The translations under genes were made by a program, and so were the position numbers. Below the pieces are notes generated by a model. That model saw nothing but the letters and a program-made list of their open reading frames with translations. It made no database searches and had not been told where the DNA came from. Positions 1-64,000 of a DNA stretch of 64,000 nucleotides are shown piece after piece. Position 1 is the first letter of the stretch. Every line of letters starts with the position of its first letter. Where the stretch lies: the sequence record PZ445428.1. One strand, written 5' to 3'. The stretch is from a phage.

Positions 1-162
1 GTTTGTAAACTTGTATTCGGCATAATTTCGTAGACTTAAAATTCCTAGATATTCTGCCAGTTGTCTATTAGACAGTTTGCGTGGATTATCAACTATCGTT
101 GATTCATTCAAAATGAATGAGGAGCCGACCAGCAATTGGTGAGCATCAGGCTCTGCAAGCAT
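1..162 (-). CDS. hypothetical protein, partial (continues beyond window start); HTH-like segment LSNRQLAEYLGIL
   Basis: Minus-strand frame is stop-free from 258 down to 1; ATG at 162, or possible ATT start at 240 placed 9 nt after GAGGAG. Two tandem promoters lie upstream. Absent from ORF track because it is truncated. Confidence 0.4.
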   Translation of the reverse strand, partial: MLAEPDAHQLLVGSSFILNESTIVDNPRKLSNRQLAEYLGILSLRNYAEYKFTN

Positions 163-269
163 TCTATTAAATAACTTAACAATCAGGTCGGAATTTCCTC
201 TAGCTAGTAAGTATAGCTTTTCATAGTCGAAGAATTTAATTTTTGTTTTCTCCTCGAATTTATGTATAT

Positions 270-299
270 ATTATACTAGATTTCGAGAGAATTTAGCAA
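270..299 (-). promoter_or_regulatory. sigma70-type early promoter (TTGCTA-18-TATAAT)
   Basis: Reverse complement reads TTGCTAaattctctcgaaatctagTATAAT followed by ATAAATTCGAGGAG. Confidence 0.6.
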
Positions 300-370
300 G
301 TACAATTTTTATTTTTCTGCTTCGGACTTTCTTATCAATCCGAAACTTTCTCTCTCAAATTTATGTATAT

Positions 371-399
371 ATTATACAATAATTATGAACTGTTGCCAA
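371..399 (-). promoter_or_regulatory. sigma70-type promoter (TTGGCA-17-TATAAT), tandem with 270-299
   Basis: Reverse complement reads TTGGCAacagttcataattattgTATAAT; shares a 20-bp direct repeat (aatttatgtatatattatac) with the promoter at 241-260. Confidence 0.5.
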
Positions 400-1735
400 A
401 TGCAATTTTAGCTAACTGTACTGCTTTCTCCGGAGTCATAGTAATAGTTTTCCATGCATTATTGCGATACACGGCCATACGTCCGGAAGCCTGTCTTAAA
501 CCAGTGCCACCTTTCATAATTAGGTCTACTACTATCGGATCTAACTTCCCATCAACTATACGTTGTACACGACCTGCTAACTGTTCTATTAACGATTCGT
601 TATTAATGAGACTTCCCATTATTAAACAAGACAGCTCGTTAAGAGAAATACCTTCGGAGAAGATACTTTGTGCAGCAGCAAGACAACATGGACCACCTTC
701 TGCTACTTCCTTCTGGATTCGCAGACGATCATCGAGTGGAGTTGCACCAATAATCTCGTAGGTTGTAACACCTCGCTGAGACAGTGCTTCTAGTATCGTT
801 TGTATTAGTTCTGTCCTGTCACTCACAAACAGAACCTTATGTCCCATGTTCACATACAGATGCGCCAGATTAATAATAGTCTGACGATATTCAGGGTTAG
901 AATACACATCATTAGCACGTAAAGCCCACGGAACGTTCTGGTTTCCAGACAATTCAACCGGTACGGAGTACCTGTGGATTGTAGGAGCGACAGTATTATT
1001 AACCGGAGGGCTAAAGATCTTATATCCAAAGAAATCTTTGAACATAACCTGCAAACCATCCTTACGTTTTAACGTACCGGATAGCCCAATCTTGTAGCGG
1101 GCACAGGAAATTTCCAAGAAATTAGTAAATGTAGTTGCAACACAATGGTGAACTTCATCCACAATAACTGTTCCAAACACTTTGGACAGCTGATTAGCGT
1201 GTTTATTTACTGTTTGTATATTACTAACCACAATAGGTGGGTCAATATTATACTTTCCTGAACCAATAACTCCAGGTTCAAACCCAAACCATTTACGAAC
1301 TTCGGCCATCCACATTTCACGGATGGAAGTATTCGTACAGATTACCAGAGTTTTCTGTCCAAACTTATACGCAAGTGCTAATGCTAGGATAGTTTTACCA
1401 AATCCTGGCTTACCATTGATAATGCAGGTATCATCACACTCTTCATAAATAGGTAACTGATCTTCTTCACGCAGTTTAAAAGATGGTTCTGGAATATAAA
1501 CCGGAGCCAATGTGCGTTTATCAACCAGTTCGTACTTCACTCCCTTAGCATCTAGTAAATCCAGACGTGTAATGGGAATCCACTTAATCTCTTTAGCAAC
1601 AACACCGCTATTCTTATACATAATAGGGTATTTACTTGTCATTGTCTCGACATGGTAAGTGGTTTGCTTACTACAATAATCCCAAAGTTCATCATCGGGC
1701 TTGAAATAGGCTTTATTAGATATAACAACCTTCAT
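383..1735 (-). CDS. SF2 DNA helicase (T5 D10-like)
   Basis: Walker A GKPGFGKT and DEVH box VIVDEVHH in a 450-aa ORF adjacent to the DNA polymerase. Confidence 0.8.
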   Translation of the reverse strand: MKVVISNKAYFKPDDELWDYCSKQTTYHVETMTSKYPIMYKNSGVVAKEIKWIPITRLDLLDAKGVKYELVDKRTLAPVYIPEPSFKLREEDQLPIYEECDDTCIINGKPGFGKTILALALAYKFGQKTLVICTNTSIREMWMAEVRKWFGFEPGVIGSGKYNIDPPIVVSNIQTVNKHANQLSKVFGTVIVDEVHHCVATTFTNFLEISCARYKIGLSGTLKRKDGLQVMFKDFFGYKIFSPPVNNTVAPTIHRYSVPVELSGNQNVPWALRANDVYSNPEYRQTIINLAHLYVNMGHKVLFVSDRTELIQTILEALSQRGVTTYEIIGATPLDDRLRIQKEVAEGGPCCLAAAQSIFSEGISLNELSCLIMGSLINNESLIEQLAGRVQRIVDGKLDPIVVDLIMKGGTGLRQASGRMAVYRNNAWKTITMTPEKAVQLAKIAFGNSS

Positions 1736-2229
1736 AATTTTATTCTAAGTCTAGGAATTTCAGGCTCCTCTTGATGGACTTGATAAATAACAGGGCTATT
1801 ATTTACCAGAATATAGCTTATATAAGCTGGTACACTAGAAAGCACGAATGGATACGGAACCTTCGCTACGTAACATTGATACTTTCCATTATAAATTCTT
1901 GCAGAATGCAGAACTTTCGCAGTCACAACATCATAGAACGTAGTTTTCTTCCAGTTAATAAGATTTCCATCAGAATCTATAAACTGGGTACGTTTCGATC
2001 CCACTAACTGGGACAGCATTGATATTCTACCACGAATAGGATAGAGTTTGTAAGGTAATTCCTTTCGTTCCTCGTATAGAACAAGCCTACGTTGAGAAAA
2101 TGTGCCAGGCAACTTCCTGTTATCCAGCACATATTTGTTATATCTTGTAGTTATTACGGAATAATCACCTTCTTGCTCAATTCTTTCAAAAGCCCGCAGT
2201 GCGTATACGGGCAGTTTGAAATTAAGCAC
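1732..2229 (-). CDS. hypothetical protein
   Basis: 165-aa ORF between polymerase and helicase; stop/start overlaps with both neighbours. Confidence 0.55.
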   Translation of the reverse strand: MLNFKLPVYALRAFERIEQEGDYSVITTRYNKYVLDNRKLPGTFSQRRLVLYEERKELPYKLYPIRGRISMLSQLVGSKRTQFIDSDGNLINWKKTTFYDVVTAKVLHSARIYNGKYQCYVAKVPYPFVLSSVPAYISYILVNNSPVIYQVHQEEPEIPRLRIKL

Positions 2230-4789
2230 CGAGAATCCTTTTCACGTTATCCAGATCTTTACATACAGCGATAAACTTATCATCCTTGTACTTGCTGTGG
2301 TCTGGATGCTCTTTATCCATAGCTGCTAACTTCTTGTATTCGAAGTCTGCGTCTAATAATACACCCTTAACATAACGAGTATATTCATCATCATCGATAC
2401 ACGCAATAGACGGGTGCTGTTTCTTCATCTTACCGCAGGAGTAGTCACGAGAACCCCCAGCTTCGGAGTCAGAATCAATACCGATTGGGCAATCAGGAAT
2501 ACTGATACCACGGTCTTTCTGAATGTTACGAATCAGAATCTGGTTATACTGCTCAATCAGATCTTCACGTACAATGGCAACCACGGAGTCGTGAACCAAC
2601 ATGACGATCTTCATCTCCTTTCCTAGACCCAGGGACAGGATTTCTTCATCAGCATCAATAGCACCTAATAGGAGACTGTCAGAAGATGCAGACTGAATGA
2701 TTGCGTTAAATCCAGAACGGATTTCTTCACCCTGAACACCACGATCTTCGGAGTGGATGTTGTGAAGACGACGTTTACGACCAAAGTGACTATAGATGAA
2801 TCCAAAGTTCTTGATCTGATCGTGGCACTTATCAATCCAACGCTTAAGCTGAGGGAACTGACCGAAGTAAGTTTCGATGTAATCTTTCGCATCTGCAACA
2901 GTACATTCAGTGAACGGTTCACCAGTTTTAGCTGCTTGCTCAAGCAATGCTTCGTTAACAGAATGAGCTACCTTAGCTGGGCCAGAACCATACAGAATAC
3001 CGAAGGTAATTGCCTTAGCTGCCTGACGCAGGGCTGGGAACAGTTTCTTAACATCACGTGGTTCACAGGATAACTTAAATACCATGTGGGCGATGTTAGA
3101 GTGGAAGTCAGGATACTTATCCGGCTCATTTTTCATGTTGATGAATACTTGTTGCATGTTTCTGTCACCAGACAGTACAGCAGCATAGTAAACTTCAGCA
3201 GTTGTTAAGTCCCATGCGATTACACGATATCCAGGTGGTGCAACTACACAACCCTTGATAATAGATTCATCACGAGGTAACTGTTGCAAGTTCAGTTTAC
3301 CAGAAGAACTCAGACGACCAGAAGTAGTCATGTGTTCGTGGAAACCTGTACGGATGCAACCATCGGCATCGATACTCAGAAGAATCTTCTCAACATAAGT
3401 AGAGATCAGCTTAGTCAGCTTACGAATCTCTAGCAGAGTCTTAGCAATCGGATGTTGAGTTGCTAATTCATTCAGAGCTTCTGCGTTCGTAGAATCTGCA
3501 CCAGTATCCGTCAACTTACCAGTTGGAGCCAAACCAACATAATCGAACAGAAGAACACGGAGCTGCTTAACAGAGTTCGGGTTAAACGCTTCATTCTGAT
3601 CCTGTTCTAGTTGCTTAACTTCTGGATAAGTATACAGATGCTCACGAGCCTTATTCAGACGATGAGTCAATTGATACTGAGCTTCTTTCAGACGATCTAC
3701 GGAAATAGGTACACCACGATCTTCAACACGTTGCAGGAATACACAACCGGGCATCAGAACTTCGTAATACAGATCACGCAGTTTCTCGTTCTTCTCAATC
3801 TTCGGTAAGAAGAAATTGTGCAGACGCAGAGTCGCATCGGTATCCTTCGCAGCATATGGCCACATAATATCAAATGGAATCAGATCATAGCTGAAATCCT
3901 CTTTCTTGATCTTATGCGCTTTGCAATAATCGTCCTTGAACTTATCGAGTTCAAAGTCGTAGTCACCCATGTCAGTATACTTCATAGCCAAAGATTTCAG
4001 GCCGTGAGTACCACGACGTTCATCGAGAACATAGTGCTGTAACATGGTATCATGAAGTCTACGCTCTTTACTTGCTTTCTCGAAGGAAAGTCCTAGATGG
4101 TAGGAGTAAAAGTGCATATCGAACTTCAAGTTATGGAAAACAATGTCATGCTTCTCACTGTCCAGGATCTTCTGGAGATAATGGACTGTCACTTCCGTAA
4201 GCACATCGGCATCAATATAAACACCCTGATACTCTTGGTGAGAAATGGAAACACCAAGCAGATAACCATCACGGCAATACAGAGCCGAGGTTTCGGAGTC
4301 AAATGCGATCGGGCCGATAACCATGGTATACACCATCTTGATGTATTCTTCGGCTTCATCAGGATCTGTAATCGGGCGATAATCACCAGCTTTAGCAATT
4401 TTCTCCCGACCATTAATAATGTCATGAATGCTTTCAACAGTTGCTTCAAAGACTGGTTTCATTTCAGGTTTAAAGTGTAACTGGGCTGGACTAATACTTG
4501 CAATCCAGTTCGCATAGCCATTATGCTCTACACGTTTACCGGTATAATCACCAATACCTTTCTTGCCTGCAAAATACAGGAAAGGTTCAGCACCAACTAG
4601 TACAACAAAATCGTAATCATTCGGATCGAATGGATTCTCTGGAGTTCCAATGGTAATATGCTTTTTCAGCAAACGCCCAGATAACTTCTCGTTACACATA
4701 TGGAATACATCAACTTCCTCACCGTAAAGCTGGAAGTGTTTATCATAACGAGTATTATTTAGAGCTTTATCAACTACTGCAATTTTCAA
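2222..4789 (-). CDS. DNA polymerase, family A, with 3'-5' exonuclease domain
   Basis: 855 aa; exo motif FDSETSALY; Pol I-like motif B RQAAKAITFGILYGSG; motif C LVHDS. Confidence 0.95.
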   Translation of the reverse strand: MKIAVVDKALNNTRYDKHFQLYGEEVDVFHMCNEKLSGRLLKKHITIGTPENPFDPNDYDFVVLVGAEPFLYFAGKKGIGDYTGKRVEHNGYANWIASISPAQLHFKPEMKPVFEATVESIHDIINGREKIAKAGDYRPITDPDEAEEYIKMVYTMVIGPIAFDSETSALYCRDGYLLGVSISHQEYQGVYIDADVLTEVTVHYLQKILDSEKHDIVFHNLKFDMHFYSYHLGLSFEKASKERRLHDTMLQHYVLDERRGTHGLKSLAMKYTDMGDYDFELDKFKDDYCKAHKIKKEDFSYDLIPFDIMWPYAAKDTDATLRLHNFFLPKIEKNEKLRDLYYEVLMPGCVFLQRVEDRGVPISVDRLKEAQYQLTHRLNKAREHLYTYPEVKQLEQDQNEAFNPNSVKQLRVLLFDYVGLAPTGKLTDTGADSTNAEALNELATQHPIAKTLLEIRKLTKLISTYVEKILLSIDADGCIRTGFHEHMTTSGRLSSSGKLNLQQLPRDESIIKGCVVAPPGYRVIAWDLTTAEVYYAAVLSGDRNMQQVFINMKNEPDKYPDFHSNIAHMVFKLSCEPRDVKKLFPALRQAAKAITFGILYGSGPAKVAHSVNEALLEQAAKTGEPFTECTVADAKDYIETYFGQFPQLKRWIDKCHDQIKNFGFIYSHFGRKRRLHNIHSEDRGVQGEEIRSGFNAIIQSASSDSLLLGAIDADEEILSLGLGKEMKIVMLVHDSVVAIVREDLIEQYNQILIRNIQKDRGISIPDCPIGIDSDSEAGGSRDYSCGKMKKQHPSIACIDDDEYTRYVKGVLLDADFEYKKLAAMDKEHPDHSKYKDDKFIAVCKDLDNVKRILGA

Positions 4790-4851
4790 ATTTAGTCTCC
4801 TTTTGGTAAGTAAGTATAACTTCAGTGTTTCTTCTCTAACTTACCAATATA

Positions 4852-5742
4852 TTATACCAAATCTTTAAGCGATTCAGCAACTAAAATTTCAATACGTTGT
4901 GCTAACGTATCGATCTCTTCTTTATTAAGATCACCTGGGTCTTTTCCTTCAGGAAGAAGGAAGTTACCAACTACAGGTGTTAAACGTGTTTTTGTACGGA
5001 TTAATTTAGCCAATGCTTGGGCAGCTTTATTACCCGAAGCATCGTTATCTAGTAAGATAACTACTACTCTAACTCCAGCAATAATATATGGGCTGAACTT
5101 ATCTGCAATGTTATCAGAAGTAAACTGATGTGTACCAAAGCAACAAGAGGCATAGTTTATCCCATTATCTTCTAGGTTCAACATATCAAAGATGCCTTCA
5201 ACTAGAACGAGAACTGGAGTATTATATCGTACAGGAAAAATCGGGGGTGAAACTTGTTTAGGTTTTACTAAGTATTTAGGAGGGGCAGAACTGTTTATAG
5301 AACGACCCAGGAATAGGATATTACGTCCAACAGCATCTGTTATTGGGAACACGATTCTGCCTTCCCAGTCTGCTTGATGTTGGAAAGCAAAATATTTCTT
5401 CAAGGTCTTAGAACTGATACCTCGGAAATCACCTTCGAAAAGGTAAGCAGATTCAGGAATTGCAAGATTCGTAGATCCATTCCTGATCTCTGAAATCTTT
5501 TTACGTACTTGTGACAATCTTGGTGACTGTCTGTACTGAGTCTCATTAAAATAATGGTAAATGCTCGGTATACCTTTACCGAAGCCGCAACTCAAGCAAT
5601 GCATAACTCCTGATTCAGGATCAATACGTAAACTTGGGTGCTTATCATCATGATCTGGGTTGAGACAACAGATGAGGATGTCCCCACCTGTGTCTTTGTA
5701 TTCAATGCCTTTCAGATCAAGTAGTTCTGTTATCCTACTCAT
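4852..5742 (-). CDS. DNA primase (DnaG-like, zinc finger plus TOPRIM)
   Basis: Zinc-binding CLNPDHDDKHPS...HCLSCGFG; TOPRIM motifs VLVEGIFDMLN and ILLDNDASG. Confidence 0.85.
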   Translation of the reverse strand: MSRITELLDLKGIEYKDTGGDILICCLNPDHDDKHPSLRIDPESGVMHCLSCGFGKGIPSIYHYFNETQYRQSPRLSQVRKKISEIRNGSTNLAIPESAYLFEGDFRGISSKTLKKYFAFQHQADWEGRIVFPITDAVGRNILFLGRSINSSAPPKYLVKPKQVSPPIFPVRYNTPVLVLVEGIFDMLNLEDNGINYASCCFGTHQFTSDNIADKFSPYIIAGVRVVVILLDNDASGNKAAQALAKLIRTKTRLTPVVGNFLLPEGKDPGDLNKEEIDTLAQRIEILVAESLKDLV

Positions 5743-7211
5743 ATATCTTTGGCCTCTTCACCTGAGGAATTTTCTGGTTTTTCTTTCTTAGCACGTTTAG
5801 GTTGGGCTGGTTTATCCTTCTCGATCGGAATAACAAATTCAGCTTCCATTTGAGTGATATCTTCCATTGCCAAGTTAGTAGTGTTATCCATTCGTAGAGT
5901 TTCCCAGTTCATCTTAGGCATAAACTTCACACTATCAGAGGAACGAGTCTTAACGAAGTCAAACATAATAGCACCCTGACCATTATCAGCTTTAGCAGCA
6001 TTAAGGTTGGCAGCCATGTCTGCGGAATCAAGGATACCTTTAGACATACGAGTTCTACCGTCTTGATCAATCTGGTAAGGAGCTACACCAGCAACATTAT
6101 GTTTCTGGCATATAGATTTGAAAGATGAACTTACAACCATCTGCTCTTTCCAGTCATACATGTCAATGGTTTTGGAATCTGGAAGTCTAGTCTGGTTAAT
6201 GTAGTCCAGTAGAGCTACAGTAACTTTATCACCATACTTAGCAACTAGTTTGTTTAGTTCTACGTCTACTGTAGTAATGGAGAGTTCGGGATCATACACA
6301 ACGATCATTGGAGTATGTAACTCATGACTTTCTAACAGCTTACTTTCCATATCATAGAAGTCGCTCATTCTAGCCATTGTGTACTGCTTAACGAAGTTAT
6401 CGAAAAGTTCTTCACCACCATTAAACATTCTAGCCCTAGTTCTTGCTAATCTCAAAAGAGGAGCGCCATCAAGGGTGTTGTTACGCATTGCCAGTGCAGA
6501 TACACCAGCTAACATTGCTAAATTACGCCTAAACACTTCGTGCTCTTTCATCTCAATTGAGAAATATGGAGCAATGTCTCCATTCAAATATTGCTGAACC
6601 TGTATGTTTGAACAGATAATGGATTTACCAGTACCACGCCAACCACCAAGCAGTAACGTTTCTGTACGAGCTAAACCAATTTGCGCGTCGAACTCATTAC
6701 AAATACCAAGAGCAATCATGTTAAGTTTGGTATCTTCTTCTCTCTGGAAAATACGCATTGTGTCTGCGTTGAATACCTTTCCAGTATTCGTTACTTTCTC
6801 TTCTAATTTTAAGTGAAGGGAGGCAACCCTGTTGAGAATTTCTCCCTGATCCAGCATTGTTAAATCTTGAAGCACGTCTGTTTCTAGAAGTTTCAGGAAT
6901 AGATCCTGTGTATATTCAGCTTCTAGGACTTCAAGTGCCTGTTCCATGCTCACTTCTGGAATTTGAGTGTTAGCTAAGACGACTAGAGCTTGAGAAAGGC
7001 GGGCGTTCCTGTTGGCCTCAAGCATAAGTGCGTCAATGGACGGCATTGCGTTATATTTTTTATAATAATTCTGGACGGCTTGGTAAATTGAGGAGAAAGC
7101 GTCATTAAAATGATCTTTATGCAGTTTTGAGAATGTTTCCAATGCTATTTGTTTCTGTTCAGAAGCCAGAAGCATCTTCAACACTACAGCTTGCACGTTA
7201 AACAAGGTCAT
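5739..7211 (-). CDS. DnaB-like replicative helicase (RecA-fold ATPase)
   Basis: P-loop GGWRGTGKS; track start 7262 lies inside a terminator hairpin, so the start is moved to the Met at 7211 (AGGAG just upstream). Confidence 0.65.
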   Translation of the reverse strand: MTLFNVQAVVLKMLLASEQKQIALETFSKLHKDHFNDAFSSIYQAVQNYYKKYNAMPSIDALMLEANRNARLSQALVVLANTQIPEVSMEQALEVLEAEYTQDLFLKLLETDVLQDLTMLDQGEILNRVASLHLKLEEKVTNTGKVFNADTMRIFQREEDTKLNMIALGICNEFDAQIGLARTETLLLGGWRGTGKSIICSNIQVQQYLNGDIAPYFSIEMKEHEVFRRNLAMLAGVSALAMRNNTLDGAPLLRLARTRARMFNGGEELFDNFVKQYTMARMSDFYDMESKLLESHELHTPMIVVYDPELSITTVDVELNKLVAKYGDKVTVALLDYINQTRLPDSKTIDMYDWKEQMVVSSSFKSICQKHNVAGVAPYQIDQDGRTRMSKGILDSADMAANLNAAKADNGQGAIMFDFVKTRSSDSVKFMPKMNWETLRMDNTTNLAMEDITQMEAEFVIPIEKDKPAQPKRAKKEKPENSSGEEAKDI

Positions 7212-7244
7212 TCTCCTTTGCACGCTTTCGTGCCTTCTAAATGC

Positions 7245-7277
7245 AAAAAGGGGAAGGAGCATAGCCCCCTCCCCTTA
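7245..7277 (-). terminator. intrinsic terminator downstream of 7294-8061 gene
   Basis: Minus-strand RNA forms GGGGA...TCCCC stem followed by TTTTT. Confidence 0.5.
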
Positions 7278-7293
7278 GGTTTAATTTACCAGA

Positions 7294-8061
7294 TTATTCA
7301 GCAGCCGCAGCTTTTGCATCCAGTTTAGCACGCTTAGCAGCACCATCATAGTCCTTAGCAACCAGACCACGACGAGACAGCATAGATTTAACACCGCGCT
7401 CAGACTTACCAGTTTTCTCAGCGATATCAGCAACAGTCATGTTAGCCAGATCCAGACCTTCTAACAGATCTTCGCGAGTTTTAGCGCTTGAAGTTTCCTG
7501 TACCGGCATTGCAGCGATACGACCTTCACGAAGCAGGCTCAGAGCTTTACCACGGATCTGCTTGATATTGCGACCGAAGTGAGCAGCGATAGCTTCAATA
7601 GTTGCACCAGCAACAACCTGATTAACGAAATCAGTTTCTTCGTCAGGAGTGAAGGAACGAACGGCAGCAGCTTTTTCAGTTGGCTTAACAGCAGCAGTCA
7701 TTTCCAGACTCAGAATCTTACCCTGTACCTGCTTAGCACCGAACTGACCACCAGCTACAGCAGCAGCGATTTCAGCGTAGGTATACTGACCAGCATGAGA
7801 GTTCAGGAAATCAACCAGTTCAGCTTCCTGCTCAGGAGTCCACGGGGATTTCTGTACTTCGTTAGCTTTCTGTACTTCGAAGCCTTCTTTACGCAGCTTA
7901 GAACCAACAGAGCGGGCGGTTACGTCCTTGCCAGTTTCAGCAGCCAGTTCTACAGCGATAGCAGCAACTTGTTCTTGAGAGATTACAGCTACACCCAGAG
8001 CAACGGCTTTAGCTTTCAGAGACTCGGTTACACCTTCTACGTTCCAGTTCAGTTTAGACAT
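7294..8061 (-). CDS. DNA-binding protein with four tandem HTH-like repeats
   Basis: 255 aa, Ala-rich; four repeats of the form acidic-x-[TI]xxEIAxxxGxxxxxV[RK]xKxxSLxRxG. Confidence 0.6.
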   Translation of the reverse strand: MSKLNWNVEGVTESLKAKAVALGVAVISQEQVAAIAVELAAETGKDVTARSVGSKLRKEGFEVQKANEVQKSPWTPEQEAELVDFLNSHAGQYTYAEIAAAVAGGQFGAKQVQGKILSLEMTAAVKPTEKAAAVRSFTPDEETDFVNQVVAGATIEAIAAHFGRNIKQIRGKALSLLREGRIAAMPVQETSSAKTREDLLEGLDLANMTVADIAEKTGKSERGVKSMLSRRGLVAKDYDGAAKRAKLDAKAAAAE

Positions 8062-8063
8062 TA

Positions 8064-8837
8064 TTATTTTTTCTCCAATAGTTCTTTAATCGACAGGATT
8101 TCTATCCCATTCGTTTCGGCTTTCTTATAAGATGAGGAAGAACGCTTTGATTCATCCTCACAGATGAGGTAGTTTACGTCTTTGGTAACGGACTTCTTAA
8201 CCGTATATCCTAGACTTTCTAAGTAGTTTGTTGCATCCGTTCTATTTGCAAAATCTTGCAAAGAACCGGTAATACATACCACGATTCCGTTCGGTTGAGC
8301 AACTAAATCATCGATAAAGATGATATCAGCTTTTGTGCCCCGAATACCAGAACTAAATTTCCATGGTAGTTCGATAACATCCTTGCCTTGTGGGGAATTT
8401 AGCCAGGCTTTATAATTTTCTCCAGCTTTGCCGTCAGCCTTAACATCATTAAAACTAATGCAACCCTGGGATAGCTTTTTAGCAGCAACCTCTCCAATCA
8501 GAGGGATTCCTAAAGAACCGAGAACTGAACCAAAGTCAATGTCTCCGCGAACCTTAGTATTTAACTCGCTAATTAACTTAGCGGCAACCTTACTTCCCAC
8601 AGCTCCGACCAAATCTTCTTCGGTCAGGTAAAACAGTTCTGAGATCTTAGTCAGTTCCAGCTTTTCAATTGTTTTCGGGCCAAAGCCCTTTAACTTCATC
8701 TTTGTGCAGAAGTTCTCAATTAACTTACTTGACTGAGCTGGACAGTTGGACTTATTCCGACAGAATAATTGTCCGTTGACAAGATCTAGCTTAGAACCAC
8801 AAGAGGGACATTGTGTTGGAATTTCGATTTTCATCAA
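8064..8837 (-). CDS. ligB: NAD-dependent DNA ligase, C-terminal subunit (Zn finger, HhH, BRCT)
   Basis: CPSCGSKLDLVNGQLFCRNKSNCPAQ zinc finger followed by HhH-like and BRCT-like segments; located downstream of the adenylation subunit. Confidence 0.75.
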   Translation of the reverse strand: MMKIEIPTQCPSCGSKLDLVNGQLFCRNKSNCPAQSSKLIENFCTKMKLKGFGPKTIEKLELTKISELFYLTEEDLVGAVGSKVAAKLISELNTKVRGDIDFGSVLGSLGIPLIGEVAAKKLSQGCISFNDVKADGKAGENYKAWLNSPQGKDVIELPWKFSSGIRGTKADIIFIDDLVAQPNGIVVCITGSLQDFANRTDATNYLESLGYTVKKSVTKDVNYLICEDESKRSSSSYKKAETNGIEILSIKELLEKK

Positions 8838-8864
8838 ATTTCTTCCTTATCAATTTATATAACT

Positions 8865-8893
8865 ATTATAGCAAGTATTTAAGCATTTAGCAA
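8865..8893 (-). promoter_or_regulatory. sigma70 promoter between the two ligase genes
   Basis: Reverse complement reads TTGCTAaatgcttaaatacttgcTATAAT then ATAAATTGATAAGGAAG. Confidence 0.6.
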
Positions 8894-9040
8894 CTACAAT
8901 TTTAACTAACTTTGCTTACCCTCGCCATAACTTTCTATCCCTCAACTGAATGATAATAGTATATACCTAAGCGGCGAAAATGTCAATAACCACTTTATAA
9001 TTCCGACATGGGAAACGGGTAGCAAAGGGTTATGAATTAC

Positions 9041-10054
9041 TTAATCTACTCGCTCTACAATACATGGGATTACACCACCAGCACGAATCACTCGAATCTG
9101 GCAACCGATCTCTAAATCGAGAGCGTTAATGTAATCAACGTTATTGAGAGTTGCTTTAATAATCTTGGCATCGTCAATAATTACCGGTTCGAAATATCCA
9201 ACAGGAGTTACTTTACCAGAAGCCCCTACCTGCCACTCAACTTTGAGAAGAGTTGTAATTTCGCCTTCTTCATCTTGTTTAATTGCATAAGCACCACGAG
9301 GATGTTTATTTGTCCAACCTTCACGGAAGAATTTGTTGTTGTCATTAATACGAACAACTTTACCATCCATTGGATACCAGTTGAAGTAGTTTTTAATATT
9401 CAGTACAGTGATGAAATCTTCGTTAGCTAACCAAGACATATCATCTAAGTAAGAGCCTGTAATACCTACAGAATCTTCGGAACACTGAATACCATAAGCT
9501 ACAAAGATCAATCCACCTTCCGCAATACGTTCGATGAAGTCATCTTCTTCTTTTAAGTTAATAGCACCAGAAGCGTAGTTACGTTTGTTTTCTACTTCTT
9601 TAGTGATAAGAACTTCACCAGTGATTTGAGTTGGTACTTTCTGAGAAATCTTTTTCGGAATGTTCAGCAATCTAACGTTGCTTGTGACATCATTTCCTAG
9701 AATACCATTACCACGAGTTAACGCTTGAACAAACGTTCCGTCGATATACAACAGAGAAATTGCGCAACCGTCTAGCTTATCAGTTTCTACATCATCAAGA
9801 GTAGTGAATGGAGCTTTATCACCCCGATCGAAGTAAACTTTCTGCAAAGAATACATACGATACAGATGTGGGATATCACCTTTCGGACCGATGGCATCTT
9901 CCGCTGTTGGGAAACGTTTAAGCAGACGATCATACTCAGCATCAGAGATAATACTATAACCCTGATAATACGCTTCTTGACAACGTTGGATAAACTCTTT
10001 TACATTATTCATCGTCGGCGATTTCCATCTTGAGTTCTTTATTATACTGCGCAA
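9041..10054 (-). CDS. ligA: NAD-dependent DNA ligase, N-terminal adenylation/OB subunit
   Basis: KxDG adenylation motif in VETDKLDGCAISLLY; 337 aa. Confidence 0.8.
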   Translation of the reverse strand: MRSIIKNSRWKSPTMNNVKEFIQRCQEAYYQGYSIISDAEYDRLLKRFPTAEDAIGPKGDIPHLYRMYSLQKVYFDRGDKAPFTTLDDVETDKLDGCAISLLYIDGTFVQALTRGNGILGNDVTSNVRLLNIPKKISQKVPTQITGEVLITKEVENKRNYASGAINLKEEDDFIERIAEGGLIFVAYGIQCSEDSVGITGSYLDDMSWLANEDFITVLNIKNYFNWYPMDGKVVRINDNNKFFREGWTNKHPRGAYAIKQDEEGEITTLLKVEWQVGASGKVTPVGYFEPVIIDDAKIIKATLNNVDYINALDLEIGCQIRVIRAGGVIPCIVERVD

Positions 10055-10205
10055 CCATACCAGCTAAATCAGCAGATTCTTTCAGAAACGCATCTCTGTA
10101 CGCTTTTTGATTTACTGTGCCGATACTATCTTGATATTTAATGCGAGCCATTGAAAGCAAATTAAGTTTTGCTTGAATTTTGGGAAGTGTTACTGTCATT
10201 GCCAT
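10005..10205 (-). CDS. hypothetical small protein
   Basis: Start moved to ATG at 10205, 6 nt after GAGAGGA of the promoter module; overlaps the ligA start. Confidence 0.4.
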   Translation of the reverse strand: MAMTVTLPKIQAKLNLLSMARIKYQDSIGTVNQKAYRDAFLKESADLAGMVAQYNKELKMEIADDE

Positions 10206-10234
10206 AATTGATCCTCTCATCAATTTATATAAAT

Positions 10235-10263
10235 ATTATATATTAAAATTGAGCTGAAAGCAA
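10235..10263 (-). promoter_or_regulatory. sigma70 early promoter
   Basis: Reverse complement reads TTGCTTtcagctcaattttaataTATAAT then ATAAATTGATGAGAGGA. Confidence 0.6.
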
Positions 10264-10290
10264 GTACATTTATAAAGAAAAAGCCAAGAA

Positions 10291-10599
10291 CTATTCAGTC
10301 TTGGCTTTGAGTTCCTCAGCTCTTTTCTGAACTTCGGCAAGAACCTCAGATTCACTAAGGATTTGCGTAAAAGCATAGAATAGCTGTGAAGTAGTTTCTA
10401 GAGTGTACGGAAAAGAGAAGCCGGATTTCGTTGGAAACCATTCTCCAGTAATATCCTGGAGCCAATATCTAATTCCCATGTATAGATTCCCACGAAATTC
10501 AGATACTGTCAATCTTACTTGTTCACCTTCCTTTTCCCATAGAAGGATTGACTGATCATCAATGTGTCCTTCATAGTTTTGGTTTACCTGATCGCTCAT
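10291..10599 (-). CDS. hypothetical protein
   Basis: 102-aa ORF. Confidence 0.5.
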   Translation of the reverse strand: MSDQVNQNYEGHIDDQSILLWEKEGEQVRLTVSEFRGNLYMGIRYWLQDITGEWFPTKSGFSFPYTLETTSQLFYAFTQILSESEVLAEVQKRAEELKAKTE

Positions 10600-10649
10600 T
10601 TACGTTTCTCAAATAGACAAAAAGCCCCATATAGGGGCTAATTGCTTTC

Positions 10650-10946
10650 TTATCGGCCTACTGGAGAAGCACGATCTAACTCTGACTGAAGGCTCGTAAT
10701 GCGACGAACTTTCGCAACAGGAATGAAACGGAAGCTATCGTTAGTACGGGAGAAAACGAGGATCTCGTCGTCTTTATCCTTACGAATACGTTCACGTTTA
10801 ATGCGCTCTGCTAGGTATTTATCCTGAGCAGGATCAAACTCCATCGTACCCTGAAGATACGTGGTTCCTTTCTGACGCAGTTTCTCATAATGGAGATAAA
10901 ACTCACCAAATTTGTTGCATTGTGCAATGATTTCAGCTTTATTCAT
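10650..10946 (-). CDS. hypothetical protein
   Basis: 98-aa ORF. Confidence 0.5.
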   Translation of the reverse strand: MNKAEIIAQCNKFGEFYLHYEKLRQKGTTYLQGTMEFDPAQDKYLAERIKRERIRKDKDDEILVFSRTNDSFRFIPVAKVRRITSLQSELDRASPVGR

Positions 10947-10983
10947 AACTGTATTTCCTTGTGTGGTGGATTTATCTTGAGAA

Positions 10984-11394
10984 TTATTTAGTGATAGCTC
11001 GGACAGCTTCTGCCAGATGAGCAGCTGCTTTACCAGTCAGCTTGTCGATAATCGCTGAATCCAGGAAGTCTGGAGCCAGACCTGCATCAGAGAATGCAGA
11101 CAGAAGATCGGCATGAGCCTGAGCTTTAGAAGTACGAGAACCGCCAGAAGCTTTTTCTCCAGTAGATGCAGTTGATTTGGAAGCAGAGCCAGCAGCTTTC
11201 TTGATATACAGACCCGCTTTAGTCAACTTCATACGGAAGCCGTTCGGAGTTACACCGTTTTCCTGAGCGATTTCGCTAACAATTTCCATGCTAACGCCCG
11301 GACGCTCATCTTCTGGGAATTGCTCCATACGAGCAACGTAATCGGAAGACATTTTTTCGAACAGTTCATCAGTCCACTGAGTTGGAGTAGTCAT
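10984..11394 (-). CDS. hypothetical protein
   Basis: 136-aa ORF downstream of the promoter at 11453-11481. Confidence 0.5.
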   Translation of the reverse strand: MTTPTQWTDELFEKMSSDYVARMEQFPEDERPGVSMEIVSEIAQENGVTPNGFRMKLTKAGLYIKKAAGSASKSTASTGEKASGGSRTSKAQAHADLLSAFSDAGLAPDFLDSAIIDKLTGKAAAHLAEAVRAITK

Positions 11395-11452
11395 ATTTTT
11401 GAATTTCCTTAATTAAGAATTAAACAGAATAGTTCTTTCAAACTATGAGAAT

Positions 11453-11481
11453 ATTATATCAAGAATTACAGGATTAAGCAA
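11453..11481 (-). promoter_or_regulatory. sigma70 early promoter
   Basis: Reverse complement reads TTGCTTaatcctgtaattcttgaTATAAT. Confidence 0.55.
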
Positions 11482-11731
11482 CTGAAATTTTTCAGTAACT
11501 GCTACACATCAAGCTCAACGATCTCCCAATCATCGGCCAGTGCTTCTTCTAGGGTCAGCTCACACACTTCGTCACTAGGCATTAGTGACGTATCGGAGGG
11601 CATCCACACGTACTGGCGTACGGTGTTGCTATCTACGAAGAATTTCAGGATTACTGTGTAATCCTTGTTGTTTTCCCAACTAGTCCGCTGGAGATATTTT
11701 TACGTCTCTAGCTTTTAACAGATCAGTTAAT

Positions 11732-12436
11732 TTACTCGCTGCGTCTTCCTTTTTCTTTATCAAGTTTCAGGGCAGCCTTAACAGCTTCATTAACTAACGT
11801 GATTACTTCTTCACGAGTATATTTGAAACCTAAAGCCTTAACATCGACTCCCAGCTCTTGCAGATGTTTTACAGAAGCTAATTCGTAGTTCATATAATGA
11901 ACGTTCTGTTGTTTACCCTCGCTTAACAACCAAACACGATAAGCTCCTACCGGATTAGTCAATGCTTTCTTAACTTCACCGATACACTGATAGCCAGGAA
12001 CCCAAACAAGCTCACCAACTTCAAATTCTTCTGCCATTGCATCATCTGGAACCAGCGGTGGATTCAACGGATCAACGATATCATTGATACGAAGCAGAGC
12101 ACCATAACGTTCAAGGACAGATTTAACCATAGCTACAGAACGATAGTTACGATCGGCAATTTCTTCGAAAGAATCACCAGATAAATACTGTTCAATTACG
12201 TTTGCGAGCTCAACACCTTGAATTAGTGTGCCACGCTTCTTTTTCTTCATTTCCGCGACTTGAACTTGGCGATCCTGCCATTCTTCAATCATTCGTTCCA
12301 TCGTCGGGTTAGAAGAAACTCCCAGCATTTCACAAGCAGCTTTCTTCGTTCCACCGTTCTCTAGATGTTCAATAACCTTCTTGAATACATCATCGGAGAT
12401 TTCGTGGATTTGCTTTTTTCTACGAGAACCAGCCAT
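11732..12436 (-). CDS. hypothetical protein transcribed from N25-like promoter
   Basis: 234 aa beginning MAGSRRKKQ; start context matches the first gene downstream of T5 promoter N25. Confidence 0.6.
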   Translation of the reverse strand: MAGSRRKKQIHEISDDVFKKVIEHLENGGTKKAACEMLGVSSNPTMERMIEEWQDRQVQVAEMKKKKRGTLIQGVELANVIEQYLSGDSFEEIADRNYRSVAMVKSVLERYGALLRINDIVDPLNPPLVPDDAMAEEFEVGELVWVPGYQCIGEVKKALTNPVGAYRVWLLSEGKQQNVHYMNYELASVKHLQELGVDVKALGFKYTREEVITLVNEAVKAALKLDKEKGRRSE

Positions 12437-12467
12437 TTAAATACTCCTCTCTCAAATTTATGAATCT

Positions 12468-12496
12468 ATTATACAGAAAATTTTTGCAAGATGCAA
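12468..12496 (-). promoter_or_regulatory. T5 N25-like strong early promoter
   Basis: Reverse complement reads TTGCATcttgcaaaaattttctgTATAATAGATTCATAAATTTGAGAGAGAGGAG, nearly identical to the classical T5 PN25 sequence. Confidence 0.7.
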
Positions 12497-12504
12497 ATAA
12501 ATTT

Positions 12505-12738
12505 TTACGATTCCTTGAGCAAAGAAGCCAGCTCAGCATAAACTTTATCTAACTCAAATCCAACGCGAAGGGACACACGAGTCTTCCGTTGTTTCAGAAG
12601 CCATATAGATACGTTAGGGATACCAGCGAGACGAGGTGGTACAACCCTACATAACTTTTCCGCAGTGTCATATCCGGAACGTTTACTCTCTTTTACGGGG
12701 AACTTCCTTGTTTCCCATTTTTTATTCTTCGCTGTCAT
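12505..12738 (-). CDS. hypothetical basic protein
   Basis: Start moved to internal Met with GGGAG 6 nt upstream; the track start would overlap the upstream gene by 68 nt. Confidence 0.45.
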   Translation of the reverse strand: MTAKNKKWETRKFPVKESKRSGYDTAEKLCRVVPPRLAGIPNVSIWLLKQRKTRVSLRVGFELDKVYAELASLLKES

Positions 12739-15577
12739 TTCTAGCTCCCAGTTCTGCCAAAGCCTCTTCATGCATCTGACGTTCTTCATCAGTCATGAAC
12801 TTAACTGGAATCGGCATACACTCGATCTTACAGTAAGTTCTGTACCAGTCCACAATCTTTTCTGTATCCAAATCCTTTCCGATACCCATCATTCCCAAGT
12901 ACATACGAGCATACTTTGGGTTTGCACTCTGACCTGTTTTAAGGAAGAAATCTTTCTTCTTACCTTTCAGAGCTTCGATAAATGGTTTGATTGTGACATT
13001 TGAACACTTCTTAATATCTTCCCAGAACATCTCGTGCATCTTATGGAAGAATGCAGCCCGATCGTTTGGTTTATCCTTGATATACTGTTCAACATGTTCA
13101 ACTGTTACATCTTTAATAGAATCAAGATGATAGTAACGAACTAGCAGAAGTTTTGCTTCATAAGCATCAGCATGACGTGGTGCACAATAATCAGGAGTTG
13201 AGTGCAGGATAGCTTTAATTCGCTCTTCTGTGTACTCTTTGTTTGCACCTTCGATAGTCCCCCAGCTTTCACTGAAGATATCAATAGTCGCACCCTGATC
13301 AAGCAGATAATAGCGTAGAGTACTAGTATAATTCCTAGACTCCAGCTCACGACGACGTGCATAAAGTTGCTGTGCTAACTCAATCCAACCTTCGTCAATA
13401 TTATACTGCTCGGAACCCGCAGAAAATCCACTTGTAGACTTATCAATAAAGTAATAGATATTCTGAGCACCACGGTCGCGCCTGATTGCTTGAAAACGCA
13501 TGTTTGGCGCTTGGTTACTGGTTCGAGTAATAACGAATACGTTATCGAAATAGTTAAAGTCAACCCCACTCGTTACAGAGGGACTACATAATAAACAATC
13601 AATCTGCTGATCAATTAGCTCATTAGTTGTGTAATCCAGAATACGACGAATATCCACATCTGATGTGGAATTTGAGTGAATTTCTTTAACTAACGCACCA
13701 GTATTACGACGTAACGCCATACCTTTTTCGTTCAGTTCATCCGGACCACAGTCAGATACTAGGATAGATTTCTCACCCATCTCTAGAGATGTTTGTAAGG
13801 CAACCCAAATGCTGGATTCATCAGGGAACTCATAAGCATGAGCTTTTGCCAGCATTTTACGGTGATGATTATAGAACGCTACCGGTTTATCAAAGTCGAT
13901 CAGAGAGCCATAGGCTTCAATCGTTTCAGCACTAATATCACCATCAGACAGAATAACTGTTTTAGCTGTCATGAGAATATCACGAAGAACCTGAATACAT
14001 TCACGACGGTTCTTAACAACTGGAGCAAACAACAGGTCATTCATTACCGCGTCACATTCATCGATAAAGATTGTATCAATCTGACCAACAAAACTCTTGA
14101 ATTTATGGATTGAGTGAATCGTAGTTGACATACGATCAATCGCACCACGCTTGAAGTTCAGCATATCTACAGACTTATCATACTGACCAGCACTAAATTT
14201 CTTTGCGTTTGAAGATACCAGAGCACGAGTGTTTGTTACCGCGATGAAATTCCCAGGAAGAACGCCAGCATCCAGCCACTTCGTTACCGCCGTAGTTTTA
14301 CCTGTACCAAGACTTGCCTTAACAAATGTTAGGTGATCTTTTGGAGGTACAATGTTAATCTTCAGATATGGGACTTCCGCTGGAGAATCCGTATTTAACT
14401 GTTTTAGAGGAACACCTTTCAAGTTTTGTGGAATATCTCTACGACTATTGTTAACAAACGCTTTTAACGCCTGTTTACGACCGTTATTGAAGTAATCCTG
14501 AATATTACGACTATTATCTTTAGTTGCAATGTATTCAGACAAGGCAGGTTTAATCTCACGTTCTAACCACGCAAAATCAACACCATCCTCTAACGCTCGG
14601 TGATATAGTTTTGGAATAATACGCAGGTACACTCCATCCTCAGCTTCTTCTAATTCGCTGATGGTTTCCTCTACTTTTTCAGAAGCAGCCTTCTTACCTT
14701 TGATTTGATCGAGTAAAGAGTAGAACTCTTCTTTGAACTCACCCCTAGTTGTTTCATAGTCAACTAGGTTGTTTGGCAGATTTACTTTCGAACCCTTAAC
14801 ATACACAAGGCGTGGCTTATTCTCCGCTTTAAACGGATCAACTATACCATCGCTAAATAAAGGGTCGGCAAAATAGTGAAGCTGTACAGAAGAATAATAA
14901 GCTAAGTCAGCAATATCAAAACCATACTTTTGCTTACTACTATCGTTGATAGACGTAAATAAGAACTTTAACTGTCCCTGCGTCACCTTAACATTAGATT
15001 CCAGCATTAAGTGCATTCGGATACCTGATTTTAATCCAGCCGAAGACGATGCATGAGCAATAAACCCTGCATCAAGAGGAAACATATCCTCACTAATACT
15101 ATGTAACATCTTAATGATATGACGTGCCATGCCAACAAGATTAAACTTGTCGTAACCACCAGTATCCTGAATACCATCCACGTCCATTGCAATAATGTGA
15201 CTAGGATTAGAAACGTTAAAGTTTCCACGAGTACGACGGACATTATCCTTTGGAGCCAAACATTTACCACGAATAGCCACAATATGAGGATCTTGGGTTA
15301 GCCTACGCATAATAGGCAGCATTTCAGCAAGGCTTTGCGGGTCAAGCTCTTCAAGTACATCAAATTTGAAGGGCATGGAAGCTGGTTTACCTTCCGGATG
15401 CTCTTTCGAGAATCGCTTAGCAAAGGTGTAATCTTCCACTTTAATTTCTTTCCAGATGCCTGTTGCTTTATCTCTGGAAAATCCTGCATGACCTTGTAGG
15501 ATTGAGAACACAACAATACTCCTATGCTGGTTATTCGAATACTTTTCTTTAGGACTATTCAAAAAAGAATAGAACAA
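12722..15577 (-). CDS. large P-loop NTPase, helicase or replication-initiator-like
   Basis: 951 aa; Walker A LGTGKTTAV and Walker B FIDECDAV in the central region; N-terminal MDVDG segment may be primase-like. Confidence 0.65.
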   Translation of the reverse strand: MFYSFLNSPKEKYSNNQHRSIVVFSILQGHAGFSRDKATGIWKEIKVEDYTFAKRFSKEHPEGKPASMPFKFDVLEELDPQSLAEMLPIMRRLTQDPHIVAIRGKCLAPKDNVRRTRGNFNVSNPSHIIAMDVDGIQDTGGYDKFNLVGMARHIIKMLHSISEDMFPLDAGFIAHASSSAGLKSGIRMHLMLESNVKVTQGQLKFLFTSINDSSKQKYGFDIADLAYYSSVQLHYFADPLFSDGIVDPFKAENKPRLVYVKGSKVNLPNNLVDYETTRGEFKEEFYSLLDQIKGKKAASEKVEETISELEEAEDGVYLRIIPKLYHRALEDGVDFAWLEREIKPALSEYIATKDNSRNIQDYFNNGRKQALKAFVNNSRRDIPQNLKGVPLKQLNTDSPAEVPYLKINIVPPKDHLTFVKASLGTGKTTAVTKWLDAGVLPGNFIAVTNTRALVSSNAKKFSAGQYDKSVDMLNFKRGAIDRMSTTIHSIHKFKSFVGQIDTIFIDECDAVMNDLLFAPVVKNRRECIQVLRDILMTAKTVILSDGDISAETIEAYGSLIDFDKPVAFYNHHRKMLAKAHAYEFPDESSIWVALQTSLEMGEKSILVSDCGPDELNEKGMALRRNTGALVKEIHSNSTSDVDIRRILDYTTNELIDQQIDCLLCSPSVTSGVDFNYFDNVFVITRTSNQAPNMRFQAIRRDRGAQNIYYFIDKSTSGFSAGSEQYNIDEGWIELAQQLYARRRELESRNYTSTLRYYLLDQGATIDIFSESWGTIEGANKEYTEERIKAILHSTPDYCAPRHADAYEAKLLLVRYYHLDSIKDVTVEHVEQYIKDKPNDRAAFFHKMHEMFWEDIKKCSNVTIKPFIEALKGKKKDFFLKTGQSANPKYARMYLGMMGIGKDLDTEKIVDWYRTYCKIECMPIPVKFMTDEERQMHEEALAELGARNDSEE

Positions 15578-16010
15578 CTATTACTAACGTCAACACAAAT
15601 ATTAATCATCATCAAGCAGTATGGATAAGTTACCATACCTCAGTGCTGTGCTCTCTATACTCATATCCAGAATAGAAATTAGGTCTATCGGCCGCTAAGC
15701 CATTTCTATTTGTCCTCACTATCCTATTGGTAGGTGACTACTGGACGTGTTACCATTCGCAGCTCTTTTCGTTCGCACCCCCATAAAAGCCTCTCCCTAT
15801 CTAACGAAGCTAATATGCACGGTTTGGATTTACCTTTCCGAATTCAGGGTACACAGATCACTTAATTGACAACCAACTAATATCGTATAAACATTAGTAA
15901 TAGTTAAAACAACCTTTAATGGGGCAGCCGAACTGTTCCGTATTGCGGATTGTAAACAAGAAAAATTAGTAAAATCAATTTTTACTAATGTCTCTCAATT
16001 CAATATAAAT

Positions 16011-16040
16011 ATTATATCAACTTTTGGAGCATCCTGCAAG
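16011..16040 (-). promoter_or_regulatory. sigma70 promoter facing the ORF-free region 15578-16010
   Basis: Reverse complement reads TTGCAGgatgctccaaaagttgaTATAAT. Confidence 0.5.
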
Positions 16041-16130
16041 TAAAATTTTCCCGACGGTGCTATCAGTGGCCTTGAGTACGGAGAAAACCGAGCCAAAGTG
16101 ACTCGGTAATCAGGATTGTGCTAAGGAAAA

Positions 16131-16538
16131 TCAATCATCATTTAGACCTGGAACATAGATTCCAATACGGTTTAATTGATGTTTGGCTTCTTCGAGAATA
16201 TCTGGAGTGTACTCCCAAATATCATCTTCCACAAATAACAAATAAGGGGACTCACCTGTTTCGGGGTCACGTGTAATGGCGTAACCGCGTGGGTGGAACA
16301 GGGAGAAGTTTAGGGCAACAATAAGACCCATACGAGATAGCTCATTCCAGTGCATCTCAAAATCTACAGGAACATCATTTTGATCTCTACTGGTAACAAA
16401 GATTCCTAGACAAGGATCTGTCGGGTCAGTAAAGGGGAAAGTTACACTAACCTTTTCAACCCCCAACCAACGTGCAAGGAGCCCTTCAGCCCGCTCCACT
16501 AAACTAGGATCAATAAGACGCCAAGATACTTGTTCCAT
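16131..16538 (-). CDS. hypothetical protein, paralog of 16549-16977
   Basis: C-terminal half aligns with the neighbour: WNELSRMGLIVALNFSLF against WKELDYMGLVFALNYKLF, both ending IPGL/VPGL. Confidence 0.6.
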   Translation of the reverse strand: MEQVSWRLIDPSLVERAEGLLARWLGVEKVSVTFPFTDPTDPCLGIFVTSRDQNDVPVDFEMHWNELSRMGLIVALNFSLFHPRGYAITRDPETGESPYLLFVEDDIWEYTPDILEEAKHQLNRIGIYVPGLNDD

Positions 16539-16548
16539 TCTGCCTCCT

Positions 16549-16977
16549 TTAAGCAGTTAAACCAGGGATCTGATAGCCGAAATGACGCAGCTTCTGGATA
16601 CCCTCATTTATTTCTTCGGGCGAATAATGCCAGCCCTCACGTTCATTTACCTGGAAAGCCGGAGCCTCCCCATTACGATAGTTTACTATCAAACGATGTT
16701 TAATAGGCATGAACAGTTTGTAGTTCAATGCAAAAACCAATCCCATGTAGTCCAGTTCTTTCCAGTCTACAATCTCTTCTACCCCATCTTCCAACATTAC
16801 ACTGATACCAATGCAGCTAGCTTCATCAGAGTCTGAAGTAAACGCGAAAGCAATCTCATTATTCTCACACCAAATCTTGAGAGTATTAATGGCTTCCTCA
16901 AACAGATTATCCGGCAGAGAACGCCAGAAGTTGATAAGAAGTGGATTGATATTGGTTTCAAATAGGTTATTAAACAT
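16549..16977 (-). CDS. hypothetical protein, paralog of 16131-16538
   Basis: Tandem duplicate, 142 aa. Confidence 0.6.
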   Translation of the reverse strand: MFNNLFETNINPLLINFWRSLPDNLFEEAINTLKIWCENNEIAFAFTSDSDEASCIGISVMLEDGVEEIVDWKELDYMGLVFALNYKLFMPIKHRLIVNYRNGEAPAFQVNEREGWHYSPEEINEGIQKLRHFGYQIPGLTA

Positions 16978-16979
16978 AG

Positions 16980-17519
16980 CTATACCTTTAAGTTTTGAAG
17001 GGCTTTACACATTGCAAGATCAGGACTAAACTCCAGCATATAGCTGATAGCATTCAGATCCTGCATATTTATTCCAGTTCTACCATTGACAATAACTGTT
17101 GGATACTGGTACATCATAGCTCCAGCATCATCTAGGACACACCAGTGCTTGAGTTTGTACTTTTCCACAAACCGAAGAACAGAATTGCCTCTAGATAATC
17201 CACCACCAGTAAAATCAGTAGTACCAAGAAAACGATCAACCAGACCTAACGCGGTCATGATCTCAACATTCTCCACCTCGTTACGTACTGTAAACCATGA
17301 TGAAACCCCAACAATCATTATACCGGATGGTTTTAAGAAGTTCTGGAAAGCCTGTAGTAAAGGTTTGAAAACCCAGTCTCCACCAAAGAAGATCTTCTCT
17401 TCATCTGGAGCATGGTGGTGAGAGATGCTCGAATTGAGCACCCCATCAATATCCAGAAAAATAATTGGAGTATTACTTAGATCCACCGGATTTGTCCCAT
17501 TGCAGAGTTTTAGCTTCAT
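16980..17519 (-). CDS. HAD-superfamily phosphatase-like protein
   Basis: HAD motif I FLDIDGVL; motif II VGVSSW; later VLDDAG. Confidence 0.6.
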   Translation of the reverse strand: MKLKLCNGTNPVDLSNTPIIFLDIDGVLNSSISHHHAPDEEKIFFGGDWVFKPLLQAFQNFLKPSGIMIVGVSSWFTVRNEVENVEIMTALGLVDRFLGTTDFTGGGLSRGNSVLRFVEKYKLKHWCVLDDAGAMMYQYPTVIVNGRTGINMQDLNAISYMLEFSPDLAMCKALQNLKV

Positions 17520-17658
17520 CGGAGAAAGGAATATGGTAGTCTACCTTACCCTTACCAAACATAGCCGCCAAAAATACAGTATAGATAGTAATCATACCAA
17601 TCAGGTTTACAGTCCACACCAATACTTTCCAGATACCCTTAAAAATCTTCTTCACCAT
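17473..17658 (-). CDS. hypothetical small membrane protein
   Basis: 61 aa with one hydrophobic helix; overlaps the HAD gene start. Confidence 0.35.
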   Translation of the reverse strand: MVKKIFKGIWKVLVWTVNLIGMITIYTVFLAAMFGKGKVDYHIPFSDEAKTLQWDKSGGSK

Positions 17659-17821
17659 ATTCTTCCTCCTTAATCAGGAATTCTTTCCATTCTGCTGTAT
17701 CCTCATAGATAACGCAGAAATCATCACTCTTGCACGAGAAATCATCAGTAGCATATTCAAAACGGTAGCACCAACTACCATCTGGCCATACTAAAAGATC
17801 ACACATGCTTTTGCGGTGCAT
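17639..17821 (-). CDS. hypothetical small acidic protein
   Basis: 60-aa ORF overlapping neighbours by about 20 nt. Confidence 0.35.
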   Translation of the reverse strand: MHRKSMCDLLVWPDGSWCYRFEYATDDFSCKSDDFCVIYEDTAEWKEFLIKEEEYGEEDF

Positions 17822-18575
17822 AAATAGTTCCTTCCATAAAAGCCCCTACTTGGCCAATAAAGTGTTTGTTACCAAAAACTTCGGCAGCCCCAGCACGCCA
17901 TACAGTAACACCACGTTTCTCATACAAGGACTGTTCTAAGTAGTTGATAGTTGGGTTAACAACCATCATCTTAGTACCCCGTGCCACCGCAGGAAATAGT
18001 TCCCAGTTGAAGTTGATAACTTGGTTACTGCACCCAACCACGATAACCATATCATTAGCCGTAAGACTATCGAAAGTAGCGTTCATCAAAGCGTATTCAG
18101 GGGCTACTTCACCGAAGAATACAACGTTAGGCTTAGCCCAATAAAACTCATCAGGATCTATGGCAGTATAACCCACATCTAGGATATACTCTTTTCGATC
18201 TGGCAATTCCTTAATACGAACTTCTGGTAAATAACCATGAACGTGTAGAACTTCACTTTTTGGCACACCAGCCCTTTCCAGTAGATCATCCACGTTAGTA
18301 GTGATGTTCAGTACAGTCTCTGGATATCGTTGGAACCACTCCCCAATGCGGAGATGCGCAATGTTAGGTTCAACAGTCTGCAATTCCTGACGACGCTTGT
18401 TGTAGAACTCGTGGGTTTTCCAGTAGAACTGTCCACGGAAAGCATGAATATCACATACTTCTTCCAGATCGTATTCATCCCACATTGCCTTGCCACTAGC
18501 AGTATCTGTACGGAATGCACGGATACCACTATCAACACTTAAACCTGCACCACTAACAATAATTAGTCTACGCAT
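17799..18575 (-). CDS. SIR2-family (sirtuin-like) NAD-dependent protein
   Basis: N-terminal IVSGAGLSVDSGIRAFR matches the sirtuin GAGxSxxxGIPxFR NAD-binding motif. Confidence 0.65.
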   Translation of the reverse strand: MRRLIIVSGAGLSVDSGIRAFRTDTASGKAMWDEYDLEEVCDIHAFRGQFYWKTHEFYNKRRQELQTVEPNIAHLRIGEWFQRYPETVLNITTNVDDLLERAGVPKSEVLHVHGYLPEVRIKELPDRKEYILDVGYTAIDPDEFYWAKPNVVFFGEVAPEYALMNATFDSLTANDMVIVVGCSNQVINFNWELFPAVARGTKMMVVNPTINYLEQSLYEKRGVTVWRAGAAEVFGNKHFIGQVGAFMEGTIYAPQKHV

Positions 18576-18813
18576 TTTTCACCTGCTCTCGGAAATTTTG
18601 ACCAATACTATCTAATAGCTCAGCTAATTCTTTATTACCTTTTTCTACTAAGGTATTAGCAATAACTTCCAGCATAGTAGCACAAGATTCAACACCATCT
18701 TTGTAACCAGTTTCCCAGTGTTTCATTAAAACACCCTGAAACTCTTCATTGAGCTTGTTTAGGTCAATGAGGCTAACATTTTCACTTGGTAGCTTCTGAC
18801 TCGAGAATGCCAT
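18568..18813 (-). CDS. hypothetical protein
   Basis: Start moved to ATG at 18813, 9 nt after GGAGG; the upstream part of the track ORF looks non-coding. Confidence 0.45.
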   Translation of the reverse strand: MAFSSQKLPSENVSLIDLNKLNEEFQGVLMKHWETGYKDGVESCATMLEVIANTLVEKGNKELAELLDSIGQNFREQVKNA

Positions 18814-18985
18814 ACAGTTTGTCCTCCAGTTCCATAATACGATTTTCATAGGAAGCACGCAGCTTCTCGATGGATAAAGCACGAACCGTAACCTCATCTG
18901 AGTTAATCGCCAGTTGAGCGAGGTCTTCCGTTTCCATGCGGCCATTGTAAATTAAGCGATATTTAAGATGTTTTACGTTTTTCAT
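18782..18985 (-). CDS. hypothetical protein
   Basis: 67-aa ORF. Confidence 0.45.
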   Translation of the reverse strand: MKNVKHLKYRLIYNGRMETEDLAQLAINSDEVTVRALSIEKLRASYENRIMELEDKLYGILESEATK

Positions 18986-18994
18986 TCTTCTTCC

Positions 18995-19276
18995 TTAGTT
19001 CTGTACTGTAAATGCGTTTTTATCGGCATGAGCATTATAAGGATCATTCATGCGATAGATTTTCACAGCTTTAGTAGACCCTTTTGATTCTTCATAATCA
19101 ATCCAGAGCCACTTGTCTTTGCCTACATAATGTACCCGAAATTTCTTAACTTTCTTATCGTTCCACGTTGCTACAACTCTACGATAATCAAAGCCACCTA
19201 ACCAATCAAGAGCCTTACGTTCTTCACTAGGCTCTCCCAAATGTGAAACGTCCACTTTAGGAAGCAATTCGCTCAT
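18995..19276 (-). CDS. hypothetical protein
   Basis: 93 aa, downstream of the N25-like promoter at 19295-19323. Confidence 0.55.
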   Translation of the reverse strand: MSELLPKVDVSHLGEPSEERKALDWLGGFDYRRVVATWNDKKVKKFRVHYVGKDKWLWIDYEESKGSTKAVKIYRMNDPYNAHADKNAFTVQN

Positions 19277-19294
19277 AGCTTTCTCCTCTCAAAT

Positions 19295-19323
19295 TTATAA
19301 ATCTATTATACACAAATTTTTAG
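19295..19323 (-). promoter_or_regulatory. N25-like early promoter
   Basis: Reverse complement reads TTGCTTTCAGctaaaaatttgtgTATAATAGATTTATAAATTTGAGAGGAG. Confidence 0.65.
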
Positions 19324-19357
19324 CTGAAAGCAAATAAAATAAAAGCCAGGTCGACTA
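19322..19357 (-). terminator. intrinsic terminator after nrdD
   Basis: Minus-strand RNA forms AGCCAGGT...ACCTGGCT hairpin followed by TTTTATTTT. Confidence 0.6.
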
Positions 19358-19375
19358 GCAACCTGGCTGATTCAC

Positions 19376-21250
19376 TTATTTAGCGCGAACGTCTCTATGT
19401 TTCACTCGACCCATAACCTCATGTTGTTTACCAGGGTTAAAAGGACGTGCTCCTGGGTTCCCAAGATAACCACAAACTCGACGAGTTACCTCTAAAGTTT
19501 CAGGATCATGGTTTCCACAGATAGGACATTTGAATCCATCCTCAGAAGCGATAGTCTCACCCAAGAATCCACACTCACCACAGGAATCTACGGGGGTATT
19601 AATACCGAAGTAATGAACCTTACTTGCAGCATAATTAATAACCCATTCCAATGCATCAGGGAATTTCTTCATATCAGGTAATTCCACATAGGAAATGCAC
19701 CCACCAGAAGCAATTGGGGTAAAGTTAGACTCATAATCAAACTTCACGTTTGGAGCAACCTTACGTTCCACATCAAGGTGATGTGAGTTAGTATAGTATC
19801 CTTTACCAAGAATATCTTCATGCTCTGGGAAATATTCACGGTCTAGACGACAGAAGCGATCACATAGGGATTCAGAAGGCGTTGCATACAAACTGTACCC
19901 TAACTGAGTTTCTTCCTTCTTCTGATCTGCACGATCACGCATATATTGTAAAACACGCTGTACAAACTTAATGCAGGTGTCAGACATTGTATCTACATCC
20001 TTACCAAACATAAACTGTAACATTTCATGGCAGCCAATGTACCCTAGTGATACAGAAGCACGCTTGTAGAAATGATCAAACACATATTCATCGGGCCCCA
20101 GACGTAATCCAAAGGCTCCTGACATATAGAGGATGGGCGCAGCTTTAGCTTGAATGTATTTTAAGCGATCAACCCTCCACTCCAATGCTTTAAGTGCAGT
20201 ATCAACACGCAGCTCAAGCAGATCGAAAAACAGATCAATATCTCCATCGGCTTCGATAGCGATTCGAGGAAGGTTTACAGAAACGACACCTAAGTTATTA
20301 CGACCTGATGTTTCTCCATCTTCCGCAGCAGCTAAGAATGAGCGGCAGCCCATAGAAACTTTGTAGTCTCCAGTAACTTCAACTACCTTATCATAGCTGA
20401 TATAGTCAGGATACATACGTTCGGCAGTACACTTCATAGCTAACTTCTTGATATCGTAGTTTACATCACCAGGTTTCATATTAACGCCATCACGAAGTAC
20501 AAATACCAGTTTAGGGAAGATTGCAGTACGTTTATTGATACCCAGACCATCCATACGTACTTCTAGGATTGCTTTCTGTACAAGACGAGCTTCCCAAGAA
20601 GTTCCTAAACCAAAGCCAAAGGTGATAAAAGGACTCTGACCATTAGAGTTGAACATCGTATTGATCTCATACTCTAGACCCTGACAGGCGTCGTAAACTT
20701 CTTTCTCAGTCATTTCCGTAGCCATTACAGATGCTTTGGCTTCGTCCTTAGTCCAACGCTTAGCGAACGCATGGTTCTTATCATAAGATTTACGAACGTA
20801 AGGGGCTAATACTTCATCAAGACGGTCAACAGAAGTACCGCCATATTGATGGGAGCTAACCTGAGTAATAATCTGAGCTGTAATAGCAGCCGCAGTAGTG
20901 ATAGAATTTGGCGTACTGATTTCAGCATTACCAACCTTCATACCATTCTTCAACATATCTTCCAAAGCAACGAGGCAACAGTTAGTCATACCTAAAGCTG
21001 CATAGTCAGCATCGTGGAAGTGAATATCACCAATCATATGAGCATTTCGAATCTGAATCGGCATTTCTTCTAGAATCAGATACTTACTCAACTCACCTGC
21101 TAGCATATCCCTTTGAGTAGGGAAGCGTTCTGAAGGTTTATTGGCGTTATTAAACAGCAGCTCTTCATCTGCTGAACCTTCGATAATTTCCTTGCAGTTT
21201 GTAATTAAAGACTGCATTCTTTTAATCTTCATCTGATCATTGTGATTCAT
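19376..21250 (-). CDS. nrdD: anaerobic ribonucleoside-triphosphate reductase (class III)
   Basis: 624 aa; C-terminal Cys cluster and glycyl-radical motif RVCGYLG. Confidence 0.9.
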   Translation of the reverse strand: MNHNDQMKIKRMQSLITNCKEIIEGSADEELLFNNANKPSERFPTQRDMLAGELSKYLILEEMPIQIRNAHMIGDIHFHDADYAALGMTNCCLVALEDMLKNGMKVGNAEISTPNSITTAAAITAQIITQVSSHQYGGTSVDRLDEVLAPYVRKSYDKNHAFAKRWTKDEAKASVMATEMTEKEVYDACQGLEYEINTMFNSNGQSPFITFGFGLGTSWEARLVQKAILEVRMDGLGINKRTAIFPKLVFVLRDGVNMKPGDVNYDIKKLAMKCTAERMYPDYISYDKVVEVTGDYKVSMGCRSFLAAAEDGETSGRNNLGVVSVNLPRIAIEADGDIDLFFDLLELRVDTALKALEWRVDRLKYIQAKAAPILYMSGAFGLRLGPDEYVFDHFYKRASVSLGYIGCHEMLQFMFGKDVDTMSDTCIKFVQRVLQYMRDRADQKKEETQLGYSLYATPSESLCDRFCRLDREYFPEHEDILGKGYYTNSHHLDVERKVAPNVKFDYESNFTPIASGGCISYVELPDMKKFPDALEWVINYAASKVHYFGINTPVDSCGECGFLGETIASEDGFKCPICGNHDPETLEVTRRVCGYLGNPGARPFNPGKQHEVMGRVKHRDVRAK

Positions 21251-21279
21251 TATATTCTCCTTCTCTAACTAAGACTACT

Positions 21280-21308
21280 ATTATAGCTCATTTGAAGGCG
21301 TATGTCAA
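21280..21308 (-). promoter_or_regulatory. consensus sigma70 promoter for nrdD
   Basis: Reverse complement reads TTGACAtacgccttcaaatgagcTATAAT. Confidence 0.6.
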
Positions 21309-21366
21309 TATAAATTTTCTAAAGAGCTAAGTAACTTGATCTGGCTCAATTTTTGGAAAATTGTTG

Positions 21367-21396
21367 TTGACACCTTACCCTATTTTATACTATAAT
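21367..21396 (+). promoter_or_regulatory. consensus sigma70 promoter, divergent from the nrdD promoter
   Basis: TTGACAccttaccctattttatacTATAAT. Confidence 0.55.
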
Positions 21397-21508
21397 CCCG
21401 CGCCCATGTACGCGATATAAAATGATTATCTAGTATCATACATCTCCCTCTATAAGCAAGCAAATTTTTTATTTAACTGCAATGTCATAGGCTTATTTAA
21501 AATTGTAG

Positions 21509-21537
21509 TTGCTTTTTACTGTAGATATTGGTATAAT
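21509..21537 (+). promoter_or_regulatory. sigma70 promoter for phoH
   Basis: TTGCTTtttactgtagatattggTATAAT. Confidence 0.55.
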
Positions 21538-21610
21538 ATATTTGTAAGTTGATAAACAAGATCTTTTTGTTGATCCTCTGTTAGCGAAGTACACTATAGG
21601 AGTGTTATTT

Positions 21611-22360
21611 ATGGGAAAACTGCGTCAGAAAAGAGAAACCCGTAACGGGTCAAGAAAGCGTAACAGCAACTACGAAGATAACATTATTCAGGGAAACTTC
21701 TCTGATTTTGCTATTCCCGTTGCTAAGTCCCTAGAAGGTAAAAACAAAGAGCAAAAATCATATATCAATATGATCAAGAACAACACCATTACCGTTGGTA
21801 TTGGTGAACCAGGTACGGGTAAGACTTTTATCCCTTCCGTTCTTGCTGCTCAGGAACTTACTAATCCTCGCTCTAATATTGAGCAAGTGATTTTAGTGCG
21901 TCCTAACGAACCTCTAGGCAAATCTCTTGGGATGCTACCGGGTGACCTGGCTGAGAAGCTAGAACCTTGGCTGGAACCGATTGCAGATGGCATGAAATGG
22001 GCTATAGGTGATCAGGCATATAAAGGGTATGTAGAACGTCAGAAAGTTAAATTCCTGGCTATCGAGCATGCTCGTGGACGAACTTTCAACAACTCCTATG
22101 TGATTGTCGATGAAGCTCAGAATATCTCAGTCGAAGCAATGATCTGTCTCCTAACTCGTGTAGGACAAGATTGTCGCTTAGTCATTTGCGGAGATATCGC
22201 TCAGAAAGACATTAAGGGTGACTCAGGCTTAGCACTTCTAATGGAAGTGTATAAGAGGTATGATTACTCTCCATTCTCAATGATTGAACTTATTGAGAAC
22301 GTACGTTCCCGAGAATCTAAAGCATTCTATGACATCTTTAAAGAGATGGGGCTGGTGTAA
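21611..22360 (+). CDS. phoH: PhoH-like ATPase
   Basis: Walker A GIGEPGTGKTF and Walker B VIVDEAQN; start moved to ATG after TAGGAG. Confidence 0.85.
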   Translation: MGKLRQKRETRNGSRKRNSNYEDNIIQGNFSDFAIPVAKSLEGKNKEQKSYINMIKNNTITVGIGEPGTGKTFIPSVLAAQELTNPRSNIEQVILVRPNEPLGKSLGMLPGDLAEKLEPWLEPIADGMKWAIGDQAYKGYVERQKVKFLAIEHARGRTFNNSYVIVDEAQNISVEAMICLLTRVGQDCRLVICGDIAQKDIKGDSGLALLMEVYKRYDYSPFSMIELIENVRSRESKAFYDIFKEMGLV

Positions 22361-22361
22361 T

Positions 22362-22604
22362 ATGGGAAATGTCGTACATCTACATCGCAAAACTAAAATT
22401 CACCGCACTTCGCTGAGTGCTGCAAACATGATTACCCGTAAAGAGGGTGAAGAAAGTCCTAAGACTTCTCTAGCATGGAAAATTGTAGCCTCTAATCCAA
22501 ATCGACCGTTCAACTATAATGAATTGAATACTTCCGTAGATATTTTAATGGCTAAGGAAATACGAGAGAAATTAAGAGATATGGCCGATAAAATTAAACG
22601 GTAA
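22362..22604 (+). CDS. hypothetical protein
   Basis: 80 aa; ATG directly after phoH stop. Confidence 0.45.
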   Translation: MGNVVHLHRKTKIHRTSLSAANMITRKEGEESPKTSLAWKIVASNPNRPFNYNELNTSVDILMAKEIREKLRDMADKIKR

Positions 22605-22609
22605 GACAG

Positions 22610-22645
22610 ATGAGCCTGGGTATGAAAATATCCGGGCTCTTTTTA
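22610..22645 (+). terminator. intrinsic terminator
   Basis: GAGCCTGG...CCGGGCTC hairpin followed by TTTTTA. Confidence 0.5.
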
Positions 22646-22660
22646 TCTGTAAAATTGTAC

Positions 22661-22689
22661 TTGCATAATGACTCAAAACAAAGTAGAAT
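22661..22689 (+). promoter_or_regulatory. sigma70 promoter for nrdA
   Basis: TTGCATaatgactcaaaacaaagTAGAAT. Confidence 0.45.
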
Positions 22690-22727
22690 ATTTCCTAAAT
22701 CCTGAGAACTACAAAAAGGAAACTGCA

Positions 22728-25061
22728 ATGGACTTTCGAATCACAAAAGTAATTAAACGCGACGGTACGATCCAGGACTTTGCTCCTGAAAAACTCAACG
22801 ACTGGGCTGCGTGGGCATGTAAGAATGCTAACGTTAGCTGGTCTGCCGTAGTTATGGCTGCACTGAAAAATCTACCTAAAGGGGTTGTAGATTCCGATAC
22901 ACTTCAAGATGTATTAATCAAAGCAGCAGAAGGTTTGATCAAAGATAACCCTGCGTATGATGAAGTAGCGAAGGAATTACGTCTTGCACAGATGCGTAAA
23001 CGCCTGTATGATTCCTATGAACCACCTTCTTTACGTTTCTTCCATGACCACATGGTTAAAGTTGGGGCTTGGGAAGATATGAGTGCATGGATTTCCGATG
23101 AACAGTTTGACGCTTTGAATGGTGTTATTGATCATGAACGTGATCGTCTCTTCACTAGCGGTGGTCTGAAACAGTTCTTCGATAAGTATTCCCGTCGTAA
23201 TATCGCAACTGGCGAAATTTACGAAACCCCGCAATTTGCCTACATGGGTATGGCAATGGCGATGTTATCTCAACCTAACTGGACAATTCTGGATGCAATC
23301 GACCTCTACAATGCAATGTCGCTCCATAAAATCAACGTTCCTACTCCGCCACTGGTTGGTCTGCGCTCTAGTGACCGTGGATTTGCTAGTTGCTGCCTCG
23401 TGGATTCCACGGACACGCTGGATTCAATCGACACAGCCGAGCACATCGTTTTCAAAATGGTCGCAGCCAGAGCGGGAATCGGGTATCATCTTGAAAGCCG
23501 ATCAATTGCTGATCCGGTGCGAAATGGGGCGTTCCCGCATTCCGGAAAACTGCCATATTATAGACACATCGACCGTTCAGTAAAAGCGAACACTCAGCAA
23601 ACCCGTGGTGGTTCTGCTACTGTATCTTATCCGTACTTCGATCCTGAAATCATTCAGTTGATGCAGGTTAAACAGCAACGTGCTACAGACGAGAACAAAA
23701 TCGATAAGATGGACTACTCTCTGAGCTTTAACAACCTTCTATTGAAACGTTATCTGAAAAACGAAGATATTACGCTCATGTCTTACTTCTATGCACCAGA
23801 AGTCCACGAAGCGTTTTATGGGGAAGATGAGGCTAAGTTTGAAGAAATCTATGTGGCAGCGGAGAAACGTGTGGCATCTCTTACAAAGATCGACCACGAA
23901 GGAAAAACAATTCCAGCAGCTCCTAAAATCCCTGCAAAAGAAATCCTAGATACTTGGTTACGTATCCGTATGGAAACAGGTCGTATGTACGCTCATCACA
24001 TTGGGGAATCTAACCGTCATGGTAACTTCCTTGACCCGATTCGTATGACCAACCTTTGTGTAGAGATTACCCAGCCAACTCGTCCATTCCAGCACATTAC
24101 GGAACTGTACAAAACTCCAGATCAACTGGATGATATGCGTCCAGAAGATATTGGTGAAGTATCTCTGTGTAACCTGGGTGGTGTTGTTCTAGGCCGTATG
24201 AGTTCTCTGGCAGAATGGGAGAAAACTTGCTACATCCTTCTGAAATTCGTTGATACTATCATTGAAATTCAGGACTATCCGTTCCCAACTATGGAATACA
24301 CGGCTAAGAAGCGTCGTAACGTAGGTATTGGTCTGATGAATGCAGCAGGTGCAATGGCAGCAGAAGGTCTGGCTTACGAAGGTGAAGAAGCTCGTAACTG
24401 GATTCACCGTGAAGCTGAGAAGCTCTCTTACTTCCTGCATAAAGCCTCTGTACGTCTGGCAAAAGAACAAGGTGCATGTGATTGGTTTAACCGTACCAAA
24501 CCTTCTCAAGGAACTCTGGTAATCGACACCTATAAGAAAACTGTTGATGAACTGGTATCCGTAGGTCTAGAAATGGATTGGGAATCTCTGCGTGCAGATA
24601 TCCTGAAATACGGTATGCGTAACTCTGTTCTGACAGCTCAGATGCCTGGTGAAAGTTCTTCTGTACTGTTAGGTGTTACCAACTCAATTGAGCCACCTCG
24701 TAAGATTGTATCTATCAAGGGTAGTGCAGTGAACAAAGTAATTGCAATTGCTCCAGGTGCAACTGATTGGGATACTCTCATGAGCTATAAACTAGCCTAT
24801 GATGTAGATCGCATTGAGTGGATCAAGTGGGTAGCAACTATGCAGAAATTCTTCAGCCAGTCTATTAGTACGAACATGTACTATGACTACACCAAGTTTG
24901 AGAATGAAATCATTCCTGGCCCAGTAGTAGTTCGTGATTTCATGACTGCTGTTAAGTACGGATGGAAGACTTGGTACTACGCTAACTTCAACACTGAAAA
25001 CGGTGGTGGAGCAGGTGAAGAAGCCGCAGCTGGTTGTGCATCAGGTGGTTGCCAACTTTAA
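22728..25061 (+). CDS. nrdA: ribonucleoside-diphosphate reductase alpha subunit (class Ia)
   Basis: ATP-cone start MDFRITKVIKRDG; active-site TNLCVEI; C-terminal CASGGCQL. Confidence 0.9.
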   Translation: MDFRITKVIKRDGTIQDFAPEKLNDWAAWACKNANVSWSAVVMAALKNLPKGVVDSDTLQDVLIKAAEGLIKDNPAYDEVAKELRLAQMRKRLYDSYEPPSLRFFHDHMVKVGAWEDMSAWISDEQFDALNGVIDHERDRLFTSGGLKQFFDKYSRRNIATGEIYETPQFAYMGMAMAMLSQPNWTILDAIDLYNAMSLHKINVPTPPLVGLRSSDRGFASCCLVDSTDTLDSIDTAEHIVFKMVAARAGIGYHLESRSIADPVRNGAFPHSGKLPYYRHIDRSVKANTQQTRGGSATVSYPYFDPEIIQLMQVKQQRATDENKIDKMDYSLSFNNLLLKRYLKNEDITLMSYFYAPEVHEAFYGEDEAKFEEIYVAAEKRVASLTKIDHEGKTIPAAPKIPAKEILDTWLRIRMETGRMYAHHIGESNRHGNFLDPIRMTNLCVEITQPTRPFQHITELYKTPDQLDDMRPEDIGEVSLCNLGGVVLGRMSSLAEWEKTCYILLKFVDTIIEIQDYPFPTMEYTAKKRRNVGIGLMNAAGAMAAEGLAYEGEEARNWIHREAEKLSYFLHKASVRLAKEQGACDWFNRTKPSQGTLVIDTYKKTVDELVSVGLEMDWESLRADILKYGMRNSVLTAQMPGESSSVLLGVTNSIEPPRKIVSIKGSAVNKVIAIAPGATDWDTLMSYKLAYDVDRIEWIKWVATMQKFFSQSISTNMYYDYTKFENEIIPGPVVVRDFMTAVKYGWKTWYYANFNTENGGGAGEEAAAGCASGGCQL

Positions 25062-25069
25062 TAAAACTA

Positions 25070-25096
25070 AGGAGATCTTCGGGTCTCCTTTTTCTT
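25070..25096 (+). terminator. intrinsic terminator with UUCG tetraloop
   Basis: AGGAGATC-ttcg-GGTCTCCT followed by TTTTCTTT. Confidence 0.65.
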
Positions 25097-25107
25097 TGAA
25101 ATTTTAC

Positions 25108-25136
25108 TTGCTAATCGCGACCTGATTTGCTATAAT
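25108..25136 (+). promoter_or_regulatory. sigma70 promoter for the HNH endonuclease gene
   Basis: TTGCTAatcgcgacctgatttgcTATAAT. Confidence 0.6.
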
Positions 25137-25160
25137 ATCTCTATATTAAGGAGATATACT

Positions 25161-25679
25161 GTGAAACCTCAATTAACAAAAGAATTTCTAGAGAAATACC
25201 TAGAACTCAGAGAAGATACACTCTATTGGAAGCCAAGAGAAACTAACAAGGGTGGATTTAACACTAGATTTGCTGGAAAACCTGTAGGAGCCGTCAATGG
25301 AAATGGCTACCTATGCTTCCGACTTAATGTGGAAGGTTATAGATGGGAGTTAAGAAATCATGTAGTAATCTTCTGTCTCTATTATGGATATTACCCTACT
25401 AAGACAGTAGATCATAAAGATACAAATAAACTTAATAACCACCCTTTAAGTCTAAGGGAATCAACCGATGCTGGTAACGCCCAAAATAGAGGAGCTGGTA
25501 AAAACAATACTCATGGGCATAAAAACCTAGAGCCTCTTAGTTCAGGAAACTGGAGGGTTAGGATAACACACAACGGTACTGTTTATAGATCTTCCGCAAT
25601 GCCTTTAGAAAAAGCTCTAGAACATAGAGATATTAAACTTAAAGAATTTCATGGTGAATACGCTAATAATGGAGAATAA
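25161..25679 (+). CDS. HNH homing endonuclease, free-standing between nrdA and nrdB
   Basis: GTG start after AAGGAGA; NUMOD-like YWKPRE...GYLCFRL and HNH region TVDHKDTNKLNNHPLSLRE. Confidence 0.7.
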   Translation: MKPQLTKEFLEKYLELREDTLYWKPRETNKGGFNTRFAGKPVGAVNGNGYLCFRLNVEGYRWELRNHVVIFCLYYGYYPTKTVDHKDTNKLNNHPLSLRESTDAGNAQNRGAGKNNTHGHKNLEPLSSGNWRVRITHNGTVYRSSAMPLEKALEHRDIKLKEFHGEYANNGE

Positions 25680-25682
25680 TTA

Positions 25683-26828
25683 ATGACAACCTTACTAAAT
25701 CTGAACTGGAATCCTGATTCTGAAGAGCTATTTCTGGGTGATGCTTTGGGAGTAGCAGACTATGTTCGTGTTGCTCATCCAGAGCTAGAACGACTTGCAC
25801 TATTGCAGAGGAGCCAGTTTTGGACTGAAACAGAAATCAGTCTAGAAAGTGACAAAAAGCAATGGCCTAATCTCCCAAGAGAAATACAAGAAATCACTCT
25901 GCTGAATTTAGCTTGGCAGGTTCAAACAGATTCATTTATTAGTAGAGCACCAGAAGCCGCAGTACTTCCTTTGGTTAGTCGCCCTGAGTTAGAGGGAATG
26001 CTAAAGCAGTGGAGCTACTTCGAAGATCTGCACAGCCGTGCTTATAGCAACATTATCCGTAACGTTCTGACTGATCCAGCAGAATTTATCGATTCTGTTA
26101 CAAAAAACCAAGAAGCATTCGCACGTATCGCTGATTCCGTAGAACTGTTCGATGAACTGTATCAATTAGGTCAGTATTTCATCGCAGTACGTGACCATCG
26201 TGGTGACAATACTTATCCAGAAACCGAGTTTCCTGAAGTTAAACGTGAAACTCAGGCTAAACTGTTAGATGCCTATTTTGCAATCTATGGTCTGGAAGCA
26301 ATGCAGTTCTACGCATCTTTTGCTTGTACCTTTGCTCTAGCAGAAAACGATATTCTGCAAGGTATTGCTAAGAACCTGCAATTGATTGCTAAAGATGAAG
26401 CTCTGCATACTCAAATGTCCAAAGCAGTTATCCAGATCATGTTCCAGCAGTTCGACCAAGATCTGATTGATGAAGCTCTGGCTAAAGCACCAGCGCAGCT
26501 TTTGAAAACTCTGCAAACTGAAATCAACTGGGGCCACTTTATCTTTAAAGGCCGTAGTCTGATTGGTCTGAACGCAGAACTTCTGGAAGAATACCTTTAC
26601 TTTGTAGGACGTAACGCATTTATGCATATTGGCGTAGAATGGCCGAGCAATCTGCCAGTAATTACTAAGAACCCAATTCCGTGGATCATGAACTGGCTGG
26701 ATACTACCTCTTTACAACCTGCTCCACAGGAAATCCAGATTGGTGCAGCTTATCGTGTAGGTCAGGTAACTGAGACTTCAACTGATACCTTGAAAGACCT
26801 GGGTAATGAATTTGAGGGCATGTTCTAA
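25683..26828 (+). CDS. nrdB: ribonucleoside-diphosphate reductase beta subunit
   Basis: 381 aa; di-iron ligand motif KDEALHT. Confidence 0.9.
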   Translation: MTTLLNLNWNPDSEELFLGDALGVADYVRVAHPELERLALLQRSQFWTETEISLESDKKQWPNLPREIQEITLLNLAWQVQTDSFISRAPEAAVLPLVSRPELEGMLKQWSYFEDLHSRAYSNIIRNVLTDPAEFIDSVTKNQEAFARIADSVELFDELYQLGQYFIAVRDHRGDNTYPETEFPEVKRETQAKLLDAYFAIYGLEAMQFYASFACTFALAENDILQGIAKNLQLIAKDEALHTQMSKAVIQIMFQQFDQDLIDEALAKAPAQLLKTLQTEINWGHFIFKGRSLIGLNAELLEEYLYFVGRNAFMHIGVEWPSNLPVITKNPIPWIMNWLDTTSLQPAPQEIQIGAAYRVGQVTETSTDTLKDLGNEFEGMF

Positions 26829-27364
26829 TGATAGCAGCAATCTATGCAACTGGGCCGAAAGGGGAGTTCGGCCTCAATGGTAGACTCCCTTGGGGTTCCT
26901 TCAAAGAGGAACTAGATATATTTTATGCCACACTAGATTCTCTAGCACCTGATAACATCATCATTGGTGCAGGTACGTGGTTGGGCTTTCCTGAAACGCT
27001 TCAAAAGCGGATTTTAGGGGATTCTGATCTGTTTATTTATGCCAATGCCCACAAGCCTTTACCAGAAACTATTGGGTGCCCTACTCGAATTACTAGCATT
27101 GGGTATACTTTGCCTGAATTCTTTAAGGAAGAAGTAACAGTAGTATTGGGCGGAGCAGCTTTGCTCCTAGAGATGTATGCTAAAAATCACTTAGACATGG
27201 CATATGTTTCGACAATCGCATCAGCAACACCATTATCAGCTGATGTACACTTGCATCCACATATTACTATGACTAACTCGATGGCAACCAGAATGGAGTA
27301 TGCATCAGGGGAGAATGCGGATAAAACCCTTTCCTTCCTACAGGAGCTGGTAACGTTTAAATGA
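26828..27364 (+). CDS. folA: dihydrofolate reductase
   Basis: N-terminus [22 protein letters not shown] and VVLGGAALL resemble FolA; ATGA overlap with nrdB. Confidence 0.65.
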
Positions 27365-28215
27365 AACAATATATTGAAACAGGAAAACGTATTCTCGAAG
27401 AAGGTCAGTGGGTAACTAATCCTAGAACAGGTGTACGTTGCCTCACTATTATTGATGCAGATTTCACTTTTAATGTGGGGGCTAATGAATTTCCTCTTAT
27501 TACTACTCGTAAGGCATTTGCAAAACAAGCAATAATGGAAATGATTGGCTATCTACGTGGTTATGACTCCGCAGCACAATTCCGCGATATCGGGGTTAAT
27601 ACGTGGAACGCTAATGCAAATGAAAACCTTGCATGGTTGGATAATCCATATCGTAAAGGCGAGGATGATATGGGACGGGTCTATGGTGTTCAAGGACGTC
27701 ATTGGACAAACTCTGATGGTCTTATGTTTGACCAATTATCCAAGATCTATCGTAACCTGAAAAGAGGGATTGATGATCGTGGGGAAATTCTAACTTTCTG
27801 GAATCCGGGGGAGTTCTCAAAGGGCTGCTTGCGTCCTTGTATGCACACCCATCAGTTCTCTATTCTAGGTGATACCTTATATCTGAATTCATTTCAGAGG
27901 TCTAATGACTTCCTGCTAGGCCAGGTATTTAACATGGTTCAATGCTACGCTTTGCTTGCAATCATGGCTCAAATCACTGGATATAAACCTGGGATCGCTC
28001 GCCAAAAGATCGTGAATCTTCACATCTATGAGAATCAGTATGAAGTTCTAATGGAACACAAACAGTTTGATCGTGAACCTTTTGAGCCGCCTCATCTGAT
28101 TATTAATCCAGATATTCGAACTTTGGATGATGTATTAACTTGGGTAAGTAAGGATGATTTTACTGTTCGTGGCTATGAACATCATCCTGCTATTGCATAT
28201 CCATTTACGGTGTAA
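27361..28215 (+). CDS. thyA: thymidylate synthase
   Basis: [15 protein letters not shown] start, PLITTRK, and active-site Cys in [10 protein letters not shown] resemble ThyA. Confidence 0.85.
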
Positions 28216-28218
28216 CAT

Positions 28219-28572
28219 ATGTTAATTATACTATTATTTGTAATATTCTTTCTAAAACATTTTATGGCCGATTATCCTCTCCAAACACCATATATGCTAA
28301 GAAAGACTCATAAAATAGGGTGGAAACTTCCATTATTAACCCATTCTCTAGTACATGCTGTATTAACATTTGCAATTCTAATTCTATTCACATCACTAGG
28401 GATGGCTATAGCTTTAGCTATTATGGAATTAATTTTACACTTTATTATAGATTATTGGAAAGCACAACGCTGTAAGTACGCTATAAGCGATGCTAAGTTT
28501 TGGATAGCTTTAGGATTTGATCAGTTACTGCACTATCTGACATACGCCTTAATAATCTTGATTATAATCTAA
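28219..28572 (+). CDS. hypothetical integral membrane protein
   Basis: 117 aa, strongly hydrophobic. Confidence 0.5.
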   Translation: MLIILLFVIFFLKHFMADYPLQTPYMLRKTHKIGWKLPLLTHSLVHAVLTFAILILFTSLGMAIALAIMELILHFIIDYWKAQRCKYAISDAKFWIALGFDQLLHYLTYALIILIII

Positions 28573-28577
28573 CTCAA

Positions 28578-28601
28578 ATAGCCCTTCGGGGCTATTATAT
28601 T
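28578..28601 (+). terminator. intrinsic terminator with UUCG tetraloop
   Basis: ATAGCCC-ttcg-GGGCTAT followed by a T-rich run. Confidence 0.55.
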
Positions 28602-28611
28602 TAAATTTCAT

Positions 28612-28640
28612 TTGCTTACTGAGTGAAATTCAAATATAAT
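28612..28640 (+). promoter_or_regulatory. sigma70 early promoter
   Basis: TTGCTTactgagtgaaattcaaaTATAAT. Confidence 0.6.
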
Positions 28641-28664
28641 ATATTTTATAAATTGGAGACACCT

Positions 28665-28919
28665 ATGGGACTCTTTAAAAAGAAAGTTTATTTAACACAA
28701 AGTCAAGAACGCAGGTTCTTAACTCTGTCTCAGTATTATCACTTACCTTTCGATCATTTCGTAGAACGGGCGATAGAACAATTCCTAGAAAAGGAACTAA
28801 GGGCAATAAGACCCGAACCGCCAAGAGTACCCAATGATGCACAGAGAGGCCACCCACGTATTCCTCCTATGCCGCCAATTCCTCAGGCGACTAGGGTCAT
28901 TGTAGAGGGCGAAAAATAA
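28665..28919 (+). CDS. hypothetical protein
   Basis: Start moved to ATG after GGAGAC; the track start lies inside the promoter. Confidence 0.45.
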   Translation: MGLFKKKVYLTQSQERRFLTLSQYYHLPFDHFVERAIEQFLEKELRAIRPEPPRVPNDAQRGHPRIPPMPPIPQATRVIVEGEK

Positions 28920-29188
28920 TGTCTATTCTTTTATCTGCTTTAGAAGCAAAACAAAATACTATTGCTGTTATTAAACAGGAAGTAATTGACCTAGAATCAC
29001 TTATTGCCGTAGAGATTGATAAAGCAATCAAAGAAAAAGAATTTAACTGCCATATTCAGGGATTAACTGAATATTCAGAAAACGCCAGAAACAGCGTTAT
29101 GCAACGACTTACTAAACTAGGCTATATCGTAGAGGCTAAGTATGAGCAGCGTGAAGGTTTTTGGCTTGAAATTGACTGGAGCAAATAA
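28919..29188 (+). CDS. hypothetical protein
   Basis: 89-aa ORF with ATG overlapping the upstream stop. Confidence 0.5.
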   Translation: MSILLSALEAKQNTIAVIKQEVIDLESLIAVEIDKAIKEKEFNCHIQGLTEYSENARNSVMQRLTKLGYIVEAKYEQREGFWLEIDWSK

Positions 29189-29664
29189 TGTCGGTTTTCC
29201 ACATATATACAGATGGTGCATGTAAAGGTAATCCTGGGTTAGGCGCTTGGGGTTTTGTAGTATATGATCCTACTGATGAACGTTTAGGTTCTAAATCCGG
29301 TTTTAATCCAAAAACCACAAATAATGAGATGGAACTCACAGCTATTGTTGAAGTTCTACGTTGGGCTACTAAAAATGATAAGCGCCCAGCTATGATCTAC
29401 ACTGACTCTACATACTGTAAAAATGGCATGGAAAGCTGGGTTTTCTCCTGGCAGAAAAAAGGCTGGAAGAAAGCCGATGGAGAAGCCCCTCTTAACCTAG
29501 AGTTGTGGAAAGAAGCATTCTCATTACTACAAAAATACATAAACTTCCACGACACCACACCGACCTTCGTTAAAGTCAAGGGGCACTCAGGTGGTCCTAG
29601 AAATGACGAAGTAGACGCTCTATGTAATACAGTTATAACAGAGCAAGAGTTAGCTGAGATGTAA
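29188..29664 (+). CDS. rnhA: ribonuclease H
   Basis: FTDGACKGNPGLGAWG, TTNNEMEL, YTDSTY, KGHSG and DEVDALC align with E. coli RNase HI. Confidence 0.85.
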   Translation: MSVFHIYTDGACKGNPGLGAWGFVVYDPTDERLGSKSGFNPKTTNNEMELTAIVEVLRWATKNDKRPAMIYTDSTYCKNGMESWVFSWQKKGWKKADGEAPLNLELWKEAFSLLQKYINFHDTTPTFVKVKGHSGGPRNDEVDALCNTVITEQELAEM

Positions 29665-29684
29665 TAAATAAATTAAAAATTCAG

Positions 29685-29713
29685 TTGCTTAAAGCCCTCG
29701 ATTTTAGTATAAT
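29685..29713 (+). promoter_or_regulatory. sigma70 early promoter
   Basis: TTGCTTaaagccctcgattttagTATAAT; spacer GCCCTC is complementary to the downstream GAGGAGGGC. Confidence 0.6.
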
Positions 29714-29740
29714 ATTCATATTGAAAGTGAGGAGGGCTTT

Positions 29741-30019
29741 ATGCGAATTTATAACTCAAATTCATTAGGTTTCAAACCATTGAGAAAACGTGCACAATCT
29801 CCGCGTCAGATCAGAAAGGCTAATATCGGAGAACCAGAAACGCGTCTTCCGCCACCTCCTGAACAACGTTTAGTTTATCTAGACGAGGAATTGGCAGAAC
29901 GTGAACGTAAAGCTCAAGAAGAAATTGAGCGTAAGAAGATGTGTACTGCTCCGGCATATAATAAAGGTGCATATCAATACGTTTCTGATGAAGAACAAGC
30001 TAAGATGGTCGGCAGATAA
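29741..30019 (+). CDS. hypothetical protein
   Basis: 92-aa ORF. Confidence 0.5.
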   Translation: MRIYNSNSLGFKPLRKRAQSPRQIRKANIGEPETRLPPPPEQRLVYLDEELAERERKAQEEIERKKMCTAPAYNKGAYQYVSDEEQAKMVGR

Positions 30020-30035
30020 TTTTTAAAAAATTCAT

Positions 30036-30064
30036 TTGCTAAACGCTTCAAAATCTCGTATAAT
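30036..30064 (+). promoter_or_regulatory. sigma70 early promoter
   Basis: TTGCTAaacgcttcaaaatctcgTATAAT. Confidence 0.6.
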
Positions 30065-30102
30065 ATACTTCATAAATTGATCAACAAAAAGGAAAATAAA
30101 TA

Positions 30103-30618
30103 ATGGCTAAGCAGAAAAACGCAAAAACTCAGGCAGCTCCAGCAGTTAAGACTTTCCCGCAGACCGAAGCTAATCGTAAGGCTCGTCTGGAACGTCATCT
30201 GCGTAAGCATCCTGAAGATGTTCAGGCTGCACAAGCTCTGGGTCGTCCGGCTCCTGTTCGTCAGAAACCGAAGGCTAAAAACTCAACCCGAGCTGTAGCT
30301 AAACAGGTTGTGTTCATCAAAGGTGAAGGCCACAAGTCTGTACCTGTAACCCTGGGCTTCAACGGTGGAGCTGAAATGTTCTCCCGTAAGGACATGTCCC
30401 CGAAAGAGTACGAAAAAGCAGTTAATCAGAAACGTAAGCCAATGGCCGACGTATTCCGTGAAACTCGCGGCCAGTTCGGCTCTGTTAAACCGAATATCTT
30501 CGGTGTAGAGTATAGCCGTGACAACGTTCGCGCTCTGTGCTACGGCATTGGCATCAAGTTCACTGGTGCTTCTGATCGTAAATCCGCTAAACCGGCTCGT
30601 AAGCGTAAAGCGAAGTAA
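30103..30618 (+). CDS. hypothetical highly basic protein
   Basis: 171 aa, Lys/Arg-rich, possibly nucleic-acid binding. Confidence 0.55.
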   Translation: MAKQKNAKTQAAPAVKTFPQTEANRKARLERHLRKHPEDVQAAQALGRPAPVRQKPKAKNSTRAVAKQVVFIKGEGHKSVPVTLGFNGGAEMFSRKDMSPKEYEKAVNQKRKPMADVFRETRGQFGSVKPNIFGVEYSRDNVRALCYGIGIKFTGASDRKSAKPARKRKAK

Positions 30619-30676
30619 TGATTGATGGGGCGAAAGCCCCATATACTAACTCTCTTTCTAACTAAGGATATTTTTT

Positions 30677-30892
30677 ATGTTCTCTAAGAAACCACGTTCC
30701 GTTACTGAAATCGTTGCTTCCTTTACCACAATTACTGACGAACTTCAAGCTCGTATTGATGCTGATCAGAAAACCGCTGCTGAAATTCAGAAACAGCAGG
30801 AAGAACTTGCTCTGAAATTGGCTGAAACCAATAAGAGCGAAAAATCTGCTCAAACTATTAAGGAAAACATCCTTAAACTGCTGGGTAAGTAA
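30677..30892 (+). CDS. hypothetical protein
   Basis: 71-aa ORF, helical. Confidence 0.45.
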   Translation: MFSKKPRSVTEIVASFTTITDELQARIDADQKTAAEIQKQQEELALKLAETNKSEKSAQTIKENILKLLGK

Positions 30893-30893
30893 T

Positions 30894-31154
30894 ATGAGAC
30901 ATAATAACTCACGTATTATGTCTGGTATGCTTCAACGACTATTTAACGATGGAGCGGTGAGGGCTTATCGGACAGACATTACCAATATTTGGAAACTAGA
31001 GTTTAGGTTATCAGATGATTCCGAAGCCATAAACAACCGTACCTTTACTTGGTATGAATTTGAAGATGAAGTTCAGCAGTTTAGCGAGGGTTACTTTGTA
31101 ACACCTGGAGAAGCTCAGGCTGCCCTAGAGCACTACTGTAGGACTTATCTCTGA
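30894..31154 (+). CDS. hypothetical protein
   Basis: 86-aa ORF. Confidence 0.45.
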   Translation: MRHNNSRIMSGMLQRLFNDGAVRAYRTDITNIWKLEFRLSDDSEAINNRTFTWYEFEDEVQQFSEGYFVTPGEAQAALEHYCRTYL

Positions 31155-31193
31155 TATACTAGGGGGCGAAAGCCCCTCTCATTTGGAGAAACT

Positions 31194-31409
31194 ATGCGTA
31201 ACTTCGTTGCAAAGAATGATTTTAACCGTGCTAGCACTCATAAGTCTGCTAGAGATTATACTCGTCTTTCTAAACATGAGCTTCTAGAAGAAATCATGGA
31301 AGAAAACTGGGATGTTAATGAAAATGGAACAGACCTGTTTGAAGAAGAAGAAATTCCCTTGAAAGACCCCAAGCAGTGGGAGTCTAACAAAGAGACCACT
31401 CTTTGTTAG
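31194..31409 (+). CDS. hypothetical acidic protein
   Basis: 71-aa ORF. Confidence 0.45.
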   Translation: MRNFVAKNDFNRASTHKSARDYTRLSKHELLEEIMEENWDVNENGTDLFEEEEIPLKDPKQWESNKETTLC

Positions 31410-31433
31410 TTTTCTACACAATAAGGATAAGTT

Positions 31434-32135
31434 ATGAAAGTAAAACCATTTGGTATGCTGGACATTGAATCCCTAGGGACTCCAGATAACTGTGGAACAA
31501 CCCATATCGCAATGCCGTCTTTCGCTTTCGTAGCCATGCACGGAATTGATACAGACCCTGACCTGATCTTCGTAACCCTAGACGTTCAAGATCAACTTAA
31601 TGCAGGTGCTAAAGTTACTGCATCTACATTTGCTTTCTGGATGGATCAGGCTAAAAATAGCCCATCTGCCCTCCACATTATGGAAGCTTTACAAAGCAAA
31701 GGTGCAAAACTCATTGCATTCCGTGATGGTAAACACCAGTGCACTAATGAACTAGGTTCAAACTATGGAGCTTACCTCATGGCTAAGAACATGATGGAAA
31801 TCTTCCTAGACGAAAATGCACTGTACTACGGCAATGGCCCAGAATTTGATATGACTATCTACTCTGCTAATACGTTCCATGCTGGAACTAATGAAGCAGT
31901 CGTTCCATGGAAATTCTGGAATCTGGGTAACGTTCGTTCTTTCCGTAATCTGTGGATGCAAGCAGGTTATAATTACAAAGAACTGGAAGCCGAAGGTGCT
32001 AGCTGGGCTAAGGCTAAAATGGAGAAGATGGACACCATTCGTTATGGAATCTATCCAGTTAAGCATGATCCAGCATTCGATGCATTAGTTGAAAGTTACT
32101 GCGTTGCGCGCATGATCGAAAAAATCAAAATTTGA
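31434..32135 (+). CDS. putative DEDDh-type 3'-5' exonuclease
   Basis: N-terminal MLDIESLG (DxE) and C-terminal YPVKHDPAFDALVESY (H-x4-D). Confidence 0.5.
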   Translation: MKVKPFGMLDIESLGTPDNCGTTHIAMPSFAFVAMHGIDTDPDLIFVTLDVQDQLNAGAKVTASTFAFWMDQAKNSPSALHIMEALQSKGAKLIAFRDGKHQCTNELGSNYGAYLMAKNMMEIFLDENALYYGNGPEFDMTIYSANTFHAGTNEAVVPWKFWNLGNVRSFRNLWMQAGYNYKELEAEGASWAKAKMEKMDTIRYGIYPVKHDPAFDALVESYCVARMIEKIKI

Positions 32136-32136
32136 T

Positions 32137-32165
32137 TTGCTTTCAGCTCCAAAATTCTGTATAAT
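32137..32165 (+). promoter_or_regulatory. N25-like early promoter
   Basis: TTGCTTTCAGctccaaaattctgTATAAT then ATTCATAAATTTGAGA. Confidence 0.65.
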
Positions 32166-32205
32166 ATATTCATAAATTTGAGAAAACAAACAAAAGGAAA
32201 ACACA

Positions 32206-32388
32206 ATGCCAGTATCTAAAAACACTCGTAAAAATGGTAAGAAAGCTACTCGTAACCTGGGCCTGCGTCGTATGGCTGAACGTCAGTCCGGCATCCAGAA
32301 AATCTTTAACGTGCTGAATCGCGCTAATCCAAACATTGATAACAGTTCTGATACTGTTCTGCGCACTCTGCTGGCAATCGGTCTGTAA
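32206..32388 (+). CDS. hypothetical small basic protein
   Basis: 60-aa ORF downstream of promoter and SD. Confidence 0.4.
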   Translation: MPVSKNTRKNGKKATRNLGLRRMAERQSGIQKIFNVLNRANPNIDNSSDTVLRTLLAIGL

Positions 32389-32441
32389 TAGACCGCTTTT
32401 AAAACAAATTCAAATCTCAAACTTCATATAAGGAAGAAATA

Positions 32442-33080
32442 ATGACTACTCGTATGTCTAAAACTCGTGCTCTGGCAACCATCAAGTCTCTGGAAGCTAA
32501 AATCCGTAAAGCCACTGAACAACAGCTTCTGGTTGCAGTTGGTGAAGGTAAAGACCACAACCAAGTTGTTGTTGGTGCTGCAATCGAAGTAGATGCTCTG
32601 TCTACTCGTATTGCGAATGACTTCCAGTCTCTGCTGGATATGATGTCTCAGCGCGATCGCATCAAAGCTGCCCTGATTCAGAGCAACGCAGAAACGATTG
32701 TTGAAATCGGTTCTCGCAAAATGACCGTAGCGGAAGCTATCGAAGCCAAGCGTTCTATGGAACTCAAGGCACAGCTGTTGGCTAACATGCGTAAGCAGTT
32801 CCATGCTGCAACTGTTAAGTTCAACACTCAGAAAGCTCAATTTGATGCTAAGTACGAACGTCTTCAGGATAATATGTCCACCCGTGACAAGAAGACTTCC
32901 GAAGATGAAATCAAAATGCAGATCAACCTGCTGGAACTGAAGCACACTCCGTTCCTGATCGATCCTCTGGGTCTGGAAGCGTTGATCAAGCAGCATGACG
33001 AAGACTATCAGGACTTTGCAACTAACGTTGACTTTGTTCTGTCTGAGTCCAACGCCTCTACTTTCATCGAAGTAGAGTAA
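32442..33080 (+). CDS. hypothetical protein
   Basis: 212 aa; the opposite-strand ORF 32424-32996 is judged a shadow. Confidence 0.55.
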   Translation: MTTRMSKTRALATIKSLEAKIRKATEQQLLVAVGEGKDHNQVVVGAAIEVDALSTRIANDFQSLLDMMSQRDRIKAALIQSNAETIVEIGSRKMTVAEAIEAKRSMELKAQLLANMRKQFHAATVKFNTQKAQFDAKYERLQDNMSTRDKKTSEDEIKMQINLLELKHTPFLIDPLGLEALIKQHDEDYQDFATNVDFVLSESNASTFIEVE

Positions 33081-33463
33081 TGAATTAAAAGTCTAGCAAA
33101 TCGGTAGACGAAAGCCCAAGCATCTTACCTCGCAGCAGCGGTTGAAATACGAGGTTAAATAAGACCGCTGACCATACTATAAAGTATAATCTATTGGAGA
33201 TTATGTTTATTACATCAGACTCTTAATCTGACACGTAAAAACAAAGGTCGTTGGTAGTACCAACACAACTTCAAAGATCAACGCTCAAGTATGAAAGCTG
33301 AAAAGTTAAAAGCACTCAAACTTCTAACCTTCTAAAGCTAAAAGATGCAAAGTATTCGTTGATGATTCAAACCCTAGGTCAAAGGTACATGGCTCATAAG
33401 ATATGGCCTGTGGCGCCTCTAGGCTGTTTATCGGTTTGCTAGTCTCTCAATCTAAAAATGTAT

Positions 33464-33492
33464 TTGCGAAAACACTTTCACTTCTGTATAAT
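33464..33492 (+). promoter_or_regulatory. sigma70 early promoter
   Basis: TTGCGAaaacactttcacttctgTATAAT. Confidence 0.55.
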
Positions 33493-33522
33493 ATATTTTT
33501 AAATTGATGAGACGAGGCTATT

Positions 33523-33840
33523 ATGACTTTCCATATTCTGATTGATGATGTTCGTAACTTAAATGGAATGGATATTATCATTCGAACCCCCGAAGCCGCT
33601 GTTGAGTTTCTGAATACAACCGATACCACTGGTCATTTCGTTTATATGGACAACGATCTGGCTGTAGATGGTATGGAAGGTTATCAAATTCTTCGTTTAC
33701 TCTTAGAATTTGGCCAGAGACCCAAGAAAGTGGTACTAGTAACCTCTAACCCGGTAGCTAAAGAGACCATGCGTAATGATCTCCTAGACGAAGGGTATCA
33801 AGAAAGCCCTAATCGTATTGAGTACGATTGGCCGGAGTAA
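33523..33840 (+). CDS. hypothetical protein with receiver-domain-like acidic pocket
   Basis: ILIDDVR...VYMDNDL...VVLVTSNP arrangement is CheY-like; 105 aa. Confidence 0.45.
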   Translation: MTFHILIDDVRNLNGMDIIIRTPEAAVEFLNTTDTTGHFVYMDNDLAVDGMEGYQILRLLLEFGQRPKKVVLVTSNPVAKETMRNDLLDEGYQESPNRIEYDWPE

Positions 33841-33847
33841 ACAAAAG

Positions 33848-34297
33848 ATGAAGGCAGCACTGCTACTAACTGCTGCCCTAGCCTTTAGCTTTAATAGTCA
33901 TGCCACACATGATGCAAAAGAAATAGAATGTATTGCTAAAAACATCTATTTTGAGAGCCGAGGTGAGGGCACGAAGGGAATGCTCGCAGTTGCACAGGTT
34001 ACTAAAAACCGTGTTAACTCTGGTAAGTTCCCTGATACTTACTGTAAAGTAGTATATCAGTCTAACCAGTTTTCTTGGGTATCCAAGAACCCAAAAGTTG
34101 ATAAAACCGATGAGGCTTGGCAAGTTGCTAAGAATTTAGCTAGAGTGATATACTACGTTGATTTACCACAAGATCCAACACATGGAGCGTTATACTTCCA
34201 TAGTGGTAAAGACAAACCTTATTGGACTAAAGTATTTAAGAAAACAACTAAGATCAAAGGACACACGTTCTATAAACCTGTCTCCCAAGAAACTTAA
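33848..34297 (+). CDS. secreted cell-wall hydrolase (SleB/Hydrolase_2-like)
   Basis: Signal peptide MKAALLLTAALAFSFNSHA; NIYFESRGEGTKGMLAVAQVTKNR motif. Confidence 0.6.
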   Translation: MKAALLLTAALAFSFNSHATHDAKEIECIAKNIYFESRGEGTKGMLAVAQVTKNRVNSGKFPDTYCKVVYQSNQFSWVSKNPKVDKTDEAWQVAKNLARVIYYVDLPQDPTHGALYFHSGKDKPYWTKVFKKTTKIKGHTFYKPVSQET

Positions 34298-34305
34298 AAA
34301 TTCGG

Positions 34306-34334
34306 TTGCTTAATGCTTTAAAAACCTGTATAAT
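34306..34334 (+). promoter_or_regulatory. sigma70 early promoter
   Basis: TTGCTTaatgctttaaaaacctgTATAAT. Confidence 0.6.
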
Positions 34335-34365
34335 ACTTTCATAAATTAATGAGAGGAAGCGAAAC

Positions 34366-34536
34366 ATGAAATCAGTTGTAATTATTGGTGTTAATACTCG
34401 TGGTATTCGTACTACTAAAACTGTTAAAACTGCTAAGATTTCTGATGTTACATCAAACCCTAGCAAGTTTGATTTCGCTAAAGTCTCGGCAGTTATGACT
34501 GAAAAATCTTTTAATCAAACACTGGAAGCAAAATAA
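34366..34536 (+). CDS. hypothetical small protein (56 aa, not in ORF track)
   Basis: ATG after GAGAGGAAG; reads MKSVVIIGVNTRGIRTTK...; stop overlaps next ATG. Confidence 0.4.
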   Translation: MKSVVIIGVNTRGIRTTKTVKTAKISDVTSNPSKFDFAKVSAVMTEKSFNQTLEAK

Positions 34537-34979
34537 TGGAAGAGAATATCCTAGACGTTCTGCGTAGAGCTTTACAAGCATCTAAAGTAAATGGTTCTGA
34601 TAAAGAAGTAGTGAAGAGCTACCAGACTATAATTGGCGATCTTCAGCGGGTAGATAAAGACTTTATCACTTCTGAACAATTTGTAAATTATCTGAAAGCT
34701 CAGTTAAAGAGCATTGAAGCAACTAAAGCAAAACTGCAGGGTGCTGATCTGCAAAACTATAGTCTGCAATCTGCTCAGTATGAATATGTACTTAACAGTT
34801 ATTTAGAGAAGTATCTGCCTCCGCAGATGTCCTCTACTGAAATACGCAATTACTTTGCAGAATTAGTTAAACTGAATCCAGGTATTACCAAAGGTACCCT
34901 GATGAAAGCGATTAAGGAAGAATTTTCTGGTCGTTATGATGGTAAACTTGCAGCTCAAGTTGCTGGCGAATTTAATTAA
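34536..34979 (+). CDS. GatB/YqeY-domain protein
   Basis: C-terminal YLEKYLPPQMSSTEIRNYFAELV...GTLMKAIKEEFSGRYDGKLAAQVAGE resembles the YqeY family. Confidence 0.55.
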   Translation: MEENILDVLRRALQASKVNGSDKEVVKSYQTIIGDLQRVDKDFITSEQFVNYLKAQLKSIEATKAKLQGADLQNYSLQSAQYEYVLNSYLEKYLPPQMSSTEIRNYFAELVKLNPGITKGTLMKAIKEEFSGRYDGKLAAQVAGEFN

Positions 34980-34987
34980 AAATTGAT

Positions 34988-35016
34988 TTGCTAAATGCTT
35001 CAAAAGTTGATATAAT
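34988..35016 (+). promoter_or_regulatory. sigma70 early promoter driving the ORF-free structured region
   Basis: TTGCTAaatgcttcaaaagttgaTATAAT. Confidence 0.6.
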
Positions 35017-35021
35017 AGTTA

Positions 35022-36144
35022 CATAAATTAGAGAGAACAGCGAGCCGATTACGCTGAGTGCAGAATCCCAACCGGAGCGCATTGAATAGAGTCGGTGAGT
35101 TGTACTAGGATTCCTGATTAGAGAGGTTCCAGGCACCGCAGGGTTTACTCTGTACCGCTTCCAGCTATCGATATCAGGAATGAATAGTGCGCAAAACTCG
35201 GGAGCTGTCCCGAAACCTCGTAAACTCTTCTCTCTAATTTAATTAAACGATGGATCTCAGCACGAGCCAGTCACAGTGTGAAACATGGTGCGTGACCCAG
35301 GGGTAGAAGACTAGGAGTTGGCTTGAGAAACCCATGTAACTCCTAACGCTGACCCGTCTAGGTTGCAAATCGAGACATGTGTATATCACAATGAGGTAAG
35401 TGACCATCAAATAGTGGGTAGCGTAATTTTTAGGTGAATGATGGAGGTCTAACGACTGAGGGCATCATCTCGGGATTACCAGCCACGAAATAGTGGGGTG
35501 TCGAACTGACTTATGTAATAACACTGCCGTCCTAGTATAAACGGTAATATCAAGCCGTAACTGGTGGAAGATGTAGGTTCGAATCCTACGGTCGGTAAGA
35601 ATTAGATAACTCGGGCTTATACCGGATAAGCATTCGCTGCGGAAGTACATACTATGACGGTTCAGGAGGTACGCCGCCTGATCAGTATGAGGTTAGAATC
35701 GAAACCGCTAAACCACGAGGAAACCTGACGGCCTCAGCCAAACTCGGAAACTCAGGATCGCTGCTTAGTGCGTGCCCTGTTTTAACCTAGAGACTAAGCA
35801 CTCCAGCTTCGCATCGAAAATCGGAGGTGCGATTCTACTAGACCGCGTAACTATGAGAGGGGGAAATGCTCACATGAAACATGTGACTAATGGTGCACAA
35901 TAGAACAGGTAAACGCGATAAGTCCTGTTGAGTAGCAGCAGAAGGCTGGGAGTCATGACCTGAGCCTAACCGAGTTCTCCACATAGGGAGGACATAACCA
36001 CGAAGTCACCTTGACTTAAACTGGAAGATATTGTCTGACGGCAGGGCTGAAGAGCTTAATCTGAGGGGGCTGACCCTACCTACCGCCGGGTATCTTTAAG
36101 AGCTTTTGAGAGAGTTCTTAAAAATACCTAACAAAATCTATTTT
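35022..36144 (+). ncRNA. candidate structured stable RNA(s) or tRNA-like elements, about 1.1 kb ORF-free
   Basis: No ORF on either strand apart from one spurious minus ORF; higher GC; many hairpins (TAGGAGTT...AACTCCTA; AGAGAGAA...TTCTCTCT about 200 nt apart); T-arm-like GTAGGTTCGAATCCTAC at 35573-35589. Confidence 0.4.
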
Positions 36145-36219
36145 CGGGGTGTAGTCTAAGGGATAGGCAGGAGTCTTCTAAATTCCTTTATGCAGGTTCG
36201 AATCCTGTCACCTCGGCCA
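36145..36219 (+). tRNA. tRNA-Arg (anticodon TCT)
   Basis: Hand-folded cloverleaf: acceptor CGGGGTG/CACCTCG, anticodon loop CTTCTAA, T-arm GCAGG-TTCGAAT-CCTGT, encoded CCA. Confidence 0.8.
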
Positions 36220-36245
36220 ATTTTATTAACTAGTAGGAAAATAAA

Positions 36246-36446
36246 ATGAAAACACGATATATAGTAAAAGCAGTAGGTGAACATTCTCAAGTAAATACCA
36301 CTGATGTTACAGCACTAGCGTTTGAAGTAGTCTCCGGTATAGTTATATTTCATAATGGAGATATTAAAGCACCTGAATTTGCTGTGGATTCTGGCCTGTT
36401 TATTTCTGCCACTAAAGTAACTGTAGTATCTAACTCTTCTAAATAA
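36246..36446 (+). CDS. hypothetical protein
   Basis: 66-aa ORF. Confidence 0.4.
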   Translation: MKTRYIVKAVGEHSQVNTTDVTALAFEVVSGIVIFHNGDIKAPEFAVDSGLFISATKVTVVSNSSK

Positions 36447-36457
36447 TAAGGAAATAT

Positions 36458-37402
36458 ATGTTTACTAAAAACACTAAAGAACTAACTTCTGAACAAAAAG
36501 TAATTCGTACTATTAAACGTTGGGGTGTTGGTGCTGTAGTTGGTCTTGGTGCTCTTATTCTGGCTCTCAATTCCTATACAGTTGTTCAGGACGGTACTGT
36601 AAAGACTCAGACATTCTTGGGTAAAGTTAACCCGAACCCTGTACTGCCAGGGTTTCACATTGTCAACCCATTCGCTTCTTTTGATACTTTTAGTACGAAA
36701 GATATTTCCATGAAACTGGATAAGCTTCAGGTTCCTAGCCAGGATAAGTTTAAGTCCACTGTTGATATTACTGTTATGTTGCAGTTCGATGGTGCTAAAG
36801 CTCCGATGAACCGTGTTAACGCAGGTACTCAGGATCAGGCGCTGAACAAGTATGTTGAAGAGAAGATGCTGTCTACTATCCGTGAATTTGGTAAGTCTGT
36901 ACCGAAAGCACAGGATCTGTTCGACGCTAAGATTCAGGCACAGCTGCAAACTGCAATTCAGCAGGAAGTTGAAGAATATGCTCGTCCTTATGGTTACACC
37001 GTGAAGCAAGTATTCCTTCAGGATATTACACTTCCGCCAGTAATCATGGAACAGGTTCAGAACACAAAAGTTCGTGAAGAACAAGTTAACGCCGCTAAAG
37101 CTGAACTAGCTCGTGTTGAACAAGAAGCACAGCAGAAAGTTAAGCAAGCTGAAGCAGATCGTTCTGCTCGTGAAAACATGGCAGTAGCTAACGAACGTGA
37201 CGCAGATGCTAAACTGTACGCAGCTAAGAAAGAAGCTGAAGCTAACGCCGCACTGCAACGTACCATTACCCCTGAAATGATTCGTTGGAAACAGCTGGAA
37301 GTTGAAATGCTTCGTGCTGAGAAATATCAGGGTGGTGTACCGCAGACTGTAGTTGGTACTGGTTATGATGGCCAGATGATCATGGATATGCGTAACAAGT
37401 AA
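36458..37402 (+). CDS. SPFH/band-7 (stomatin/prohibitin-like) membrane protein
   Basis: N-terminal TM segment, SPFH-like core, long C-terminal coiled coil (EQEAQQKVKQAEADR). Confidence 0.6.
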   Translation: MFTKNTKELTSEQKVIRTIKRWGVGAVVGLGALILALNSYTVVQDGTVKTQTFLGKVNPNPVLPGFHIVNPFASFDTFSTKDISMKLDKLQVPSQDKFKSTVDITVMLQFDGAKAPMNRVNAGTQDQALNKYVEEKMLSTIREFGKSVPKAQDLFDAKIQAQLQTAIQQEVEEYARPYGYTVKQVFLQDITLPPVIMEQVQNTKVREEQVNAAKAELARVEQEAQQKVKQAEADRSARENMAVANERDADAKLYAAKKEAEANAALQRTITPEMIRWKQLEVEMLRAEKYQGGVPQTVVGTGYDGQMIMDMRNK

Positions 37403-37427
37403 TAGACATACGTAACATCTGAAGTAA

Positions 37428-37460
37428 GCCCGCGTTTCCTCCGAGAGCGCGGGCTTTTCT
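37428..37460 (+). terminator. intrinsic terminator after the SPFH gene
   Basis: GCCCGCG...CGCGGGC hairpin followed by TTTTCT. Confidence 0.65.
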
Positions 37461-37474
37461 GTATTTAAGGCAAA

Positions 37475-37510
37475 AGAAAAGCCCCTTACCTTTCGGCAGG
37501 GGCTTTGTTT
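37475..37510. terminator. bidirectional terminator at convergent junction
   Basis: GCCCCT...AGGGGC hairpin flanked by T-runs on both strands. Confidence 0.55.
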
Positions 37511-37720
37511 TTGGTTTAGAACCATACTCTCTTGTTACAGCAACCACCCATACGGGAGACCAATCTTGACTGAAAATCTACTCTAGGGGGCAGGATAAGA
37601 GTAGGCTTAAAGGCAAACGGATTGAACACCGGTATTTGCGTAAACATTGCTGGAGAGCAACAACGTGCTACAGGCATTGGGCAGCATGATGTAGGCTTTC
37701 TACAACACATTTAAACCTCC

Positions 37721-38149
37721 TTAGGAGTTATTCCCATTGTTTTGAGCTTTTGCAATCTGACTCTGGCAGTAGCTGTTAAACTTCCCCATGTAAGAGACAA
37801 GAAGCTTTCCATCCTCTGTTTTAGCGAATTCTTCGAAAAGGGACAATACGGCCTGTCCCTCAGCAGAAACTTGCTGTTGTTGAGGTTGTTGAACCTGCTG
37901 CTGTTGAGGCATTTGCATCTGCTGCTGAGGCTGCATTTGTTGAGGCATTTGCGGCTGCCCGCTCATTTGCTGCATCATCTGCATAGGGTTTACACTTCCA
38001 GGATTCTGCTGGAATTGCTGTTGCATATTCTGAGCTTCTGCCAAACGCTGTTGCAACTGCTGTAGGTAAGGGTTATCCAGACCCGGAACGGGCTGCTGGG
38101 AGCCCATTGGTTGATTAAATCCGTTGTTTACAAAACCATATTTACTCAT
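37721..38149 (-). CDS. Gln/Pro/Met-rich low-complexity protein
   Basis: 142 aa with a long QQMQPQQQMQMPQQQQVQQPQQQQ tract; on the opposite strand to all surrounding genes. Confidence 0.55.
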   Translation of the reverse strand: MSKYGFVNNGFNQPMGSQQPVPGLDNPYLQQLQQRLAEAQNMQQQFQQNPGSVNPMQMMQQMSGQPQMPQQMQPQQQMQMPQQQQVQQPQQQQVSAEGQAVLSLFEEFAKTEDGKLLVSYMGKFNSYCQSQIAKAQNNGNNS

Positions 38150-38170
38150 AATGGGCTCCTCCCCTTAATA

Positions 38171-39166
38171 TTAAGCTGGCAGCTTAGCTTGTAGGCCAGC
38201 CAGCGTCTGAGTGATAGCACCTAGGCTAACAGCGATCTGGTTGATTACCTGACCGTTTGCACCACTACCCTGAGCGATTGCTTCGCGTAGACGACATTCG
38301 TTCAGTTCGTCCTGGATACGCGCAGTAGTTACACCAGCGATCGCAGACTGAAGTTCACAGCAGCACTCAGCAATCTGACGTTCCAGAGAGTTCTGGTTAG
38401 CACACATCTGAGCCTGAACAGCGGCGAACTGGTTGTTTGTCTGGATAGACTGAGCAAAAGAGATCTGTGCAGCATCAAACTTGTCCTGTGCACGAGCGAT
38501 CTGGTTAGCAGCGAAAGCTTGATCCATCTGACGAGAAAGATCGAACTGACCCTGAATAACGTTACGAGTTTCCTGACAGATCTGGTTGGACAGGTTAGCA
38601 CCAGTACCATACACAGTAGTCAGAATCTGTTGAGTGCTAGAAGCTTGAGCAGCACCTACACCATTAACAGCGTTTAGAACAGCACCAGTACCTTGATTTG
38701 CTTCAGTACGAGTAGTGTTGATTGCAGCTAGAATACTTGCAGTATCCTGGTTGGAAAGGATAGCGTCCACAGCAGTTCCCTCAGTGGCAACACCAGCACC
38801 ACGACCTAAACCACCGAAACCACCGAATCCGCCTGTTAATAGAGCACCAATCAGGATAGCTCCGAATAGACCCATACCTTCACCACCGAAAGCACCCTGT
38901 GCAGCAGCTGGGTAACCACCCATCAGACCTGGGAAGCCGCTAGTGAATACGTTTACTGGTTCTTGCATTTTATGTTTCCTATGTTTATGACAGCCCTCAT
39001 GGTCGTCATCTTCTTCATCGTCATCATCGTGATCACGATGTTTCTTTTCGTAGGCTTTGACCTTCTCCCACTTATGTTTGTCTGATTCCTCATGACGTCT
39101 CAGTTCTGCTGCGACTTCACTTACGGTCTCAGGTTTCTTAGTTACTTCATCTGTCATTTTTGACAC
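38171..39166 (-). CDS. hypothetical protein: His/Asp-rich N-terminus, glycine-zipper hydrophobic segment, Ala/Gln-rich C-terminus
   Basis: 331 aa; HRDHDDDDEEDDDHEGCHKHRKHK, then GLFGAILIGALLTGGFGGFGGLG, then a Q/A-rich helical region with CCC cluster. Confidence 0.55.
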   Translation of the reverse strand: MSKMTDEVTKKPETVSEVAAELRRHEESDKHKWEKVKAYEKKHRDHDDDDEEDDDHEGCHKHRKHKMQEPVNVFTSGFPGLMGGYPAAAQGAFGGEGMGLFGAILIGALLTGGFGGFGGLGRGAGVATEGTAVDAILSNQDTASILAAINTTRTEANQGTGAVLNAVNGVGAAQASSTQQILTTVYGTGANLSNQICQETRNVIQGQFDLSRQMDQAFAANQIARAQDKFDAAQISFAQSIQTNNQFAAVQAQMCANQNSLERQIAECCCELQSAIAGVTTARIQDELNECRLREAIAQGSGANGQVINQIAVSLGAITQTLAGLQAKLPA

Positions 39167-39218
39167 CTCCTAGTATATAGAAAATGTGTGTCTCTTTGAT
39201 CACTCATCCATAACATAT

Positions 39219-39248
39219 ACTTTACACTACCCCAGCGAAAATGTCAAG
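39219..39248 (-). promoter_or_regulatory. atypical promoter for the minus-strand island (TTGACA-18-TAAAGT)
   Basis: Reverse complement reads TTGACAttttcgctggggtagtgTAAAGT; lacks the conserved early-promoter downstream box. Confidence 0.35.
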
Positions 39249-39364
39249 GGGTCTTTAAAAATTGCCCCCGGATTTTTATTGGGGTAATAATTTTGGGGTC
39301 TGCCCACTCACCTGCTACCCTTAAGTGCCCTACTATTTTCCTACAAAAAGTTTAAAAATTCGAT

Positions 39365-39392
39365 TGCTTGAACGCTAAATTCTCTGTATAAT
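39365..39392 (+). promoter_or_regulatory. sigma70 early promoter
   Basis: TTGCTTgaacgctaaattctctgTATAAT. Confidence 0.6.
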
Positions 39393-39423
39393 ATATTTAT
39401 AAATTAATGAGAAGGAAGTAAAT

Positions 39424-39888
39424 ATGAACAAGTTCAAAGGCATTCGAGTTATTCCTTGTCTTATTCCTAAAACCTTCAAAAGATTCGCTGAATGGCGTGG
39501 TGATGAAGAAGAACTTAGTCATTGCTTCCATAAATATAAAGAAATAGAGTGTGAACCACGTTTCAATCGTCCAGGTCTTTACATGGATCGTATTAACAAA
39601 GAAGCATGGTACGAACTAGAAATGCTTGATGGTACTATTCGAGCTTTCAGCACAGAATATGAGCATCAAGAATGGGTCTGGAAGTATAAGTACTCTCACG
39701 GTGATCGTATTCTGAACAAAGGCGAATATGAAGAAATGCGCCGTATGTTCCAACTATATAACGTGCCTCTAGAGCAGCAGCCAGATGTATACAGAGCTAG
39801 CCGTGAATACTGGCATGATAAAGCAATAGGACGAGATATGGAGTTGTGTTTACTTCGTTCTTCTAAACGAAAAGCTGAGAAGGAATAA
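39424..39888 (+). CDS. hypothetical protein
   Basis: 154-aa ORF. Confidence 0.5.
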   Translation: MNKFKGIRVIPCLIPKTFKRFAEWRGDEEELSHCFHKYKEIECEPRFNRPGLYMDRINKEAWYELEMLDGTIRAFSTEYEHQEWVWKYKYSHGDRILNKGEYEEMRRMFQLYNVPLEQQPDVYRASREYWHDKAIGRDMELCLLRSSKRKAEKE

Positions 39889-39893
39889 AAATA

Positions 39894-40184
39894 ATGAAAC
39901 ACTACGCAGAACGTGAAATTGATGAATTAGACTTTGCTGGCGGGTTTTATTCCACCCATGTTAGTGCTATGACCGCAGAAGGACTTAATTCTAAGTCGGC
40001 TATTGCGGCAGAATTAGCATTTCGTGATTTTACTATTGCTGAAATGCAAGAGCATATTATGCGACTAGAGAATCAGGTGGATGAACTCCTGAAGCACAAT
40101 GAGGAACTAGGTGAAGATCTCCATGAACTCACAGAAGAACGTGATACTCTTTACATGAAGTTAGCCGGTCATGAATCTTTTTAA
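39894..40184 (+). CDS. hypothetical protein
   Basis: 96-aa ORF. Confidence 0.5.
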   Translation: MKHYAEREIDELDFAGGFYSTHVSAMTAEGLNSKSAIAAELAFRDFTIAEMQEHIMRLENQVDELLKHNEELGEDLHELTEERDTLYMKLAGHESF

Positions 40185-40190
40185 ATTTAT

Positions 40191-40219
40191 TTGCTAAATA
40201 ACTTGAATTTCTATATAAT
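40191..40219 (+). promoter_or_regulatory. sigma70 early promoter
   Basis: TTGCTAaataacttgaatttctaTATAAT then ATAAATTTGAGAGAGGAAG. Confidence 0.6.
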
Positions 40220-40249
40220 ATACTTATAAATTTGAGAGAGGAAGCAAAT

Positions 40250-41314
40250 ATGATTAAGACTGGTCTAGTAATTGGTAAATTCGCACCATTAACTCGTGGT
40301 CATATCAACCTTATTAATACTGCGGCGACAATGTGTGAGCGCGTTATCGTTGTAGTTAGCCACGACAATCGTTGGCTGGATAAGCAAAACTCTAGGGATC
40401 AAGAAGTCCTACAGTTGAAGAATCGTTTACGATGGCTTGAGCAGACTTATGCAGATATTGAGCATGTGGAAATCCACGATCTTATCGAAGATGATATTCC
40501 TGAGTACCCTAATGGATGGGAAGCATATACCAAGATACTCCAGGAGTGTTATGGTATGTATCCTGAAATCACTATCTTTTCTAGTGAAATTGGGTATGAT
40601 GCGGAGTACAAAAAGTATCTGCCAAACTTCGGCCATTATATTGTAGACTCGGAACGCACTCGTGTACCAATCTCTGCTACTATGATTCGTGAGAATCTGA
40701 TGAAGTATTGGGAGTTCCTGCCTAGCATAGTTCGTAAAGACTATGTTCGCAAGGTAGTTGTTATCGGTACTGAAAGCTCTGGCAAGACAACTTTAACAAA
40801 GTATCTTGCGAAGTTATATAATACTTCATGGGTTGAAGAGTATGGTCGTACATACTGTGAAGTTGACTTAGTAGGCAACGAAAGCCTACTGACTAGCGAC
40901 GACTACACGAAGATTGCATTTAGGCACAAAGAGCTAGAGTTTGAAGCAGAATGTACTGCAAATAAGATCATGTTTGTGGATACCAATGCTTTCATTACTG
41001 AGTTCTACCATAGACTCTACGAACATCGTAAGAATCCTGTGGTTACGGCTATTGCGAAAGAAGAACATTACGATTTAGTTATTGTTCTAGCACCTACTGT
41101 GAAGTGGGTAGATGATGGTTTACGTATTAACTCAGATCGTTCTATTACTTCAGAACTATTCGAGCAGATGAAGGAGGAGTTCCCTAACCAATTCCCAGAG
41201 GGACGCACTGTTTATATCGACTCACCGGACTACAAAGTTCGTATGGACGAAGCTGTAAATGCTGTAGACTGGTTAATTCATTATGTTGACGCGGGAGCTA
41301 TCCAATATGACTAA
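40250..41314 (+). CDS. nadR: bifunctional NMN adenylyltransferase / ribosylnicotinamide kinase (NadR-like, no HTH)
   Basis: GKFAPLTRGHINLI, NRLRWL, YPNGWEAY, ISATMIRENLMKYWEFLP and kinase P-loop VVVIGTESSGKTTL align along E. coli NadR. Confidence 0.85.
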   Translation: MIKTGLVIGKFAPLTRGHINLINTAATMCERVIVVVSHDNRWLDKQNSRDQEVLQLKNRLRWLEQTYADIEHVEIHDLIEDDIPEYPNGWEAYTKILQECYGMYPEITIFSSEIGYDAEYKKYLPNFGHYIVDSERTRVPISATMIRENLMKYWEFLPSIVRKDYVRKVVVIGTESSGKTTLTKYLAKLYNTSWVEEYGRTYCEVDLVGNESLLTSDDYTKIAFRHKELEFEAECTANKIMFVDTNAFITEFYHRLYEHRKNPVVTAIAKEEHYDLVIVLAPTVKWVDDGLRINSDRSITSELFEQMKEEFPNQFPEGRTVYIDSPDYKVRMDEAVNAVDWLIHYVDAGAIQYD

Positions 41315-41984
41315 TTATCTTGTAAATGACTTTAAAAACTGGAAACCTCTGGAATATCTGTGGCTGTTCATTGCAGTGGCCTTCATTAGTTTGGCTAACT
41401 ATAATGGTACAGCACTAGATTGGGCAACAGCAATCACCAACGTTGTTTGTGTTATTCTGGTTGCAAAGGGGCGTGTTTCTAACTATGTCTGGGGTTTGGT
41501 AGGTGTTCTGACCTACGGAATTACAGCTCTAAATGCTGATCTTTATGGTAACGCAGCGCTAAACCTGTTGTACTACGTCCCTATGCAGTTCTACGGAATG
41601 TACTTGTGGCATAAAAATAAGCCAAGTAATCTGCCGGATGTTCCAACTAAAGTTCTGACAAAAGCTCAAGCTTTGCTGACTCTAGGGATTTTAGCAGTAG
41701 CAACATTAGGTTATGGTAGTTTCCTTGCTACTACGGCTGATCCATTCCCAATGTTAGACGCATTTACCGCGGTTGGCAGTGTGATTGCTATGTGGCTTAT
41801 GGTTAAGCAGTATGCTGAACAGTGGCTGATCTGGATTGCCATTAACTTTGGTACTGTGTACATCTGGCTTGTAACTGCCCAATCTACGGGTGCATCTTAC
41901 GCAATCCTGGCAATGTGGCTGGTATTCTTAGGTAACTCTATTATGGGAGCCTATAAAGGCTACTTTGTAAGAGTTAACAAGTAA
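41307..41984 (+). CDS. pnuC: nicotinamide riboside transporter PnuC
   Basis: Multi-TM protein; DAFTAVGSVIAMWLMVKQYAEQWLIWIAINFGTVYIWL matches the PnuC conserved core. Confidence 0.8.
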   Translation: MTNYLVNDFKNWKPLEYLWLFIAVAFISLANYNGTALDWATAITNVVCVILVAKGRVSNYVWGLVGVLTYGITALNADLYGNAALNLLYYVPMQFYGMYLWHKNKPSNLPDVPTKVLTKAQALLTLGILAVATLGYGSFLATTADPFPMLDAFTAVGSVIAMWLMVKQYAEQWLIWIAINFGTVYIWLVTAQSTGASYAILAMWLVFLGNSIMGAYKGYFVRVNK

Positions 41985-41993
41985 TTGAATTTA

Positions 41994-42014
41994 TAGCCCT
42001 CTACCTGAGGGCTA
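41994..42014 (+). terminator. hairpin after pnuC
   Basis: AGCCCTC-tacct-GAGGGCT with a weak T-run. Confidence 0.4.
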
Positions 42015-42033
42015 TTATACAGAAAATTTCACT

Positions 42034-42061
42034 TGCTAATTGCCGAAATTTTCTGTATAAT
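42034..42061 (+). promoter_or_regulatory. sigma70 promoter driving tRNAs
   Basis: TTGCTAattgccgaaattttctgTATAAT; tRNA-Ser starts about 15 nt downstream. Confidence 0.6.
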
Positions 42062-42075
42062 ATATTCATAAATTC

Positions 42076-42169
42076 GGAAGATTAACCCTAAAGGTAAGGG
42101 AGTTGTTTGCTAAACAACCAGTAGCTGTGGAGACACGGTGTATCAGTTCGAGTCTGGTATCTTCCTCCA
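42076..42169 (+). tRNA. tRNA-Ser (GCT)
   Basis: Acceptor GGAAGAT/ATCTTCC, anticodon loop TTGCTAA, long variable arm, T-arm ATCAG-TTCGAGT-CTGGT, CCA. Confidence 0.8.
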
Positions 42170-42176
42170 AATTCAT

Positions 42177-42254
42177 GGTTCCTTAGCTCAATCAGGTTAG
42201 AGCATTCCCCTCATAAGGGACAGGTTCTCGGATCATACCCGAGAGGAGCCACCA
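42177..42254 (+). tRNA. tRNA with CAT anticodon (Met or Ile2)
   Basis: Acceptor GGTTCCT/AGGAGCC, D-arm GCTC...GAGC, loop CTCATAA, atypical T-loop ATCATAC, CCA. Confidence 0.65.
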
Positions 42255-42271
42255 ATTAACTAGGAGACTTT

Positions 42272-42460
42272 ATGTCTAAATTCCAAGAACTAATGAGAGA
42301 GTTGGGTGAGCATCGCTGCAAGGATTGTTATGGGTCTGGAGAGCAAAACGATGCAGAGCCTGGAGATACTCGATTCAATAAGTGGACTTGTCCTACCTGC
42401 GAAGGTACAGGTATCAACCCTCTTTACACTATTTCTATCTACGTGGGAATTGCTAAATAA
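42272..42460 (+). CDS. zinc-ribbon small protein
   Basis: CKDCYGSG...CPTCEGTG; 62 aa. Confidence 0.45.
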   Translation: MSKFQELMRELGEHRCKDCYGSGEQNDAEPGDTRFNKWTCPTCEGTGINPLYTISIYVGIAK

Positions 42461-42798
42461 TGGATATTTTTACTACTCCAGCAGTCAACCTTTTAGGTGT
42501 AGGTCTGTTCCAAGCTACCATCTATCGTACTGATGATTCTACTGATGTGGTAATGTTCATCGTACCTGAATTCTTCCTAGAAAAGTTCTTTGAAGAGTTT
42601 GAGCAGTTCCGTGAAGAACATAATGCTCACTCCGATATGGAAGATCTAGCAGCTATGTTCCCTGCAGTTTACGGCTATATCTTTGAAAGTAATGGTCTGG
42701 ATCTTAATAAATCTGAGCTGGTCGAACTTAATTGGGGAATTAGTTTTGAAGTTGGCTCTCCATTCCCCCGATACTTCCAGGGTTTAGAGATCCGCTAA
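42460..42798 (+). CDS. hypothetical protein
   Basis: 112-aa ORF. Confidence 0.5.
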   Translation: MDIFTTPAVNLLGVGLFQATIYRTDDSTDVVMFIVPEFFLEKFFEEFEQFREEHNAHSDMEDLAAMFPAVYGYIFESNGLDLNKSELVELNWGISFEVGSPFPRYFQGLEIR

Positions 42799-42806
42799 GA
42801 TTACAT

Positions 42807-42883
42807 GGGGGTGTAATCGAATTGGCATAGGTACTGGACTTAAAATTCAGGTTTTGTGGGTTCGAATCCCACCACCCCTACCA
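42807..42883 (+). tRNA. tRNA with TAA anticodon (Leu by anticodon, short variable arm)
   Basis: Acceptor GGGGGTG/CACCCCT, loop CTTAAAA, T-arm GTGGG-TTCGAAT-CCCAC, CCA. Confidence 0.6.
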
Positions 42884-42900
42884 AATAAAAGGAAACTGAT

Positions 42901-43068
42901 ATGTATCAGAGACCGTCACCACCAGCTCGAAGATCAAGAGAAACTCTTTTGATGGAGTTGGCGAAAAACTTCAAGGCTAAACTTGAAGACGATAATTTTA
43001 CTACAGATGAAGATATTGACTTCATTTGCAAACTATTAAAAATGAAATTGGAGAAAAAACATGGCTAA
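42901..43068 (+). CDS. hypothetical small protein (55 aa, not in ORF track)
   Basis: ATG after AAAGGAAA; MYQRPSPPARRSRETLL... Confidence 0.35.
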   Translation: MYQRPSPPARRSRETLLMELAKNFKAKLEDDNFTTDEDIDFICKLLKMKLEKKHG

Positions 43069-43267
43069 TCCAGAAGTAGTTACACAGCGTTTGCTGATTA
43101 AAGGTGTAGTAGCTGAAGCAGGTCTTACCGAAGCTGTTGCAGATTTTCAGGCACAGTTCACAGCTATTCTCACCCAAGCTAAAGAAACTGGTGCGGAGGA
43201 GTATGCTGCTGCAACTCTAGCGCTCACGTTAGCTGGACTTGATCTGGCAGAAGAAGCCGGAGTTTAA
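43061..43267 (+). CDS. hypothetical protein
   Basis: 68-aa ORF. Confidence 0.4.
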   Translation: MANPEVVTQRLLIKGVVAEAGLTEAVADFQAQFTAILTQAKETGAEEYAAATLALTLAGLDLAEEAGV

Positions 43268-43297
43268 CTCCTCCAAGCAGAAATTTTAAAAATGTAC

Positions 43298-43327
43298 TTG
43301 CTTTTTACTTAAGATTTCTGCTATAAT
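43298..43327 (+). promoter_or_regulatory. sigma70 early promoter
   Basis: TTGCTT-18 nt-TATAAT. Confidence 0.55.
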
Positions 43328-43356
43328 AGTTATATAAATTGATGAGAGGAATCAGA

Positions 43357-43632
43357 ATGTCAAAACGTGTTACAGCAACTGGTATTGAAAGCTCAGTATG
43401 TAAATCCTGGGGTGGTTGGGAAGGTGAGATTGAATGGCTTTATTTCTACAATGTAGAACTTCTGCCTGAAATTAAAGCCCACTGTATCGAAGCTGGTATG
43501 TCTCCTGATGCTAAAGCAGATATCGAAATTACTATGACTAAACTAGAAGGTCGTGTAATTACTGTTAGTGATGAAGGTGAAGAGGTCTTCGAACTTCCAT
43601 TCACCTTGAAAGTCACTCCTTCGTTTGATTAA
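43357..43632 (+). CDS. hypothetical protein
   Basis: Start moved to ATG after GAGAGGAATCAGA. Confidence 0.5.
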   Translation: MSKRVTATGIESSVCKSWGGWEGEIEWLYFYNVELLPEIKAHCIEAGMSPDAKADIEITMTKLEGRVITVSDEGEEVFELPFTLKVTPSFD

Positions 43633-43640
43633 CTGATACA

Positions 43641-43679
43641 GCACTGAGCAAGTTCTTTAAAATTTGACTTGCTCAGTGC
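43641..43679 (+). terminator. 12-bp perfect inverted repeat overlapping the next promoter -35
   Basis: GCACTGAGCAAG...CTTGCTCAGTGC; the 3' arm contains the TTGCTC -35 element. Confidence 0.45.
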
Positions 43680-43698
43680 CTTAAAACTTGATATAATA
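43669..43698 (+). promoter_or_regulatory. sigma70 promoter driving a small RNA and tRNAs
   Basis: TTGCTCagtgccttaaaacttgaTATAAT. Confidence 0.55.
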
Positions 43699-43721
43699 GT
43701 TATCTAATTTGGAAAACATAT

Positions 43722-43820
43722 CTGAATGAGAAGTAACTAAGCGAGTTGCTTTGAGGGGTAAGGTCAGGATAGCCTGAAATATTCCACCTTGAGTTTAACC
43801 GACTTACTTTTCATTCAAAT
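43722..43820 (+). ncRNA. candidate about 100-nt structured RNA upstream of tRNA-Tyr
   Basis: Terminal stem GAATGAGAAGTAA...TTACTTTTCATTC enclosing about 75 nt; no ORF. Confidence 0.3.
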
Positions 43821-43902
43821 ATGTTGGATTAGTATCGTAGAGGTAGCGAAGCAGACTGTAAATCTGCCGACTCGGAAGGGTCTCGGGTGGTTCGACTCCA
43901 TC
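43812..43902 (+). tRNA. tRNA-Tyr (GTA)
   Basis: Acceptor GTTGGAT/ATCCAAC, anticodon arm GCAGA-CTGTAAA-TCTGC, long variable arm, CCA. Confidence 0.75.
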
Positions 43903-43921
43903 ATCCAACACCAAATTTAAT

Positions 43922-43996
43922 GCACCTATCGTCTATCGGTTAGGACATCAGGTTTTCAACCTGAGAAGCTCGGTTCGATTCCGTGTGGGTGTACCA
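43922..43996 (+). tRNA. tRNA-Glu (TTC)
   Basis: Acceptor GCACCTA/TGGGTGT, anticodon arm TCAGG-TTTTCAA-CCTGA, CCA. Confidence 0.7.
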
Positions 43997-44003
43997 AATT
44001 AAT

Positions 44004-44080
44004 GTTCTGCTAGACAAACAGGTAAAGTCCCTACCCTTTCAAGGTAGGGTTTGCGGGTTCGATCCCCGCACAGAACGCCA
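44004..44080 (+). tRNA. tRNA with TTC anticodon (second Glu-type)
   Basis: Anticodon arm CTACC-CTTTCAA-GGTAG, T-arm GCGGG-TTCGATC-CCCGC, CCA. Confidence 0.6.
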
Positions 44081-44088
44081 TATTCTGC

Positions 44089-44165
44089 ATTCCTAGAGTG
44101 TTACTGGACAGCATGTCGGTCTCCAAAACCGTACGGTCTAGGTTCGAGTCCTAGTAGGTTTGCCA
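44089..44165 (+). tRNA. tRNA-Trp (CCA), acceptor stem with U-U mismatches
   Basis: Anticodon loop CTCCAAA, T-arm CTAGG-TTCGAGT-CCTAG, CCA. Confidence 0.55.
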
Positions 44166-44171
44166 ATATTT

Positions 44172-44246
44172 GCACCTTTAGCTGAGATGGATTAGCGCTT
44201 GCCTGAAGAGCTTGAGAGGTTGGATCGTTACCAACGGGGTGCACCA
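44172..44246 (+). tRNA. tRNA-Phe (GAA)
   Basis: Acceptor GCACCTT/GGGGTGC, D-arm GCTG...TAGC, loop CTGAAGA, CCA. Confidence 0.6.
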
Positions 44247-44263
44247 ATTTGAAGGAGATGCTG

Positions 44264-44536
44264 ATGCATCCTGAAAACTTCTTTATATACTGTACTAGTC
44301 CTTTGCTTAAACGCCGGATTAATAAAGTATATCACTACAGAGCTAGTCAACAGCCTTATATTTATGATTCTAGTGGAGATCACATTCCACTTGAGCAACT
44401 AGGGACTGATTATATGGTTTTGAAGCACTTTAATGAGGCAAAGATCTCAAGCGTTCATAACCGACAAAACTCTAAAACGTGGTGGTATAAGAAGCGTAAG
44501 AAAGGCATCAAATTTCTGAAAAATGTAGTTGCTTAA
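44264..44536 (+). CDS. hypothetical protein
   Basis: Start moved to ATG 6 nt after AAGGAG; the track start is TTG. Confidence 0.45.
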   Translation: MHPENFFIYCTSPLLKRRINKVYHYRASQQPYIYDSSGDHIPLEQLGTDYMVLKHFNEAKISSVHNRQNSKTWWYKKRKKGIKFLKNVVA

Positions 44537-44585
44537 ATCCTTAAAGTTCTGTATAATTATTACATAAATTGAACTGGAGAACTAG

Positions 44586-44774
44586 ATGAAAGCACCTAAA
44601 CCGAAATTAGTTAAGTTCGACTGCTGTGACACTGAAATCTTATTTACTAAGTTTGGTGAATTTAAGATGTGTGAATGTGGAACATGTGGTTACGATCATG
44701 GTGATGGATATTATTGCAGAACCCTCGGGCCTTCTGAACTAATCCACTTCTCATGGCCGGAAAGTAAAGAATAA
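44586..44774 (+). CDS. Cys-rich small protein
   Basis: FDCCDTE...CECGTCGYDHGDGYYC; 62 aa. Confidence 0.45.
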   Translation: MKAPKPKLVKFDCCDTEILFTKFGEFKMCECGTCGYDHGDGYYCRTLGPSELIHFSWPESKE

Positions 44775-44776
44775 TA

Positions 44777-44852
44777 CGACCGTTGGCTGAATGGCTTAGG
44801 CGGGGGCCTGCAAAACCTCCTTATGTGAGTTCGAATCTCATGCGGTCGTCCA
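44777..44852 (+). tRNA. tRNA-Cys (GCA)
   Basis: Acceptor CGACCGT/GCGGTCG, loop CTGCAAA, T-arm GTGAG-TTCGAAT-CTCAT, CCA. Confidence 0.65.
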
Positions 44853-44859
44853 AATTTAT

Positions 44860-44942
44860 GGGTCGTTAGCCAAGCGGTTTGGCGGTGGACTGTTAATCCA
44901 TGTCGAAAGACAACGTAGGTTCGAATCCTGCACGGCCCGCCA
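44860..44942 (+). tRNA. tRNA with GTT anticodon (Asn) and extended variable arm
   Basis: Anticodon arm GTGGA-CTGTTAA-TCCAT, extra arm GTCGAAAGAC, T-arm GTAGG-TTCGAAT-CCTGC, CCA. Confidence 0.6.
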
Positions 44943-44970
44943 TTTTTCACTAAAAACTGAGGAAATAGAT

Positions 44971-45156
44971 ATGACAACTCATGCAATTGCTCGACTAGAA
45001 GCTGATCGCGATAGTATTAAGAACAATATTAAAGTTCGTGATCAAATCATTAAGGTTTTAAAGGCAGAACTGCTTGAAGAACTTCAACATCAAGTAGATC
45101 GTCGTGAGTCTTTAAAAGAAGTCGAGGAAGCTCTGTCTAAACTCAAAGCTGAATAA
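44971..45156 (+). CDS. hypothetical coiled-coil protein
   Basis: 61-aa ORF. Confidence 0.4.
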   Translation: MTTHAIARLEADRDSIKNNIKVRDQIIKVLKAELLEELQHQVDRRESLKEVEEALSKLKAE

Positions 45157-45165
45157 ACAAATTAT

Positions 45166-45242
45166 GCGATCGGGGCTGGCTTGGTAATGGTACTCCCCTG
45201 TCACGGGAGAGAATGTGGGTTCGAATCCCATCGGTCGCGCCA
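45166..45242 (+). tRNA. tRNA-Asp (GTC)
   Basis: Acceptor GCGATCG/CGGTCGC, anticodon arm CTCCC-CTGTCAC-GGGAG, CCA. Confidence 0.8.
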
Positions 45243-45248
45243 AATTAT

Positions 45249-45324
45249 ACATCCATAGCTCAATGGTTAGAGCTACCGCCTCTTAAGCGGAGGGTTCTAG
45301 GTTCAAGTCCTAGTGGGTGTACCA
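45249..45324 (+). tRNA. tRNA-Lys (CTT)
   Basis: Acceptor ACATCCA/TGGGTGT, D-arm GCTC...GAGC, loop CTCTTAA, T-arm CTAGG-TTCAAGT-CCTAG, CCA. Confidence 0.65.
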
Positions 45325-45329
45325 AATAC

Positions 45330-45668
45330 TGGGGTCTTAGCTAATCGGTTAAGCGTCATGGATAGCGGTGAATTCCGGCCTATGAAGGGAGTAACACGTA
45401 GTCTCCCAGACTCCACCAAATTTCAGTGCAGAACACGGAGCTAGCAATTCGGAAGTGCTGACGCGCGATAAGCTGCCTATGTACTTGCAAAGCGGACGTG
45501 TCCTAGACTCGGACTCTTGCACTGAAACCAATTAAACATTCTAGCGTGGTGGAGAGGGGACACCAGCTTGCCGAGGGTAGAAGCTCGTTCGATTCGAGTG
45601 AAAGAATGGTTCTCGTAAATCCGCACAAGTGATAGTAGGTTCAAGTCCTGCCTAGATTGACTTATTAT
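45330..45668 (+). ncRNA. cluster of tRNA-like / structured RNA elements, non-canonical
   Basis: Acceptor-like stems with encoded CCA (GGGGTCT...AGACTCCACCA; TTCAGTG...CACTGAAACCA) and T-arm-like motifs, but no canonical cloverleaf by hand folding. Confidence 0.35.
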
Positions 45669-45742
45669 GCGTCCATAGTTAAAAGGTATAATTTCTGGTT
45701 GCCAACCAGATGTTGAGAGTTCGATTCTCTCTGGCCGCACCA
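45669..45742 (+). tRNA. tRNA-Gly (GCC)
   Basis: Anticodon arm TCTGG-TTGCCAA-CCAGA, T-arm GAGAG-TTCGATT-CTCTC, CCA. Confidence 0.75.
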
Positions 45743-46050
45743 AATTTAGGTTTATGCTTCCTAGAGAACGTACTCCTAAATAAACAAGGCGATGAGTTTC
45801 CGGCCGGTTCTAGTCGCTGAAAATCCTCCCGACCAGGTAGGTGTAGGTAAACGAAAGTTTACTTATTAAGTAAGTCCGACACATCGGCGGGTGTGTTCTA
45901 GTATTTAAAGAAGGTCTCGCAAACTTTCTCGCTAGCATGAGTTCATAGCTCGGTGACTTACCTAATAAGTAAATTTATTAAAAATGTAATTGCTATTTAG
46001 CTTAATTCTCTGTATAATATATTTTATAAAGTGATGAGAAGGAAAGCAAA

Positions 46051-46209
46051 GTGAAATTAAAAATTGCAGATGTACTTATGTGTACTTGGGTAATTCCAAT
46101 CATAATTGTTGGTTTTAACGCAGATATACTTTCCACAGCGTGGAAGATTGTAGGGCTAAGTACAGGGTTCACAATGCTAGGGTTAAGCATGTTGTGGACG
46201 AAAAACTAA
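46051..46209 (+). CDS. hypothetical small hydrophobic peptide (GTG start)
   Basis: 52 codons after promoter and GAGAAGGAAAG; not in ORF track. Confidence 0.3.
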   Translation: MKLKIADVLMCTWVIPIIIVGFNADILSTAWKIVGLSTGFTMLGLSMLWTKN

Positions 46210-46213
46210 TATT

Positions 46214-46290
46214 CTCCGATTAGCTCAATTGGCTAGAGTACACCGTTTGGGGTGGTGGGGTTGAAGGTTCGAGTCCTTCATTGGAGACCA
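46214..46290 (+). tRNA. tRNA-Pro (TGG)
   Basis: Acceptor CTCCGAT/ATTGGAG, anticodon arm CACCG-TTTGGGG-TGGTG, T-arm GAAGG-TTCGAGT-CCTTC, CCA. Confidence 0.8.
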
Positions 46291-46305
46291 AATAAGAGGT
46301 TAATA

Positions 46306-46458
46306 ATGCGTCATTTAAATAGGCAAAAAACAAAAGCACCTAAAAGGTTTAAGACTTGGTGCGGTTGTGATAGAGAACTCGTTTCTCTAGGAGAGAAATG
46401 TTCTGTTTGTGGTGTACGCTTTGTTAAGTTCAAACAAAGATTTAAATTTGCGAGTTAG
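46306..46458 (+). CDS. zinc-ribbon small protein
   Basis: 50 aa, CGCDRE...CSVCG; its 3' end overlaps the 5' end of the next tRNA. Confidence 0.35.
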   Translation: MRHLNRQKTKAPKRFKTWCGCDRELVSLGEKCSVCGVRFVKFKQRFKFAS

Positions 46459-46526
46459 ATCTCTGGTAGAGATCACTAGTCTCATAAGCTAGTAAGAGGT
46501 CGGTTCGATTCCGACACTCGCATCCA
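46449..46526 (+). tRNA. tRNA with CAT anticodon (Met or Ile2)
   Basis: Acceptor TGCGAGT/ACTCGCA, D-arm GATC...GATC, anticodon arm CTAGT-CTCATAA-GCTAG, CCA. Confidence 0.75.
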
Positions 46527-46537
46527 AAAAGTATTAA

Positions 46538-46615
46538 GGGTTGCTAGCTCAACTGGTTTAGAGCACTGGTCTTTTAAACCATAGGTTACAGGTTCGAGTC
46601 CTGTGCAACCCACCA
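46538..46615 (+). tRNA. tRNA-Lys (TTT)
   Basis: Acceptor GGGTTGC/GCAACCC, loop CTTTTAA, T-arm ACAGG-TTCGAGT-CCTGT, CCA. Confidence 0.75.
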
Positions 46616-46619
46616 AATT

Positions 46620-46693
46620 GCTCGGTTAGTTTAATGGGAGAACCCCGTCTTTACACGGCGGTTGCGATAGTTCGATTCTATCACCGAGTACCA
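46620..46693 (+). tRNA. tRNA-Val (TAC)
   Basis: Anticodon arm CCGTC-TTTACAC-GGCGG, T-arm GATAG-TTCGATT-CTATC, CCA. Confidence 0.7.
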
Positions 46694-46717
46694 CTTAACT
46701 AAAATAAGGAATTGCAA

Positions 46718-47077
46718 ATGCAATTATCATCTAAAGTTCAAGGTTTCTTCACACATGCAACAGCAGAATTTGCTATTAGCAAGGGTTGGGACTTTGAGCA
46801 AGAACTTTCTGAGTTCTATAAAGATATAGATATGAATACACCATACATGGCCTTAGCTTCTGGACAAGAGTTCTCAGAAGGTGATCTTTTCAAGGCAAGT
46901 CAAGGCGAGGTAACGCCTGGTTTTGCCGCTTTTTGGAGTGGCTTCACAATTAAAGAAGAAGCTCCAGATGATGATGTATTTATGCAAAGCATGCACTCTG
47001 GGAGTTCTGATATGTTATTCGTTAAAGATGTACGACATATCCAAGAAGTGGTAAAAACGTATTTGCAAAATGCTTAA
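46718..47077 (+). CDS. hypothetical protein
   Basis: Start moved to ATG 7 nt after TAAGGA. Confidence 0.5.
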   Translation: MQLSSKVQGFFTHATAEFAISKGWDFEQELSEFYKDIDMNTPYMALASGQEFSEGDLFKASQGEVTPGFAAFWSGFTIKEEAPDDDVFMQSMHSGSSDMLFVKDVRHIQEVVKTYLQNA

Positions 47078-47331
47078 TTTCTTGTTATAATATTTATATA
47101 AATTGATGGGGAGAAATCCTCATCAAAGTTCACTAAGGTATTAGCTCGACCTAGGACTGGCTGCCACCAAGCACGATCCCTACGACTCGGGAGAAGTTCT
47201 AGATTAGTCCACTAGATTCAGCGGCAACTGAATAGTGTATCGGGTTTGTGAAGAGCGGGTATCCAAGCCTGGCTAATGGCACTGGGTATTACGCACACCG
47301 AGCTAATAGCCTTAGTAAACTTGAAGAATTT

Positions 47332-47406
47332 GGGCGAATAGTGTCAGCGGGAGCACACCAGACTTGCAATCTGGTAGGGAGGGTTCGAGTCCCTCTTTGT
47401 CCACCA
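47332..47406 (+). tRNA. tRNA-Ala (TGC)
   Basis: Acceptor GGGCGAA/TTTGTCC, anticodon arm CCAGA-CTTGCAA-TCTGG, T-arm GAGGG-TTCGAGT-CCCTC, CCA. Confidence 0.75.
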
Positions 47407-47412
47407 AATTTT

Positions 47413-47488
47413 GGGGTCATAGGTTATTTGGTTAAACTTACTGCCTTGCAAGCAGTAGAACTCAGTTCAATTCTGAGTGACTCCACCA
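47413..47488 (+). tRNA. tRNA with TGC anticodon (second Ala-type)
   Basis: Acceptor GGGGTCA/TGACTCC, anticodon arm ACTGC-CTTGCAA-GCAGT, T-arm CTCAG-TTCAATT-CTGAG, CCA. Confidence 0.6.
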
Positions 47489-47507
47489 AACAAATTAAGG
47501 AAATAAT

Positions 47508-47726
47508 ATGGTATTCTTAGCAGCCTCTGTAGTTCTTGCATCTTTAGCGTTAGCTATCTATTTTAGAACTGCTAAAGATTTATCTAAAGAAAAGAAAACT
47601 TTCTTTACTGATTACTCTTGGGGTGCTCCATACGCTATCAATTCTATCAGTCTAGAAGCTATGTTGATAATGGTATTCAGTGGTATAGGTTCTATCGTTG
47701 CTGGATTACTTTTTATTTCTAACTAA
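47508..47726 (+). CDS. hypothetical small membrane protein
   Basis: 72 aa, two hydrophobic segments; AAGGAAA upstream. Confidence 0.45.
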   Translation: MVFLAASVVLASLALAIYFRTAKDLSKEKKTFFTDYSWGAPYAINSISLEAMLIMVFSGIGSIVAGLLFISN

Positions 47727-47733
47727 ACAAAAT

Positions 47734-47814
47734 GGGGATGTGGCGAAATTGGCAGACGCGCTAGATTTAGGTTCTAGTCTTCGGGTGTGGGTTCGAGTCC
47801 CTCCATCCCTACCA
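47734..47814 (+). tRNA. tRNA-Leu (TAG)
   Basis: Acceptor GGGGATG/CATCCCT, anticodon arm CTAGA-TTTAGGT-TCTAG, extended variable arm, CCA. Confidence 0.7.
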
Positions 47815-47834
47815 TTTTAAAATAGGATTAATTA

Positions 47835-47999
47835 ATGTTAAAGATGCCAGTAAAACATATTTGGTTAGCTAGAAATAGGGCTACTAATGAATTTGTCTTT
47901 ATTGATACAGGAATGACATATGATCAACGAATATATGATCTTCTGTATTCCGTGTCTGCTGAAGAAGTACACAAATTAATTCTAAAAGATGCAACATAA
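47835..47999 (+). CDS. hypothetical small protein (54 aa, not in ORF track)
   Basis: ATG after TAGGA; the minus-strand track ORFs here overlap tRNAs and are rejected. Confidence 0.3.
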   Translation: MLKMPVKHIWLARNRATNEFVFIDTGMTYDQRIYDLLYSVSAEEVHKLILKDAT

Positions 48000-48001
48000 T
48001 T

Positions 48002-48094
48002 GGAAGAGCAAATCGACTTGGTGACGAAAACCGCTTGGAAAGTGGCTGACTTGTGAAAGCAGGCTTGAGAGTTCGAATCTCTCTTCTTCCGCCA
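48002..48094 (+). tRNA. class II tRNA, probably Ser (GGA)
   Basis: Acceptor GGAAGAG/TTCTTCC, candidate loop TTGGAAA, long variable arm, T-arm GAGAG-TTCGAAT-CTCTC, CCA; anticodon arm is imperfect. Confidence 0.5.
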
Positions 48095-48101
48095 AACAAT
48101 T

Positions 48102-48191
48102 GGAAGTACGGGCGTAGTGGTATGCAACTAGTCTTGAAAACTAGCCCGCTGTAGCGATATGGTGATGGTTCGACTCCATGTGCTTCCGCCA
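48102..48191 (+). tRNA. tRNA-Ser (TGA)
   Basis: Acceptor GGAAGTA/TGCTTCC, anticodon arm CTAGT-CTTGAAA-ACTAG, long variable arm, CCA. Confidence 0.7.
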
Positions 48192-48196
48192 AATCT

Positions 48197-48327
48197 TGGA
48201 ATATGCCGGAATTGGTAGACGGGACTGCCGAATAGGTTTACTAGGAACATCCACTCCTAGAAATATACCTTAAAAGCGGTTGAGTTAAATGGTCTAACTC
48301 GTGAAGGTTCAAGTCCTTCTATTCCTT
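48197..48327 (+). ncRNA. tRNA-like element, about 131 nt, non-canonical
   Basis: Perfect T-arm GAAGG-TTCAAGT-CCTTC and acceptor-like TGGAATA/TATTCCT, but no CCA and no canonical anticodon arm. Confidence 0.35.
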
Positions 48328-48434
48328 GATACATCAATGGCTCAAAGAGTAACGGTGCACCTTTCTAGAGAATTTCCTGGGCGAGAATCCAGGTGTAATC
48401 AACTAGTCGTTAGTGTGATGAGTTTCGGAGAGCC

Positions 48435-48581
48435 GCCACAATTGAAGATCATTGTCTGTTTGAGTCTACCATTTAGGGTCGTTACTTGTAGCGCCTATCT
48501 GCTAGGTCTAATCACTAGGTAAAGGCATGCAAGCTTCTAGTGTAGAGAGTTCGCTACTCCTCGATGGTTTTCAATTGTGGC
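48435..48581 (+). ncRNA. candidate structured RNA closed by a 12-bp long-range stem
   Basis: GCCACAATTGAA (48435-48446) pairs perfectly with TTCAATTGTGGC (48570-48581); the 3' arm overlaps the tRNA-His 5' end. Confidence 0.3.
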
Positions 48582-48653
48582 TATATCATAATTGGTTAAT
48601 GATCCTGATTGTGAATCAGGCCTATGTGGATTCGAGTTCCACTAGCCACCCCA
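48577..48653 (+). tRNA. tRNA-His (GTG)
   Basis: Acceptor GTGGCTA/TAGCCAC, D-arm TCAT...ATGA, anticodon arm CCTGA-TTGTGAA-TCAGG, CCA. Confidence 0.8.
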
Positions 48654-48659
48654 AATATT

Positions 48660-48734
48660 GCGTCCTTATTTCAACGGAAAGAATGTAAAGCTACGAACTT
48701 TACGATCGGGGTTCGATTCCCTGAGGATGCACCA
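48660..48734 (+). tRNA. tRNA-Arg (ACG)
   Basis: Acceptor GCGTCCT/AGGATGC, anticodon arm TAAAG-CTACGAA-CTTTA, T-arm CGGGG-TTCGATT-CCCTG, CCA. Confidence 0.8.
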
Positions 48735-48758
48735 ATTAACTTAAACAGGAAAATAATA

Positions 48759-48959
48759 ATGGCTGATTTCTGTAAAGAATGCTCTATCGATATGTGGGGC
48801 AAAGATACACAAGATCTTTCTGGTCTTATCACTGAAGCTGAAGTTAAAGAAGGCTATGGTGCTGTAGTAATCTGCGAAGGTTGTGGTATTATCCGTGTTG
48901 ATCATGAAGGCAAACGCCTTGAAGAACCTGAGCCAATCGCAACGGTTCCTGTAGAGTAA
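48759..48959 (+). CDS. zinc-ribbon small protein
   Basis: MADFCKECSID...CEGCG; start moved to ATG after AGGAAA. Confidence 0.45.
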   Translation: MADFCKECSIDMWGKDTQDLSGLITEAEVKEGYGAVVICEGCGIIRVDHEGKRLEEPEPIATVPVE

Positions 48960-48967
48960 CAAATTAT

Positions 48968-49043
48968 TGGGATGTAGATCAATTGGCAGATCGTCGGCCT
49001 CTGACTCCGAAGGTTCCTGGTTCGATCCCAGGCATCCCAGCCA
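48968..49043 (+). tRNA. tRNA-Gln (CTG)
   Basis: Acceptor TGGGATG/CATCCCA, D-arm GATC...GATC, loop CTCTGAC, T-arm CCTGG-TTCGATC-CCAGG, CCA. Confidence 0.7.
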
Positions 49044-49050
49044 AACAATT

Positions 49051-49125
49051 GGAGAATAGTGTAGTGGTTCGCACAACGGCCTTTGACTCCGTTAGTGGTA
49101 GGTTCAATTCCTCCTTCTCCTGCCA
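49051..49125 (+). tRNA. tRNA-Gln (TTG)
   Basis: Acceptor GGAGAAT/TTCTCCT, loop CTTTGAC, T-loop TTCAATT, CCA. Confidence 0.65.
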
Positions 49126-49131
49126 ATTTAT

Positions 49132-49206
49132 GCGTGATTAGTTCAGTGGCTAGAATAACTGGCTTCCAACCAGTAGACACGAGTTCGACTCTCGTATCCC
49201 GCACCA
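49132..49206 (+). tRNA. tRNA-Gly (TCC)
   Basis: Anticodon arm ACTGG-CTTCCAA-CCAGT, T-arm ACGAG-TTCGACT-CTCGT, CCA. Confidence 0.75.
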
Positions 49207-49220
49207 AATAAGGAAACGTT

Positions 49221-49442
49221 ATGCACGTTTTTGAGTTTCGTAATAAAAGCCCCAATAGACGCGTTTTGATTATTGGTGAAACATATCGAGCTTACGAGCA
49301 AGAAGATGGTTCAGTTTTACTAAACGATGAAAAGCAAGGTTATAGCTTTCATCCAGAAGAAACGTATGAAGAGTTTCGTACTAAGTTTCTTTTACCAGAC
49401 TGGCTAGCAGTAGCCGAGCAACGAGAATCCGAAGATGGCTGA
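49221..49442 (+). CDS. hypothetical protein
   Basis: 73-aa ORF after AAGGAAA. Confidence 0.45.
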   Translation: MHVFEFRNKSPNRRVLIIGETYRAYEQEDGSVLLNDEKQGYSFHPEETYEEFRTKFLLPDWLAVAEQRESEDG

Positions 49443-49599
49443 TAACCTGAAACTAAAGGTTGACAAACAGAAGAAACGTGTAGAGATTGAGCTTGGTGAC
49501 GAACGCCTAGCACTATCCTTCGAGTTTCTTCAGCAGTTGGCGATGACAGTAATGTCTGATAAGTCTCCTGTATTTGAAAAAGAAATCCCGTTGAAATGA
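49435..49599 (+). CDS. hypothetical small protein (54 aa, not in ORF track)
   Basis: ATG overlapping the upstream stop; MADNLKLKVDKQKK... Confidence 0.35.
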   Translation: MADNLKLKVDKQKKRVEIELGDERLALSFEFLQQLAMTVMSDKSPVFEKEIPLK

Positions 49600-49609
49600 C
49601 GGGTTTATT

Positions 49610-49684
49610 GCTCCTAAAGCATTGCTGGCGATGCAGTTGCCTTGTAAGCATCTGAACCGGGTTCGATTCCTGGTGGGAGCACCA
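49610..49684 (+). tRNA. tRNA-Thr (TGT)
   Basis: Acceptor GCTCCTA/TGGGAGC, D-arm GCAT...ATGC, loop CTTGTAA, T-arm CCGGG-TTCGATT-CCTGG, CCA. Confidence 0.75.
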
Positions 49685-49758
49685 AATTTAAAAATTCATT
49701 TGCCTTCTCTCTTATTTCTTGTTATAATATTTATATAAATTAATGAGAGGGAAACCAA

Positions 49759-50052
49759 ATGAAACGTTATCTTTCTGTCGTGTTCCAAACTGGTGGTCAG
49801 CGTTATACCTACGAATTTCCAGAGTCTTGGAAAATCAAAGAAGGTGATCAGGTTGTTGTACTGACACCGCGTGAAGGCTTCAAAGTGGTTACGGTTAAAC
49901 AAGTATTTCCTAAAGATCACGAACCATCTAAATCTATTAATTATAAGATGATTCATGGTCTGGTACGAAAAGTACCACGGACGGAAGTTGAAGTAGATAA
50001 AGATGGTGAAGCTAAATACCAGTATACTTCTTACCTAGACGAGATGCGATAA
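49759..50052 (+). CDS. hypothetical protein
   Basis: 97-aa ORF after promoter and GAGAGGGAAACC. Confidence 0.5.
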   Translation: MKRYLSVVFQTGGQRYTYEFPESWKIKEGDQVVVLTPREGFKVVTVKQVFPKDHEPSKSINYKMIHGLVRKVPRTEVEVDKDGEAKYQYTSYLDEMR

Positions 50053-50276
50053 TGAGAATTACCTTTACTGAGAAGATAATATGTAATGGGATTATGATCA
50101 TTACAGCGTGGGAAGGTAAACAATGGTGCAGTATAACGGGTCTTAAAGCAGAAGATCAAACACCAGAAAACATTCTCAAAATAAAACAAAACATGGCAAA
50201 ACATGCTAAACGTCCTGGTGCTCCTAGGAATGGCATACGTTTTGCAGCAAAATGCTCCGATAGTTCAAACGGTTAG
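50052..50276 (+). CDS. hypothetical protein; 3' end overlaps tRNA-Ile
   Basis: 74-aa ORF; last 7 codons overlap the tRNA 5' half. Confidence 0.4.
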   Translation: MRITFTEKIICNGIMIITAWEGKQWCSITGLKAEDQTPENILKIKQNMAKHAKRPGAPRNGIRFAAKCSDSSNG

Positions 50277-50329
50277 AACAGGCGACCGATAATCGTCAAA
50301 TCTTGGTTCGATCCCAAGTTGGAGTACCA
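50254..50329 (+). tRNA. tRNA-Ile (GAT)
   Basis: Acceptor GCTCCGA/TTGGAGT, D-arm GTTC...GAAC, anticodon arm GGCGA-CCGATAA-TCGTC, T-arm CTTGG-TTCGATC-CCAAG, CCA. Confidence 0.75.
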
Positions 50330-50373
50330 AAACAACGGAGAGTCACTACCGTAAGTGTGAAGTTGAAAAATAT

Positions 50374-50449
50374 AGTTAGTTGGCAGATCGGTTATGCACC
50401 TCCTTCATACGGAGCGATCAGAGTGGTTCGATTCCACTACTAACTACCA
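50374..50449 (+). tRNA. tRNA with CAT anticodon (third CAT tRNA)
   Basis: Acceptor AGTTAGT/ACTAACT, loop TTCATAC, T-arm AGTGG-TTCGATT-CCACT, CCA. Confidence 0.7.
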
Positions 50450-50818
50450 AACAGAAGATCAGGCCATAGTGCCAGATCCTGCTGAGAAGAGAGTCCACAT
50501 TCTATAAATGGACGGGCGTGACAGCAGGAAGTAGACTGCAACTCGATGCTATCTAAGAGTATAAATGTAGAAGCTAAGACTTTAGATAGTCATTGTCTTA
50601 GCGTGAGTAATCACGTAGTTGCAACAGACCAGGAAGATCGCAACGTTAAAATCAAAGCTCCTGTGCTTTTCTTCTTAATCGAGACCATCAATCTCACCGG
50701 AATGCTAGCACCCCAACAGTAGCTAGTGATTAAGAGAAAAGCAAACCTGCCTTCCAGTTTTTATCTTGCTTCTGGGTTATCAAAAAGCTGAGCCAATTTC
50801 TAACATCAGGGAGATCTA

Positions 50819-51187
50819 ATGAAAGCATATCAAAGTCTTAAATCCGGCGTAATTAACCTTGTTCATGACAATCAGATCATTCAGCTATACTCTAAAGACG
50901 GCGAACTTAAACAGAAAGTTCTAGTTGAAGATCTAGAAGGTATCACACCTCACTTTGATCCTGAAGCCTTCCGCATCGTGGATGTTAAAGTAGTTCCTCA
51001 AGTCGAGGGTGGTCAACACCTAAATGTCAACGTATTAAGTCGTGATCAGCTTTTGGATGCTCAGAAACATCCTGAAAAATATCCTCAGTTGACCATTCGT
51101 GTCTCTGGTTATGCTGTTCGATTTAATGCACTGACGCGTGAACAACAGAACGACGTTATTAGTCGTACATTTACTCAGGCGATCTAA
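50819..51187 (+). CDS. grcA: autonomous glycyl-radical cofactor (GrcA/YfiD-like)
   Basis: [12 protein letters not shown]...[37 protein letters not shown] is near-identical in pattern to E. coli GrcA, including the RVSGY glycyl-radical motif. Confidence 0.8.
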
Positions 51188-51268
51188 TGGGGTTTGGATA
51201 CGATTTCTCCCAGCTACGCAAGGTAGTCGAGCAAACTCCATTTATCTCCGAAGTTTTAGGAGAACTTA

Positions 51269-51568
51269 GTGGACAGAGCATTAAGACGTCACCACCGTCA
51301 ACGTGTCAAGAACAATCGCAAGAAGTATTGGACAGTCTTCCCTCATGAAGAAAGTCCTAAACGGTTAGGTATTATTACTACCACTCCTTGTATTTGCTCT
51401 TGCTGGATGTGTGGCAACCCACGCAAATACTATAAAAATAGTAAAGCAGCAATGAAAATCTCGGAGATTAAAAAGATGGATTCAGGATATAATGAAATCA
51501 CGTTTACAGGTGGTATCTCTGATGAGTTCGATGGTTTTGTATCACAAGACGTTATCGAAATTATCTAA
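51269..51568 (+). CDS. minimal radical-SAM activase, NrdG-like
   Basis: GTG start; FPHEESPKRLGIITTTPCICSCWMCGNP carries a CxxxCxxC cluster and aligns with the NrdG N-terminus; TFTGGISDEF resembles the SGGDP region. Confidence 0.5.
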   Translation: MDRALRRHHRQRVKNNRKKYWTVFPHEESPKRLGIITTTPCICSCWMCGNPRKYYKNSKAAMKISEIKKMDSGYNEITFTGGISDEFDGFVSQDVIEII

Positions 51569-51634
51569 TTAAATAACAAACCCCGGCTATTGAATAAGTA
51601 GTTGGGGTTTTCTTATATACACAGGATTTTCAAA

Positions 51635-51820
51635 ATGAAAATTTTTAAAGTGAACTACCGTGGACTATGGTTAGGTGGTACAGCTATTGTTGTTGCGGAA
51701 ACTGCGGAAAAAGCAATCGAACTGGCTAGAAACCATAGATCTTCTATAGAGTTTGAAGGTGTGACAGTAGAAGAACTCCCTAGCAGTGGGGTAGTATACA
51801 ACGATAACGGGAATTACTGA
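51635..51820 (+). CDS. hypothetical protein
   Basis: 61 aa from an internal Met. Confidence 0.4.
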   Translation: MKIFKVNYRGLWLGGTAIVVAETAEKAIELARNHRSSIEFEGVTVEELPSSGVVYNDNGNY

Positions 51821-51877
51821 TGTTATATTTTAAAGTTCGACCACATTAAGTTAATTCACAGACTTAATGGAGAAAAT

Positions 51878-52273
51878 ATGAGCCGTACTTATCGCAAACA
51901 ATCTGGAAATCATTACTGGCGTGACAAACATCGTTGCACTTATAACTTCCACAGCACTAATGTGCGTATTCCCTATGTTTACACAGATCGTGAAGGTAAA
52001 CAGTGGAAATACTACAAAGTTCGCTCTAATGAAGCATGGGCTATGTCTTGGGATGAAGTTGATGCAGAAATTCAGGAAGGCATCCTGAATAACGAAAAGA
52101 AAGATGGTCACTGGTGGGATTCTATCAACCAGAGTGTTAAATGGCACTCTAACAAAATGGTTCGACAGGGAAATCGCCGTGAGTTACATCGTGTAATGAA
52201 AGATCCAGAAAATTACGACTACAATCGAGATCACGACCTTCGTAAGAAAGGCATCTGGTGGATCTACGACTAA
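51878..52273 (+). CDS. hypothetical protein
   Basis: 131-aa ORF, Trp/His-rich. Confidence 0.5.
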   Translation: MSRTYRKQSGNHYWRDKHRCTYNFHSTNVRIPYVYTDREGKQWKYYKVRSNEAWAMSWDEVDAEIQEGILNNEKKDGHWWDSINQSVKWHSNKMVRQGNRRELHRVMKDPENYDYNRDHDLRKKGIWWIYD

Positions 52274-52349
52274 TTTCGTAAATAATTCATTTGCTAAAAC
52301 CCTCTCCTTTTGATATAATATTTATATAAATTGATGAGAGGGCTTTGAA

Positions 52350-52622
52350 ATGAAAGAAGCAGAAATTAATGAAATGGCTAGGGTTTTCGTAGTTTCCTAT
52401 ATGCAAGGTAGCTGCAATAGTCTTTTCGATTCAGCAGTAGTATTTCAGGAAGAATTAGCTGAGAAAGGTATACATATGGAAGATACTGAAATTGAGGATC
52501 TTCTGATGGAAGCTGCAAGTAGTGCAGAAGTATTCTTGTGTGATAATTGTGGTTGGTGGTGTCCTGAGCATGACCGTTCTGAAGAAGGCTCTTACTGTTC
52601 TGACTGTGAGGGAGAAGAATAA
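52350..52622 (+). CDS. acidic protein with C-terminal zinc ribbon
   Basis: CDNCGWWCPEH...CSDCEG; 90 aa. Confidence 0.5.
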   Translation: MKEAEINEMARVFVVSYMQGSCNSLFDSAVVFQEELAEKGIHMEDTEIEDLLMEAASSAEVFLCDNCGWWCPEHDRSEEGSYCSDCEGEE

Positions 52623-52918
52623 TGAATAAGTTTACTATTGCACTGATGATTTCCGCAGTTAGTTTCAGTTCTCTGGCATCCACCAAAGTTTCTATGAAAA
52701 ATGGTAATGTTAAAGTTCAGCAGAACGGCATTACCACTGAGTATGGTAAAGTCAGATTAGTAAAGGAGCGTAATGGTAATATAGAAATTATGACCAATAA
52801 AAACTTCTCTACTCCAGCTATTACCATTCAGCGTAACGGTAATATTACTACCCAACGTTCCAACAATTCTGACTCGTTTACTTGTCGTTATGATTGTGGT
52901 GTGGAAGTAGAAGAATGA
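52622..52918 (+). CDS. secreted small protein
   Basis: Signal peptide MNKFTIALMISAVSFSSLA; NGN repeats. Confidence 0.5.
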   Translation: MNKFTIALMISAVSFSSLASTKVSMKNGNVKVQQNGITTEYGKVRLVKERNGNIEIMTNKNFSTPAITIQRNGNITTQRSNNSDSFTCRYDCGVEVEE

Positions 52919-53442
52919 TTACTCAAGAAAGGTTAAAAGAACTGCTAGAGTATAATCCTGAGACAGGACAATTTACTAATAAAATCCTAAGAGGTAGACT
53001 AAAGGTAGGTGCATTTGCAGGCACGTTAAGGTCTGATGGGTATATCCAAATAAGGCTTGATAAAAAAGCATATTATGCACAACAACTAGCTTTCCTATAT
53101 ATGACAGGTATACTTCCAGAGGAAGTTGATCACATTAATAGGATTAGGTCGGATAACAGATGGGTTAATCTTAGAGAATCTAACAGACAAGAAAATAGTA
53201 GAAATCGTAAATCCACTAGTAACTCTGGATACTTAGGTGTGTCTTGGAATACAAAGGCACAGAAATGGCAAGTAATGGTGCGAAATTCCACGGGAAATAA
53301 TATATTTGGTGGTTATTTTAACTATGAAGATTTAGATTATGCCGTTGCTAAAGCTAATGGATTACGACTAGAATTGCATGGAACTCTAGCAGTTATCGAA
53401 GAGTTTAGCGGTTTTCCACAAGAAAGAGAGAGAAGAACGTGA
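52915..53442 (+). CDS. HNH homing endonuclease with AP2-like DNA-binding domain
   Basis: EVDHINRIRSDNRWVNLRESNRQEN (HNH) and YLGVSWNTKAQKWQVMV (AP2-like); start moved to ATG overlapping the upstream stop. Confidence 0.7.
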   Translation: MITQERLKELLEYNPETGQFTNKILRGRLKVGAFAGTLRSDGYIQIRLDKKAYYAQQLAFLYMTGILPEEVDHINRIRSDNRWVNLRESNRQENSRNRKSTSNSGYLGVSWNTKAQKWQVMVRNSTGNNIFGGYFNYEDLDYAVAKANGLRLELHGTLAVIEEFSGFPQERERRT

Positions 53443-53732
53443 AAGAAATAAACTTAAACAGTTACGCGAGGATTCTAGCGACGGAACCAGTTCTGGAGTT
53501 CCTTCGTAAAGAACATACTGAATTCTGGCAAGAGTACAGCTTTGAGCATGGTTCAGAAGCAGCCGCAGCCTTTGCTAGAAAAAGAATTGACGAGTATGTT
53601 GACCCAGTAATTACTGATGGATTTATCAAGATGCCCCTTTGGGATCTGATGCAAAAATTCGGTGACACAATGGTAATGGGACGAGTTCCTTACTTCACTG
53701 AAATCTACTTTGACGAAAAGGATATTAAATGA
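53439..53732 (+). CDS. hypothetical protein
   Basis: 97-aa ORF. Confidence 0.5.
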   Translation: MKEINLNSYARILATEPVLEFLRKEHTEFWQEYSFEHGSEAAAAFARKRIDEYVDPVITDGFIKMPLWDLMQKFGDTMVMGRVPYFTEIYFDEKDIK

Positions 53733-54013
53733 TTGTTTCTCCGTTTGCTCTTTGGTTTATTATTGGTGCAGTCGTTGCGATTTACAGCTGTGTTGACGAT
53801 GTGTTCTTCTCGAAAAACAAGGCTGTATTGTTAGAGCATATGCGGCGAACTTCCTCAGATATCTTAACCTTCTTTGGTGAGGAAAAGGCATACAAGATCG
53901 CTCTAGCAATATTTATTATATTTGACACATTATTCGGGCCGGTAGCTCTCTACGGATTCTATCGTAAAACCCGCAAGATGAAACAACTCAAAGCTGAATA
54001 CTTTGGGAAGTAA
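53729..54013 (+). CDS. hypothetical membrane protein
   Basis: 94 aa, two hydrophobic helices. Confidence 0.5.
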   Translation: MIVSPFALWFIIGAVVAIYSCVDDVFFSKNKAVLLEHMRRTSSDILTFFGEEKAYKIALAIFIIFDTLFGPVALYGFYRKTRKMKQLKAEYFGK

Positions 54014-54130
54014 AGAACTCGCGTAGGACCGAGTTAGTGTCACCTACTAACGTTACGGAGGGGAGTCGTGCCCCCGACAGGCAAAAGTGGTGAGTTGGTC
54101 GCTGACCTCAATTTTAACTTAGGAGCTAAC

Positions 54131-54475
54131 ATGACTTTTCTTTTAATTATTCTTGTTGCATGGCTGTTGATCGGAGCTGGTTATGCAATTGCACTTACTC
54201 GTCATCTTGATGAATACTCCGCTGAGTGGTTTGTAAAGTATCTACGACTAGACGATAAAGCTGAATCTTTTTCTAGTGAAGATGAACGAAAAGCTGTTAT
54301 GGAAATGACCCCGAAGCAATGTTTACGTTACATGCGTGTTGTTGGCTTCTTTGGTCTATTATTCCTTGGGCCGATTGGTACTACAATCGCCCCGTACAAA
54401 GAAACAGTTGCCGACATCAAACTATGGAGAACTGCTGGATCGCTACGTCGTGCTAGAGAATTGAGTACCAAATAA
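54131..54475 (+). CDS. hypothetical membrane protein
   Basis: Start moved to ATG after TTAGGAGCTAAC; N-terminal TM helix. Confidence 0.45.
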   Translation: MTFLLIILVAWLLIGAGYAIALTRHLDEYSAEWFVKYLRLDDKAESFSSEDERKAVMEMTPKQCLRYMRVVGFFGLLFLGPIGTTIAPYKETVADIKLWRTAGSLRRARELSTK

Positions 54476-54509
54476 GATTGATCTCAAATCAACTTACTAG
54501 CAAAACAAT

Positions 54510-54545
54510 AATGACAAAGCCCAGCCTGCACTTTTGCGACTGGGC
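54510..54545 (+). terminator. intrinsic terminator
   Basis: GCCCAG...CTGGGC hairpin followed by TATTTTT. Confidence 0.45.
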
Positions 54546-54627
54546 TATTTTTGTAATAAAATTTCAGTTGCGTAGATGCCCAAAGTCTTGTATAATATGT
54601 TTATAGATTGAGGCAAAAGGATAATTT

Positions 54628-55326
54628 ATGAGAATCATTTCAAAGTTTAATGATGTTTATGATTTACAGAACAGTTTATTTGACCCCGACCGTGTTTGGG
54701 AACGTAAATCAGACGAGATTCTGGTAAAAGTAACTGAAGATGTAGAAAAGAACATCGTTCATGATCGCCAAGTATTTCAAGAAGGCTCTATGTCCTTCCG
54801 CGGTGACTTCGAGTATCATGTAAATCCACTATTCGTTGCAGGTGAAGTGTACTGGTTACATGGGTTATACTGCTGGCATCCAAAATTCAGCTTCAAAACG
54901 TTTAATCTCGATGCAGTGTTCGACAAAATGGAAGAAATGGGATTACACGCTCGCTCTTACTTACTAGACAAAAGTCGTGGTGATGTTCGAGAATCCATGC
55001 GAGATATGCTGATTGAGGCAAAACCAAAAGCAGAACGTATCTTATCTGAGCTGAGAGTACCGATTGCGTATGTGAAGGGTATTAAGAAGAACGACAACGA
55101 TGATATTCGTAACTTCGTTATTCAGACCAACATTCGTTTCCATCAGTCAGGTATTCCGTGGCAGGAAATTGAAAGTAACTTATATCGTTTACACCAAGTT
55201 CTCGAACAGTATATCTTCGGAGTGCTAGGAACTGGTGAGCCTGATATGATCACCGTATCAGATAAAGACAGGTTAGCAGCTCATGGTTTCGATACAAAAA
55301 CTTCTTTCAGGAATATGGCAAGGTAA
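54628..55326 (+). CDS. hypothetical protein
   Basis: 232-aa ORF after promoter TTGCGT-17-TATAAT. Confidence 0.55.
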   Translation: MRIISKFNDVYDLQNSLFDPDRVWERKSDEILVKVTEDVEKNIVHDRQVFQEGSMSFRGDFEYHVNPLFVAGEVYWLHGLYCWHPKFSFKTFNLDAVFDKMEEMGLHARSYLLDKSRGDVRESMRDMLIEAKPKAERILSELRVPIAYVKGIKKNDNDDIRNFVIQTNIRFHQSGIPWQEIESNLYRLHQVLEQYIFGVLGTGEPDMITVSDKDRLAAHGFDTKTSFRNMAR

Positions 55327-55732
55327 GTGGTATATTCTGGGAGCTGGACTAGCGATAGGCATCGGATTTGGTGCTTATCATCTAGTAAATAAGGTAGAGA
55401 CTTTAGCAGGAGATCTAGCGGTAGCTACTAAAAAGATCTCAACTCTAGAAACTTCCTTAAACAAGGTGAAAGCAGAGAGTGAACAGCGTGAAACACGCAT
55501 GAATCAATACTTCACTTTCCACAACATTTCACAACAAGATCTTGATAAAAAGATCGCCCAGCTTGATAAAGCTCTTAGTCGTCAAGACATTATAGCTGCA
55601 AAGCCTGGACTGGTAACATTAATAGCTAAAAAGCAGAGTAAAGAGTTCGAGGAAAGATTAGCATGTTTAACTGGAAACTTGGAATACTGCTCGCAGCCGC
55701 AATCACCGTCACAGGCTGCGCAGAAACGGTAG
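55283..55732 (+). CDS. candidate i-spanin-like protein (N-terminal TM plus coiled coil)
   Basis: TM segment WYILGAGLAIGIGFGAYHLV followed by heptad-rich region; 3' end overlapped out-of-frame by the lipoprotein gene. Confidence 0.4.
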   Translation: MVSIQKLLSGIWQGKWYILGAGLAIGIGFGAYHLVNKVETLAGDLAVATKKISTLETSLNKVKAESEQRETRMNQYFTFHNISQQDLDKKIAQLDKALSRQDIIAAKPGLVTLIAKKQSKEFEERLACLTGNLEYCSQPQSPSQAAQKR

Positions 55733-56016
55733 TACCAGAGCCGTCACATGAGTTAAAGCAAGCCCATGTGGATTGGCCTAAAGGACTTCAGCCTTGTAGC
55801 TTTGATTTCAAATTCGAAAAGAAACTAGCTACAAATGGTGAAGATGGCGTAGTAGTTGTTGTACCGTATAAAGATTGGAATATGTTAGCGAAATGTCGTG
55901 AGGCAGAATTTTCGTATATTTCAAGACTGACTAGTATGGTTTGCTTCTACCGCCAAGATTTACAAGAACAACGTTGCTTAGTTTACTATCCACCCATTAC
56001 AAATAGGAAAGATTAA
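55663..56016 (+). CDS. lipoprotein, candidate o-spanin-like
   Basis: Signal peptide with lipobox LAAAITVTGC; five further Cys; overlaps the upstream gene by about 70 nt in another frame. Confidence 0.4.
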   Translation: MFNWKLGILLAAAITVTGCAETVVPEPSHELKQAHVDWPKGLQPCSFDFKFEKKLATNGEDGVVVVVPYKDWNMLAKCREAEFSYISRLTSMVCFYRQDLQEQRCLVYYPPITNRKD

Positions 56017-56762
56017 TGTCAGTATTAGTCGGTTTACATGGTGAGGCTGGTGCGGGGAAAGATACCGTAGCAAAATTGATGTTAGAATGGTGCAATGATA
56101 CGTTCCCAACGTATTTAGCCCGCCAATACAGTTTTGCTAAACCCGTTTACGAACTTGCATCCGTAATCCTCGGGGTAACTCCAGAGTTTCTGGGAGAGCG
56201 CAGGGGAAAAGAGGTTAGTCAATGGTTTAATGTGACTCAATCTCAATTGGAGCGAGCTAGGGATGTGTGGTTTAAATACGGAATCGACAAATATGAAGAC
56301 TTCTCGTACGTTTGGCCGATTTTTGAAGGAAAATACCTTGATCCTCAGCAGCTTATCAGTCAGGAGGAAGCACTATATAGTGTATTTATCTCCCCAAGAA
56401 AGATGCTACAGCTTGTAGGTACTGAGTTAGGAAGGCAGCTGGTGCATGAACGCATTTGGCTCATAATTCTGGAGCAATCCATCGCTAAAGACGACCCAGA
56501 CGTCGCCGTAGTAACAGATGTGAGATTCCCTAATGAAGGAGAGTTGATCAGAGAAACAAATCGTCTAGATATGGATTCTCTGTTAGTAAATGTCGTACCC
56601 GCGGAACGTGAATATACTATAAAGACAAACCATCCGTCAGAAAATGGTATTCCCGTTAAATACATTACTCACGAATTTGTTAATACATTCGAGGGTATGC
56701 ACAACCTTAAACTAGAAGTAAATAACTTCTGTGACTTAGAGCTAGAACCACTAGTTGGATAA
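56016..56762 (+). CDS. deoxynucleoside monophosphate kinase
   Basis: P-loop GLHGEAGAGKDT of the T4 gp1 type. Confidence 0.6.
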   Translation: MSVLVGLHGEAGAGKDTVAKLMLEWCNDTFPTYLARQYSFAKPVYELASVILGVTPEFLGERRGKEVSQWFNVTQSQLERARDVWFKYGIDKYEDFSYVWPIFEGKYLDPQQLISQEEALYSVFISPRKMLQLVGTELGRQLVHERIWLIILEQSIAKDDPDVAVVTDVRFPNEGELIRETNRLDMDSLLVNVVPAEREYTIKTNHPSENGIPVKYITHEFVNTFEGMHNLKLEVNNFCDLELEPLVG

Positions 56763-56775
56763 TTAAAGGATCACT

Positions 56776-57375
56776 ATGACTAATAAGAAAGAAGAGAAGA
56801 CTAACCTGTTTCACACTGTTCGCCAATCTAACGAATATACCTTTTTCTTTGACGAAGAATTAGGTTCACCAGATGAGTATCGTGATCTTTCAATGATACT
56901 GATGCAGGCTGGTGAAGAAGATGAAATTAATCTGATGATTAATGGGCCTGGTGGTTATGTTGATACTGCTGCACAGCTATCTAACCTGATTGCCAACTGT
57001 CGTGGAACGGTTATTGGACACCTGCTCGGTCCTAGTGCCTCTGCTTACTGCACAATCTTCCTGTCTTGCCACGGTTGGGTTGTACATCCACATGCTACGC
57101 TTATGGGACATACGTTCTCTGGCGGATTCTGTGAGAAAGGTCAAGAAATCAAGAAAGCCTATGAATCTTACAACCAGTTCGTAGAAGATATGATGCTCGA
57201 TGTTTACTTCCCGTTCTTCTCCATCGATGAAATCGAGGATATGGTAAAAGAGAATAAAAATATCTATCTCGACAGCAAAGAAATCAATAAGCGTATTGAA
57301 GTATTGGCGAACTATCGCAAAGAGCAGTACAGTAAAGCTCAATGCCCTCATCCAGAAGAACATGGAGAAGTGTAA
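56776..57375 (+). CDS. ClpP/S14-family peptidase-like protein
   Basis: INGPGGYVDTAAQLSNLI, GPSASAYCTIFL and MGHTFSGGF align with ClpP catalytic-core segments. Confidence 0.6.
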   Translation: MTNKKEEKTNLFHTVRQSNEYTFFFDEELGSPDEYRDLSMILMQAGEEDEINLMINGPGGYVDTAAQLSNLIANCRGTVIGHLLGPSASAYCTIFLSCHGWVVHPHATLMGHTFSGGFCEKGQEIKKAYESYNQFVEDMMLDVYFPFFSIDEIEDMVKENKNIYLDSKEINKRIEVLANYRKEQYSKAQCPHPEEHGEV

Positions 57376-57385
57376 GTAATTTTAA

Positions 57386-57416
57386 GCCAGAGTTTAACGA
57401 CTCTGGCTTTTCTTTT
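57386..57416 (+). terminator. intrinsic terminator
   Basis: GCCAGAG...CTCTGGC hairpin followed by TTTTCTTTT. Confidence 0.7.
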
Positions 57417-57531
57417 GCCTAAAATTCTTCTTGACAACGATAAAAAATTGTGCTCCAGAAGTGAACTTTAAAAACACGTTGTAATTTTCCTCTAGACTTA
57501 GTATAATGGTAATGGTTAGAGGAGGTTACAA

Positions 57532-58188
57532 GTGGAAAAGTTTCTACAACTATTAACGGTACTGCTCCAAGAAGCGAAAGATCCAGCTTCGCTTCTAAAA
57601 CGTCTGCTAACTATCTTAGTTGCTGTCATTATTTTCTTATTTGTTAGTAATACTAGCGAGGTGATGTCATTTTTAAAGACTTTCTCCACGTCTGCGGTTT
57701 TACAGGATGTTCAAACCCAAAGGATCGATAACTTTCCTAATATAGCTCGAGAAAAGAGTATGGTGCTTTTCTCGCAAACGGGTGCGGATGCTGTTTTTGT
57801 AGTCAAGTATAAACCCGATGCTATTAATGATTATTCCAACATTATCGCATGGGAGAGCAATGCGCAATTAGATAGGGCTGACTTGGCCGATAAAGCAGTA
57901 AATAAGACGTCTGAAATGTATAGACGTCACCTGGAAGGCTTTAACTACGCTTCGGACTTAACTGTAAAGATTAATAAATATATGGGGGCAAATATCCCTA
58001 CGTTTAAGAACGTTACATTTAATTATATTTACACGTGTCCGTATTTCAACCTGAATAATATCTACGCTGGATATGTAGGTATTGCATGGAAGGATAAACC
58101 CGTAGATACAGCTGACTCGGAACAATTTAACGAGTACTTAACAAAGCTTTGCTCACCGCAGCAAAGATCATTAGGTAGATCTATATGA
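57532..58188 (+). CDS. holin-like membrane protein
   Basis: GTG start; N-terminal TM LLTILVAVIIFLFV; immediately upstream of and overlapping the endolysin gene. Confidence 0.5.
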   Translation: MEKFLQLLTVLLQEAKDPASLLKRLLTILVAVIIFLFVSNTSEVMSFLKTFSTSAVLQDVQTQRIDNFPNIAREKSMVLFSQTGADAVFVVKYKPDAINDYSNIIAWESNAQLDRADLADKAVNKTSEMYRRHLEGFNYASDLTVKINKYMGANIPTFKNVTFNYIYTCPYFNLNNIYAGYVGIAWKDKPVDTADSEQFNEYLTKLCSPQQRSLGRSI

Positions 58189-58598
58189 GTTTTAAATTTG
58201 GTAAAAATAGCGAAAAACAACTTGCTACTGTAAAACCCGAGCTACAAAAGGTAGCTCGGAGAGCATTAGAACTGTCTCCTTACGATTTTACTATCGTTCA
58301 AGGGATTCGTACTGTTGCTCAAAGTGCCCAAAACATTGCTAATGGCACATCATTCCTCAAAGATCCTAGTAAGAGTAAACACGTTACTGGAGATGCAATC
58401 GATTTTGCACCATATATTAATGGTAAGATTGATTGGAACGATCTTGAGGCATTTTGGGCTGTTAAGAAGGCTTTCGAACAAGCTGGAAAAGAATTGGGCG
58501 TGAAACTTCGTTTCGGGGCTGACTGGAATGCATCTAACGATTATCGTGATGAAATTCAACGTGGTACCTACGACGGTGGTCATGTAGAATTGGTTTAA
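58185..58598 (+). CDS. endolysin, M15-family L-alanyl-D-glutamate peptidase
   Basis: 137 aa; zinc-ligand motifs SKHVTGDAIDF and DGGHVEL; matches the size and family of the T5 endolysin. Confidence 0.8.
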   Translation: MSFKFGKNSEKQLATVKPELQKVARRALELSPYDFTIVQGIRTVAQSAQNIANGTSFLKDPSKSKHVTGDAIDFAPYINGKIDWNDLEAFWAVKKAFEQAGKELGVKLRFGADWNASNDYRDEIQRGTYDGGHVELV

Positions 58599-58610
58599 AT
58601 AGTAAGGTAA

Positions 58611-58631
58611 GGCGGGGTTCTCCCGCCTTTT
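58611..58631 (+). terminator. intrinsic terminator after endolysin
   Basis: GGCGGG-gttct-CCCGCC followed by TTTT. Confidence 0.65.
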
Positions 58632-58673
58632 AAAGCAAAGGGGGCTTTAATAACTTAATGATAGGAGAAAGCC

Positions 58674-59090
58674 ATGTTTGCAGAACTATTCACAATGACG
58701 CTATTAGGTATCTGGAAAATAAGTCTGATAGTGTTCGTCTTAATGATAATTTTAACTATAGTCGCACTAGTCACCCAAAATGACCTACTAAAAAGAGTCA
58801 TCCAAGGGCTAGAGTATATAATTATGGGCACATTCGGTGTTTGCAAATGTAAATGCCAGAGGAATACGAAATATTGTTGGTTATGGATGGAATTAGAAAG
58901 CTGTCTATCTGTCGCCTTGGCTGTCTCATTCGGTATGATTCTTATGGCCCTTACTCTAGCACTGATACCATTAATGCTGGCTGGGGGAGTCACGGCTTAT
59001 TTCACTCTTTTCTCCCCTATACTTATGTATTCAATCTACCCAATCACTATGTTCTTAGTGAGGAAGAGATTCCCGCATATTGCACATTAA
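58674..59090 (+). CDS. hypothetical multi-pass membrane protein
   Basis: 138 aa, three or four TM segments; AGGAGAAAGCC upstream. Confidence 0.5.
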   Translation: MFAELFTMTLLGIWKISLIVFVLMIILTIVALVTQNDLLKRVIQGLEYIIMGTFGVCKCKCQRNTKYCWLWMELESCLSVALAVSFGMILMALTLALIPLMLAGGVTAYFTLFSPILMYSIYPITMFLVRKRFPHIAH

Positions 59091-59163
59091 GATAAAAAAG
59101 TAATTGACTTCCTGCTTAAATTTTTATATAATATATGTATAAATTGAATCAGAGGAGTTCACT

Positions 59164-59574
59164 ATGTCAGATCGTTTCTATACTCAGATGGCCAACCATT
59201 ACAATATGGCTCCGTATGAATTGAACATCGCATTACGTGACCTCGATTCACCAGAGCGTCAGAAACTTGAGAAAAAGGCGGGAATTCGTATGTCTAGCAA
59301 GGGCAAAAAACTTACTCGTATTGACTTAAATACTATGCTAATGGAAGAGCTTGGCAGAAACATTGAAGGTCAAAAACTGCCTCTCAATGTGTTAGAATTG
59401 ATGCTGGATAAAGTCAAGAAGAAAACTTATAAGAAAGTAGAAGTACCAGAAGGCAGGCTAAAAGCCCCTTATCAGGCTGCTGTATCCGAGTGCTTGGGAG
59501 CTACTTTAGATATGAGCACTGCGACTGTTAAAGTAATGAAGGCATTTTTGGAGGCCATTAATAAACATGAGTAA
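59164..59574 (+). CDS. hypothetical protein
   Basis: 136-aa ORF after promoter TTGACT...TATAAT. Confidence 0.5.
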   Translation: MSDRFYTQMANHYNMAPYELNIALRDLDSPERQKLEKKAGIRMSSKGKKLTRIDLNTMLMEELGRNIEGQKLPLNVLELMLDKVKKKTYKKVEVPEGRLKAPYQAAVSECLGATLDMSTATVKVMKAFLEAINKHE

Positions 59575-59857
59575 ATTAGTATATCTGTTAAAGGGATCTA
59601 CCTGCAATCCGTGCAAACTTTTCGAGCCTGTGTTCGATAAAGTAGTGGATGAATACAGTTTGGAAGTCCATAAGGAAACTGATAATACTGAGCTAATGCA
59701 GAAGTTTGGTGTACGCCAAGTTCCTGTTGTGGTTCTAGCAGATCGTCTCCCGAACGGTCGTATTGAGGCTAATCATATTATGGTTGGTCGTCAGCTTCGT
59801 AAAGAAACTATGCACGAGGCTATCAAAACATTCCTGGAAGATAATCCAGAAGATTAA
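59567..59857 (+). CDS. thioredoxin/glutaredoxin-like protein
   Basis: CNPC dithiol motif near N-terminus and later VPVVVL element; 96 aa. Confidence 0.5.
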   Translation: MSKLVYLLKGSTCNPCKLFEPVFDKVVDEYSLEVHKETDNTELMQKFGVRQVPVVVLADRLPNGRIEANHIMVGRQLRKETMHEAIKTFLEDNPED

Positions 59858-59864
59858 TAATTCA

Positions 59865-59896
59865 ACCCAGATCTTAGCTGATCTGGGTTTTTTATT
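59865..59896 (+). terminator. intrinsic terminator
   Basis: ACCCAGATC...GATCTGGGT hairpin followed by TTTTTTATT. Confidence 0.75.
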
Positions 59897-59961
59897 AGTT
59901 GCTAAACGCTAAAATTTTTGATATAATATACATATAAATTGATGAGAGGAGTATCAAATAA

Positions 59962-60342
59962 ATGAATTACGCTTACTTAATAATCCATAATAACGTAGTT
60001 TGTGGTACTCGCGCTGTCGAAATGGGTATCACAGAAGAAAAGTATAACTCTTTGTCTGAATCGGAGCAAGAATACTATGTCGAACAAGCTGCTTGGGAAT
60101 ATGCTGAAGCTTATCCCGAAGAACGTGAAGGCCGCGTTACTATTGTTGTGTCTTTGGGCTTGGTTGGCTGTGATACCGAAGTTGATACAGATTTAGAAAC
60201 GCTTGAAGAATGGGAAGAGCTAGATATTGGCGAACAAAACGCTATTATCAAAACATCTTTCTGGGAAGCAGTAGACTGCCATGTAGTCTTTGAGCCTAAC
60301 GATAACGAAGCTGAAAAGCACACTAATTGGATGACTCGATAA
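59962..60342 (+). CDS. hypothetical acidic protein
   Basis: 126-aa ORF after promoter TTGCTA-17-TATAAT. Confidence 0.5.
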   Translation: MNYAYLIIHNNVVCGTRAVEMGITEEKYNSLSESEQEYYVEQAAWEYAEAYPEEREGRVTIVVSLGLVGCDTEVDTDLETLEEWEELDIGEQNAIIKTSFWEAVDCHVVFEPNDNEAEKHTNWMTR

Positions 60343-61205
60343 TGAAAAAAGAATTTAATGTACATGAAACGCTGGTAGTTCCTGATACCGCTAACCTGTT
60401 CTTCGTAGGTGATATTCATGGTTGCCATGATATGCTGGAAGATGCACTCAAACTAGCAGGATACAAGGATCGTCGTGACTATGTTGTTTGCGTTGGTGAT
60501 CTAATCGACCGTGGTAAGCAGAATTTACAGGTTCTAGCGAAGTTCCTTTACAACCCACGTTTCCGCAGCGTTCGTGGCAATCATGATCAGTTTATGATTG
60601 GTGGCGACTATGCCAACTGGATGTACAACGGTGGTAGTTGGGCAATGAATGATATGGATACTGATACCATTAAGGGTATTGCAGCAGATATGGCTGAAAA
60701 ACTTCCAGTATTCATGACTATTCTGCATCGTGGCAAGAAGTATGGCGTAGTTCATGGTGGTGTCCCATTCCAATATAAGGATAATGGGAATGATGTACAT
60801 AAACCTAACTGGGATACTATCATTCAGACTATCGAAGCCAGCAAACTCGATAAGAATGATCATCCAGCATATTACATCGAGCCTTATCTGTGGGATCGTG
60901 ATGTAATTCAGGAAATTGGGTTCAATCTGGCACGTCAAGGTGCTACAGATGAGTATTTCCAGCGGTACGCTAGCTTTAAGGCAGAATTAGTAATGGAAGT
61001 ACCTCCGGTGGATGGTGTGGATTTCGTATTCCATGGTCATACTGGTGTTCCATATCCAATTCTGTACCAGAACCGTGTTTACCTCGATACTGGCGGTGTT
61101 TTCAACGGCAAGTTGACGGTTGCGCAAGTTAGTGATGATGCTAACAAAATTATAACGTTTACCACAGATCGTGATGATAGCTGTGGTGTGCAGAGGGTTC
61201 TCTAA
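60342..61205 (+). CDS. Ser/Thr protein phosphatase (calcineurin-like)
   Basis: GDIHGCHD, GDLIDRG and GNHD motifs. Confidence 0.75.
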   Translation: MKKEFNVHETLVVPDTANLFFVGDIHGCHDMLEDALKLAGYKDRRDYVVCVGDLIDRGKQNLQVLAKFLYNPRFRSVRGNHDQFMIGGDYANWMYNGGSWAMNDMDTDTIKGIAADMAEKLPVFMTILHRGKKYGVVHGGVPFQYKDNGNDVHKPNWDTIIQTIEASKLDKNDHPAYYIEPYLWDRDVIQEIGFNLARQGATDEYFQRYASFKAELVMEVPPVDGVDFVFHGHTGVPYPILYQNRVYLDTGGVFNGKLTVAQVSDDANKIITFTTDRDDSCGVQRVL

Positions 61206-61579
61206 TGGAACGCGAAGAACGTTACATAGTTATAAAGCTAGCCGATATTGAGAAAGCCCTAGAATTAGGGCATATCAATCAAAGCAACATTACTACGCTA
61301 GAGCATATCGTTACTAAGATATGGTATAGTCGTAATCAGCGTGGTAAAGAGGATCTCAAAACTGTCGTGGTAGAACAAGATTGGCCTGAATATGAAAAAG
61401 TTTGGGAAATGCTTGAAGAACGGGATGAAAAAGAAGACTATGCCAACTCTGAGTATAATAGTGGGTGGGATAATGCATTAATGCATATAGGTAGTGGCGA
61501 GAAACCTTACCTAATAAGAGGTATTAGCCCTTACGCTACAGGTTGGAATACTTATATGAAATCCTTGAGGAATGAATAA
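61205..61579 (+). CDS. hypothetical protein
   Basis: 124-aa ORF. Confidence 0.5.
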   Translation: MEREERYIVIKLADIEKALELGHINQSNITTLEHIVTKIWYSRNQRGKEDLKTVVVEQDWPEYEKVWEMLEERDEKEDYANSEYNSGWDNALMHIGSGEKPYLIRGISPYATGWNTYMKSLRNE

Positions 61580-62202
61580 TGAAAGTTAAATTCTGGTCGG
61601 ATTTGCACTTAGACCACCCAGGGACATTACGTTTCCGTCCATGGTTTAAGAACATGAAAGAGCACGATGAATATATTCTGGATACCCTATCCAAGCACAT
61701 CGGCAAGCGTACTAAGCTCGTCCTGCTAGGAGACATTGCAGTAGGTCGTGAAGGTCTGGCAAAATTAAAATCGGTTATCTACAACGTGCCGAACCAACTT
61801 ATCCTGGGCAACCATGATGCTGAACGTCAGGGTCTGCGTATTAAAGATCTTGTAGACGTTTACGATGATATTCAGGCTCTAGGTAAGCAGACTGGTGGTG
61901 GCAAGAAGTTCTGGCTGTCACACTGCCCATTGCACGAAGCTGAACTTCGGGGTAAGGTAAACATCCACGGACACGTTCACACCAATTCTGTACGTGACCA
62001 ACGTTATATCAACGTTTCATTTGAAATGAGCAAGACACCGATTACTCTAGAAGATATCGTGTCTGGTAAGTATCAGACGTGGAACAAGATTGTTGACCCA
62101 ATTACTGGTGTTGTATCTGAAATTAGCCAAGATATGGTTGATATCCTTAGTAAGGGGTTTACTTTCGCTGATGGACACCCTGTGAGGACTAACAATGTTT
62201 GA
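61579..62202 (+). CDS. calcineurin-like metallophosphoesterase
   Basis: DLHLDH, LGDIAVG, GNHD and GHVH motifs. Confidence 0.65.
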   Translation: MKVKFWSDLHLDHPGTLRFRPWFKNMKEHDEYILDTLSKHIGKRTKLVLLGDIAVGREGLAKLKSVIYNVPNQLILGNHDAERQGLRIKDLVDVYDDIQALGKQTGGGKKFWLSHCPLHEAELRGKVNIHGHVHTNSVRDQRYINVSFEMSKTPITLEDIVSGKYQTWNKIVDPITGVVSEISQDMVDILSKGFTFADGHPVRTNNV

Positions 62203-62296
62203 TTTTGATGGAATGGCTCGTGAAATATTTATTGCGATAGCAATAGTAGTTCTTATTTCTTTCTTCACTGGCCTAGGAATAGGCCTTTTATTTTAA
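62195..62296 (+). CDS. hypothetical 33-aa hydrophobic peptide
   Basis: MFDFDGMAREIFIAIAIVVLISFFTGLGIGLLF; below the ORF-track size cut-off. Confidence 0.25.
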   Translation: MFDFDGMAREIFIAIAIVVLISFFTGLGIGLLF

Positions 62297-62363
62297 AACT
62301 TCAGTTGCTAAAATGCTTTAATTTCTGTATAATTACTTTATAAATTGATGAGAAGGAATCAAA

Positions 62364-62795
62364 ATGCAAAAGGTTGATAAAGCACTCTTAATCGCAGCAG
62401 CAGATAAGTTTGAACAAGTTAAAGCTACTTTTAGAGCAGTCTTCCAGACCTATGTTCAAGACAAATCAAACCCTATTTCTGAACGTTTGATGATGTGGGA
62501 ATGTTTTGCTTGTAATGCTCTGCTAATTTCCGATTATAAGGGAGAAGTATCTGAGGAGTTACACGAGATCTTTATTAATGAAGATACTCCACGCTATCAG
62601 TTAGTGAACTTCCAAGATCTGGCTGAGCAAGTTATTCCTGATGATCTTTGGGACAAGTATTACGGTGATCCTGAAGAAGATGGTATGGAACCTGAGAAGT
62701 GCATCGAACTGATCTGTAAAGATCATCCGCATATTGCGGAAAAGTTTGAAGCGGTATTTGCTTCTGAGTTCTCCGGTTTTGTGAATGACTGGTAA
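62364..62795 (+). CDS. hypothetical protein
   Basis: 143-aa ORF after promoter TTGCTA...TATAAT. Confidence 0.5.
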   Translation: MQKVDKALLIAAADKFEQVKATFRAVFQTYVQDKSNPISERLMMWECFACNALLISDYKGEVSEELHEIFINEDTPRYQLVNFQDLAEQVIPDDLWDKYYGDPEEDGMEPEKCIELICKDHPHIAEKFEAVFASEFSGFVNDW

Positions 62796-62873
62796 TTAAT
62801 TTAAAAATTCACTTGCTTGATGCTTCAAAATGCTGTATAATAGCTTCATAAATTAATGAGAGAGGATTCAAAC

Positions 62874-63125
62874 ATGGAAAACATGACTAAAAACGAAATG
62901 GCAAACGTATTGGCTATCCTGCTGGATATGCAGGGTCTGGAAGGTCAGCTGATGAAGATGTCCATTCCGGCAATGAAGAAGATGTATGATTCTCTGAACA
63001 AGAACGCTATGGCATTCAACCTCGCTAAACAAGAAGCACGTTTTGCGAAAGAGCATCAGGCAACTGCCGAACGTCGTGCAGCTTCCTTTGAGCGTGAAGT
63101 TAAACAACTGAAAGGTAAGAAATAA
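62874..63125 (+). CDS. hypothetical protein
   Basis: Start moved to ATG after GAGAGGATTCAAAC. Confidence 0.45.
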   Translation: MENMTKNEMANVLAILLDMQGLEGQLMKMSIPAMKKMYDSLNKNAMAFNLAKQEARFAKEHQATAERRAASFEREVKQLKGKK

Positions 63126-63523
63126 TGACTAATGGAAAATTCTTACTTGTACTAGGGCTGAATGCTCTAGTTTCTATAGCTATCACACTCGGTGTTACTG
63201 ATTTTATGCTCAACCAACATGAGAAGAAGGAAGCACTTGAGCAAGTATATATTAGCCCTGAAATTAAAGCACAGGCAGAACGTAATAAAATGCTCGCAGA
63301 AGCAAACCTTGTGCTTAATCAAGCAGAGTTTGATAAAGCTCTCTCGATATATTCAGGTGCTAAAATAAAAGATGCGCATGTGCTAAAGGATTTAGAAGAA
63401 ATAAAGCATCAAATTGAAGAGGCCAAAAGATTTTGTAAATCAATTGACCAATCTTTAGAAAAAATCACGTTCTATAGAACTATAAGCCCATATATTGAGT
63501 GTGGTCATGGAGTAGTTAAATGA
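63125..63523 (+). CDS. hypothetical membrane-anchored protein
   Basis: 132 aa, N-terminal hydrophobic segment. Confidence 0.5.
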   Translation: MTNGKFLLVLGLNALVSIAITLGVTDFMLNQHEKKEALEQVYISPEIKAQAERNKMLAEANLVLNQAEFDKALSIYSGAKIKDAHVLKDLEEIKHQIEEAKRFCKSIDQSLEKITFYRTISPYIECGHGVVK

Positions 63524-63801
63524 TAACAGAAATTCTAATTGGATTGCTAGTAATTACAACGATAGCAGCAATCGGTGGTATAATTGGCATCATTAATGCC
63601 AGTAAAAATATGGAAGCTATGAAGCTTACTAATGAAGGGTTACACAAACGTCTGGTCGAACAAGAAGAAGCTATTGAAATGGCTCAGCGAAGATCAGATA
63701 TTCTTAAAGATAAACTAACAACTGTCGAGTCTCTGGCCGGAAACGTTAAACTGCCTGTTAAAATATTACGTGCACAGATTATTACGGAGATTAAGAAATG
63801 A
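63520..63801 (+). CDS. hypothetical membrane-anchored protein
   Basis: 93 aa, N-terminal TM helix. Confidence 0.5.
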   Translation: MITEILIGLLVITTIAAIGGIIGIINASKNMEAMKLTNEGLHKRLVEQEEAIEMAQRRSDILKDKLTTVESLAGNVKLPVKILRAQIITEIKK

Positions 63802-64000
63802 TTATGTTCCTCCTAGCGATGTATCTTGTTGTTATTGCGGTTCTGGTTCAAAAGTACCACACCTGGACTATTAAGAACGTTGCAAAAGTAGCACTGTTTA
63901 TTATTCCAGTTCCGGTTCTTATCGTTGCCTTAGTTCTCACGATGATTGCGGGTAAGATCACCAAGACTAACGTTAAACGTATTATCGACGAAATACAGCA
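63798..64000 (+). CDS. hypothetical membrane protein, partial (runs off window end)
   Basis: ATG overlapping upstream stop; MIMFLLAMYLVVIAVLV... Confidence 0.4.
   Translation, partial: MIMFLLAMYLVVIAVLVQKYHTWTIKNVAKVALFIIPVPVLIVALVLTMIAGKITKTNVKRIIDEIQ

What the first reader, a model, noticed from the sequence alone, without database searches (positions are those of the whole stretch)
1..400. Partial gene with possible ATT start and tandem duplicated promoters
A stop-free minus-strand frame runs off the window start. The position where other promoter modules place ATG (9 nt after GAGGAG) holds ATT here; the next ATG is 26 codons downstream. Two promoters sharing a 20-bp direct repeat sit in tandem upstream, the distal one overlapping the helicase 3' end.
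Basis: seen in the sequence. Interest (0 to 1): 0.35.

Follow-up and report, generated by a model that had tools for sequence, protein, structure and literature searches.

The report
T5-type phage gene starting at ATT
A small, conserved early gene of this T5-like phage almost certainly begins at the rare start codon ATT rather than at the ATG used in public annotations, so its protein is recorded 26 residues too short in every T5-type record I examined, out of about 216 that carry this gene version; the two promoters in front of it are already annotated in phage T5.

Summary
The window is Escherichia phage TrudiGerster, a T5-like phage. Downstream of helicase D10 lies the homologue of T5.125 (PHROG 4258), annotated from ATG at 162-160 as 94 aa.

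Evidence that the gene starts at ATT (240-238), giving 120 aa:
- Orthologues down to 35-55% identity align from residue 1, with ATG, GTG or TTG at exactly that codon.
- The PHROG profile is 120 positions long and matches 1-120.
- About half of the close GenBank relatives (221 records, Seafire type) have ATG there. The other 216 (T5 type) have ATT.
- Within ATT carriers, codons 2-26 show 8 synonymous and 3 non-synonymous variants, the same constraint as the rest of the gene.
- ATT follows GAGGAG by 9 nt (-8.9 kcal/mol). The annotated ATG has no Shine-Dalgarno sequence (-0.9).
- AlphaFold predicts residues 1-29 as a confident strand and two helices.
- A second lineage (55% identity) also pairs ATT with AAGGAG.

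The tandem promoters are T5's annotated P31A and P31B. The 20-nt repeat is the core of the general T5 early-promoter module, which occurs 21 times in the window.

Verdict: a probable natural AUU start that is systematically mis-annotated. It is a new member of a known kind, of moderate interest. Initiation at AUU was not tested directly.

The parts
1..240 (-). First 80 of 120 codons of the T5.125 / PHROG 4258 homologue (bas27_0030), counted from the ATT. The remaining 40 codons lie beyond the window start.
   Evidence: sequence and full gene in L001. (PHROG 4258, E=8e-61, protein 1-120 on profile 1-120 of 120). (orthologues align from residue 1).
238..240 (-). ATT (AUU), the proposed true start codon.
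   Evidence: Homologous to ATG in Seafire-type phages. Homologous to ATG, GTG or TTG in Klebsiella, Pectobacterium, Serratia-like and Vibrio phage orthologues. No canonical start lies between the upstream in-frame TAA and this codon.
250..255 (-). Shine-Dalgarno sequence GAGGAG, 9 nt upstream of the ATT.
   Evidence: Anti-SD duplex -8.9 kcal/mol, as strong as the best SDs of the 16 other early modules (-5.6 to -9.1).
160..162 (-). ATG, codon 27. This is the start used in GenBank annotations (94-aa product) and is probably an internal methionine.
   Evidence: annotations. No SD upstream (-0.9 kcal/mol). The residue is M or L in orthologues.
263..299 (-). Proximal early promoter, homologue of T5 P31B. 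-35 TTGCTA at 299-294, -10 TATAAT at 275-270, inferred +1 near 263.
   Evidence: 10 of 12 match, 18-nt spacer. (T5 record annotates P31B at the homologous place). (annotated as 'early promoter T5P38'). The +1 is inferred from the T5 N25-type module (own knowledge).
304..318 (-). A-rich tract AGAAAAATAAAAATT directly upstream of the proximal -35, UP-element-like.
   Evidence: an AAAAATT tract precedes the -35 in nearly all modules. Conserved in relatives.
319..346 (-). Hairpin GTTTCGGA-12 nt-TCCGAAGC between the two promoters. Not followed by a U-run, so not an intrinsic terminator.
   Evidence: stem predicted. (0 terminator-like sites). (about -14 kcal/mol for the folded inter-promoter segment in T5 and Seafire types, but the hairpin is not conserved in most other lineages).
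364..399 (-). Distal early promoter, homologue of T5 P31A. -35 TTGGCA at 399-394 inside the helicase 3' end, -10 TATAAT at 376-371, inferred +1 near 364. It is followed by a degenerate SD-like GAGAGAGAAAG (356-346) with no ORF.
   Evidence: 11 of 12 match, 17-nt spacer. (P31A annotated in T5). ('repeat c copy 7'). (nearly invariant among 32 relatives).
257..276 (-). Proximal copy of the exact 20-nt repeat GTATAATATATACATAAATT (-10 plus initial transcribed sequence).
358..377 (-). Distal copy of the same 20-nt repeat.
383..1735 (-). Helicase D10 gene (450 aa). Its last six codons carry the -35 of the distal promoter.

Best explanation
The gene downstream of helicase D10 is the T5.125 / PHROG 4258 homologue. 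It encodes a 120-residue, weakly winged-helix-like protein of unknown function in the replication gene block.

Shown by comparison:
- The reading frame begins at the codon occupied by ATT (window 240-238).
- The N-terminal 26 residues are part of the protein.
- The 94-aa product from ATG 162-160 annotated in GenBank is an artefact of gene callers that accept only ATG, GTG or TTG.

Inferred:
- Ribosomes are positioned by the strong GAGGAG Shine-Dalgarno sequence 9 nt upstream and initiate with fMet-tRNA on AUU.
- AUU is a near-cognate start that gives roughly 1-2% of AUG output in E. coli reporters and is discriminated against by IF3.
- The gene is therefore translated at a low level although it sits behind very strong promoters.
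- The sister allele reaches a similar end differently, with ATG behind a very weak SD.

Transcription comes from two tandem sigma-70 early promoters 101 nt apart, equivalent to T5 P31A and P31B. The distal transcript reads through the hairpin and the proximal promoter into the same gene and on to D11, D12 and D13. The 20-nt repeat is the conserved -10 plus initial-transcribed core of the T5 N25-type early-promoter module.
For: 1. Homology of the start position. tblastn with the 120-aa product finds 907 phage records, of which 905 cover at least 80% of the query. Nearly all rows inspected start at residue 1 and the rest at residue 4. Orthologues in Klebsiella, Pectobacterium and Vibrio phages are annotated from a codon exactly homologous to the ATT. 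Metagenomic homologues are mostly 116-122 aa.

2. PHROG 4258 is 120 positions long and matches 1-120.

3. ATT/ATG dimorphism. In alignment A3, 25 sequences have ATT and 7 have ATG at the same column. In GenBank, 216 records carry the T5-type (ATT) cassette and 221 the Seafire-type (ATG) cassette.

4. Purifying selection within ATT carriers.
- Codons 2-26 show 8 synonymous and 3 non-synonymous variants, over 16 synonymous and 59 non-synonymous sites (binomial P = 4e-4).
- This is indistinguishable from codons 27-120 (25 and 13).
- There are no indels or stops.
- The shifted frames give 7:14 and 1:20.
- T5-type and Seafire-type alleles differ at 22% of nucleotides in codons 1-26, yet at only a handful of conservative residues.

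5. Ribosome binding sites. GAGGAG-N9-ATT gives -8.9 kcal/mol, while the annotated ATG27 gives -0.9. The geometry equals that of 16 other early modules in the window, nearly all called at ATG, 27-40 nt from the -10.

6. Independent recurrence. A lineage at 55% identity (L043) has AAGGAG-N7-ATT at the same codon, while its nearest relatives have TTG. An environmental relative (L215) has ATA behind GAGGGGA.

7. Structure. The AlphaFold model has pLDDT 93.4. Residues 1-29 are at pLDDT 96-97 and form a strand plus two helices.

8. Promoters. Consensus matches, T5 record features P31A and P31B, and the module census.

9. Literature. AUU starts are confirmed for only infC and pcnB in E. coli, and AUU gives 1-2% of AUG (bioRxiv 10.1101/063800).
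Against: - There is no direct evidence of initiation at AUU: no N-terminal peptide, toeprint or ribosome profiling. I found no paper on T5.125 function or on T5 ribosome profiling.
- Diversity within ATT carriers is low (about 1.9%). Only 11 variants lie in codons 2-26, and about four of them, in TrudiGerster, may be imports by recombination from ATG-type alleles. Without TrudiGerster the count is 6 synonymous to 1 non-synonymous.
- The census of 216 records rests on identity over 100 nt (at most 1 mismatch in 199 of them), not on reading each start codon.
- 'Kept low' is an inference. Some distant lineages combine a strong SD with ATG (L209-L214).
- Both transcription start sites are inferred from consensus, not measured here.
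Confidence: 0.8

Rival explanations
1. In T5-type phages the ATG-to-ATT change inactivated the original start. The phage now makes only the 94-aa protein from ATG27, as annotated, and the 26 upstream codons are an untranslated relic.
For: Every T5-type GenBank record inspected annotates the 285-nt CDS. M27 is present in most enterobacterial-phage orthologues. AUU is a poor initiator.
Against: - Codons 2-26 evolve under the same synonymous bias as the rest of the gene within ATT carriers, with no indel or stop in 25 or more sequences, despite 22% divergence from the ATG allele.
- ATG27 has no SD (-0.9 kcal/mol), while a strong SD sits before the ATT.
- The truncated form would lack strand 1 and helices 1-2 of a compact, confidently predicted domain.
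- A second, divergent ATT lineage also keeps an intact N-terminus.
Confidence: 0.08
2. Both products are made: a 120-aa form from AUU and a 94-aa form from ATG27. The ratio is set by which promoter is used or by IF3 availability.
For: - Two tandem promoters give two different 5' leaders.
- In the distal (P31A) transcript, the proximal-promoter spacer UUCUCUCGAA can pair with the SD UUCGAGGAGAA (z -2.5 to -3.0).
- In several relatives the proximal -10 abuts the start codon, so proximal transcripts there cannot encode the full protein.
Against: - ATG27 lacks an SD and is not conserved as Met outside the enterobacterial clade.
- The SD-masking structure is specific to the T5-type cassette and is not supported by covariation.
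- No data show two products.
Confidence: 0.07
3. The distal promoter module is a non-functional leftover, an orphan copy of the early-promoter repeat left by gene loss or duplication. Only the proximal promoter is used.
For: The distal module has a degenerate SD-like GAGAGAGAAAG and no ORF or tRNA behind it. Vibrio phages Noelle and pVp-1 have an extra gene between the helicase and this gene. One T5 record labels the distal module only as 'repeat c copy 7'.
Against: - It is the better consensus match (11 of 12, 17-nt spacer).
- It is almost invariant across both cassette types (5% between-group divergence, against 38-53% in the proximal spacer and SD).
- It is annotated as promoter P31A in NC_005859.
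- Its homologue is the only promoter in front of the gene in the Pectobacterium phage and in L201.
- Tandem modules at 92-117 nt spacing recur across the family.
Confidence: 0.15

Closest known systems
E. coli infC (IF3) and pcnB (poly(A) polymerase), the two confirmed AUU-initiated genes
   Same: An in-frame AUU at the start position, preceded by a Shine-Dalgarno sequence. Orthologues elsewhere use canonical starts. The expected consequence is low, IF3-sensitive translation (bioRxiv 10.1101/063800; IF3 discrimination also in PMC9723500, abstract).
   Different: - This is a phage early gene, not a host gene.
- No feedback logic is evident, because the product is not a translation factor.
- The AUU coexists in nature with an AUG allele that has a weak SD, at about 1:1 in sequenced phages.
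- Initiation at the AUU has not been shown experimentally.
Phage T5 promoters P31A and P31B, and the T5 N25-type early-promoter module
   Same: The position is homologous to features annotated in NC_005859. The build is the same: an A-rich tract, TTGCT-like -35, 17-18 nt, TATAAT, ATAT-type discriminator, then ATAAATT-GAGAGG. The ATATT discriminator is reported as typical of T5 early promoters in PMC7472727. Module 12455 in this window looks like the N25 homologue (N25 sequence from my own knowledge).
   Different: Nothing essential. TrudiGerster is an Epseptimavirus that carries the T5-type version of the proximal cassette. No experimental TSS data for P31A or P31B were found in the searchable literature.
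T5.125 / PHROG 4258 hypothetical proteins
   Same: Full-length match, same synteny between helicase D10 and the ssDNA-binding protein D11.
   Different: The deposited T5-type members are 94 aa. The family profile and most other members are 116-122 aa.

Membership tests
AUU-initiated protein-coding gene (infC/pcnB kind) | In-frame AUU with no canonical start between the upstream stop and it, in an otherwise open frame | tested here: met
   TAA, then TAT ATA CAT AAA TTC GAG GAG AAA ACA AAA, then ATT. There is no ATG, GTG or TTG among these codons.
AUU-initiated protein-coding gene (infC/pcnB kind) | Shine-Dalgarno sequence at functional spacing from the AUU | tested here: met
   GAGGAG 9 nt upstream, anti-SD duplex -8.9 kcal/mol.
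AUU-initiated protein-coding gene (infC/pcnB kind) | Orthologues start with a canonical codon at the homologous position | tested here: met
   ATG in Seafire-type phages, GTG in Vibrio phage D30 and L201, TTG in L165 and L044, ATG in Klebsiella, Pectobacterium and other Vibrio phages.
AUU-initiated protein-coding gene (infC/pcnB kind) | Sequence between the AUU and the next AUG evolves as coding sequence in AUU carriers | tested here: met
   8 synonymous and 3 non-synonymous variants, P = 4e-4, no indels or stops. The sample is small.
AUU-initiated protein-coding gene (infC/pcnB kind) | Direct demonstration of initiation at AUU (N-terminal peptide, toeprint, initiation profiling) and IF3 dependence | not testable with these tools
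   No proteomic or ribosome-profiling data for T5-like phages were found.
T5 early (N25-type) sigma-70 promoter | -35 TTGCT-like, 17-18 nt spacer, -10 TATAAT, upstream A/T tract | tested here: met
   (10 of 12 and 11 of 12 matches). (alignment of 21 modules).
T5 early (N25-type) sigma-70 promoter | Conserved discriminator and initial transcribed sequence (ATAT..ATAAATT, then GAGAGG) | tested here: met
   (21 copies against 0.07 expected). Discriminator consensus from PMC7472727.
T5 early (N25-type) sigma-70 promoter | Measured transcription start and early timing | not testable with these tools
   Only annotation-level support (P31A and P31B in NC_005859).
PHROG 4258 (T5.125 family) | Significant full-length match to the family profile | tested here: met
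   E = 8.3e-61, protein 1-120 on profile 1-120 of 120.
Winged-helix DNA-binding proteins | Significant structural or sequence match to a winged-helix domain | tested here: inconclusive
Intrinsic terminator (considered for the hairpin between the promoters) | GC-rich stem followed by a U-run on the transcribed strand | tested here: not met
   The stem is followed by AGAAAAAUAAAAAUU. The scan found 0 terminator-like sites.
Leaderless mRNA (considered because of relatives) | Start codon at or within a few nucleotides of the transcription start | tested here: not met
   In this window the inferred leader is 23 nt (263 to 241). Only relatives have the start 0-4 nt after the -10.

The most novel reading that the evidence does not exclude
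The initiation region of this replication-block gene is a hotspot where phages repeatedly evolve ways to throttle translation behind very strong promoters. Four solutions are seen in the enterobacterial and Vibrio phage clade:
- AUU or AUA with a strong SD (T5 type, L043, possibly L215).
- GUG with a strong SD.
- AUG with a very weak SD (Seafire type).
- A start codon placed 0-4 nt after the proximal -10, so that only transcripts from an upstream tandem promoter can encode the protein.

On this reading the product is dosage-critical. In T5-type phages its synthesis is IF3-sensitive, and perhaps promoter-specific through masking of the SD in the P31A transcript. That would give a post-transcriptional timing or dosage control in T5 early gene expression that has not been described.
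Probability: 0.25. Interest if true: 0.55.

Novelty: new member of a known kind. Interest (0 to 1): 0.4.

Why it matters
- Annotation. About 216 GenBank genomes carry the T5-type cassette, including the reference phages T5 and BF23. Every record of this type that I examined lists the protein 26 residues short, without a strand and two helices of its fold. Structure, interaction or knockout work based on those annotations would use a truncated protein.
- Biology. Confirmed AUU starts are very rare, with two in E. coli. This would be a natural one in a classical model phage. It comes with a ready-made natural comparison: the ATT, strong-SD allele against the ATG, weak-SD allele, at about 1:1 in sequenced phages. 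That comparison could be used to study how start-codon and SD strength trade off.
- Limits. The promoters themselves are not new.

Tried and rejected
- Metagenome scan with AAATTCTTYGAYTAYGARA. The pattern was too unspecific: 120 mostly chance hits, of which only 2 were real T5-like loci (L089, L125, both ATT).
- Hypothesis that a homing-endonuclease gene sits between the two promoters in some phages and explains the tandem arrangement. Rejected: in AKM_ECS the HNH gene replaces the helicase 3' end upstream of both promoters.
- Hairpin as a terminator or conserved RNA element. Rejected: no U-run, no Rfam match, and not conserved outside the T5, Seafire and Klebsiella-phage types.
- 'Every lineage is translationally handicapped'. 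Rejected as a universal rule: L209-L214 have a strong SD plus ATG.
- Search for the Proteus phage orthologue (92 aa in BFVD), to test for another non-canonical start. It was not reached: one search returned Serratia and Salmonella phages instead.
- Literature searches for T5.125, T5 ribosome profiling and phage ATT starts gave nothing specific.
Full report
**Identity of the region.** The window matches Escherichia phage TrudiGerster at 100% (MZ501108, BASEL collection, Demerecviridae, Epseptimavirus). On the minus strand the order is:
- DNA polymerase
- a 165-aa ORF
- helicase D10 (1735-383)
- a 142-nt spacer up to the ATT (220 nt up to the annotated ATG)
- a small gene annotated as bas27_0030, which runs off the window start
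- the ssDNA-binding protein D11

In phage T5 the small gene is T5.125.

**The observation.**
- GAGGAG lies at 255-250, a 9-nt spacer follows, and ATT is at 240-238.
- An in-frame TAA lies 11 codons upstream, with no ATG, GTG or TTG in between.
- The next in-frame ATG is codon 27 (162-160).
- The proximal promoter is TTGCTA, 18 nt, TATAAT (299-270).
- The distal promoter is TTGGCA, 17 nt, TATAAT (399-371). Its -35 lies in the last helicase codons (stop at 385-383).
- An exact 20-nt repeat, GTATAATATATACATAAATT, lies at 276-257 and 377-358.

**What the repeat is.** The 19-mer core occurs 21 times in the window at up to 3 mismatches, against 0.07 expected. Aligning the 21 sites shows one module: an A-rich tract, a TTGCT-like -35, 17-18 nt, TATAAT, an ATAT-type discriminator, ATAAATT, a GAGAGG-type SD, then a start codon.
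- This is the T5 early-promoter module. The ATATT discriminator is noted in PMC7472727. The copy at 12455 looks like the classical N25 promoter (my own knowledge).
- In 16 modules an ORF of at least 40 codons opens 27-40 nt after the -10, with SD strength -5.6 to -9.1 kcal/mol. The script called 15 at ATG. The sixteenth (8852) was called at a TTG that sits directly before an ATG.
- Three modules precede tRNA genes.
- The proximal module here has the standard geometry (29 nt, -8.9 kcal/mol) but ATT in place of ATG.
- The distal module has a degenerate GAGAGAGAAAG and nothing behind it except a hairpin, the A-tract and the next promoter.
- The T5 reference record annotates the two promoters as P31A and P31B. 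Another T5 record calls them 'repeat c copy 7' and 'early promoter T5P38'. The tandem promoters are therefore already known.

**Is ATT the start? Homology.** tblastn with the 120-residue product found 907 phage records, and 905 cover at least 80% of it. Nearly all rows shown begin at residue 1, and the remaining Vibrio rows begin at residue 4.
- In Klebsiella phage Roth50 (71% identity), Pectobacterium DU_PP_V (55%) and Vibrio phages PG07, D30 and Noelle (45-53%), the deposited CDS begins exactly at the homologous codon. In pVp-1 (42%) an ATG sits at that codon, but the deposited CDS starts downstream (67 aa).
- That codon is ATG or GTG in these phages.
- Metagenomic homologues are mostly 116-122 aa.
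- PHROG 4258 is 120 positions long and matches 1-120.

**Is ATT the start? The ATG allele in close relatives.** Among close relatives there are two alleles of the initiation cassette.
- The T5 type has TTGCTA...GAGGAG-N9-ATT.
- The Seafire type has TTGTCA...GATGAGAGAC-N4-ATG.
- In GenBank, 216 records carry the first and 221 the second.
- Under the T5-type segment no CDS is annotated. Under the Seafire-type segment one is.
- Every T5-type record inspected starts the gene at ATG27: T5 (two records), BF23, Lindwurm, TrudiGerster and AKM_ECS.

**Is ATT the start? Selection.**
- Among 25 ATT carriers, codons 2-26 show 8 synonymous and 3 non-synonymous variants, over 16 synonymous and 59 non-synonymous sites (P = 4e-4).
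- Codons 27-120 show the same pattern (25 and 13).
- There are no second-position changes, indels or stops. Shifted frames give 7:14 and 1:20.
- The two alleles differ at 22% of nucleotides in codons 1-26, but at only a handful of conservative residues.
- Indels in the A-run spacer just upstream of ATT (L024, L028) are tolerated, as expected for an untranslated spacer.

**Is ATT the start? Ribosome binding site, recurrence and structure.**
- ATG27 has no SD (-0.9 kcal/mol), against -8.9 before the ATT.
- A lineage at 55% identity (L043, a 66-kb Logan contig) has AAGGAG-N7-ATT at the same codon with an intact N-terminus. Its nearest relatives have TTG.
- An environmental relative at 35% identity (L215) has ATA behind GAGGGGA.
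- AlphaFold on a 17-sequence alignment gives pLDDT 93.4 and pTM 0.86. Residues 1-29 form a strand and two helices at pLDDT 96-97.

Together these make the 94-aa annotation very unlikely to be the real product.

**How it probably works.** This part is inference.
- AUU is a near-cognate start. Only infC and pcnB are confirmed to use it in E. coli, and reporters give 1-2% of AUG (10.1101/063800).
- The ATT lineages have the strongest SDs of the gene family in the enterobacterial and Vibrio phage clade (-8.9 and -8.7). GTG goes with -7.9 and -6.9.
- ATG goes mostly with very weak SDs (-2.4 to -4.0), weaker than any of the 16 other early modules of this phage.
- This suggests that output of this protein is held low behind strong promoters.
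- The rule is not universal: distant lineages L209-L214 have a strong SD plus ATG.
- Divergence between the cassettes peaks sharply at the proximal-promoter spacer (38%) and the SD (53%), against 5% upstream and 9% downstream. The two alleles are therefore old, exchangeable modules rather than point mutants.
- TrudiGerster is an Epseptimavirus with the T5-type cassette.

**Tandem promoters in the wider family.**
- One to three early modules precede the gene at 92-117 nt spacing.
- The Pectobacterium phage and L201 have only the helicase-overlapping module, the P31A homologue. Module number has therefore changed by duplication or loss.
- In several lineages the proximal TATAAT lies 0-4 nt from the start codon. 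Proximal transcripts there cannot contain the start, so only upstream-promoter transcripts can encode the protein.
- In T5-type phages both transcripts contain the RBS.
- In the distal transcript a segment of the proximal spacer (UUCUCUCGAA) can pair with the SD (z -2.5 to -3.0). This pairing is not seen in the Seafire type and I treat it as a lead only.
- The hairpin at 346-319 is not a terminator and is not conserved widely. No Rfam family matches.

**Verdict.** The promoters are already known. The ATT start appears to be unrecognised in the deposited annotations and is a new member of a known, rare kind. My confidence in the AUU start is about 0.8, pending direct evidence.

Noticed in passing
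Relatives L165, L167, L168, L169, L170, L031, L044 (start codon at locus 401 or 601): The proximal promoter's TATAAT lies only 0-4 nt upstream of the start codon (for example TATAAT-ATG in L168 and L169, TATAAT-A-TTG in L165). A transcript from that promoter would begin inside the coding sequence. In these lineages the full protein can only come from an upstream tandem promoter, with the G-rich extended -10 region (AGGA, GGTG) possibly serving as the SD.
   Followed up: partly
window 247-289 (minus strand): Inverted repeat TTCTCTCGAA (289-280, in the P31B spacer) and TTCGAGGAGAA (257-247, covering the SD), flanking the -10 and the start site. In the P31A read-through RNA it is predicted to sequester the SD (z -2.5 to -3.0). 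It could equally be an operator for a dimeric DNA-binding protein. It is specific to the T5-type cassette.
   Followed up: partly
L040 605-1135 (Salmonella phage AKM_ECS); also L007 and L008: An HNH endonuclease gene is inserted at the very 3' end of the helicase gene and replaces its last codons. The sequence from AAAATTGCATTTGGCAAC (the P31A -35 region) onward is preserved intact.
   Followed up: partly
window 35011-35029, 42056-42074, 47086-47104 (+ strand): Three early-promoter modules have no ORF behind them. They precede tRNA genes. Rfam finds 29 tRNAs between 35.5 and 50.4 kb, and one begins about 2 nt after the 19-mer core of module 42056, about 8 nt after the inferred +1.
   Followed up: partly
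window 160-240, compared with alignment A3 columns 189-270: TrudiGerster's allele looks recombinant. The promoter, SD, ATT and first ~18 codons are T5-type, while from about codon 19 onward the sequence follows the Seafire (Epseptimavirus) type.
   Followed up: no
Hits H3, H20 and others: Records named as Corynebacterium, Listeria and Campylobacter phages carry 91-97% identical T5-like sequence. They are probably contaminated or mislabelled entries.
   Followed up: no
L036 760-963 (Vibrio phage pVp-1); BFVD A0A2H4PRI8 (Proteus phage PM135, 92 aa): Other family members are also deposited truncated. pVp-1 is annotated as 67 aa although an ATG sits at the homologous start (locus 601). The Proteus phage case was not examined and could be another non-canonical start.
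   Followed up: no
L215 450-452 (IMG/VR contig 3300028829_003282): ATA sits at the homologous start codon behind GAGGGGA-N5. The only in-frame canonical codon upstream (TTG) lies inside the putative promoter. This may be a third near-cognate start in the family.
   Followed up: partly
L001 3316-3323 (just beyond the window start): The small gene's last codons overlap the D11 start by 8 nt (ATGGCTAA). D11 has its own SD (GAGGAA, -6.2 kcal/mol).
   Followed up: no

What the first reader, a model, noticed from the sequence alone, without database searches (positions are those of the whole stretch)
7294..8061. Protein built from four tandem HTH-like repeats
The 255-aa Ala-rich protein contains four roughly 45-aa repeats each ending in a sigma-region-4-like helix-turn-helix signature. 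Its position in the replication block is consistent with a dsDNA-binding regulator.
Basis: seen in the sequence. Interest (0 to 1): 0.4.

Follow-up and report, generated by a model that had tools for sequence, protein, structure and literature searches.

The report
Phage T5 D5 DNA-binding protein

Summary
The window is Escherichia phage TrudiGerster, a T5-like phage. ORF 7294..8061 (- strand, 255 aa, 17.6% Ala) is the ortholog of T5 gene D5: 248/255 residues identical, in the same place between ligB and the DnaB-like helicase.

- A self-comparison of the family profile gives a one-unit-shifted alignment over 153 columns (E 3.5e-10).
- All six pairwise comparisons of the units beat column-shuffled controls.
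- AlphaFold2 (pLDDT 94) predicts four helical helix-turn-helix (HTH) units plus a C-terminal helix. Three units have three clear helices; in unit 4 the first helix is reduced to one short turn.
- 11 of the 15 invariant residues lie in the positively charged third helix of a unit.

One correction: the units are 46-62 aa long with a spacing of 59-68 aa, not about 45 aa. Only unit 4 looks like sigma region 4. The closest solved fold is the GcrA DNA-binding domain.

The interpretation as a dsDNA-binding regulator in the replication block matches what is already recorded for T5 D5: DNA-binding, required for replication and late transcription, very abundant, and recently reported as a retron trigger.

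My best mechanism is a multivalent protein that coats dsDNA, not a sigma factor. Novelty is low. The explicit four-module architecture and the GcrA-type resemblance are small additions.

The parts
7294..8061 (-). D5 coding sequence, 255 aa plus stop codon; ortholog of T5 gene D5 (T5.118)
   Evidence: ORF; 100% identical to MZ501108, annotated 'putative DNA binding protein'; 248/255 identical to T5 D5; PHROG 323, E 2.7e-70.
7870..8055 (-). HTH unit 1 (aa 3-64): helices 11-22, 29-43, 49-58. The third helix ARSVGSKLRK has net charge +4; R50, K55 and R57 are invariant.
   Evidence: repeat HMM domain 1, iE 1.8e-9.
7684..7851 (-). HTH unit 2 (aa 71-126): helices 76-88, 95-101, 109-118. Myb-like start 'SPWTPEQEAEL'. 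The third helix AKQVQGKILS carries invariant Q113, G114, K115 and L117. This is the most conserved unit.
   Evidence: R2-R3 hhalign probability 95%, E 2e-8; Pfam Myb sub-threshold at 18.0 against 24.4.
7504..7662 (-). HTH unit 3 (aa 134-186): helices 139-150, 155-162, 166-178. The third helix IKQIRGKALSLLR has net charge +4; G171 and K172 are invariant.
   Evidence: the R3 HMM finds unit 2 at iE 0.004; Pfam HTH_23 and EutK_C sub-threshold.
7342..7485 (-). HTH unit 4 (aa 193-240): the first helix is reduced (205-207), then helices 210-217 and 221-231. The third helix ERGVKSMLSRR has net charge +3. This is the only unit that reaches Pfam Sigma70_r4_2.
   Evidence: PF08281, 28.3 bits against cut-off 25.7, aa 204-230; three-unit-shift alignment to unit 1, E 9e-4.
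7297..7344 (-). Conserved C-terminal helix (aa 240-254, GAAKRAKLDAKAAAAE); G240 invariant, A241 and K246 nearly so. A candidate self-association or partner-binding tail (inference).
8073..8076 (-). Shine-Dalgarno-like GGAG, 11 nt upstream of the D5 ATG and inside the end of ligB. The ligB stop codon is 2 nt before the D5 start.
   Evidence: Read directly from the sequence and the ORF list.
7248..7276 (-). Intrinsic-terminator-like hairpin (13-bp stem, 8 G-C pairs) followed by TTTGCATTT, 18 nt after the D5 stop codon. It probably ends the ligB-D5 transcript.
   Evidence: close relatives annotate a 'terminator' here (H4 and H5).
8865..8986 (-). Two sigma-70-type promoter matches upstream of ligB: TTGACA-17-TATACT at 8986..8958, and TTGCTA-17-TATAAT with an extended TG at 8893..8865. 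They lie in the intergenic gap where T5 has early promoters P-K28b and P-K28a.
   Evidence: T5 annotation.

Best explanation
The gene encodes the Epseptimavirus ortholog of phage T5 protein D5.

**Architecture.** One polypeptide carries four tandem helix-turn-helix modules (three with three clear helices, the fourth with a reduced first helix), joined by conserved linkers of 7-25 residues. It ends in a short conserved Ala/Lys helix. In every module helices 1 and 2 are acidic or neutral and helix 3 is basic, and helix 3 holds most of the invariant residues. Each module therefore most likely puts helix 3 into a DNA major groove.

**Proposed mechanism.** With four such modules, one monomer contacts a long stretch of duplex DNA multivalently. 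Affinity would come mainly from backbone contacts rather than from one specific site. The protein is made early, from the strongly promoted ligB-D5 operon, and in very large amounts. It would coat replicating phage dsDNA. That would change the state of the template so that phage replication can proceed and host sigma-70 RNA polymerase shifts from early to late genes. The same DNA-binding surface is what a type IX retron senses.

**What is shown here:** identity with D5, the four-module repeat, the HTH fold prediction, the conservation and charge pattern, synteny and operon signals.

**What is taken from annotation or papers:** DNA binding, the requirement for replication and late transcription, abundance, and the retron trigger role.

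**What is inferred:** one groove per module, coating of DNA, and the roles of the linkers and tail.
For: **Identity**
- 100% match to phage TrudiGerster and 97% identity to T5 D5.
- PHROG 323 at E 2.7e-70.
- Same gene order ligB-D5-DnaB helicase-primase-polymerase, also kept in a distant relative.

**Repeats**
- Family self-alignment shifted by one unit, E 3.5e-10 over 153 columns.
- Six of six unit pairs score above column-shuffled controls.
- 166 of 174 full-length family members have four units, and four distant relatives have five.

**Fold**
- AlphaFold2 pLDDT 94, four helical HTH units.

**DNA-contact signature**
- 11 of 15 invariant residues lie in the third helices.
- Third helices have net charge +2 to +4; helices 1 and 2 have +1 to -4.

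**Function and abundance**
- T5.118 annotation: DNA-binding, needed for replication and late transcription.
- D5 is 'very abundant' in T5 and BF23 lysates (PMC10644984).
- Two strong promoter matches and a terminator frame the ligB-D5 unit.
- D5 triggers retron-Kva2, reportedly through an HTH-DNA interface, and is mildly toxic on its own (bioRxiv 10.64898/2026.07.11.737809).
Against: - No binding experiment or protein-DNA model was run here.
- pTM 0.55 means the relative placement of the four modules is uncertain, so their spacing along DNA cannot be checked.
- The whole protein is electrically neutral (pI 6.8), which is unusual for a non-specific DNA-coating protein.
- Linkers and tail are as conserved as the helices. 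This hints at a defined geometry or a protein partner rather than a loose string of modules.
- Non-specific, cooperative dsDNA binding comes from my memory of papers from 1979-1983 (McCorquodale; Rice; Fujimura and Roop) that the library does not hold.
- The retron preprint reports an escaper phage with a W74* stop in D5. That sits badly with D5 being essential.
Confidence: 0.6

Rival explanations
1. D5 is a sequence-specific late-gene activator that works like GcrA. Its HTH modules would read a composite site near late promoters, and it would recruit or stabilise sigma-70 RNA polymerase there. The replication defect of D5 mutants would then be secondary.
For: - Many records annotate it as a 'late gene transcription factor' or 'transcription factor'.
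- The best structural match is the DNA-binding domain of GcrA, a sigma-70 cofactor.
- GcrA aligns over its full length to the repeat profile at hhalign probability 96%.
- T5 late genes are transcribed by host sigma-70 polymerase and the switch mechanism is still unknown (PMC7472727).
Against: - No match to Pfam GcrA (PF07750), and there is no room for a C-terminal sigma-interacting domain. Four units plus a 15-aa helix fill the protein.
- Abundance in the range of the major lysate bands is far above what a site-specific activator needs.
- The gene is always embedded in the replication module.
- No candidate DNA site was identified; I did not search for one.
Confidence: 0.2
2. D5 mainly recognises DNA structures rather than plain duplex, such as the site-specific nicks of T5 DNA, hairpins or replication intermediates. 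It would protect or mark them for the replication and repair machinery.
For: - The retron preprint reports D5 engaging an msdDNA stem-loop. The interface is an AlphaFold3 model; the remodelling of the complex was measured by mass photometry.
- In a distant relative the D5-like gene lies two genes from a 'Phage_T5_Nicking_endo' gene.
- The Timeless DNA-binding repeat, reported to detect G-quadruplex structures, is one of the two best sequence-profile matches.
Against: - The annotation and older biochemistry describe a duplex-DNA-binding protein (otherwise from memory).
- The stem-loop interface in the preprint is a prediction, not a solved complex.
- Gene adjacency in one distant contig is weak evidence.
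Confidence: 0.13
3. D5 is a phage sigma factor or sigma mimic that replaces or competes with sigma-70 region 4 on RNA polymerase.
For: Pfam Sigma70_r4_2 passes its cut-off on aa 204-230 (28.3 against 25.7). 17 of 63 repeat units across the family hit this model. E. coli sigma-70 region 4 aligns to the repeat profile at 81%.
Against: - Pfam gives no Sigma70 region 2 match and only a below-cut-off region 3 hit (16.1 bits against 25.3).
- The isolated unit 4 falls just below the cut-off (25.3).
- T5 genes of all classes are transcribed by the sigma-70 holoenzyme (PMC7472727).
- An architecture of four HTH modules is unlike any sigma factor.
Confidence: 0.03
4. The 'repeats' are an artefact of Ala-rich amphipathic helices, with no real repeated domain.
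For: Single-sequence BLASTP shows no off-diagonal match. Units 1 and 4 are not found by HMM-against-sequence search with the other units.
Against: - Column shuffles that preserve composition never reach the observed scores (0/40 for all six pairs).
- The shifted self-alignment runs in register through three consecutive units.
- The AlphaFold2 units have high confidence.
- Unit number varies between 4 and 5 among relatives.
Confidence: 0.02

Closest known systems
Bacteriophage T5 gene D5 protein (T5.118, YP_006946; PHROG 323 'transcriptional regulator, D5-like')
   Same: 248/255 residues identical, same length, and same position between ligB and the DnaB-like helicase D6. The family is present in 903 phage records; every record shown is a T5-like genome of 102-127 kb.
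   Different: Essentially nothing: seven substitutions, none at an invariant position. This is the same protein in a sister genus (Epseptimavirus rather than Tequintavirus).
GcrA DNA-binding domain (Caulobacter crescentus; PDB 5yiu; Pfam PF07750)
   Different: GcrA has one DNA-binding domain plus a C-terminal sigma-70-interacting domain. D5 has four DNA-binding units and no such domain. No Pfam PF07750 hit. hmmsearch of the repeat profile gives only E 0.34 for GcrA. GcrA's preference for methylated sites (from memory) has no known counterpart in T5.
Tandem Myb/SANT-type repeats (c-Myb R1-R3; human Timeless DNA-binding domain, PDB 6taz/6t9q)
   Different: The Pfam Myb model is below its cut-off (18.0 against 24.4). 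Only the first of the three regularly spaced tryptophans of Myb repeats is present (W6, W74, F137). c-Myb R2 aligns only over helix 1.
Sigma-70 region 4 (Pfam PF08281/PF04545)
   Same: The HTH of unit 4 reaches the Sigma70_r4_2 cut-off.
   Different: No significant sigma region 2 or 3, and four HTH units instead of one. Not a sigma factor.

Membership tests
T5 D5 protein family (PHROG 323) | Significant full-length sequence similarity to T5 D5 | tested here: met
   97% identity over 255/255 aa; PHROG 323 E 2.7e-70 covering aa 1-253.
T5 D5 protein family (PHROG 323) | Location in the early replication module, between the NAD ligase and the DnaB-like helicase of a T5-like phage | tested here: met
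   the same neighbourhood in a 37%-identical relative.
T5 D5 protein family (PHROG 323) | Binds double-stranded DNA; required for replication and late transcription | not testable with these tools
   Stated in the T5 RefSeq annotation. The primary papers are not held in the library.
Sigma-70 family sigma factors | Region 4 HTH (-35 recognition) | tested here: inconclusive
   PF08281 scores 28.3 against cut-off 25.7 on aa 204-230 in the whole protein, but 25.3 for the isolated unit.
Sigma-70 family sigma factors | Region 2 (core binding, -10 recognition) | tested here: not met
   No Sigma70_r2 hit at E up to 10. Region 3 gives only 16.1 bits against 25.3, with no stretch passing.
Myb/SANT repeat proteins (PF00249) | Pfam Myb_DNA-binding at or above its gathering score | tested here: not met
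   18.0 bits against 24.4; 9 of 63 units hit, best E 0.007.
Myb/SANT repeat proteins (PF00249) | Three regularly spaced Trp/aromatic residues forming the core of each repeat | tested here: not met
   Only the first aromatic is kept (W6, W74, F137). The protein has 2 Trp in total.
Myb/SANT repeat proteins (PF00249) | Tandem three-helix HTH fold | tested here: met
GcrA family (PF07750) | N-terminal GcrA-type DNA-binding domain | tested here: inconclusive
GcrA family (PF07750) | C-terminal sigma-70-interacting domain | tested here: not met
   No PF07750 match. Residues 1-240 are taken up by four HTH units and only a 15-aa helix follows.

The most novel reading that the evidence does not exclude
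The D5 unit is a true evolutionary relative of the GcrA / Timeless type of DNA-binding domain. On this reading D5 is a four-fold concatenation of a sigma-70-cofactor DNA-binding module. It would coat replicated phage DNA and so directly license host sigma-70 polymerase to use late promoters. That would provide the missing mechanistic link between replication and the early-to-late switch in T5-like phages. D3, which seems to carry one copy of the same unit, would act in the same pathway.
Probability: 0.25. Interest if true: 0.5.

Novelty: already known. Interest (0 to 1): 0.22.

Why it matters
D5 is one of the oldest genetically defined T5 functions, yet how it couples replication to late transcription is unsolved, and a 2020 study calls the T5 temporal switch unexplained. 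Knowing that D5 is four GcrA-like HTH modules with conserved basic third helices gives concrete residues and sub-domains to mutate. It also explains how one small protein can bind long stretches of DNA, and it refines the 2026 report that a retron senses 'the HTH' of D5, because there are four candidate surfaces rather than one. For a genome scan, this finding is a correct reading of an ordinary, already annotated gene.

Tried and rejected
- **BLASTP of the protein against itself** (word size 2, E 1000): diagonal only. The repeats are too diverged for single-sequence detection.
- **hhalign without a template** (old self-alignment mode): empty output in this version. Replaced by query = template with alternative alignments.
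- **HMM-against-sequence cross-detection between unit types:** significant only for R2/R3.
- **Pfam on whole protein, isolated units and 63 family units:** never lists GcrA, so GcrA membership is rejected.
- **PDB sequence search with the whole protein:** only insignificant Myb hits, E at least 0.45. With the repeat profile the top hits were designed coiled coils, which are composition artefacts.
- **A GcrA HMM built from 120 close homologs:** does not detect D5. Those homologs are more than 83% identical, so that profile adds little.
- **afdb50 fold search:** library unavailable.
- **BFVD search:** only D5 orthologs match globally. Other multi-HTH phage proteins have TM about 0.2.
- **Primary D5 papers** (PMC353123 and others): not held.
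- **DRT4 trigger 'ORF55' of T5:** a different protein, not D5.
- **BLASTP of D3 against D5:** no similarity. Only the profile comparison shows a weak signal.
- **Context look-ups for five-unit relatives P0124 and P0240:** contigs of only 1.2-1.5 kb.
- **Not attempted:** a search for a DNA motif bound by D5.

Full report
**What and where.** The window matches Escherichia phage TrudiGerster (Demerecviridae, Epseptimavirus) at 100% identity. The ORF at 7294..8061 on the - strand encodes 255 aa with 45 alanines (17.6%), MW 27.0 kDa and pI 6.8. It lies between the NAD-ligase B subunit (8064..8837) and a DnaB-like helicase (5739..7262). Primase, DNA polymerase, the D10-type helicase, SSB and the SbcCD-like nuclease follow downstream.

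**Identity.**
- The protein is 248/255 identical to T5 D5 (T5.118), which occupies the same slot in T5, ligB-D5-D6.
- PHROG 323 'transcriptional regulator, D5-like' matches at E 2.7e-70.
- tblastn finds it in 903 phage records from Salmonella, Escherichia, Klebsiella, Vibrio, Proteus, Aeromonas and Pectobacterium phages. Every record shown is a T5-like genome of 102-127 kb.
- An exhaustive search of 1.84 billion cluster representatives gives only 168 hits, about 50 of them full length. The family is therefore narrow.

**Is the repeat real?** Single-sequence BLASTP shows nothing off the diagonal, so I tested at the family-profile level.
- A 119-sequence alignment compared with itself gives, after the identity alignment, a one-unit shift: aa 70-225 on 2-170, 153 columns, probability 96.7%, E 3.5e-10.
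- The three-unit shift (205-236 on 27-64) has E 9e-4 and the two-unit shift (136-217 on 5-102) has E 3e-3. This is the expected signature of four tandem units.
- With the alignment cut into four segments, every pair exceeds 40 column-shuffled controls, which keep composition. R2-R3 scores 41 and the other pairs 17-25, against a null of about 9.5 +/- 2.
- The alignments share one register: an aromatic residue (W6, W74, F137) and an acidic first helix, '..IA..' in helix 2, and [RK]-x-[VI]-x-[GS]-K-x-L in helix 3.
- With the less sensitive HMM-against-sequence search only R2 and R3 recognise each other. Units 1 and 4 are old, diverged copies.
- Across the family, 166 of 174 full-length members show four units. 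Four distant relatives of 283-309 aa show five. This is independent evidence for a modular repeat.

**Structure.**
- AlphaFold2 on a 73-sequence alignment gives pLDDT 94 and pTM 0.55. That means confident domains with a less certain mutual arrangement.
- Helices lie at 11-22/29-43/49-58, 76-88/95-101/109-118, 139-150/155-162/166-178 and (205-207)/210-217/221-231, followed by a terminal helix at 240-254.
- In the viral structure library only D5 orthologs match globally.

**DNA-binding signature.** Of the 15 invariant residues in the family alignment, 11 lie in the third helices: R50, K55, R57; Q113, G114, K115, L117; G171, K172; G223, L228. The third helices carry net charge +2 to +4, while helices 1 and 2 carry +1 to -4. 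This fits four recognition helices. The linkers ('VKPTEK', 'MPxQ') and the C-terminal 'DYDGAAKRAKLDAK' are also conserved. They probably fix the geometry or bind partners (inference).

**Which HTH family?**
- Pfam gives only one hit above its cut-off: Sigma70_r4_2 on unit 4 (28.3 against 25.7). Myb, HTH_23, HTH_28, HTH_33 and EutK_C are all below their cut-offs.
- Over 63 units from the family, the commonest Pfam hits are Sigma70_r4_2 (17 units), Myb (9) and HTH_23 (8). GcrA never appears.
- The repeat profile against PDB sequences gives the Timeless repeat at E 2.4e-4, sigma region 4 at about 0.03, and GcrA at 0.34 with a full-length alignment.
- By profile-profile comparison the GcrA domain aligns end to end with the combined repeat profile at 96% probability, E 7e-9 to 8e-10.
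- Hand-picked controls score as follows: Timeless repeat 95%, sigma-70 region 4 81%, c-Myb R2 31% (helix 1 only), engrailed 10%, and Hin, Cro and NarL at or below 2%.
- The unit is therefore a three-helix HTH closest to the GcrA and Timeless type. D5 is not a GcrA family member: there is no PF07750 hit and no sigma-interacting domain. It is also not a sigma factor, because it has no region 2.

**Function from the record and the literature.**
- The T5 RefSeq entry describes D5 as a DNA-binding protein required for DNA replication and late transcription and involved in early shut-off. It cites McCorquodale et al. 1979, whose reference I saw in PMC12630848 but could not read.
- From memory, and unverified here: Rice et al. 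1979 and Fujimura and Roop 1983 reported cooperative binding to duplex DNA.
- D5 is 'very abundant' in T5 and BF23 lysates (PMC10644984).
- The mechanism of the T5 early-to-late switch is still called unknown (PMC7472727).
- A July 2026 preprint identifies T5 D5 as the trigger of the type IX retron-Kva2. It models 'a helix-turn-helix motif' of D5 on the msdDNA stem-loop, and it reports an escaper phage carrying four D5 changes (G53D, W74*, V149I, G232D). It does not mention the four-fold repeat.

**Expression signals.**
- Two sigma-70-type promoter matches lie upstream of ligB on the - strand (8986..8958 and 8893..8865), where T5 has P-K28b and P-K28a.
- The ligB stop codon is 2 nt before the D5 ATG, and a GGAG lies 11 nt upstream of that ATG.
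- A 13-bp G+C-rich hairpin followed by a T-rich tail lies 18 nt after the D5 stop codon.
- D5 is therefore the last gene of a strongly promoted early ligB-D5 operon.

**Mechanism I commit to (confidence about 0.6).** D5 is a multivalent protein that coats dsDNA. Each of its four HTH modules places a basic helix in a major groove, and the linkers and tail set spacing and cooperativity. The protein would load in bulk on phage DNA and make it competent for replication and for late transcription by the host polymerase.

Rivals, with my confidence in each:
- a GcrA-like site-specific activator or sigma-70 cofactor (0.2);
- a binder of DNA structures such as nicks or hairpins (0.13);
- a sigma mimic (0.03);
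- spurious repeats (0.02).

**Verdict.** The protein is already known. The explicit four-module description and the GcrA-type affinity are modest additions.

Noticed in passing
window 10984..11394 (- strand), 136 aa; ortholog of T5 D3 (T5.113, 'DNA binding protein'): The N-terminal part, about aa 6-62 ('QWTDELFEKM...EIVSEIAQENGVTPNGFRMKLTKAGLY'), looks like a single copy of the D5 repeat unit. hhalign against the repeat profile scores 23.7 (E 3e-4), while 60 shuffles give mean 10.0, sd 2.1, max 16.4. It is the best non-self hit of the unit-4 HMM among 627 window ORFs, at iE 0.065. BLASTP shows nothing. The retron-Kva2 escaper T5.2 carries D3 mutations.
   Followed up: partly
window 7248..7276 and 7260..7262 (- strand): The annotated ATG start of the DnaB-like helicase (7262) sits in the loop of the terminator-like hairpin that follows D5 (GGGGGCT-ATG-CTCC). 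T5 D6 is annotated at the same relative position. Either the start is misannotated (a second in-frame ATG lies 17 codons downstream, next to AAGGAG) or helicase translation is tied to the hairpin.
   Followed up: no
proteins P0124, P0182, P0202, P0240; loci L005 and L006, 8001..8852: Distant D5 relatives of 283-309 aa carry five repeat units instead of four. In uncultured-phage contigs one of them lies between an unsplit NAD ligase, a dNMP kinase, a T5 nicking endonuclease and a dUTPase on one side, and DnaB, primase and PolA on the other.
   Followed up: partly
window 10291..10599 (- strand), 102 aa: This small ORF, annotated 'hypothetical' in the record, matches the Pfam PC4 domain (ssDNA-binding transcriptional coactivator p15) at E 1.5e-8, 34.4 bits against cut-off 25. 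T5 labels the equivalent gene T5.115 'transcriptional regulator'.
   Followed up: no
bioRxiv 10.64898/2026.07.11.737809; D5 residues G53, W74, V149, G232: The reported retron escaper T5.1 has a premature stop at W74 of D5 plus three missense changes. D5 is described as required for replication, so a viable W74* phage is unexplained. It could reflect a mixed population, read-through or re-initiation, or a dispensable C-terminal three-quarters. W74 is the first aromatic residue of unit 2 and G53 lies in the third helix of unit 1.
   Followed up: no
window 8064..8837 and 9041..10054 (- strand): The NAD-dependent DNA ligase is split into two genes, A and B, separated by a roughly 200-bp promoter-bearing gap, as in T5. 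The distant relative in L005 has a single 596-aa ligase.
   Followed up: no

What the first reader, a model, noticed from the sequence alone, without database searches (positions are those of the whole stretch)
8064..10054. NAD-dependent DNA ligase split into two genes separated by a promoter
The adenylation/OB part (KxDG) and the Zn-finger/HhH/BRCT part are separate ORFs with about 200 bp between them, which contains a full early promoter module. The ligase is therefore made as two polypeptides, possibly with independent expression of the C-terminal part.
Basis: partly seen in the sequence, partly recalled or inferred. Interest (0 to 1): 0.4.

Follow-up and report, generated by a model that had tools for sequence, protein, structure and literature searches.

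The report
Known two-gene DNA ligase of T5-like phages

Summary
The window is 100% identical to Escherichia phage TrudiGerster, a T5-like phage of the Demerecviridae. On the minus strand, ligA (9041-10012, 323 aa: domain Ia, adenylation, OB) and ligB (8064-8834, 256 aa: Zn finger, HhH, BRCT) are separated by 206 nt. That spacer has stop codons in all three frames and holds two sigma-70 promoters.

A joined A+B sequence aligns with E. coli LigA as one unbroken stretch, so the break lies in the OB/Zn-finger linker.

None of this is new:
- The T5 GenBank record annotates ligA, ligB and the promoters P-K28b and P-K28a in the same spacer.
- PDB entries 9HU3 and 9I5I hold both chains from a Providencia T5-like phage.

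I add three points. The split and the spacing of both promoters are conserved across the family, down to Vibrio phages with about 50% protein identity. The stretch between the ligA stop and the distal promoter is a variable slot that holds 0-3 extra genes, including a putative homing endonuclease. Compact single-chain relatives of 555-586 aa exist in metagenomes.

Sequencing error, intron, intein and translational bypass are excluded. Verdict: already known, low interest.

The parts
10235..10263 (-). T5-type early promoter upstream of the 72-aa ORF and ligA (-35 TTGCTT at 10263..10258, 17-nt spacer, -10 TATAAT at 10240..10235, then the leader ATAAATTGA)
   Evidence: Read from the sequence. Perfect match to the module TATAAT-N6-ATAAATTGA at 10220-10240. 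T5 annotates a 'putative promoter' directly upstream of ligA.
10005..10223 (-). Small ORF (annotated as 10005..10220, 71 aa; 72 aa from the upstream TTG at 10223; phrog_8267, function unknown) whose stop overlaps the ligA ATG by 8 nt, so ligA is probably translationally coupled to it
   Evidence: The overlap ATGAATAA was read from the sequence.
9041..10012 (-). ligA: ligase subunit A, 323 aa, with domain Ia (SDAEYDRL), the nucleotidyltransferase domain (K79-L-D-G) and the OB fold
   Evidence: Pfam PF01653 5.5e-23 and PF03120 1.9e-21. PDB 9HU3_A 3.1e-103. Colinear with E. coli LigA up to about residue 397. Catalytic residues are invariant in 55 split-form sequences.
8835..9040 (-). 206-nt non-coding spacer between the two ligase genes, with stops in all frames, no Rfam match, no unusual fold and no terminator
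   Evidence: (z-score -0.84). It is 93.7% identical to T5, against 82% for ligA and 89% for ligB.
8958..8986 (-). Distal promoter, homologue of T5 P-K28b (TTGACA-17-TATACT)
   Evidence: Aligned to the T5 region annotated 'promoter P-K 28b'. Its -10 ends 122-126 nt before the ligB start in the 8 phages with a verified ATG.
8865..8893 (-). Proximal promoter, homologue of T5 P-K28a (TTGCTA-17-TATAAT with TG before the -10), followed by the leader ATAAATTGATAAGGAAG, which contains the Shine-Dalgarno sequence of ligB
   Evidence: TTGnTATAAT is invariant in 8 Demerecviridae.
8064..8834 (-). ligB: ligase subunit B, 256 aa, with a C4 Zn finger (C9, C12, C25, C31), an HhH domain and a BRCT domain
   Evidence: Pfam BRCT 9.9e-09. 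PDB 9HU3_B 5.7e-79 and E. coli LigA 402-529. Zn-finger cysteines are conserved in all aligned B subunits.
7294..8061 (-). D5-like DNA-binding protein gene. Its ATG lies 2 nt after the ligB stop, so it shares the transcription unit fed by the spacer promoters
   Evidence: The junction AAATAATAATG was read from the sequence. The order ligB then D5 is conserved in all relatives examined.
7248..7276 (-). Terminator-like hairpin (13-bp stem followed by a T run) after the D5-like gene; the likely end or attenuator of the ligB-D5 unit
   Evidence: A terminator is annotated at the equivalent place, though on the opposite strand, in Salmonella phage AKM_ECS.

Best explanation
This locus encodes the two-subunit NAD+-dependent DNA ligase of a T5-like phage, orthologous to T5 LigA/LigB.

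Subunit A (domain Ia, nucleotidyltransferase, OB) carries the chemistry: it reacts with NAD+ to form the K79-AMP intermediate and transfers AMP to the nick. Subunit B (Zn finger, HhH, BRCT) supplies the part of the DNA-encircling clamp that single-chain LigA carries in its C-terminal half. The two assemble non-covalently at the place where the OB/Zn linker would be.

ligA is transcribed from the early promoter at about 10240 and is translationally coupled to a small upstream ORF. No terminator follows ligA. ligB is therefore reached by read-through and also receives transcripts from the two strong early promoters in the spacer (P-K28b-like and P-K28a-like). These promoters also serve the D5-like gene coupled to ligB.

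Shown here: gene structure, domain content, breakpoint, promoter homology, and family-wide conservation. Shown by others for relatives: both chains are present in a solved structure, and P-K28a/b are annotated as named promoters in T5. Inferred: the A:B stoichiometry, excess or independent synthesis of B, and the division of labour between the subunits.
For: - The window is 100% identical to phage TrudiGerster, whose record annotates 'NAD-dependent DNA ligase A subunit' and 'B subunit'.
- Pfam domains split as Ia/adenylation/OB against HhH/BRCT.
- A joined A+B aligns as one stretch across the junction to E. coli LigA 282-666.
- PDB 9HU3 and 9I5I contain chain A (3.1e-103) and chain B 'DNA ligase subunit B' (5.7e-79). 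Chain B is 100% identical to a Providencia T5-like phage protein.
- T5 record AY692264 annotates ligA, promoter P-K 28b, promoter P-K 28a and ligB in the same order, and the window spacer aligns to it at 93.7% identity.
- The distal promoter (-35 and -10) and the proximal TG-extended -10 are conserved in 8 Demerecviridae, including Vibrio phages. Promoter spacing relative to the ligB ATG is fixed across the 8 phages with a verified start.
- K79, D81, G82, E133, D216, G217 and K245 are invariant or near-invariant (at least 54 of 55) in the split-form sequences.
- No terminator or stable structure lies in the spacer.
Against: - No biochemical data for this phage or for T5 itself were found in the searchable library.
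- The paper behind 9HU3 could not be found, so I cannot state what that structure shows about the interface, bound DNA or activity.
- Promoter activity here rests on homology to T5's annotated promoters, not on measurement.
- Motif IV Lys (E. coli K290) is Arg in this lineage. The substitution is conservative and its effect is untested.
Confidence: 0.9

Rival explanations
1. The split is an artefact: a sequencing or assembly error, or a recent pseudogenising frameshift in a single ligase gene.
For: None beyond the general possibility. One record (IME178) shows ligA in two tblastn pieces, which may be a local frameshift.
Against: - The gap is 206 nt with stops in all frames, and ligB is out of frame with ligA.
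- The arrangement is present in 430+ independently sequenced phages, and in genera as distant as Vibrio phages, which carry whole genes in the gap.
- Catalytic residues are under purifying selection.
- The PDB relative has two chains, and chain B starts at the same MKI.
Confidence: 0.01
2. The two halves are rejoined into one polypeptide or one mRNA reading frame by a self-splicing intron, an intein or trans-splicing, or translational bypassing as in T4 gene 60.
For: Phages of this kind do carry homing endonucleases, and the gap holds one in Klebsiella phage vB_Kpn24-P3.
Against: - No Rfam family, introns included, matches at E<=1.
- The spacer RNA folds no better than shuffles, z-score -0.84.
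- The gap content ranges from 200 nt to 1.4 kb of unrelated genes while the promoter pair stays fixed.
- ligB has its own Shine-Dalgarno sequence and ATG.
- No intein-like sequence flanks the junction, and A+B is colinear with LigA with nothing left over.
- Separate chains are deposited in the PDB.
Confidence: 0.01
3. The two genes have become functionally independent. A alone is a minimal ligase or adenylyltransferase, while B, made from its own strong promoters together with D5, acts mainly as a separate DNA-binding or BRCT scaffold protein.
For: - B has two dedicated promoters and is translationally linked to D5 rather than to A (sequence).
- A C-terminally truncated LigN still self-adenylates.
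- The genes can lie 1.4 kb apart.
Against: - A and B co-occur in every Demerecviridae locus examined.
- Both chains are deposited together in 9HU3/9I5I, with B named 'DNA ligase subunit B'.
- From established LigA biochemistry (my own knowledge, not tested here), the Zn and HhH domains are needed for efficient nick sealing.
Confidence: 0.07

Closest known systems
Bacteriophage T5 ligA/ligB (T5p114/T5p115, AAU05253/AAU05254) with promoters P-K28b and P-K28a
   Same: Orthologous genes in the same order and neighbourhood (PC4-like gene, ligA, two promoters, ligB, D5-like gene, dnaB). Nucleotide identity is 82% for ligA, 93.7% for the spacer and 89% for ligB. Both promoter hexamer pairs are identical.
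   Different: The window phage (genus Epseptimavirus) has an extra 72-aa ORF between the upstream promoter and ligA, where T5 has 88 bp. It lacks the HNH gene that T5 carries between dnaB and the primase gene.
Two-chain NAD+ DNA ligase in PDB 9HU3/9I5I (Providencia phage vB_PreS_PR1/PSTCR5)
   Same: The same split enzyme. Chain A aligns over residues 4-323 (3.1e-103) and chain B over 1-254 (5.7e-79). The polypeptide ends and the start of B (MKI..IPT.CP.CGS) are the same.
   Different: A different genus with short indels. The publication could not be found in the searchable library, so what that structure shows about the interface or activity is not used here.
Bacterial single-chain LigA (E. 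coli, PDB 2OWO)
   Same: The same six modules in the same order. The motif I lysine, the domain Ia motif and the four Zn-finger cysteines all align. A joined A+B aligns without interruption across the junction.
   Different: E. coli LigA is one 671-aa chain against 323 + 256 aa here. The phage nucleotidyltransferase domain is about 70 aa shorter. Only the OB region and the KxDG segment align with significant scores; the OB-to-BRCT stretch scores 8.3e-29. Motif IV Lys is Arg in the phage lineage.
Compact single-chain relatives (555-586 aa) in metagenomes
   Same: 39-45% identical to subunit A over its full length, and they continue into a B-like Zn/HhH/BRCT part. Their total length is close to A+B.
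   Different: They are unsplit, with a 15-25-residue linker where the phage genes are broken. Their genomic context is unknown, since no relative was found in IMG/VR.
'Genes in pieces' created by mobile-gene insertion in phages (for example, Aeromonas phage Aeh1 nrdA split by mobE; recalled from memory, not checked here)
   Same: An essential DNA-metabolism enzyme is encoded as two adjacent genes, with a slot between them that holds a homing-endonuclease-type gene in some relatives.
   Different: Here the split is ancient and family-wide, most members have no endonuclease in the gap, and a conserved promoter pair is part of the arrangement. An origin by endonuclease insertion is inference only.

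Membership tests
NAD+-dependent DNA ligase (LigA family) | Motif I KxDG with the adenylated lysine | tested here: met
   K79-L-D-G aligns with E. coli K115-L-D-G. K, D and G are invariant in 55 split, 20 compact fused and 34 long homologues.
NAD+-dependent DNA ligase (LigA family) | N-terminal domain Ia (NMN-binding, specifies NAD+), with the motif SDxEYDxL | tested here: met
   'ISDAEYDRL' at residues 22-30 aligns with E. coli 'IPDAEYDRL' 30-38.
NAD+-dependent DNA ligase (LigA family) | LigA-type OB-fold domain after the nucleotidyltransferase domain | tested here: met
   PF03120 at 1.9e-21, above the curated cut-off. Aligns to E. coli 282-389.
NAD+-dependent DNA ligase (LigA family) | C4 zinc finger, HhH domain and BRCT domain | tested here: met
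   Present, but on the second polypeptide. Four Cys align with the E. coli Zn finger and are conserved in all aligned B subunits. The HhH region aligns to E. coli 402-529. BRCT PF00533 at 9.9e-09. The Pfam HhH hit alone is below its cut-off.
NAD+-dependent DNA ligase (LigA family) | All modules on one polypeptide | tested here: not met
   Two genes separated by 206 nt with stops in all frames. This is a split variant of the family.
NAD+-dependent DNA ligase (LigA family) | NAD+-dependent nick-sealing activity | not testable with these tools
T5-type split ligase (ligA/ligB of Demerecviridae) | Break at the OB/Zn-finger linker, with B starting 5-8 residues before the first Zn-finger cysteine | tested here: met
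   A-only cluster representatives end 0-12 residues after the end of the A match (one outlier of 23).
T5-type split ligase (ligA/ligB of Demerecviridae) | Synteny: ligA, (variable slot), dual promoter, ligB, D5-like gene, replicative helicase | tested here: met
T5-type split ligase (ligA/ligB of Demerecviridae) | Tandem early promoters P-K28b and P-K28a directly upstream of ligB | tested here: met
   By sequence homology to the annotated T5 promoters and by consensus scan. Promoter activity itself was not measured.
T5-type split ligase (ligA/ligB of Demerecviridae) | Physical A-B complex | not testable with these tools
   Only indirect: both chains of the Providencia phage orthologue are deposited together in 9HU3/9I5I.

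The most novel reading that the evidence does not exclude
The split is a maintained regulatory design rather than a frozen accident. On this reading, the stretch between the ligA stop and the dual promoter is a family-wide landing site for mobile or accessory genes, and such an insertion created the split. Subunit B would be made with D5 from two strong promoters in excess of A or on a different schedule, and would have a role of its own. One such role would be binding nicks or recruiting partners through its BRCT domain, possibly tied to the site-specific nicks of T5-type genomes.
Probability: 0.15. Interest if true: 0.4.

Novelty: already known. Interest (0 to 1): 0.1.

Why it matters
It matters little as a discovery. 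The split T5 ligase has been in GenBank and the literature since 2005, it is annotated in hundreds of phage genomes, and a two-chain orthologue has a solved structure. The promoters in the gap are T5 promoters that carry classical names in the T5 GenBank record.

Three side results may be of modest use to people working on T5-like phages or on engineering split ligases:
- The spacing of the dual promoter relative to ligB is conserved across the whole family.
- The gap upstream of the promoters is a variable slot for extra genes.
- Compact single-chain relatives exist.

Tried and rejected
- **Rfam scan** of 7900-10400 at E<=1 found nothing, so no intron or riboswitch is detected.
- **RNA fold** of the spacer gave z = -0.84, so there is no special structure or terminator.
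- **Pfam and PHROGs** on the genes that fill the gap in Vibrio and Proteus phages found no homing endonuclease. The hits were a DprA-like protein, a crAss001_48-like protein and unknowns. A T5orf172-type endonuclease was found only in Klebsiella phage vB_Kpn24-P3.
- **IMG/VR search** for the genomic context of the fused relatives P0037 and P0039 found no relatives.
- **NJ tree** of A-region sequences, built to ask whether split forms are monophyletic, was star-like with short internal branches. Compact fused forms fall both basal to and among split forms, so I draw no conclusion on the number of split or fusion events.
- **Literature searches** for the paper behind 9HU3, for biochemistry of the T5 ligase, and for 'PK28a' found nothing relevant in the held library.
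- **Codon-position identity** against T5 was meaningless because of indels and was discarded.
Full report
**What the window is.** The 2.4 kb around the finding is 100% identical to Escherichia phage TrudiGerster (MZ501108; Demerecviridae, Markadamsvirinae, Epseptimavirus). It matches 493 phage records at 60-100% identity, nearly all of them T5-like phages of Salmonella, Escherichia and Klebsiella. The GenBank record annotates 'NAD-dependent DNA ligase A subunit' and 'B subunit' at the positions in question, inside the early replication gene block: primase/helicase genes, D2/D3-like genes, ligA, ligB, a D5-like DNA-binding protein, helicase, primase and DNA polymerase.

**Checking the observation.** Both genes are on the minus strand.
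- The upstream ORF (9041..10054 from a TTG) most likely starts at ATG 10012, giving 323 aa. This matches the annotation, the 323-aa T5 protein and the start of the PDB homologue.
- ligB runs 8834..8064 (256 aa).
- Between the ligA stop and the ligB ATG lie 206 nt with stop codons in all three frames, and ligB is in a different frame from ligA.
- Pfam finds the NAD-ligase adenylation domain (5.5e-23) and the NAD-ligase OB domain (1.9e-21) in A, and BRCT (9.9e-09) plus a weak HhH hit in B.
- The consensus scan finds two promoter-like sites on the coding strand inside the gap: TTGACA-17-TATACT (8986..8958, 11/12) and TTGCTA-17-TATAAT with a TG extension (8893..8865, 10/12). It finds no terminator there.
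- Simple hexamer pairs are not enriched in the region as a whole (9 found, 10.5 expected). The longer T5-type module TATAAT-N6-ATAAATTGA matches perfectly at 8850-8870 and occurs 25 times in the window (up to 2 mismatches) against 0.56 expected. All copies are on the minus strand up to 19.3 kb and on the plus strand from 21.5 kb, following gene orientation.

**Where the break lies.** Searched separately against PDB sequences, A aligns to E. coli LigA (2OWO) up to residue 389 and B from residue 402. An artificial A+B fusion aligns to 2OWO as one uninterrupted stretch, query 213-576 to LigA 282-666. The junction reads '...GGVIPCIV ERVD | MKIEIPTQCPSCGS' against '...GDVIPQVVnvvlsERPEdtREVVFPTHCPVCGS'. 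The break is therefore in the short linker between the OB fold and the zinc finger, and nothing is missing or left over.

The adenylated lysine (K79 in KLDG, matching E. coli K115) and the domain Ia motif (ISDAEYDRL, matching IPDAEYDRL 30-38) align. The four zinc-finger cysteines are conserved in all aligned B subunits.

**It is already known.**
- The window spacer aligns to the T5 spacer at 93.7% identity, higher than ligA (82%) or ligB (89%). Both promoters have identical hexamers.
[quoted passage not shown] 2005). They also show that a LigN truncation to domain Ia + adenylation + OB still forms the enzyme-adenylate.
- Wong et al. (2013, PMC3632103) list ligA and ligB in their T5 map.
- The PDB holds two entries, 9HU3 and 9I5I, with a chain 'DNA ligase (NAD(+))' (339 aa; E = 3.1e-103 to A) and a chain 'DNA ligase subunit B' (248 aa; 5.7e-79 to B). 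Chain B is 100% identical to Providencia phages vB_PreS_PR1 and PSTCR5, which are T5-like. I could not find the associated paper in the library.

**How widespread and how old.**
- tblastn with A finds 1201 phage records; tblastn with chain B of 9HU3 finds 931.
- All Demerecviridae loci examined have the split: Sugarlandvirus (Klebsiella), Novosibvirus (Proteus), a Serratia phage, and three Vibrio phages (two in the genera Pogseptimavirus and Thalassavirus). Protein identity falls to about 45-50%.
- In the exhaustive search of 1.84 billion cluster representatives, the best 150 hits include 54 full-length A-only proteins of 345 aa or less. They end 0-12 residues after the end of the A match, with one outlier of 23. 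The split form is therefore very diverse in nature.
- K79, D81, G82, D216, G217 and K245 are invariant in all 55 split-form sequences, and E133 is present in 54 of 55 (one gap). This argues for active enzymes.
- The same search shows about 20 compact single-chain relatives (555-586 aa, close to A+B in length) that are 39-45% identical to A and continue into a B-like part through a 15-25-residue linker.
- An NJ tree places these compact fused forms both basal to and among the split forms, but it is star-like. I do not infer the number of split events.

**Anatomy of the gap across the family.**
- The distance from the ligA stop to the ligB start varies: about 200 nt (T5, TrudiGerster, Klebsiella VAC35), 344 nt (Proteus), 443-683 nt (Vibrio 70E37.1, VspSw_1), about 870-880 nt (Serratia Kamaji, Klebsiella vB_Kpn24-P3) and 1374 nt (Vibrio Chazly21).
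- The extra DNA always lies between the ligA stop and the distal promoter. It encodes unrelated small genes. In vB_Kpn24-P3 it encodes a 232-aa protein with a treble-clef zinc finger and a T5orf172 domain, annotated 'endonuclease'.
- The dual promoter keeps the same spacing relative to ligB in all of them. The distal -10 ends 122-126 nt before the ligB ATG in the 8 phages with a verified start. The proximal -10 ends 29-31 nt before it in the four of those that passed the scan threshold.
- TTGAC, TATA-T and TTGnTATAAT are invariant columns in the 8-genome alignment.
- The conserved unit is therefore dual promoter, ligB, then the D5-like gene. In the window the D5-like ATG lies 2 nt after the ligB stop, and a strong terminator-like hairpin follows at 7276..7248.
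- ligA belongs to the upstream unit. It is driven by the module at 10220-10263 and overlaps the stop of a 72-aa ORF by 8 nt.

**Mechanism (best explanation, confidence 0.9).** The enzyme is a non-covalent heterodimer. A performs adenylation and nick-sealing chemistry. B provides the Zn/HhH/BRCT DNA-binding half of the LigA clamp. ligB is reached by read-through from ligA, since no terminator or stable structure lies in the spacer, and also by initiation at the two spacer promoters. B and D5 can therefore be made independently of A and probably in greater amount than A.
- Shown here: structure of the locus, breakpoint, promoter homology and conservation.
- Shown by others for relatives: both chains in one solved structure, and named promoters in T5.
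- Inferred: stoichiometry, timing and the division of labour.

**Rivals.**
- Sequencing error or pseudogene is excluded by the stops, the frame, the conservation and the two PDB chains.
- Intron, intein or bypass is excluded by the absence of any Rfam hit, the unremarkable fold, the variable gene content of the gap, ligB's own Shine-Dalgarno sequence and ATG, and colinearity with LigA with nothing left over.
- An independent role for B cannot be excluded, but it is disfavoured by strict co-occurrence of A and B and by their co-deposition in the PDB.

**Verdict.** Novelty: already known. Interest: low (0.1). The most novel reading still open is that the split is a maintained regulatory design, that it originated from an insertion at a mobile-gene landing site, and that B has a role of its own. 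I give that a probability of about 0.15.

Noticed in passing
Between the ligA stop and the distal promoter: window about 8987-9040; L009 1759-2457; L010 1870-2484; L004 3492-3659; L005 3457-3753; L007 3453-3983; L006 3469-4687: This short stretch is a variable slot across Demerecviridae. It is empty in T5, TrudiGerster and Klebsiella VAC35. It holds a T5orf172 + treble-clef 'endonuclease' in Klebsiella phage vB_Kpn24-P3, a 204-aa unknown ORF in Serratia Kamaji, and 1-3 small unrelated ORFs in Proteus and Vibrio phages (one of them DprA-like). The dual promoter downstream keeps a fixed distance to ligB throughout.
   Followed up: partly
window 10005-10223 (-): A small ORF (annotated as 71 aa; 72 aa from the upstream TTG; phrog_8267, function unknown) lies between the early promoter and ligA and overlaps the ligA ATG by 8 nt. 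T5 has only 88 bp at this place, with the promoter directly upstream of ligA, so this small gene is gained or lost within the subfamily.
   Followed up: partly
whole window; 25 sites listed (for example 8850-8870, 10220-10240, 43322-43342, 47086-47106): The T5-type early promoter module TATAAT-N6-ATAAATTGA occurs 25 times (up to 2 mismatches) against 0.56 expected. All copies are on the minus strand up to 19.3 kb and on the plus strand from 21.5 kb, which marks a divergence point of early transcription between about 19.3 and 21.5 kb.
   Followed up: no
window 7248-7276 (-): A strong terminator-like hairpin (13-bp stem with 8 GC pairs, then a T run) follows the D5-like gene but overlaps the annotated start (7262) of the replicative helicase gene. 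Either the helicase start is mis-annotated, or the hairpin attenuates transcription into the helicase gene.
   Followed up: no
subunit A residue R221 (window about 9350-9352, - strand): The motif IV lysine of LigA (E. coli K290) is arginine in 54 of 55 split-form sequences and in 15 of 20 compact single-chain relatives. It is K in 15 and R in 9 of the 34 longer homologues. All other catalytic motif residues checked are invariant or nearly so.
   Followed up: partly
metagenome proteins P0037, P0039, P0056, P0059, P0061, P0066: Compact single-chain NAD ligases of 555-586 aa are 39-45% identical to subunit A and continue into a B-like half. Their genomic context is unknown, since no relatives were found in IMG/VR.
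   Followed up: partly
window 10623-10639 (both strands): A palindromic GC-rich hairpin (AGCCCC-ATATA-GGGGCT) scores as a terminator on both strands. It lies in the 50-nt gap between two small minus-strand early genes (10291-10599 and 10650-10946).
   Followed up: no
L008 6575-7108 (T5) compared with window about 5739: T5 carries an HNH-motif gene (T5p118) between dnaB and the primase gene. In TrudiGerster the helicase and primase genes overlap directly with no such gene, which is another example of variable homing-endonuclease content in this replication block.
   Followed up: no
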